Shown: one piece after another, positions 1 to 6,337 of the stretch
How the letters are laid out: every line of letters starts with the position of its first letter
Position numbering within the stretch: the stretch's first letter is position 1
Source of the DNA: Candidatus Saccharimonadota bacterium
GTDB lineage: Bacteria; Pseudomonadota; Gammaproteobacteria; Enterobacterales; Enterobacteriaceae
Direction: 5' to 3'
NCBI RefSeq assembly: GCF_012571795.1
Contig: NZ_CP046223.1
Span: 1 to 6,337, forward strand
DNA: 6,337 nt
The notes under the pieces: model-generated
Database searches by the model: none
The model's input: the letters and a program-made list of their open reading frames with translations, nothing else
What the model was told of the DNA's origin: nothing
Made by a program: the position numbers and the translations under genes

Positions 1-63
1 ATGAAAAAATACGCAAATTTCTTAAAAATCATTTTTTGTTCTAGTACACTTGTTTCTTTTGCA
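1..63 (+). other. Predicted Sec signal peptide of the adhesin (MKKYANFLKIIFCSSTLVSFA | NIF)
   Basis: Basic N-terminus (KK), a hydrophobic core FLKIIFCSSTLV and a small-residue S-F-A cleavage motif. This supports position 1 as the true start codon. Confidence 0.6.
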
Positions 64-2898
64 AATATTTTTATTGTGCATACTATAGTTAACATCAAAA
101 AAATGAATAATGGTTTTATAAATAGTTATATTAAAAAGAAAGGAATACATCGCGATTATGATATAGTATCAAAAATTGTAAATTCTAATTTTTATAAAAA
201 ACAAAAAAGAAAAGTTAATTTGTTAACAAAAGATAGCTTAATGTTAAGAAAAAATAAAGGCAGATTAAGAGCTATTAATACCAAATACATGTTATCAAAT
301 AAAAAATTAAGAACTGAATTTATAAATAAAATATATGTAATAGACAAAATAGTAAAAATTATAAACAACAAACATTATTTTATAAATAAATTAATATCAA
401 TTAATACTATTGATAATAAAAGCACTATTTATATATTAATTACGGAATCAAACACAAAATTAATATCATTATGTAATATGTTATTACATAAAAGTAATAA
501 AACAAGTTTTAATACTATAAACAATAAAAATATACCACAACAAGATCAGAATGACGTTCAAAGAACTCTTAAAACCATTAGAATAAAAAACTATAAAACA
601 ATAGATAATCAAATTAAAAATATTAATAATTTTTTTAATTCCATAAATATAAAAAATTATAAGAGTTCATTAGGTATTATGTTTGCTAACAAAATTCCTA
701 CAATTATTAAATTAAACCTAAAAATTTTTGCCCCTATTATAGATAAAAAGGATTTTTTATTTTTTATACAAAATAATTTTAATTTTCTTAATCAAAGAAA
801 ACAAATAAATATAGGTTTAGGTATAAGAAAATTTTTCTCACAACAAAATTGTTTGCTAGGAGCAAACAATTTTGTTGATTATGACTTAACATTAAAACAA
901 AAAAGAATAGGTTTTGGCATCGAATTTTGGCAACCATTAATAAAATTAAATGCTAATATTTATATCGGTCTAAATGGATGGAAACAGATACAAGCCCCTA
1001 ATAAAAATTATACAGAACAAATTACTACAAAAAATAATATAATTATGGCAAGACCAGTAAATGGATTTGACATAATAGCAACAGGATCTATTCCAAAAAT
1101 CCCTAAAATTATATTTAATTTGAAATATAATAAAAATTTTCATAACTACTTTTTTAACAAAATCCAAAAAAATATAGAAAAAAATAAAATAAAATATCCG
1201 TCAATTTTTTCTTTTGGTATTAATTATCAAATAAACTCAATATTAAATATTATATTAGAAAAAGAAATAAATGGGGGAGAAAATAATACAACATTAGGAA
1301 TAGGTTTAAATTTAAATTTAAATAAATCAATAAATGAACAAACACATAATAACAAAAATCAATACACAAATAATTTTAATAAATTAAATAAATACGATTT
1401 TGTAAATAGAAATGATAATATTATTATAGAATATATAGATAAAAAAATCGAAAAAGTTAGTATAAAAAATACAAATATTATTAATTATCCTAGTACTAAT
1501 AATATTATTGAAATATATAATGCAAAATTAATAAAAAATATCGAATTCAAATATAATAATAATTTTTTAATAAATAAGGGTAAAATTGTTAATAATAATA
1601 ATAATAATATTATAGTTATTTTACCAAAATATATTAGTAAGAATAATTCAGATAATAAATTAAATAATCAGCAAAATAACTATAATATTAAAGTTATAAT
1701 AGAAGATATTTACAAAAACAAACAAAATTTTGAAATAAAAATTCAAGTATTATGCCCTACTAAACAACAAATAGATCAAAATAAATCTATATTAAAAATA
1801 TGTACAGATAATACAAAATATAAAATACCCAAAAATATAAAAGTATGTTTTTATGCAAAAGATAAAAATAATAATGCTATTTCTAATATTCGAGATATTA
1901 AATTTATTGTAAAAAATAAAGATATAGAAACACAATTTACAAATATTACAGAAAAACCATTAGGAGTTTATTGTACTGATATACTTATTAATACTATAGG
2001 TGAAAATATTATTAAAGTAAAAATTAATAATAATACATATGAAAATTTATCAAAAAAAGTAATTTTTACTGGTAATAATGAAATTACTAACTTATATATT
2101 TTTAATGAAAAAACAACATATAAAGCTAAAATATCTGATCATGTTAACTTAAAATTAAAAATTATTACTGAAGATAAAGATGCAATTACAAAACCACAAA
2201 GTATAATTATAAAAACCTTATCTATAAAAAATAGACAACAGATAGATATGAAAAATAACATTAATGTAAAACCAAAACCATTACATATTAAAAATTTAAA
2301 AACTAATATAACTTTAATTAATAATGATTATAAGTTTATGACAGATGAAAATGGAGAACTACATTTACAAATATCTAGTCCTGATGGTTTAGGTGTAAAA
2401 ACAACACTGAGTATTAATATAAACAACAATAATAAAATAATTAAAATTATAAATTTTATATTTACAGTACCAACAAGCCCAGACATAGATAAAGCAAATA
2501 TGTATGGACACATGCAAGATACTATTATGTCTAATAATATTACTTTACATAGACCTCCACTATATGCAGAATATATAGGAGGAAAAAATGATAAGTTGTA
2601 TTATTCGAATGAATATTGGTCTATTTTAGATTATGATAATGCTAAAAAATATTGTAAAAGTATCAATGGCACTTTACCTTCTAAAGAAACTTTAATCAAA
2701 TTTAACAAAAATTTAAATAATTATGATTTATTAAATATTTATGGTTGGCCAATATATAGTAAACGCACATCATTTATATGGTCTTCATCTATAGATAATA
2801 ATAATAATATGAAATATTATTATTATGTTGATTTATTAAACAATAAAATTTTTAAGGGATTATCAAGTAGTACTTATAATGTTTTTTGCGAAATTTAA
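1..2898 (+). CDS. Inverse autotransporter adhesin, intimin/invasin family (signal peptide, beta-barrel translocator, Ig-like passenger repeats, C-terminal lectin-like domain)
   Basis: A 965-aa ORF uninterrupted in roughly 80% AT DNA. Family-specific barrel motifs are present: LLGANNFVDYD...RIGFGIEFW...LKLNANIYIGLNGWK (aa 285-328; intimin has LGYNVFIDQDF...RLGIGGEYWRDY...NGYFRMSGW), ARPVNGFDI (aa 350-358; intimin ERPANGFDI) and the pore-linker KYDFVNRNDNIIIEY (aa 464-478; intimin SRYDLVQRNNNIILEY). The C-terminus LDYDNAKKYCKSINGTLPSKETL...VFCEI parallels intimin VTYNDAVNTCKNFGGKLPSSQNEL...ATCVK. Confidence 0.85.
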   Translation: MKKYANFLKIIFCSSTLVSFANIFIVHTIVNIKKMNNGFINSYIKKKGIHRDYDIVSKIVNSNFYKKQKRKVNLLTKDSLMLRKNKGRLRAINTKYMLSNKKLRTEFINKIYVIDKIVKIINNKHYFINKLISINTIDNKSTIYILITESNTKLISLCNMLLHKSNKTSFNTINNKNIPQQDQNDVQRTLKTIRIKNYKTIDNQIKNINNFFNSINIKNYKSSLGIMFANKIPTIIKLNLKIFAPIIDKKDFLFFIQNNFNFLNQRKQINIGLGIRKFFSQQNCLLGANNFVDYDLTLKQKRIGFGIEFWQPLIKLNANIYIGLNGWKQIQAPNKNYTEQITTKNNIIMARPVNGFDIIATGSIPKIPKIIFNLKYNKNFHNYFFNKIQKNIEKNKIKYPSIFSFGINYQINSILNIILEKEINGGENNTTLGIGLNLNLNKSINEQTHNNKNQYTNNFNKLNKYDFVNRNDNIIIEYIDKKIEKVSIKNTNIINYPSTNNIIEIYNAKLIKNIEFKYNNNFLINKGKIVNNNNNNIIVILPKYISKNNSDNKLNNQQNNYNIKVIIEDIYKNKQNFEIKIQVLCPTKQQIDQNKSILKICTDNTKYKIPKNIKVCFYAKDKNNNAISNIRDIKFIVKNKDIETQFTNITEKPLGVYCTDILINTIGENIIKVKINNNTYENLSKKVIFTGNNEITNLYIFNEKTTYKAKISDHVNLKLKIITEDKDAITKPQSIIIKTLSIKNRQQIDMKNNINVKPKPLHIKNLKTNITLINNDYKFMTDENGELHLQISSPDGLGVKTTLSININNNNKIIKIINFIFTVPTSPDIDKANMYGHMQDTIMSNNITLHRPPLYAEYIGGKNDKLYYSNEYWSILDYDNAKKYCKSINGTLPSKETLIKFNKNLNNYDLLNIYGWPIYSKRTSFIWSSSIDNNNNMKYYYYVDLLNNKIFKGLSSSTYNVFCEI
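643..1446 (+). other. Inverse-autotransporter beta-barrel domain plus pore-traversing linker (approx aa 215-482)
   Basis: Alternating hydrophobic beta-strand pattern plus the conserved intimin/invasin barrel motifs at nt 853-885, 1051-1074 and 1393-1434. Boundaries are approximate. Confidence 0.7.
1765..2475 (+). other. Two probable bacterial Ig-like (Big_1-type) passenger domains (approx aa 589-825)
   Basis: Two segments of about 100 aa each follow the Big_1 pattern: 'V.FYAKDKNNNAISNI.DIKF' ... 'GVY.TDILINTIGENIIKVKINN' and 'LKLKIITEDKDAIT' ... 'TDENGELHLQISSPDGLGVKTTLSINI'. The sequences are highly diverged and the boundaries are uncertain. Confidence 0.45.
2476..2895 (+). other. C-terminal C-type-lectin-like (intimin D3 / invasin D5-like) ligand-binding domain
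   Basis: Cys885 (tgt, 2653-2655) and Cys963 (tgc, 2887-2889) lie 78 residues apart. The second Cys is two residues from the C-terminus, matching my recollection of the intimin disulphide (Cys860/Cys937 of 939 aa). The conserved 'YxxA..xCK...G.LPS...L' motif is present. Confidence 0.7.
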
Positions 2899-2935
2899 AT
2901 AATTTTATTATAAAAAATATATTATTTTTGATCTA

Positions 2936-2957
2936 AAATAATATTTAAATATTATTT
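2936..2957. repeat. Perfect 22-bp palindrome AAATAATATTT|AAATATTATTT in the adhesin-polygalacturonase spacer (possible weak terminator hairpin or operator)
   Basis: The sequence equals its own reverse complement when read directly. It lies 38 bp after the ORF1 stop and 52 bp before the polygalacturonase ATG. No function is established. Confidence 0.4.
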
Positions 2958-3008
2958 AATTATATAATAATATGTAATTATAGTTATACTATATATTTAT
3001 AATAAAAA

Positions 3009-3098
3009 ATGAAAAAATTATTTTTCTATAAAAAAATATTGCAAAAAACAGTTATTTTAGCTATAGCATTATTTTTATTTCATACTAAATTATTTGCT
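3009..3098 (+). other. Predicted Sec signal peptide of the polygalacturonase (…LFHTKLFA | EDKRHVQEP)
   Basis: Basic N-terminus (KK..KK), the hydrophobic stretch TVILAIALFLF, and an A at -1. The predicted mature N-terminus aligns with the mature N-terminus of PehA. Confidence 0.65.
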
Positions 3099-4283
3099 GA
3101 AGATAAACGTCATGTACAAGAACCAATTATACCTAAAACTTGTAAAATTTTAGAAGCAAATGATCAAGATTCAACAAATATCTTACAACAAGCAATTAAT
3201 GTTTGTGCTAAACAACATCAAATTGTTCATTTAATATCTCATAATAATAAAAATATTTTTTACTCAGGTCCTTTAAATATCCCTTCTTATGGTGGTCTTT
3301 TAATTGATAAAACAGTAATATTAAAATCTATAAATGACCCTAATCTTTATAATATTAATAATAATCAAGATTGTGGTACATTAAATAATTCTGGTAAGGG
3401 ATGTAAACCATTTATTACTATTAATGGTGAAAATAATGGTATTTATGGCAATGGTTATATAGATGGACAAGGAGGGCATATTTTAAAAAATAAAAATTTT
3501 ACCTGGTGGCAATTAGCTACAGAAGCTAAATTAAAAAATAAAAAACAAAATGCTCCACATTTAATTGATATTAATAATAGTAAAGACGTTGTTTTATATA
3601 AAATTCATTTAATAAATTCACCAAATTTTCATATTGTTTCTCATAAAACAAATGGTTTAACAATCTGGGGTATTAGTATTAATACCCCAGCAGATGCACG
3701 TAATACTGATGGTATCGACCCCTCATCTTCACAAAATATAACTATTACACACACTAATATTAGTACTGGAGATGATAATATTGCAATAAAAGCAGGTAGT
3801 ACAGGAGAATCAAAAAATATTAGTATTATAAATAATAATTTTGGATATGGTCATGGTATGTCTATAGGCAGTGAAACACAAAGTGGTGTAAATAATATTT
3901 TAATAACAAATTTATCTTTAATAAATACTACAAATGGGTTAAGAATTAAAAGTGATAGTACAAAAGGTGGATTAGTAAATAACATATATTATAAAAATAT
4001 TTGCATGTTTAATGTTAAAAATCCTATTGTTTTAGATGCATTTTATAAAATTGTAAAAATAAATGGGGAACATATTCCTCAATTTAATAATATATATTTT
4101 GAAAATATTAGTGTATTAACACCAGGGCAATTTGTTTTTAATGGTTTTGATGTTAATCATATTATACAAGTTTTTTTTAAAAATATACATATACATCCTG
4201 GATCTATATGGACAAAACATAATGTTCATATTAATGGATCTATAAACTATGATACTAATGCAGATCATTGCCCTAATATGTAA
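3009..4283 (+). CDS. pehA: Secreted endo-polygalacturonase, glycoside hydrolase family 28 (PehA-like pectinase)
   Basis: All GH28 signatures are present and in frame: NTDGID (3702-3719), GDD in TGDDNIAIKAG (3768-3776), GHGMSIGS (3849-3872) and RIK in GLRIKS (3942-3950). The protein is collinear end to end with my recollection of Pectobacterium carotovorum PehA, for example EPIIPKTCKIL vs EPKTPSSCTTL, GKGCKPFIT vs GKGCDAFIT, IDGQGG, KQNAPHLIDINNSK vs KQNTPRLIQINKSK and LINSPNFH in both. Confidence 0.93.
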   Translation: MKKLFFYKKILQKTVILAIALFLFHTKLFAEDKRHVQEPIIPKTCKILEANDQDSTNILQQAINVCAKQHQIVHLISHNNKNIFYSGPLNIPSYGGLLIDKTVILKSINDPNLYNINNNQDCGTLNNSGKGCKPFITINGENNGIYGNGYIDGQGGHILKNKNFTWWQLATEAKLKNKKQNAPHLIDINNSKDVVLYKIHLINSPNFHIVSHKTNGLTIWGISINTPADARNTDGIDPSSSQNITITHTNISTGDDNIAIKAGSTGESKNISIINNNFGYGHGMSIGSETQSGVNNILITNLSLINTTNGLRIKSDSTKGGLVNNIYYKNICMFNVKNPIVLDAFYKIVKINGEHIPQFNNIYFENISVLTPGQFVFNGFDVNHIIQVFFKNIHIHPGSIWTKHNVHINGSINYDTNADHCPNM

Positions 4284-4288
4284 TTTTA

Positions 4289-4936
4289 TTAAGGAGAATT
4301 AATTACAATAAAACGAGTTTTATTATTAATAATATTAGATATATTATGTTTTATTACATATAAATTATAGAACTTAGCTGCTATTTTATTACTAATAGCA
4401 GCTAAGTTACTATTTGTGTTACAGAATGATATATATTGTAATGCATAAGAAGAACTAGAAGAATATTTAATATTCCATGAATATTTCTTAATAAACATAC
4501 TACATTGCTTTAATGGTTGAGGGTGACTAATAATGGTTGTAATATTATTTAAAATTAAATTATTGTTATTACTAATTAAACAATGGTTAATAGGCATATC
4601 AAAATAAAAGAATATTTTTACACTATTTTTTTGTATCAATGTATATACATCTTTTATTATACCAGTATAATTATTTATTAAAGGCACTATAGAATAGTGA
4701 GCAACTTTTAATTTTAGAGTATGAAATATTTCTATAAAGTTATTACAAATAATATTAATAATAATATCTGTATTGTTTTTTAAATGTTTTTTTATATAGT
4801 ATAGAGTTGCTAAATGTGAATAACTACCAATAGGTCCTAAAAAAGAAAAAGTAATAATATTATTACTTTTTCTAAATTCTTTATTATTTAATAAAGAATT
4901 ATACTGTATATATAAAATATTATTTTTAATAGACAT
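4289..4936 (-). CDS. pheA: Prephenate dehydratase catalytic domain only (PheA P-protein derivative lacking the chorismate mutase and ACT domains)
   Basis: FLGPIGSYSH (4814-4843; E. coli FLGPKGSYSH), IVPLINNYTGIIKDVY (E. coli VVPIENTSSGAINDVY), ISHPQPLKQCSMFIKKY (SHPQP at 4514-4528; E. coli YSHPQPFQQCSKFLNRY) and the catalytic TRF motif (4310-4318). The ORF ends 6 codons after TRF. Only about 27 aa precede the PDT domain. Confidence 0.8.
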   Translation of the reverse strand: MSIKNNILYIQYNSLLNNKEFRKSNNIITFSFLGPIGSYSHLATLYYIKKHLKNNTDIIINIICNNFIEIFHTLKLKVAHYSIVPLINNYTGIIKDVYTLIQKNSVKIFFYFDMPINHCLISNNNNLILNNITTIISHPQPLKQCSMFIKKYSWNIKYSSSSSYALQYISFCNTNSNLAAISNKIAAKFYNLYVIKHNISNIINNKTRFIVINSP

Positions 4937-5029
4937 AAAATTTATATTAATAAATATTTATTTTTATAAAAATTTATTATTTAAAATAACATACAAATAT
5001 ACTAAAAACAAAATTAAAATATAAAAATA

Positions 5030-5920
5030 TTATTTTTTAATTATATGCACAAAATCATTCTTATCGATCCAACATTTCCATCCTGTTGCTTTATTGACAT
5101 CTAATAATGATTTTTTTAAATTTTGTCTAAATTTCCATAATAATTTAGTTGTACTACCACATAATTTATTTAATGTACTTACTTTATAACACAAAGGAAT
5201 TTTATGTGAACAATAAAAACAATGTATCCATTGAGATAAATATTTGCCTTTTAATTGTTTTCTTTCTTTTAAAGAAATTGCTGTCCACATTTCATCAGTA
5301 AAAAATGTTACTATCTTCTTATTTAAAACAATAACATGTTTTTTATTATTATTAATATTTCTATACCATTCATGTAATAAATGACCTATATAAAAACTAT
5401 TCTGATAACTAATTTCTATAACACATATAGATAATCTTAATAAACAAGATTTTAACCATTTATAATCTTTAGTCCCAGTACTTCTATCTATAGAACGTAA
5501 AAATGAATAAGTAGAAAATTCTACTTTATCACCTATAGGAACAGTATACCTATGTAAACATTCTAACCAAACATCTAAATCTGATTGATCTAATTGTTCT
5601 CCAGTAAAACGTATATATATACCCTGTAAAGAAAATTTTAAAATATTTTTTTCATATTTACGCTGTCCTTTCTTAATAACACTAAATAGAGAACTACGTA
5701 ACATAATATTAGGAATCACTCTCTTACTGTGTGATAAAAATGGTATAACATTATTATTTTCGTCATAATCTAAATGATAATTAACATTTTTTTTTGATTT
5801 ATAACGTACTAAGACTGATTTATCTTTAGCATTATTGCTAAAGCAATAATGCTTATTGTTATCATTATAGTTCGCTTTTTGAACTAAAGAATTTATTCTA
5901 TCGTATATTGATTTACACAT
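5030..5920 (-). CDS. trfA: Plasmid replication initiator, TrfA family
   Basis: IPNIMLRSSLFSVIKKGQRKY...IRFTGEQLDQSDLDVWLECLH and LSQWIHCFYCSH..P..YKVSTLNKLCGS...LWKFRQNLKKSL match the conserved TrfA blocks as recalled (PN..LRSALF...R.Y...I.YTG..LDQ.DLDVW and LAQWLH.FY.SH..P...KVETL..LCGS....FR..L..AL). The gene lies 140 bp from a tandem iteron array. Confidence 0.85.
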   Translation of the reverse strand: MCKSIYDRINSLVQKANYNDNNKHYCFSNNAKDKSVLVRYKSKKNVNYHLDYDENNNVIPFLSHSKRVIPNIMLRSSLFSVIKKGQRKYEKNILKFSLQGIYIRFTGEQLDQSDLDVWLECLHRYTVPIGDKVEFSTYSFLRSIDRSTGTKDYKWLKSCLLRLSICVIEISYQNSFYIGHLLHEWYRNINNNKKHVIVLNKKIVTFFTDEMWTAISLKERKQLKGKYLSQWIHCFYCSHKIPLCYKVSTLNKLCGSTTKLLWKFRQNLKKSLLDVNKATGWKCWIDKNDFVHIIKK

Positions 5921-6018
5921 TTTAATTATTTTTCTGTAAAGAAAAAATTAAAAAACATAAAAACAAATAAAAAAAGTACATGCAAACCTTAACCAAAAAC
6001 ACTATCTAATAACAAAAC

Positions 6019-6047
6019 ATTTTATTAAAAAAAAAAACAAATGTCAA
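6019..6047 (-). promoter_or_regulatory. Near-consensus sigma70 promoter for trfA: TTGACA-N17-TAAAAT (minus strand)
   Basis: On the minus strand the -35 TTGACA is at 6047-6042, the spacer is exactly 17 nt (6041-6025, containing T11) and the -10 TAAAAT is at 6024-6019. The promoter points toward the trfA ATG at 5920 and begins 14 bp from the first iteron. Confidence 0.6.
6027..6037. repeat. A11/T11 homopolymer forming most of the trfA promoter spacer
   Basis: Counted directly: 11 consecutive A on the + strand (6027-6037). Confidence 0.9.
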
Positions 6048-6060
6048 TAGATTTAATCAT

Positions 6061-6170
6061 CAGGATAGCAAGTAGCAATAATCAGGATAGCAAGTAGCAA
6101 TAATCAGGATAGCAAGTAGCAATAATCAGGATAGCAAGTAGCAATAATCAGGATAGCAAGTAGCAATAAT
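6061..6170. repeat. Replication-origin iterons: five perfect tandem 22-bp direct repeats (CAGGATAGCAAGTAGCAATAAT)
   Basis: Units start at 6061, 6083, 6105, 6127 and 6149. All are identical and contiguous with no spacers. Each unit contains two TAGCAA half-sites 7 bp apart. The array is adjacent to a TrfA-family rep gene. Confidence 0.9.
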
Positions 6171-6230
6171 CATTTATAATCATTTATAATCATTTATAAT
6201 CATTTATAATCATTTATAATAATTTATAAT
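6171..6230. repeat. Five perfect plus one degenerate tandem 10-bp repeats (CATTTATAAT); probable DNA-unwinding element of the origin
   Basis: Perfect copies sit at 6171, 6181, 6191, 6201 and 6211, with a variant AATTTATAAT at 6221. The repeats are 90% A+T, have a period close to one helical turn and directly abut the iterons. Confidence 0.75.
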
Positions 6231-6238
6231 AAAATCAA

Positions 6239-6267
6239 TTGACAAAAAAGAAATAATGGTTTATGAT
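6239..6267 (+). promoter_or_regulatory. Near-consensus sigma70 promoter TTGACA-N17-TATGAT reading rightward out of the origin
   Basis: The -35 TTGACA is at 6239-6244, the spacer is exactly 17 nt and the -10 TATGAT is at 6262-6267. It is oriented toward the window end, and would point at ORF1 at position 1 if the molecule is circular. Confidence 0.55.
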
Positions 6268-6337
6268 CTGTTAAATGCAATGAATCAAAACTATCTTTTA
6301 AACACATTTACAGAAAAACATAAAATTAAGATTGAAT

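Follow-up and report, generated by a model that had tools for sequence, protein, structure and literature searches.

A candidate adhesin of the InvE-type inverse autotransporter class conserved on the plasmids of reed-beetle symbionts

Inverse autotransporters (type Ve secretion) carry a Sec signal peptide, an N-terminal 12-stranded outer-membrane barrel (IAT_beta/invasin_beta), a conserved linker that fills the pore, and a C-terminal passenger of Ig-like domains that often ends in a lectin-like domain; their insertion depends on Bam and exposes the C-terminus at the surface. InvE (invasin E) of Yersinia pseudotuberculosis (PDB 5N40) is an inverse autotransporter with a C-terminal module that consists of the BIg21 and InvE_AD domains and contains two conserved cysteines. 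To our knowledge, no ligand has been described for the InvE-type domain, even in Yersinia (reportedly so in Sadana et al. 2017, Protein Science), so that a match to InvE yields a fold rather than a function, and binding to host epithelium can be proposed only by analogy. The invasin InvA of Yersinia (4E1T, 1CWV), a functional model for zipper-type uptake, combines a barrel with a rod of Ig-like domains and a lectin-like cap with a disulfide; its hallmarks are Invasin_D3 and an integrin-binding D4-D5 superdomain. Intimin (Eae) of EPEC and EHEC (4E1S, 1F00) has a periplasmic LysM domain, Big_1/Big_2 domains and, as its Tir-binding lectin domain, Intimin_C. In the Salmonella repeat adhesins of the RatA/RatB/SivH type (DUF823/DUF824), which are 1800–2700 aa long, the BIg21-InvE_AD module is present in 4–9 copies. 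Finally, the “putative invasin” of Xenorhabdus poinarii (CDG22986.1/WP_045959865.1) displays the order IAT_beta, two Big domains, BIg21, InvE_AD, together with LysM and recognizable Invasin_D3/Big_1; similar proteins of about 970–1020 aa are encoded by free-living Enterobacterales.

The window analyzed here, of 6337 bp, covers an entire plasmid, that of the endosymbiont of the reed beetle Neohaemonia nigricornis (PMC7289800). The symbiont is obligate and gut-associated, and the plasmid DNA contains 19% GC; the chromosome, of about 0.47 Mb, is that of a drastically reduced mutualist. The first-pass annotation described a full-length inverse autotransporter that takes up nearly half of this small plasmid in a reduced-genome mutualist, and on both counts it was right: a single intact open reading frame of 965 aa accounts for 45.7% of the window and corresponds to the protein record WP_211080557.1 (“inverse autotransporter beta domain-containing protein”) on the 6337-bp contig. 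On the circular molecule the frame can be followed back past the ATG, and it meets a stop after 13 codons. The frame itself contains no stops, compared with a mean of 103 and a minimum of 76 in 1000 shuffles, and the other five frames of the same stretch contain 37–170; the length of the frame is far beyond chance. The features of the inverse autotransporter (IAT) gene and its surroundings are:

1–2898, plus strand: IAT adhesin gene, type Ve, 965 aa plus stop, ATG start (Pfam, PDB, Foldseek, ORF statistics)
1–66, plus strand: putative Sec signal peptide, aa 1 to ~22, MKKYANFLKIIFCSSTLVSFA with the presumed cut before N (by eye)
67–660, plus strand: N-terminal low-complexity region, presumably periplasmic, aa 23 to ~220, no LysM domain
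661–1320, plus strand: outer-membrane beta-barrel translocator, aa ~221–440 (IAT_beta, 4E1T/4E1S, Foldseek)
1321–1434, plus strand: pore linker, with the conserved KYDFVNRNDNIIIEY at its end (aa 464–478, nt 1390–1434)
1435–2106, plus strand: two Ig-like passenger domains, aa ~479–583 and 597–700 (AlphaFold model, Foldseek)
2116–2481, plus strand: third Ig-like domain, BIg21 (Pfam aa 717–823; model strands 706–827)
2479–2889, plus strand: InvE-type C-type-lectin-like adhesion domain, aa 827–963 (PF05689, 5N40)
2653–2655, plus strand: Cys885 of the cap, aligned to a cysteine of InvE 5N40
2887–2889, plus strand: Cys963 of the cap, aligned to a cysteine of InvE 5N40
6055–6230, no strand assigned: repeats of the plasmid origin, directly preceding the IAT promoter candidate, context rather than part of the adhesin (iterons, 5.4 copies of 22 bp, at 6055–6172; AT-rich repeats, 6.5 copies of 10 bp, at 6166–6230)
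6239–6267, plus strand: sigma-70-like promoter candidate TTGACA-N17-TATGAT, ~70 bp before the IAT start codon, on the far side of the circular junction

The encoded protein is a genuine inverse autotransporter (type Ve) that comprises a barrel, a linker, an Ig-like passenger and a lectin-like cap. Three Pfam domains were identified, all above their gathering scores (listing threshold E ≤ 1): IAT_beta (PF11924) at aa 186–471 (E 1.2e-37; 130.5 bits against a cut-off of 22.3), BIg21 (PF05688) at aa 717–823 (E 6.8e-14; 52.8 against 27.4), and InvE_AD (PF05689) at aa 827–963 (E 7.5e-25; 88.3 against 32). BIg21 is immediately followed by InvE_AD at the C-terminus, which is the InvE-type cap arrangement. 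The barrel anticipated in the first pass is also apparent from sequence matches to the invasin (4E1T, E 3e-19) and intimin (4E1S, E 2e-18) barrels and from Foldseek, with a TM score (target) of 0.83 for the barrel model against both structures. The AlphaFold model is confident from the barrel through the C-terminus, with barrel strands at 221–439 and linker helices at 444–460; within the barrel, 50 of the 241 alignment columns are invariant across four genera. The pore linker was correctly recognized as well: KYDFVNRNDNIIIEY aligns with RYNLVDRNNNIVLEY of invasin and RYDLVQRNNNIILEY of intimin in the crystal-structure sequences and fits the type Ve (R/K)YD.V.RNNNI.LEY-type segment, and YDFVNRN, I474, E477, and Y478 within it do not vary among four orthologues.

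The Ig-like repeats of the earlier description correspond to three domains in the model (476–583, 597–700, and 706–827), of which the third is BIg21. The first two, undetected by any Pfam model, are all-beta in the model with pLDDT mostly 80–94, are matched in Foldseek by invasin 1CWV, FdeC 4E9L, and intimin D0-D1 6TPL, and line up collinearly with the region that holds Invasin_D3/Big_1 in the Xenorhabdus homologue. The cap is an alpha/beta domain at 836–965 (pLDDT above 90) that matches InvE 5N40 (profile E 1.4e-31; Foldseek E 4e-24, TM 0.63), with only about 20% identity where the two proteins align. The lectin-like domain with its Cys885/Cys963 pair, as initially noted, is thus in place, and both cysteines are invariant in 20 species. 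At the other end of the protein, inspection by eye reveals MKK, a hydrophobic stretch (maximum 12-aa Kyte-Doolittle score 1.98) and SFA before N, with a small residue at position −1; comparable segments are seen, by eye and Kyte-Doolittle profile, in five orthologues including that of N. nigricornis, so a Sec signal peptide is plausible. Most of the region that follows is modeled with low confidence (pLDDT below 50 for aa 43–196). Pfam detects no LysM anywhere in the protein at E ≤ 1; a degenerate LysM in the N-terminal region was considered and rejected, the N-terminal regions of four orthologues having no Pfam match at E ≤ 10.

The designation “intimin/invasin-type” applies to the inverse autotransporter barrel but not to the cap, which is of the InvE type (BIg21 plus InvE_AD), neither intimin nor classical invasin. 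Of the Pfam domains named in the first-pass annotation, IAT_beta was recovered, whereas Big_1 (PF02369) and Intimin_C (PF07979), along with Big_2 and Invasin_D3, produced no match even at E ≤ 1; the NCBIfam models intimin_all and Inv scored 71 bits against a cut-off of 1400 and 83 against 710, respectively. InvA shares with the symbiont protein the barrel and linker, the rod of Ig-like domains, a lectin-like cap with a disulfide (predicted in the symbiont protein) and the lack of LysM, but the cap families differ, 1CWV matches the passenger at the level of the general fold only (TM 0.22), and integrin binding is not to be assumed. Intimin has the same overall topology; the symbiont protein, however, is devoid of LysM, Big_1/Big_2, and Intimin_C, and a Tir/type III secretion partner is not expected in a 0.47-Mb genome. 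The Xenorhabdus protein is collinear and almost equal in length (BLASTP identity of 26% over aa 242–675 and 31% over aa 777–950), although its LysM and Invasin_D3/Big_1 have no counterpart detectable by Pfam in the symbiont. Proteins of the RatA/RatB/SivH type provide the best non-symbiont matches for the C-terminal third, where the symbiont protein carries the module as a single terminal copy. As for InvE itself, it belongs to Yersinia pseudotuberculosis, whereas the protein analyzed here comes from an obligate insect mutualist with DNA of 19% GC.

We estimate the probability at roughly 0.6 that the product of this gene is a functional outer-membrane adhesin of type Ve, belongs to the InvE/invasin class and is kept by the obligate symbiont. 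By analogy with the known family members, such a protein would most likely be a working surface adhesin for colonizing or entering the host epithelium, and appears to be a good candidate for a factor of host-cell attachment or entry in each generation. On the egg the symbionts sit outside cells, in the jelly coat, and epithelial cells of the larval midgut then internalize them, a life cycle that demands re-entry into epithelial cells every generation (PMC7289800); a role in host adhesion and colonization would fit this cycle. Sec would export the precursor and LepB would cut its signal peptide; SurA and DegP would act as its periplasmic chaperones, and DsbA would close the Cys885-Cys963 disulfide. 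BamA would insert the N-terminal barrel (aa ~221–440), through which the passenger would thread out, with the linker (aa 441–478) staying in the pore and the three Ig-like domains forming a rod that holds the InvE-type cap (aa 827–963) off the cell surface. The cap would then bind a protein receptor on the beetle epithelium, so that symbionts acquired from the jelly of the egg attach to caecal cells of the larval midgut, which would probably take them up, and later to the Malpighian tubules. The genes bamA, surA, degP, dsbA, secY, and lepB are all listed for sister symbionts, and a term search of the supplementary tables with KEGG annotations for “type III secretion,” “fimbria,” “pilus,” and “adhesin” returned no entries. 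In its strongest form, with a pathogen-type invasin retained as the cell-entry device of an obligate, vertically transmitted mutualist, and with a cap that binds an epithelial receptor and triggers uptake in the larval midgut caecum every generation, the proposal is tentative and, in our judgment, somewhat more likely to be wrong than right.

Transcripts, on which the first pass made its reading depend, are present in sister species. The supplement of a 2025 RNA-seq study (PMC12508126, Datasets EV4 and EV5) includes an orthogroup labelled “IAT,” which is not discussed in the searchable literature text beyond this listing. In D. versicolorea, IAT is among the most highly expressed genes, level with the pectinase (baseMean 36187), and larva-biased (log2FC −1.03, padj 0.005); D. 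marginata is likewise larva-biased (baseMean 6020; log2FC −2.57, padj 2e-24), and D. thalassina shows no bias between life stages (baseMean 2769). The annotated IAT of M. mutica has a baseMean of 0.5 (PMC12508126); the gene runs across the record start, and the low value may for that reason be an artefact of counting. The expression data thus come from sister species rather than N. nigricornis, with larval bias in two of the four.

These data bear on a different target for a working adhesin. Several inverse autotransporters of E. coli promote biofilm formation, and a symbiont adhesin could, likewise, mediate aggregation of the symbionts or their retention in an extracellular matrix, with the egg jelly coat, the Malpighian-tubule lumen and peritrophic material as conceivable sites. 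The similar expression in adults and larvae of D. thalassina and the lack of a known host receptor for the InvE-type cap are compatible with such a role, as are the phases of the cycle spent outside cells, in the jelly around the egg and within the tubule lumen (PMC7289800), and the promotion of biofilm by YeeJ (PMC5595812). However, the bias in two of the four species is toward larvae, the intracellular stage, and a rod with a single terminal cap is the architecture of host-directed invasins, which is suggestive only. We consider a target other than host cells unlikely.

A functional host-directed adhesin also has to be weighed against slow decay, that is, an ancestral virulence-type adhesin under relaxed selection, with a frame that happens to be still open and transcribed because of its place beside the plasmid origin and a promoter. 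Such a promoter is itself a weak candidate in DNA this rich in AT: just one other site in the window also scores 11/12, the candidate falls within the single large gap between genes, and the M. mutica plasmid has a similar TTGACA-N17-TAAAAT in the same place, but promoter-like matches in the window are no more frequent than in shuffled sequences (77 against 77.4), and at the equivalent place a match is plausible by eye in P. pusilla and ambiguous in D. dentata. The organization of the origin repeats is alike in the plasmids of M. mutica, D. dentata, and P. pusilla. Several observations favor decay and are counted against a functional adhesin: IAT is the fastest-evolving of the four plasmid genes (dN of 0.50–0.72 across four genera, against 0.19–0.31 for trfA and 0.22–0.30 for GH28), the M. 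mutica read counts are near zero, and the N-terminal region, which is disordered, and the two middle Ig domains seem to have lost their resemblance to Pfam models, with LysM, Big_1, and Invasin_D3 of free-living homologues of the same architecture undetected. Furthermore, Asn, Lys, and Ile make up 45% of the protein, and its folding competence is not guaranteed. The nominal dN/dS of IAT, 0.55–0.91 (Nei-Gojobori, four genera), would at its upper end of 0.9 also agree with decay, but synonymous sites are saturated in all four plasmid genes (pS 0.41–0.53), so these ratios are unreliable and were used as evidence neither way.

A neutral 2.9-kb frame in 19%-GC DNA would, however, gain stops quickly, whereas full-length IAT is intact in all four host genera. 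The orthologues of N. nigricornis, M. mutica, P. pusilla, and D. dentata, compared as DNA, have no stops over 926–969 codons, with about 100 expected, at an amino-acid identity of 29–42%, and the 922-aa protein record of M. appendiculata is full-length and uninterrupted as well; orthologue decay, considered in the first-pass annotation, is therefore not seen, with no stop or frameshift in these four other full-length orthologues. In 20 species the C-terminal domain is preserved intact; 28 of its residues, most of them fold-defining, are invariant, including Cys885, Cys963, and all three cap tryptophans (W873, W916, and W927). Constraint depends on the domain: the N-terminal region is the least conserved between genera (14–34% identity), and in the unsaturated comparison of M. 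mutica with M. appendiculata the folded domains are 82–88% identical, against 66% for the N-terminal region. Decay is also at odds with the position of IAT among the top-expressed genes of D. versicolorea and with the tendency of these genomes to delete useless DNA, the pectinase having been lost three times (PMC7289800). The intact frames and the pattern of constraint point to selection for an intact protein, and we find decay a notch less probable than a target other than host cells.

Two apparent signs of gene loss were rejected. Records of “hypothetical proteins” of 216–316 aa do not indicate fragmentation, since one of this kind exists for the intact N. nigricornis frame; they are old gene calls. 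Older GenBank gene models span only the last 216–316 aa of IAT, so that tables of expression and orthology based on these models describe the gene incompletely. The M. mutica gene, unannotated in PLSDB, is not a pseudogene either: the frame is intact, 926 aa long, and spans the record start. Scans of genome contigs with the IAT protein, and then with a TrfA alignment, identified no relatives, and full-length homologue searches with the single sequence or the four-orthologue alignment returned only the self match among 8000 candidates, probably because low-complexity N/K/I-rich words filled the candidates; relatives were recovered with the C-terminal alignment as query. Arsenophonus plasmids that share a similar trfA were followed as a lead on the origin of IAT and dropped, no annotated IAT being found in the half inspected (16.8 of 32.5 kb around trfA).

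The adjacency to a digestive enzyme gene is real, with a GH28 pectinase/polygalacturonase 110 bp downstream on the same strand, but incidental: IAT is kept on plasmids that lack GH28, namely that of P. pusilla and about nine further plasmids of 5.1–5.7 kb, so that every plasmid examined has three genes in common, IAT, trfA, and the one for prephenate dehydratase. A lectin for plant cell-wall or other glycans that acts as a partner of the polygalacturonase, to which this proximity and the C-type-lectin-like fold of the cap might point, is highly improbable, given that a direct reading of aa 824–965 reveals none of the EPN/QPD/WND calcium-carbohydrate motifs, contrary to the sugar-binding role raised in the first pass, that related caps bind proteins (beta1-integrins for invasin, Tir for intimin), that GH28 is adult-biased and IAT larva-biased in D. 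versicolorea, and that IAT is conserved on the GH28-less plasmids of Poales-feeding hosts (PMC7289800).

Little is understood of how bacteria with eroded genomes of ~0.5 Mb recognize the correct host cells, and gain entry to them, generation after generation. In reed-beetle symbionts, type III secretion, pili and most surface proteins are missing. IAT, which belongs to a well-understood type of adhesin, is found on every plasmid examined, offering a concrete, testable handle on the transmission and tissue tropism of these symbionts. It would also give access to the ligand of a family of adhesion domains (InvE/RatA/SivH) that occurs in enteric pathogens. The published explanation of plasmid retention invokes pheA only (PMC7289800), and the conservation of IAT adds to that account. 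If the adhesin is indeed a cell-entry device, IAT and the prephenate dehydratase gene together would explain the universal retention of the Donaciinae plasmid despite the loss of the pectinase, and the epithelial partner of the cap would give the InvE_AD domain family its first receptor.

The window (6337 bp) is the whole circular plasmid of the Donaciinae endosymbiont "Candidatus Macropleicola" from the reed beetle Neohaemonia nigricornis, a symbiont with a chromosome of 471,617 bp. The plasmid is very AT-rich throughout (GC 0.14-0.26) and carries the following features:

1-2898, forward strand: inverse autotransporter (IAT) ORF, 965 aa
3009-4283, forward strand: GH28 polygalacturonase
4289-4936, reverse strand: prephenate dehydratase domain-only protein ("pheA"), 215 aa
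5030-5920, reverse strand: TrfA replication initiator
6055-6230: origin-like repeats adjoining trfA, 5.4 copies of the 22-bp iteron AATAATCAGGATAGCAAGTAGC followed by 6.5 copies of the 10-bp AT-rich repeat ATAATCATTT
6239-6267: promoter-like TTGACA-N17-TATGAT facing the IAT gene, 11/12 match, weak in AT-rich DNA

The IAT ORF is real, far beyond chance: it contains no in-frame stops, whereas 1000 shuffles gave 103 on average and never fewer than 76, and the other five frames across it contain 37-170. Reading back from the ATG past the circular junction, an in-frame stop occurs 13 codons upstream. The product has exactly the sequence of WP_211080557.1, annotated in the N. nigricornis symbiont as "inverse autotransporter beta domain-containing protein".

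Searched as a whole protein against Pfam, the IAT matches only three families at E ≤ 1, each above its gathering score: IAT_beta (aa 186-471, E = 1.2e-37), BIg21 (aa 717-823, E = 6.8e-14), and InvE_AD (aa 827-963, E = 7.5e-25). The nearest solved structures by sequence are the barrels of invasin (4E1T, E = 3e-19) and intimin (4E1S, E = 2e-18), along with 5N40, and residues 464-478 (KYDFVNRNDNIIIEY) align with the linker ends of invasin and intimin. An AlphaFold2 model built from a 70-sequence alignment (mean pLDDT 77.9) has low confidence in the N-terminal region (aa 43-196), followed by barrel strands (221-439), linker helices (444-460), three Ig-like domains (476-583, 597-700, and 706-827), and a C-terminal alpha/beta cap (836-965) with pLDDT above 90. 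In a Foldseek search of the PDB, the top match of this model was InvE (5N40; E = 4e-24, TM 0.63), followed by the invasin and intimin barrels (TM 0.83) and then by the invasin passenger 1CWV, InvD, FdeC, and intimin 1F00. Cys885 and Cys963 are both present and align with the two InvE cysteines. Thus, all the elements listed in the first-pass annotation, namely, barrel, linker, Ig-like domains, cap, and cysteine pair, were recovered, together with a putative signal peptide read by eye.

Its barrel, linker, and passenger place the protein among the inverse autotransporters, and BIg21 plus InvE_AD assign it to the InvE-type subgroup. The first-pass annotation had named Big_1 and Intimin_C as the families to look for in addition to the barrel; the Pfam matches of the passenger are instead of the InvE (DUF823-824) type. 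The intimin label does not hold either: unlike intimin, the IAT lacks LysM (no Pfam match, nor any in three orthologues), Big_1, and Intimin_C; it differs from the classical integrin-binding invasins in lacking Invasin_D3, and its scores against the NCBIfam intimin and invasin equivalog models are far below the cut-offs. For Yersinia InvE itself, the structure paper reportedly found no ligand. Uncharacterized proteins of free-living Enterobacterales share the collinear architecture at nearly the same length, and one of these, the Xenorhabdus poinarii "putative invasin" CDG22986.1 (LysM + IAT_beta + Invasin_D3/Big_1 + BIg21 + InvE_AD), is 26-31% identical to the IAT. Given these homologues, the IAT appears to be an ordinary invasin of Enterobacterales that was inherited and has eroded towards AT, not a new invention.

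Orthologues are widespread among the symbionts of reed beetles. Intact ORFs were found in the plasmids of Donacia dentata (969 aa), Plateumaris pusilla (935 aa; annotated as 896 aa), and Macroplea mutica (926 aa, with an N-terminal signal-like segment), and a 922-aa protein is recorded for M. appendiculata; none carries the stops or frameshifts expected of a decaying gene. The five full-length proteins, including that of N. nigricornis, span all four host genera and are only 29-42% identical between genera. The M. mutica gene is absent from the PLSDB gene table, seemingly unannotated, because its ORF crosses the start of the circular record (NZ_CP046219.1), beginning 117 nt ahead of position 1; a pseudogene was therefore rejected. 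With a C-terminal profile, "hypothetical protein" entries of 216-316 aa were recovered from GenBank for 17 symbiont species. Gene decay was rejected as the explanation because such a short record exists also for N. nigricornis, despite its intact 965-aa ORF; the short records are thus old gene calls, the original GenBank models taking in just the last 216-316 aa, and analyses based on them cover a quarter to a third of the protein. Full-length models exist under WP_2110xxxxx accessions for N. nigricornis, M. appendiculata, and D. dentata, apparently through a later RefSeq re-annotation. When full-length and short records are combined, the BIg21 + InvE_AD region is uninterrupted in 20 species, and 28 residues in it never vary, among them the cysteine pair, the three tryptophans, and the motifs TSP, MYG.M, RP.L..E, NE.W, and GWP. 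No species without the gene was found among the 20 of 26 symbiont species covered, and the IAT is one of only three genes common to every symbiont plasmid examined.

Pairwise Nei-Gojobori estimates identify the IAT as the fastest-evolving plasmid gene (dN 0.50-0.72, against 0.19-0.31 for trfA, 0.22-0.30 for GH28, and 0.41-0.55 for the dehydratase); its nominal dN/dS of 0.55-0.91 is not interpretable because synonymous sites are saturated in all plasmid genes. Open frames and domain-wise constraint are more informative than these ratios. The frames are open over 926-969 codons where a stop is expected by chance at about one codon in nine, and in the closely related Macroplea pair, identity is 87% in the barrel, 82-86% in the Ig domains, 88% in the cap, and 66% in the N-terminal region. 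In sequence, the N-terminal 200 residues evolve almost as if neutral, and the barrel and cap do not.

Transcripts of the gene have been detected in sister species: a 2025 transcriptome study (PMC12508126, Dataset EV5) lists orthogroup HOG0000365, "IAT", and flags higher larval expression for D. marginata and D. versicolorea; in the latter the IAT level equals that of the pectinase.

IAT expression by host species (PMC12508126, Dataset EV4; negative log2FC, larva)
D. marginata: baseMean 6020, log2FC -2.57, padj 1.9e-24
D. versicolorea: baseMean 36187, log2FC -1.03, padj 0.0048
D. thalassina: baseMean 2769, log2FC +0.21, not significant
M. mutica (WP_168895806.1): baseMean 0.5, log2FC +0.02, padj not given

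The near-zero M. mutica value probably follows from the ORF crossing the record start, and may be a counting artefact of an origin-spanning gene rather than true silence. In D. versicolorea, GH28 is adult-biased (+1.72), IAT (-1.03) and pheA (-2.60) are larva-biased, and trfA is unchanged; the opposite bias of GH28 and IAT implies gene-specific regulation beyond plasmid copy number. Although the symbiont has very few regulators, its ~6.5-kb plasmid is thus controlled gene by gene. Both of the top promoter matches in the window (11/12) are intergenic, one directed towards trfA and the other towards IAT, and M. mutica has a similar promoter-like element at the equivalent position.

The organization of the origin, beside trfA, resembles that of RK2. 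The order of iterons and AT-rich repeats upstream of the IAT gene is kept in the M. mutica, D. dentata, and P. pusilla plasmids, and the iteron sequence varies by genus (CATCAGGTTAACTGGTAGTAAA in M. mutica, a ACGGGATAT.AAGTAGTAAAA-type unit in D. dentata); constant layout with genus-specific sequence suggests that the iterons co-evolve with TrfA. Within trfA, ~115 bp (5553-5671) still share some 80% DNA identity with the trfA of Arsenophonus nasoniae plasmids (NZ_CP123573.1 and NZ_CP123556.1), a hint that the minimal symbiont plasmid derives from a larger one in the same replicon family. The trfA-bearing Arsenophonus plasmids are 32.5 kb long and mobilizable, with type IV secretion genes on the one examined; no IAT is annotated in 16.8 of the 32.5 kb, around trfA, of that plasmid. 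The plasmid "pheA" aligns only with residues 89-283 of NCBIfam NF007910, a 386-residue model of the bifunctional P-protein, so that it has neither the chorismate mutase portion nor the last third of the model, which we take to be the regulatory ACT domain; the M. mutica, P. pusilla, and D. dentata orthologues are of comparable size (228-229 aa). Loss of the ACT domain would abolish phenylalanine feedback inhibition of the dehydratase. Within the dehydratase coding sequence, at 4371-4408, the two 15-bp arms of a perfect inverted repeat (AACTTAGCTGCTATT...AATAGCAGCTAAGTT) flank a loop of 8 nt; the repeat scans as terminator-like on both strands.

By analogy with type Ve secretion of intimin and invasin (reviewed in PMC6555100 and PMC4943183), the IAT precursor would leave the cytoplasm via Sec, BamA would place the barrel in the outer membrane, and the passenger would pass outward through the barrel, with the linker staying in the pore and the three Ig-like domains holding the lectin-like cap off the cell surface. 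The PMC12508126 tables list bamA, surA, degP, dsbA, secY, and lepB for sister symbionts; a term search of the supplementary tables (KEGG annotations) returned no type III secretion, fimbriae, pili, or adhesins. The symbionts are laid down extracellularly in the egg jelly coat, enter epithelial cells of the larval midgut, and later relocate to the Malpighian tubules, where they are both intra- and extracellular (Reis et al. 2020, PMC7289800). Being conserved, of the invasin class, and larva-biased in expression, the IAT is the obvious candidate for attachment to those cells and, possibly, uptake. We assign a probability of about 60% to a role in host-directed adhesion or colonization; actual invasin-like entry is a more tentative proposition, less likely than not. 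An adhesin for aggregation or a matrix would suit the extracellular phases of the symbiont, and is disfavoured by the larva-biased expression, which makes it unlikely. A decaying relic would suit the high dN, the M. mutica counts close to zero, and the disappearance of LysM and Big_1 signatures, but is less probable still, being hard to square with four open frames in 19%-GC DNA along with a fifth uninterrupted protein record, invariant structural residues, and very high transcript levels. The earlier suggestion of a plant-glycan lectin tied to the neighbouring pectinase is very unlikely: direct reading of the cap found no EPN, QPD, or WND carbohydrate motif, the IAT is kept on GH28-less plasmids of Poales-feeding hosts, and the two genes are oppositely regulated across life stages.

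The candidate adhesin or colonization role put forward in the first-pass annotation is reasonable and now better founded, shorn of the intimin label, the glycan lectin, and the pectinase link. The words invasin, intimin, adhesin, and autotransporter are absent from the main texts of PMC7289800 and PMC12508126, and our literature search found no paper tying the symbionts of Donaciinae, or Stammera, to such proteins. RefSeq already annotates the gene, and a supplementary table lists it, without discussion there; its interest lies in the context, that of a gene present on all plasmids examined from a 0.45-0.5-Mb mutualist that has to re-enter host cells every generation.

Follow-up and report, generated by a model that had tools for sequence, protein, structure and literature searches.

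Plasmid-encoded polygalacturonase of the Neohaemonia nigricornis symbiont: predicted activity and export, and a candidate upstream activator site

An intact gene for a secreted pectinase on a small, extremely AT-rich plasmid raises the questions of which bacterium carries it, whether the enzyme is still maintained as a working pectinase, and how it might be expressed and brought out of the cell.

The plasmid and its host

The window, meaning the whole stretch of DNA that was analysed (6,337 bp, 20.06% GC), is a complete plasmid of the Enterobacteriaceae endosymbiont of Neohaemonia nigricornis. Each of its four proteins has an exact match among NCBI records, the polygalacturonase (pPG) being identical to QJC30636.1/WP_208754617.1, and Table 1 of Reis et al. 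(2020, Nat Commun 11:2964, PMC7289800) gives 6337 bp and 20.1% GC for the N. nigricornis symbiont plasmid. The host bacterium, a gammaproteobacterium of the 'Candidatus Macropleicola' group with a reduced genome, is an obligate symbiont of this aquatic reed beetle (Donaciinae). An earlier, sequence-only reading of the DNA had proposed a herbivorous-beetle symbiont as the source, which the exact protein matches bear out. The 2020 study had already reported the sequences of plasmid and enzyme, with a description and partial biochemical testing, and the earlier observation is therefore correct but not new. The additions made here are an FNR-like box upstream of the pPG gene, a covarying third cysteine pair in the enzyme, and an intact invasin-like neighbour gene that had not been discussed. 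The genes (adhesin, GH28, pheA, trfA, in this order) and the presumed origin are as follows.

1..2898, forward strand: inverse autotransporter (intimin/invasin-type) adhesin, 965 aa (PF11924, PF05688, PF05689)
3009..4283, forward strand: plasmid-encoded GH28 polygalacturonase (pPG), 424 aa, ATG start, TAA stop, intact
4289..4936, reverse strand: pheA fragment, prephenate dehydratase domain only, 215 aa (PF00800, E = 7e-42)
5030..5920, reverse strand: trfA, plasmid replication initiator (PF07042, E = 6.8e-13)
6055..6230, no strand assigned: presumed oriV, 22-bp iterons followed by 10-bp AT-rich repeats

Next to the GH28 gene on its upstream side, and on the same strand, lies the adhesin gene. 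Downstream, 5 nt separate the GH28 gene from the convergent pheA fragment, whose product matches positions 89-283 of the bifunctional PheA model (386 positions in all), and no intrinsic terminator was found 3' of the GH28 gene. The AT-rich composition and the N-, K- and I-heavy proteins described earlier were found in all four genes (GC3: 8-12.5%; N+K+I: 29-45% of residues), with 35.6% N+K+I in the plasmid GH28 enzyme versus 23.1% in the Pectobacterium polygalacturonase (PG). Shine-Dalgarno sequences had been said to be missing, and inspection of the 30-nt regions upstream of the genes revealed AGGA, GGAG or GAGG in none of the four.

The assignment to a TrfA plasmid was likewise upheld, by the PF07042 match and by iterons adjoining trfA. 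The initiator is 66.5% and 62.5% identical (tblastn; 74% and 67% by global alignment) to the TrfA proteins annotated on the plasmids of the M. mutica and P. pusilla symbionts, and megablast of the whole window against PLSDB returned partial matches to these same two plasmids (77-81% identity). A 22-bp iteron, present in 5.4 copies (6055-6172; unit AATAATCAGGATAGCAAGTAGC), runs into an AT-rich 10-bp repeat with 6.5 copies (6166-6230), the whole lying 135-310 bp upstream of trfA. An initiator gene with adjoining tandem iterons and an AT-rich region corresponds to an RK2-type TrfA/iteron theta replicon, in which TrfA presumably binds the iterons and repeats.

Identity, constraint and predicted activity of pPG

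The GH28 gene forms an unbroken 424-aa reading frame from ATG to TAA, so that the description as intact holds. Its product matches Pfam Glyco_hydro_28 (PF00295) with 204.5 bits (E = 2.9e-60), well above the gathering cut-off of 22.9, and the match spans positions 9 to 318 of the 324 in the profile, which settles the profile check that had been suggested. The catalytic motifs reported for the protein are present as NTDGID (232-237), GDD (254-256), GHGMSIGS (281-288) and RIK (312-314). Among 120 homologues, D234, D237, D255, D256, K314 and Y346 never vary, while 118 retain H282 and 108 retain R312, and none of the catalytic aspartates (D234, D255, D256) is substituted. By alignment, from which the numbering was counted, D234, D255, D256 and H282 correspond to D202, D223, D224 and H251 of 1BHE, the PehA polygalacturonase of Pectobacterium carotovorum.

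The two enzymes are 47% identical (E = 3.6e-105) and collinear over 377 residues (pPG 32-408, 1BHE 2-374), and they share the Asp triad, the His, the Arg/Lys and the Tyr. The AlphaFold2 model of pPG (mean pLDDT 93.3, pTM 0.89) is a right-handed parallel beta-helix, and its best Foldseek match is again 1BHE (target-normalised TM 0.97, rmsd 1.2 Å). The label 'PehA-type' thus fits the collinear part of the protein but not strictly its C-terminus, where pPG has an extension of ~15 residues with Cys421 that PehA lacks. Of the three predicted cysteine pairs (45/66, 122/132 and 332/421), the two N-terminal ones are shared with PehA. Cys332 and Cys421 covary perfectly, both being present in 107 homologues and neither in 13, the latter including Pectobacterium and Erwinia. 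By sequence and predicted structure, pPG is a GH28 enzyme of the endo-PG type with the full catalytic set and fold.

Exo-enzymes occur within GH28 and also among the structural matches of pPG (3jur, 2uve), and the protein could in principle act as an exo-polygalacturonase or oligogalacturonide hydrolase instead. We consider this extremely improbable. The fit to the endo-enzyme PehA is far better, the exo-PG structures reaching only TM 0.48-0.71 (normalised to target length) at ~20% identity; the large insertions of 2uve are missing from pPG; and the heterologously expressed M. mutica orthologue released dimers, trimers and larger oligomers from polygalacturonic acid, i.e. it is an endo-PG (PMC7289800). 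The trimming of oligomers was assigned to a separate, chromosomal PG by Reis et al. (PMC7289800). This M. mutica enzyme (Mmut-pPG) was the one of four recombinant PGs in that study that could be assayed (PMC7289800), and the Neohaemonia pPG is 65-67% identical to it. Gut extracts of PG-carrying species digest pectin (PMC7289800). Hydrolysis of alpha-1,4-polygalacturonate is the predicted activity of the Neohaemonia enzyme.

Another reading is that the gene is a decaying relic with an open frame, no longer encoding a functional or secreted pectinase in the Neohaemonia lineage. PGs were lost repeatedly in this group of symbionts (three plasmid and four chromosomal losses; PMC7289800), the composition of pPG is strongly AT-shifted, and the support for activity comes from an orthologue and not from the Neohaemonia enzyme itself. 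We compared nonsynonymous divergence (NG86) across the plasmid genes. The dN values were 0.22-0.32 for the GH28 gene, 0.19-0.31 for trfA, 0.40-0.57 for the pheA fragment and 0.49-0.72 for the adhesin gene, so that the GH28 gene had roughly half the dN of pheA and between a third and a half of the dN of the adhesin gene. Since pS was saturated in all comparisons (~0.45-0.53), the omega values of 0.31-0.36 are upper bounds only and the argument for selection rests on relative dN. These comparisons place the GH28 gene under the same degree of constraint as the essential trfA, and with pheA and the adhesin gene as internal controls they sustain the purifying selection that the sequence-only reading had claimed. 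They also speak against a relic, as do the lack of frameshifts and internal stops, the retention of catalytic and structural residues including all six cysteines, and the confident model with its close superposition on 1BHE. Moreover, a dispensable PG, as in Poales feeders, is deleted rather than kept, and Neohaemonia eats pectin-rich Alismatales (PMC7289800). Decay is thus very unlikely, and we are highly confident that positions 3009-4283 encode an endo-polygalacturonase of the N. nigricornis symbiont that is predicted to be exported and active.

Relatives of the enzyme agree with this assignment. The plasmid-borne PGs of Donaciinae symbionts form a clade that is sister to the PG of 'Candidatus Stammera capleta' and was lost in grass-feeding hosts (Reis et al. 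2020, PMC7289800). The Neohaemonia pPG is a member of this clade, 62-67% identical to its Donaciinae orthologues; nothing categorical sets it apart from them, the assayed enzyme being Mmut-pPG only. The gene order is the same in the plasmids of M. mutica, M. appendiculata, D. piscatrix, D. tomentosa, D. provostii and D. versicolorea, so that the PG gene lies between adhesin and pheA in seven plasmids. A neighbour-joining tree (Kimura distances), as proposed earlier for placement among beetle-symbiont pectinases, recovered the Donaciinae pPGs as monophyletic (100/100), with N. nigricornis and M. appendiculata grouped (83/100) and the Stammera PG as sister (91/100), in agreement with PMC7289800. 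A shared AT-driven amino-acid bias could inflate the sister grouping.

The PG of Stammera, a symbiont of tortoise beetles (Cassidinae), is 50-57% identical to the Neohaemonia pPG and shares its C-terminal extension, including the Cys332/Cys421 pair. It is likewise encoded on a plasmid of 4-8 kb in a bacterium with a tiny AT-rich genome and no obvious secretion system (PMC11059521). In Stammera TGA encodes Trp, whereas the Neohaemonia symbiont plasmid uses TGG only. In two Stammera plasmids examined we detected no homologues of TrfA, pheA or the adhesin. No shared backbone was thus found in these two, and only the PG gene is common to the two symbionts, not the replicon. In Buchnera, also an obligate symbiont of insects, genes that benefit the host are carried on the pLeu and pTrp plasmids, small replicons of a multicopy type, an analogy drawn in PMC12508126 and in a Stammera preprint (bioRxiv 10.1101/2023.12.12.571295). 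Their cargo consists of biosynthetic genes, whereas the Neohaemonia plasmid carries genes for an adhesin and a secreted digestive enzyme together with the fragment of pheA. Plasmid copy number was measured, and found to vary, in Stammera only (bioRxiv 10.1101/2023.12.12.571295). That one retained digestive enzyme explains why the beetle keeps the bacterium, and that loss of the enzyme tracks host-plant switches, was published in 2020.

Signal peptide and route of export

In soft-rot bacteria, PehA leaves the cell through the type II (Out) system. How a reduced symbiont would export the enzyme had been raised as a question. The signal peptide had been described as conserved, and was read here from the sequence and the alignment to mature PehA.

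3009..3098, forward strand: Sec-type signal peptide coding region, residues 1-30, MKKLFFYKKILQKTVILAIALFLFHTKLFA (from sequence reading)

The peptide comprises a basic n-region (MKK..KK), a hydrophobic core (TVILAIALFLF) and a small residue at -1 (KLFA|E). Cleavage is predicted after MKKLFFYKKILQKTVILAIALFLFHTKLFA and before ED, i.e. before E31, a site that coincides with the first residue of the 1BHE chain. The cleavage position is thus the same as in PehA, and the predicted mature start is homologous, so that the signal peptide is indeed conserved. The published symbiont gene table contains SecA/Y/E, Ffh, FtsY, signal peptidase I and BamA (PMC7289800), with Sec genes and signal peptidase I listed for all 26 symbionts (Supplementary Data, PMC7289800). 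Signal peptide, Sec genes and signal peptidase I together are consistent with Sec-dependent secretion of pPG.

For the outer membrane the picture is different. Searching the text of the same gene table for 'secretion', 'gspD' and 'tolC' gave no match among the listed entries (PMC7289800), which is weak evidence for the absence of a type II system, Dsb and TolC. Among the entries listed, no genes resembling the Out system of PehA and no other type II names were found, so pPG does not appear as a type II substrate in this symbiont. With Sec, signal peptidase I and BamA in the table and type II names not found there, export is a genuine question, and the same gap was acknowledged for Stammera (PMC11059521).

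We propose that the pPG preprotein would be exported by Sec and cut by signal peptidase I after Ala30, and would fold in the periplasm with three disulfides. Exit across the outer membrane may occur by vesicle shedding, envelope leakiness or cell lysis, no type II system being evident. The enzyme, which would hydrolyse homogalacturonan by inverting acid/base catalysis via D234, D255 and D256, would then pass into the gut of leaf-feeding adult beetles from symbiotic organs in the Malpighian tubules. Exit from the cell, apparently with Sec and Bam alone, is a point that is still of interest.

The upstream box and the adhesin gene

We aligned the intergenic region between the adhesin and PG genes of the seven PG-carrying plasmids. 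TTTTTGAT was the sole invariant block of eight columns, and two putative elements were assigned.

2928..2941, forward strand: conserved TTGAT-N4-RAYAW box TTGATCTAAAATAA, candidate FNR/CRP-family activator site (7-plasmid alignment)
2963..2968, forward strand: putative -10-like hexamer TATAAT, offset by 35 nt from the first base of the TTGAT box

In the N. nigricornis plasmid the box TTGATCTAAAATAA matches the FNR consensus TTGATnnnnATCAA at eight of ten positions and lies 81 nt upstream of the pPG ATG. All seven plasmids with a PG gene have it, 74-85 nt ahead of the start codon, and the PG-less P. pusilla plasmid lacks it. Two provisos apply: in DNA this rich in AT, chance by itself should produce the degenerate pattern roughly once in each plasmid, and the sequences that served to define the pattern also served for the count. 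Of the two half-sites, the 5' one is invariant (7/7) and the 3' one weak (two to four of five positions); in the latter, A is found at +4 in all seven plasmids and at +5 in six, with C or T at +3.

The invariant block could also be read as a plain sigma-70 -35 element, or as a UP-like AT tract with a -35, and not as a site for a transcription factor. Expression of pPG would then be constitutive, with any regulation acting through plasmid copy number. This reading has a substantial chance of being right, though somewhat short of an even one. TTGATC matches TTGACA at four of six positions, a TATTAT lies 16 nt downstream in the N. nigricornis plasmid, copy number modulates PG dose in Stammera (bioRxiv 10.1101/2023.12.12.571295), and pPG of M. 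mutica is not stage-regulated (PMC12508126). A -35 box would, however, need a hexamer at offset 22-24, and only 3/7 plasmids have a suitably spaced -10-like one, whereas a TAnnnT hexamer is found at offset 35-36 in 7/7 (perfect TATAAT in four); the partly conserved second half-site also argues against it.

With TATAAT 35 nt after the box start, the box centre would fall near -41, suggesting class II activator geometry, for which FNR would call for a TTGAT-N4-ATCAA dyad centred near -41.5 from the transcription start. Transcription of pPG would in that case start from an activator-dependent promoter with an FNR-like half-site centred near -41. This model fits the published co-occurrence of fnr and pectinases, fnr being the only symbiont gene whose presence tracks pectinases in 26 genomes (PMC12508126). 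Expression of PG is adult-biased in D. versicolorea, and the plasmid PG of M. mutica is not up-regulated in adults (PMC12508126). The full proposal, that an FNR-family regulator retained by the symbiont activates pPG via the TTTTTGAT-N4-RAYAW box, centred near -41 ahead of a conserved TATAAT, and that the enzyme exits through lysis, a leaky envelope or vesicles and not through a type II system, is tentative and less likely than not. If true, it would amount to a rare case of a specific, mappable pair of transcription factor and target surviving in a genome of ~0.47 Mb, and the FNR-like box may offer a handle on regulation in so severely reduced a genome.

The barrel of the adhesin encoded upstream matches 4e1t/4e1s and its C-terminus matches 5n40. 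The role of an intact invasin-like adhesin is of interest, as the symbiont alternates between extracellular and intracellular life. The adhesin gene was intact in eight of eight plasmids.

A complete reed-beetle symbiont plasmid

Four long open reading frames (ORFs) were found in the 6,337-bp window and assigned by Pfam:

1-2898, forward strand: inverse-autotransporter adhesin
3009-4283, forward strand: GH28 glycoside hydrolase, 424 aa, intact
4289-4936, reverse strand: prephenate dehydratase domain protein (pheA), 215 aa
5030-5920, reverse strand: TrfA

By exact-sequence look-up, all four proteins are single-member clusters with NCBI accessions of the Enterobacteriaceae endosymbiont of Neohaemonia nigricornis. 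The GC content of the window is 20.06%, and the plasmid of this symbiont is listed with 6,337 bp and 20.1% GC (Table 1, Reis et al. 2020, PMC7289800). Because protein identities, size and GC content agree, we conclude that the window is the complete, already deposited plasmid of this reed-beetle (Donaciinae) symbiont. In each reed-beetle symbiont, a single 454-517-kb chromosome is accompanied by a single 5.0-6.8-kb plasmid (PMC7289800).

Beside trfA, a 22-bp iteron (5.4 copies) is followed by a 10-bp AT-rich repeat (6.5 copies); with TrfA, this arrangement has the look of a textbook origin and confirms the TrfA plasmid recognized by the sequence-only reading. The AT-rich, N/K/I-rich composition and missing Shine-Dalgarno sequences described there were also recovered: the plasmid genes have a GC3 of 8-12.5%, their products are 29-45% N+K+I, and the 30 nt 5' of each of the four starts contain no AGGA, GGAG or GAGG. 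In-frame Trp codons are 18 TGG and no TGA.

The GH28 and pheA genes are convergent with stop codons 5 nt apart (4284-4288); in the D. piscatrix and D. provostii symbiont plasmids they overlap by 4 nt. No intrinsic terminator was detectable after the GH28 gene, which makes convergent read-through and antisense transcription likely. The pheA product consists of the prephenate dehydratase domain only, matching positions 89-283 of the 386-position bifunctional PheA model (145 bits; cut-off 577). It lacks both the chorismate mutase domain and, at the C-terminus, the ACT domain for Phe feedback; the 93-nt gap between pheA and trfA is too short for the former. Without its regulatory domain, the enzyme would render Phe synthesis feedback-insensitive.

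Integrity and constraint of the pectinase

The plasmid gene encodes an intact GH28 enzyme (pPG, plasmid-encoded polygalacturonase) with complete catalytic machinery and the fold of PehA, the Pectobacterium endo-polygalacturonase. Its ORF is unbroken and scores 204.5 bits against Pfam Glyco_hydro_28 (cut-off 22.9), and the motifs NTDGID, GDD, GHGMSIGS and RIK start at residues 232, 254, 281 and 312. In an alignment of 120 homologues, D234, D237, D255, D256, K314 and Y346 were invariant, while H282 was present in 118 and R312 in 108. The best PDB match was PehA (1BHE; E = 3.6e-105), and residues 32-408 aligned with 2-374 of 1BHE with small gaps only. An AlphaFold2 model built from a 36-sequence alignment (mean pLDDT 93.3) matched 1BHE with a target-normalised TM of 0.97 and an rmsd of 1.2 Å at 47% identity. 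The N-terminus, MKKLFFYKKILQKTVILAIALFLFHTKLFA followed by ED, is organized like a Sec signal peptide, with n, h and c regions, and cleavage is predicted exactly where crystallised mature PehA begins. Intact catalytic motifs, a conserved signal peptide and collinearity with PehA, all claimed from the sequence alone, thus held.

The label 'PehA-type' stood for the fold, the motifs and the two PehA cysteine pairs (here 45/66 and 122/132), but not for the C-terminus. The symbiont enzyme has an extension of ~15 residues ending in Cys421 that is absent from Pectobacterium PehA and from the Erwinia enzyme. The cysteines concerned are encoded at:

4002-4004: codon of Cys332
4269-4271: codon of Cys421

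Both were present in 107 of the 120 homologues and neither in 13, with no mixed case. Since the two covary perfectly, the alignment points to a third disulfide, Cys332-Cys421, that would pin the extension to the beta-helix. The pair defines a subclade of beetle-symbiont, Klebsiella/E. coli/Phytobacter and horizontally acquired stick-insect enzymes.

Divergence of the four genes was measured among four symbiont plasmids (N. nigricornis, M. mutica, D. piscatrix and P. pusilla). Synonymous change was saturated (pS ~0.42-0.54, whichever pair), as expected from third positions that are almost only A or T, and the omega of GH28 (0.31-0.36) is therefore an upper bound only.

Nonsynonymous divergence (dN) of the plasmid genes
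GH28: 0.22-0.32
trfA: 0.19-0.31
pheA fragment: 0.40-0.57
Adhesin: 0.49-0.72

Constraint on the pectinase equals that on trfA, the gene needed for plasmid replication; it is about double that on pheA and roughly two to three times that on the adhesin, in agreement with the purifying selection proposed earlier.

Proposed export and control of the pectinase

We propose that pPG would be exported by Sec, cleaved by signal peptidase I after Ala30 and folded in the periplasm with three disulfides. SecA, SecY, SecE, Ffh, FtsY, signal peptidase I and BamA are listed for all symbionts in the published gene table (PMC7289800). A text search of this table for 'dsbA', 'disulfide' and 'thiol' found none of these Dsb-type names, which puts the route of disulfide formation in question. 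Searches for 'secretion', 'gspD' and 'tolC' also gave no match, a tentative indication that the symbiont has no type II system. The sequence-only reading had asked how the enzyme is exported, and for the outer membrane the question is real: the text searches of the gene table matched no type II name, and authors working on Stammera acknowledge this gap too, with release of whole cells by 'squeezing' of the organ as a proposed route (PMC11059521). From the Malpighian-tubule organs, pPG would reach the gut of leaf-feeding adults. Recombinant M. mutica pPG converts polygalacturonic acid to dimers, trimers and larger oligomers, and pectin digestion was seen with gut extracts from PG-carrying species (PMC7289800); by extension from this orthologue, endo-type homogalacturonan cleavage is proposed for the Neohaemonia enzyme.

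We aligned the adhesin-GH28 intergenic region of the seven PG-carrying plasmids. Mean column identity was 40%, with one invariant 8-bp block, TTTTTGAT:

2928-2968, forward strand: TTTTTGAT block plus -10-like hexamer, in 7/7 plasmids (the window, L001 and L003-L007)

The block belongs to a box, TTGAT-N4-RAYAW, which matches 7-9 of 10 positions of the FNR consensus, TTGATnnnnATCAA; the 3' half-site of the box is weak. In each of the seven plasmids the box precedes the start codon by 74-85 nt, and the pattern occurs nowhere in the PG-less P. pusilla plasmid, although this degenerate pattern was derived from the sequences on which it was counted and ~1 occurrence per plasmid is expected by chance. 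A TAnnnT hexamer follows 35-36 nt past the box start in 7/7 plasmids (perfect TATAAT in four) and therefore centres the box near -41, as in class II FNR/CRP promoters. Were TTGAT a -35 element instead, a -10 at the required spacing would be available in three of the seven plasmids only. FNR control of the pectinase was proposed in 2025 (PMC12508126), in a text from which 'binding site' and 'TTGAT' are absent. The box may link to the published FNR-pectinase co-occurrence, and it is reasonable to treat it as a candidate control site, a testable lead and not a finding.

Relatives of the pectinase and the neighbouring adhesin

In a neighbour-joining (NJ) tree, the Donaciinae pPGs (100/100) and the Stammera enzymes (100/100) were sisters (91/100), and Neohaemonia grouped with Macroplea (83/100). 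This reproduces the published topology, in which plasmid PGs form a clade with the Stammera PG nearest (PMC7289800), although an AT-driven amino-acid bias common to both could inflate the sister grouping. The earlier proposal of a beetle digestive symbiont is supported. Symbiont GH28 genes are plasmid- and/or chromosome-encoded (both in Neohaemonia); PG presence tracks a pectin-rich Nymphaeales/Alismatales diet, with gene loss in Poales feeders (PMC7289800). Plasmid PG expression is adult-biased in D. versicolorea, whereas M. mutica shows no such bias (PMC12508126). The gene is thus already deposited, published and, via the M. mutica orthologue, partly validated biochemically; its interest as a discovery is low, and the value left lies in the question of export, in the FNR-box lead and in the adhesin.

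The sister PG of Stammera (50-57% identity) is also plasmid-borne. Tblastn (genetic code 4) found no TrfA, pheA or adhesin homologues in two Stammera plasmids (CP043976.1 and CP144851.1); between these and the present plasmid the cargo gene is common and the replicon is not. In Stammera, TGA encodes Trp (its PG reads 'TW*NLA' in table-11 translation), unlike in this TGG-only plasmid; genetic code 4 is stated in a preprint (bioRxiv 10.1101/2023.12.12.571295). Sister pectinase genes are thus carried on unrelated replicons and read with different genetic codes. The Stammera plasmid copy number increases with host feeding stages (same preprint), and a gene-dosage effect on this pectinase is suggested by analogy only.

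A Logan contig (SRR27871537, 478,069 bp) carries a GH28 gene (8001-9269) 54-55% identical to pPG, adjoined by a PL1 pectate lyase (6186-7133), in a 17-kb stretch with 38% GC and sparse gene calls. With another Logan sequence, this GH28 was sister to the reed-beetle and Stammera clade in the NJ tree; the contig may represent another pectinolytic insect symbiont.

The adhesin is an 887-971-aa inverse autotransporter of intimin/invasin type with an IAT_beta barrel, BIg21 and a C-terminal InvE_AD lectin-like adhesion domain. Its ORF is intact in all eight reed-beetle symbiont plasmids, including the PG-less P. pusilla plasmid; besides the window, these are:

L001: 1-2664
L002: 118-2808
L003: 1-2841
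L004: 1-2745
L005: 124-3006
L006: 1-2829
L007: 1-2916

It evolves fast (29-42% identity), yet 91 columns are invariant, among them a Cys885/Cys963 pair and four Trp. The GenBank record of this plasmid, as first annotated, omits the gene, which has a RefSeq WP_ accession only; autotransporter, invasin and intimin are unmentioned in the reed-beetle literature searched, supplements included. As the symbiont lives by turns in the gut lumen and inside cells, the protein is a candidate factor for attachment to host cells or for entry into them.

Follow-up and report, generated by a model that had tools for sequence, protein, structure and literature searches.

Neither an N-terminal chorismate mutase (CM) domain nor a C-terminal ACT domain is present in the 215-aa protein encoded on the small plasmid of the Neohaemonia nigricornis symbiont, and the label of a bifunctional P-protein fails for it. 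We consider it likely that this ORF is a functional, monofunctional prephenate dehydratase (PDT), derived from an enterobacterial P-protein that lost its CM and ACT domains before the reed-beetle symbionts diversified, free of feedback inhibition and supplied with its substrate by TyrA. The gene and its location on the plasmid have already been published, under an inaccurate name: the label "bifunctional chorismate mutase/prephenate dehydratase" used by Reis et al. 2020 (PMC7289800) is contradicted by the sequence. A CM_2 or ACT domain was found in none of the orthologues, and the RefSeq name, "prephenate dehydratase domain-containing protein", is accurate. Truncation, ACT or feedback go unmentioned in both Reis et al. 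2020 and a later study of these symbionts (EMBO Rep 2025; PMC12508126), and no description of outright loss of both ACT and CM in a symbiont PheA was found in the searchable literature.

Plasmid layout and domain content of the PDT protein

The window, i.e., the whole stretch of DNA that was analyzed, is the complete 6337-bp plasmid of the symbiont of the reed beetle N. nigricornis, for which Table 1 of Reis et al. 2020 (PMC7289800) gives a GC content of 20.1%. Four genes were identified on it, encoding an adhesin, a GH28 enzyme, the PDT-only ORF, and the replication initiator TrfA, and their coordinates are listed in the table below. A TrfA initiator, direct-repeat iterons, and an adjacent AT-rich region were all present, which assigns the plasmid to the TrfA/iteron (IncP-like) theta replicons. 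The PDT gene was found once, with no tandem duplication. The order trfA-PDT was identical in all eight Donaciinae symbiont plasmids compared, and megablast and tblastn searches against plasmids recovered the same arrangement in the symbionts of Macroplea mutica and Plateumaris pusilla. The GH28 orthologue of the M. mutica symbiont is an active enzyme (Reis et al. 2020, PMC7289800).

Features of the 6337-bp plasmid of the N. nigricornis symbiont, with the evidence for each
Feature	Positions	Strand	Evidence
Inverse-autotransporter/invasin-like adhesin	1–2898	+	ORF and domain searches
GH28 polygalacturonase, convergent with the PDT ORF, its 3' end abutting the PDT stop	3009–4283	+	PF00295, E 2.9e-60
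PDT-only gene, 215 aa, probably pheA-derived; sole prephenate dehydratase reported for the N. nigricornis symbiont	4289–4936	−	ORF; PF00800 only, E 7e-42; orthologues on 7 other Donaciinae symbiont plasmids
PDT stop codon, placed where PDT would pass into ACT (equivalent to E. coli residue 286) and 5 nt away from that of GH28	4289–4291	−	Alignment of 8 orthologues
Complete PDT catalytic domain, residues 31–214	4295–4846	−	Pfam profile 2–178/181; AlphaFold2; Foldseek
T-R-F motif, residues 207–209; Thr corresponds to catalytic T278 in E. coli PheA	4310–4318	−	Alignment
Perfect 15-bp inverted repeat within the 3' part of the PDT ORF; possible terminator for the convergent genes	4371–4408	.	Terminator-like on both strands
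N-terminal 30-residue extension, aligning from about residue 13 to the CM end and CM-PDT linker of the P-protein	4847–4936	−	First profile position aligned in NCBIfam PRK10622: 89
93-nt spacer between trfA and the PDT ORF, presumed to hold the promoter and 5' UTR; poorly conserved and lacking a clear Shine-Dalgarno	4937–5029	−	Sequence scan
trfA replication initiator, directly upstream of the PDT ORF and co-directional	5030–5920	−	PF07042, E 6.8e-13
Probable oriV: 22-bp iteron ×5.4 (6055–6172), then 10-bp AT-rich repeat ×6.5 (6166–6230)	6055–6230	.	Tandem Repeats Finder, 98% matches

Terminator-like sites were more frequent on the plasmid than expected (3 found vs. 0.1 expected). A conserved bidirectional terminator hairpin inside the PDT ORF was considered and rejected, as it was strong in only two of the eight species and partly conserved across species. 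Promoter-like matches upstream of the PDT ORF were no commoner than in shuffled sequences, the spacer there being poorly conserved, and no Phe-rich leader peptide of the kind used in attenuation was evident in the trfA-PDT spacer.

The PDT ORF begins at the first ATG past an in-frame stop on the minus strand. A Pfam search of its product returned the PDT family (PF00800), with residues 31–214 covering positions 2–178 of the 181-position profile (E 7e-42; 143.7 bits vs. a cut-off of 25.2). The three PDT motifs were located as FLGPIGSYSH (residues 32–41), SHPQPLKQC (137–145), and TRF (207–209), the last followed by six codons (IVINSP) and a TAA stop. The best NCBIfam match was the P-protein model of 386 positions, in which residues 13–212 align to positions 89–283; this places the start of the protein in the CM-PDT linker and its end at the PDT/ACT boundary. 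The equivalog score against NF007910 was 145.3 bits, below the cut-off of 577. An earlier note, made from the DNA alone, had described a PDT core with the three motifs intact, starting in the CM-PDT linker and stopping six codons past TRF, and these results agree with it on each point.

No Pfam match to CM_2 (PF01817) or ACT was obtained in the 215-aa protein. Since the Pfam ACT model scores even E. coli PheA at only E 0.05, the miss is uninformative on its own, and the argument for ACT loss rests on the length of the protein and its end point. The ORF can be extended in neither direction: trfA ends 93 nt before the ATG, and the GH28 stop lies 5 nt past the PDT stop. When CM and ACT segments from E. 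coli and Buchnera were used as tblastn queries with composition correction, neither domain could be traced in any reading frame on the eight Donaciinae plasmids (best E at least 2.4), and in the same search the PDT segment was recovered on all eight (E 5e-23 to 1e-37). This search replaced an uncorrected one, in which the Buchnera queries gave hundreds of AT-rich low-complexity pseudo-hits. Profile searches, end point, and tblastn thus bear out the absence of both domains that the note had claimed. A sequencing frameshift hiding an ACT-coding frame, which the note had named as a possible objection, was rejected: there is no space for one before GH28, tblastn was blank in all frames, and eight assemblies agree on the end point.

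In the base composition of the plasmid, an open frame of 215 codons would arise by chance with a probability of ~2e-9 (per lineage), and the non-genic ORFs of the plasmid are all 65 aa or shorter. The PDT domain shares 36% identity with E. coli PheA over 183 residues. By similarity search, its nearest relatives outside the Donaciinae symbionts were the P-proteins of Buchnera.

The AlphaFold2 model of the 215-aa protein had a pLDDT of 92.6 and a pTM of 0.87, with lower confidence in the N-terminal extension (pLDDT 72–83). The best PDB matches to the model found by Foldseek were PDT catalytic domains (2qmx, 6vh5, 3mwb, and 2qmw; TM 0.71–0.76); the match to 2qmx had an E of 1e-16, a TMq of 0.75, and an rmsd of 2.3 Å. 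PDB entries were also hit at the level of sequence. The two-lobed, periplasmic-binding-protein-like fold of solved PDTs is present in the predicted structure. In solved structures of the PDT family, the ACT domain forms part of the dimer interface, and in the PDT homologue GqqA a mutation at the ACT interface inactivated the protein. Because ACT contributes to this interface, a PDT lacking it could, by analogy, be less stable or less active.

Conservation and selection across reed-beetle symbionts

Orthologues were compared among eight symbionts, from Neohaemonia, two Macroplea, four Donacia, and Plateumaris, representing all four host genera and including the basal Plateumaris split. All eight were intact ORFs of 215–229 aa that start in the CM-PDT linker region, and their stop codons all fell at E. 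coli-equivalent residues 284–287. The comparison of truncation points proposed in the earlier note therefore gave a uniform result, with no sign of varying states of decay. In the survey of Reis et al. 2020 (PMC7289800), the PDT gene was located on the plasmid in all 26 species, and its phylogeny was congruent with that of the chromosome.

Selection was evaluated from close pairs only, because dS calculated with YN00 was saturated for divergent pairs and NG86 dS plateaus at ~0.6–0.8 under the extreme AT bias. The pN/pS ratio was 0.19 between the M. mutica and M. appendiculata symbionts and 0.44, 0.45, and 0.41 among three Donacia symbionts, and was below 1 in all four close pairs (Fisher p 1.5e-10 to 9e-5). 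NG86 omega was 0.16–0.40 for the PDT gene vs. 0.15–0.21 for trfA. The PDT gene was the fastest evolving on the plasmid, with 47% amino acid identity between Neohaemonia and Macroplea, compared to 67–69% for GH28 and trfA.

The equivalents of E. coli T278, N160, Q215, S208, and F280 were invariant in the aligned sequences, and T207, N88, Q144, and S137 of the 215-aa protein were invariant across Donaciinae symbionts, Buchnera, and E. coli. We take T278 to be the catalytic Thr of E. coli PheA and N160, Q215, and S208 to be substrate-binding residues, roles that were reportedly assigned by Zhang et al. in 2000. The Arg of the TRF motif is kept in the N. nigricornis symbiont and is N or K in seven of the eight orthologues, while T and F are invariant. 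The N-terminal extension varies in both length and sequence between species. Taken together, the PDT ORF is a conserved gene under significant purifying selection and not a decaying remnant.

Chromosomal context, expression, and proposed function

The evidence on tyrA and on the former pheA locus was drawn from the chromosomes of the M. mutica and D. piscatrix symbionts, together with published tables; for the N. nigricornis symbiont chromosome, it is extended through the published gene table and the reported perfect synteny (PMC7289800). The M. mutica symbiont has rluD immediately after aroF-tyrA; the D. piscatrix symbiont has aroF-tyrA-bamD-rluD, and its tyrA and bamD are 60 nt apart. The E. 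coli order is aroF-tyrA-pheA-pheL-raiA-bamD-rluD. The two relatives, unlike E. coli, thus have no pheA between tyrA and bamD/rluD, and the ancestral pheA slot has been erased. The TyrA of the M. mutica symbiont is 371 aa long and matched CM_2 over profile positions 1–79 of 80 (E 5.9e-21). Of the chromosome check that the earlier note had proposed, the search in relatives was thus answered by the empty slot and the CM_2-bearing TyrA, and the N. nigricornis symbiont was covered via the published table and the reported synteny.

Published annotations are in line with this arrangement. In the 26 chromosomes, chorismate mutase is annotated once each, as TyrA beside aroF, and a PDT is listed for none of them (Reis et al. 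2020, PMC7289800); tyrA is assigned to K14187 (CM/prephenate dehydrogenase) in four species (EMBO Rep 2025, PMC12508126). Phe synthesis was inferred to be retained, with aroF, tyrA, and the other shikimate genes kept, and tyrB was absent from the reed-beetle symbionts (PMC7289800). The AroF motif EKPRTTVGWKGLINDP was also searched for in the form of an AT-restricted DNA pattern; it matched 72 genomes, one of them a Donaciinae symbiont, in which the locus was cut just inside tyrA, and a query of the 40 N-terminal residues of TyrA gave no match. From these gene inventories, we infer that the plasmid copy is the only PDT and that the CM step is supplied by the chromosomal TyrA.

Expression was assessed from normalized RNA-seq counts in the supplementary tables of the EMBO Rep 2025 study (PMC12508126), in which the orthologue is labeled pheA. 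In the M. mutica symbiont, the PDT orthologue reached a count of 125, compared to 5513 for GH28 and 6694 for trfA; the D. marginata symbiont gave values of 19–22 for the PDT orthologue, ~1400–1600 for trfA, ~6000 for the adhesin, and 126–132 for chromosomal tyrA (PMC12508126). The PDT mRNA was therefore 44–70 times below that of its plasmid neighbors in these two symbionts and ~6 times below that of chromosomal tyrA in the D. marginata symbiont. Differences in gene length (at most two-fold, or about four-fold for the adhesin) cannot account for these gaps. The orthologue is transcribed, and in two of four species larvae showed significantly more of its mRNA (PMC12508126). This larval increase indicates that the PDT gene is not wholly unregulated, and the corresponding claim of the earlier note, a Phe branch without any regulation, is not supported.

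The catalytic activity of the plasmid PDT, the loss of its allosteric inhibition by Phe, and a division of labor between it and TyrA can be put together in a single proposed scheme. The CM_2 domain of the chromosomally encoded TyrA would turn chorismate into prephenate, and the plasmid PDT would take part of this prephenate to phenylpyruvate through dehydration and decarboxylation. Transamination of phenylpyruvate to Phe would probably be left to the host or another aminotransferase, because tyrB is absent. With ACT gone, the allosteric site for L-Phe would be missing, and the Phe branch would be freed from end-product inhibition, which would suit a nutrient-provisioning symbiont. E. coli PheA variants engineered without the R domain are still active but do not respond to Phe (PMC5427144; PMC2089068). 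Feedback insensitivity, as proposed in the earlier note, is thus soundly argued by analogy and would be expected here as well. The isolated E. coli PDT domain (residues 101–285) is likewise said to be active and Phe-insensitive, reportedly in work by Zhang, Wilson and Ganem from 1998.

Since the gene appears to be the only PDT, it would also render the small TrfA/iteron plasmid indispensable. An essential PDT gene as the explanation for plasmid retention was already suggested by Reis et al. 2020 (PMC7289800), and retention through an essential gene fits the data better than dosage does. The competing dosage explanation is adaptive amplification, in which more PDT is made from a multicopy plasmid and flux is driven toward Phe, as for the pLeu and pTrp plasmids of Buchnera; we regard it as unlikely. 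A rate-controlling biosynthetic gene on a small plasmid does formally resemble pLeu and pTrp, but the gene is single on the plasmid, with no tandem duplication, TrfA/iteron replicons are usually of low to medium copy number, and the PDT mRNA lies far below that of trfA, GH28, and the invasin in the M. mutica and D. marginata symbionts and below that of tyrA in the latter. The plasmid is kept in all 26 symbionts (PMC7289800), and variation in plasmid copy number has been raised in general terms as a possible regulatory route (EMBO Rep 2025, PMC12508126), yet a plasmid copy number is given in neither of these studies. The overproduction from a multicopy plasmid envisaged in the earlier note is consequently unsupported, and location on a plasmid should not be equated with overexpression.

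Two further explanations concern the protein itself. The PDT fold could have acquired a new function, such as an arogenate/cyclohexadienyl dehydratase, a non-aromatizing prephenate decarboxylase, or a GqqA-like acyl-homoserine-lactone acylase. Other activities are known among proteins of the PDT fold, GqqA was one of the structural matches, and both the rapid amino acid divergence and the loss of the motif Arg would be compatible with such a change. We nevertheless judge it quite improbable, as the protein is most closely related to P-proteins of enterobacteria and Buchnera, none of the PDT catalytic residues varies, and the pathway would otherwise be without a PDT while aroF, tyrA, and the remaining shikimate route are kept; quorum quenching would also have no obvious use in genomes of 0.45–0.5 Mb. 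Least credible of all, with only a very small chance in our assessment, is the decaying remnant that the earlier note had put forward as its alternative, a pheA pseudogene fragment that stays open by accident. The loss of two of the three ancestral domains, the fast evolution and low mRNA of the gene, and the absence of a KEGG orthology assignment could be read that way. However, eight lineages that span the deepest division of the host subfamily all have an unbroken ORF ending at an equivalent point, and chance would yield such a frame at the very low per-lineage probability given above. In addition, pN/pS is significantly below 1 in every close pair, the catalytic residues are invariant, the predicted fold is confident, and no other PDT is reported in genomes for which Phe synthesis is inferred to be kept. 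A functional, feedback-free PDT supplied by TyrA is accordingly the reading that we prefer over these three.

Stripped P-proteins in other symbionts and comparison with known systems

Similar reductions were sought in a set of 1.84 billion representative proteins, followed by look-ups of names and gene context. In Blochmannia CP010049 and a related Logan assembly, a 200-aa PDT-only gene occupies the ancestral bamD-pheA-tyrA-aroF slot, and in Blochmannia floridanus the corresponding protein, of 298 aa, has PDT and ACT but no CM. In one Buchnera genome, CM and PDT are encoded by successive ORFs of 97 aa (CM) and 190 aa (PDT only), and ffh begins 63 nt past the second; another contained a 102-aa CM ORF and a 277-aa PDT-ACT ORF. 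The ant symbiont Blochmannia and the aphid symbiont Buchnera provide independent parallels to the plasmid gene. The PDT-only forms all end 3–10 residues past the T-x-F motif. Among the symbiont genomes compared, CM was absent only where a CM-bearing tyrA adjoins; Buchnera is without tyrA (PMC1173090).

These observations suggest a broader proposal, to which we give about even chances: that stripping of the P-protein to a bare PDT is a recurrent and rule-governed outcome of symbiont genome reduction. ACT would have been lost independently in the reed-beetle symbionts, Blochmannia, and some Buchnera, always at the same boundary, giving constitutively active enzymes of the Phe branch, and CM would be shed only where a neighboring TyrA supplies it. 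In the reed-beetle line, the minimal gene would have moved to a plasmid and would be the reason why that plasmid, with the pectinase and adhesin it carries, stayed fixed as the hosts radiated. The pattern in the three groups would be a convergent one, in which allosteric domains are deleted and redundant catalytic domains are shed according to the neighboring gene. For the reed-beetle symbionts, correcting the published label means that the CM step would have to come from TyrA, which alters the pathway reconstruction for all 26 of them.

The plasmid protein may also be viewed as a natural counterpart of the feedback-resistant, truncated PheA used in metabolic engineering, and as a minimal PDT of ~215 residues. 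The E. coli P-protein (CM-PDT-ACT, NF007910) has a homologous PDT domain with the same catalytic residues, whereas the plasmid PDT is plasmid-borne, extremely AT-biased, and divergent, with an activity that is predicted only. The isolated E. coli domain 101–285 is almost exactly the segment that the plasmid protein has kept (profile positions 89–283). The engineered variants PheA* and pheA-ev2 retain CM, unlike the plasmid PDT, which is a natural truncation without it.

Among symbionts, Buchnera PheA is an endosymbiont derivative of the P-protein thought to be desensitized to Phe, as the plasmid PDT probably is; changes in its regulatory domain were proposed as the cause by Jimenez et al. 2000, as cited in PMC5737371. 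Some Buchnera also have a PDT-only ORF, of 182–190 aa, with the same end boundary. The Buchnera genes are chromosomal, however, and retain CM, either fused or as a separate ORF of 97–102 aa directly upstream, whereas the Donaciinae symbionts have dropped the CM of PheA entirely and would rely on TyrA. The Blochmannia PDT-only gene has the same architecture beside a CM-bearing tyrA and the same C-terminal end point, and together with the PDT-ACT form of B. floridanus it represents an intermediate series of domain loss. The Blochmannia gene remains in the ancestral chromosomal slot; the Donaciinae symbionts have no pheA left there and carry the gene on the plasmid instead.

The pLeu and pTrp plasmids of Buchnera resemble the reed-beetle plasmid in being small replicons of obligate insect symbionts that carry a key amino acid biosynthesis gene. 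Relocation from the chromosome to the plasmid is likewise shared, the chromosomal slot being empty in the two relatives. The resemblance does not extend to amplification, as the PDT gene is single copy and its mRNA in relatives is below that of both its plasmid neighbors and tyrA. The reed-beetle plasmid, in contrast to pLeu and pTrp, also bears a pectinase and an invasin-like adhesin.

Expression of the dehydratase gene and a hairpin near its end

In the published RNA-seq counts of the relatives (PMC12508126), mRNA of the prephenate dehydratase (PDT) gene was 44–70 times below that of the co-directional trfA, which on the plasmid lies only ~90 nt upstream of the PDT open reading frame. The spacer between the two genes was checked for a terminator and for a conserved promoter, and neither was identified. 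An inverted repeat was found inside the PDT frame, ~90 nt beyond the stop codon of the GH28 polygalacturonase gene, and it received a terminator-like score on both strands. It could serve as a terminator common to the convergent GH28 and PDT genes, or it could be a by-product of encoding the palindromic peptide LAAI..IAAK. The plasmids of Neohaemonia and D. semicuprea had a strong form of this repeat (approximately −21 kcal/mol), and most other plasmids a weak one.

Coordinates of plasmid features and comparison loci
Feature	Location	Strand	Details
Inverse-autotransporter/invasin-like adhesin	window 1-2898	+	965 aa; IAT_beta, BIg21, C-terminal InvE adhesion domains
Inverted repeat	window 4371-4408		perfect, 15 bp, 8-nt loop; 3' part of PDT frame
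trfA-PDT spacer	window 4937-5029		
Probable plasmid origin	window 6055-6230		iterons and AT-rich repeats
PDT-adhesin spacer, D. semicuprea symbiont plasmid	L082 2449-2818		~370 nt
tyrA-rluD region, M. mutica symbiont chromosome	L076 10187-11330		
rluD frames, M. mutica symbiont	L076 10396-10653; 10572-11330		overlapping
PheA, B. floridanus	L059 3156-4052		PDT-ACT, 298 aa
PheA, Blochmannia CP010049	L084 3001-3603		PDT-only, 200 aa
PheA, Logan ERR13948499	L085 2119-2721		PDT-only, 200 aa
Split pheA, Buchnera chromosomes OZ060412 and OZ060376	L083 2694-3573; L087 2203-3334		

Plasmid origin and adhesin

Upstream of trfA and divergent from it, a 22-bp iteron (AATAATCAGGATAGCAAGTAGC) is repeated 5.4 times almost perfectly; directly after it, a 10-bp AT-rich unit (ATAATCATTT) occurs 6.5 times. 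This array is probably the plasmid origin. The adhesin gene sits on the plasmid of an obligate symbiont with a 0.47-Mb genome. The orthologue of the D. marginata symbiont belongs to the more strongly transcribed genes, with ~6000 normalised counts (PMC12508126). These observations suggest a role in attachment to, or entry into, host cells.

Possible gene remnants in related symbionts

The symbiont plasmid of D. semicuprea lacks GH28, and the spacer between its PDT stop codon and the adhesin gene is far longer than the 2–60 nt of other Donacia plasmids without GH28; this stretch may be the leftover of the lost pectinase gene. On the chromosome of the M. mutica symbiont, bamD was absent from the tyrA-rluD interval, unlike in the D. 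piscatrix symbiont, where it is present between these genes. Because rluD was called as two frames in the M. mutica symbiont, its sequence suggests a frameshift or decay.

Domain loss in pheA of Blochmannia and Buchnera

Graded domain loss was seen in Blochmannia PheA, with the gene still in its ancestral bamD-pheA-tyrA-aroF slot; two lineages other than B. floridanus carried only the PDT domain. On the two Buchnera chromosomes listed, pheA was split into a separate chorismate mutase frame of 97–102 aa and a PDT frame, and in one of the two genomes the ACT domain was wholly deleted, leaving a PDT of 190 aa with the start of ffh 63 nt further on.
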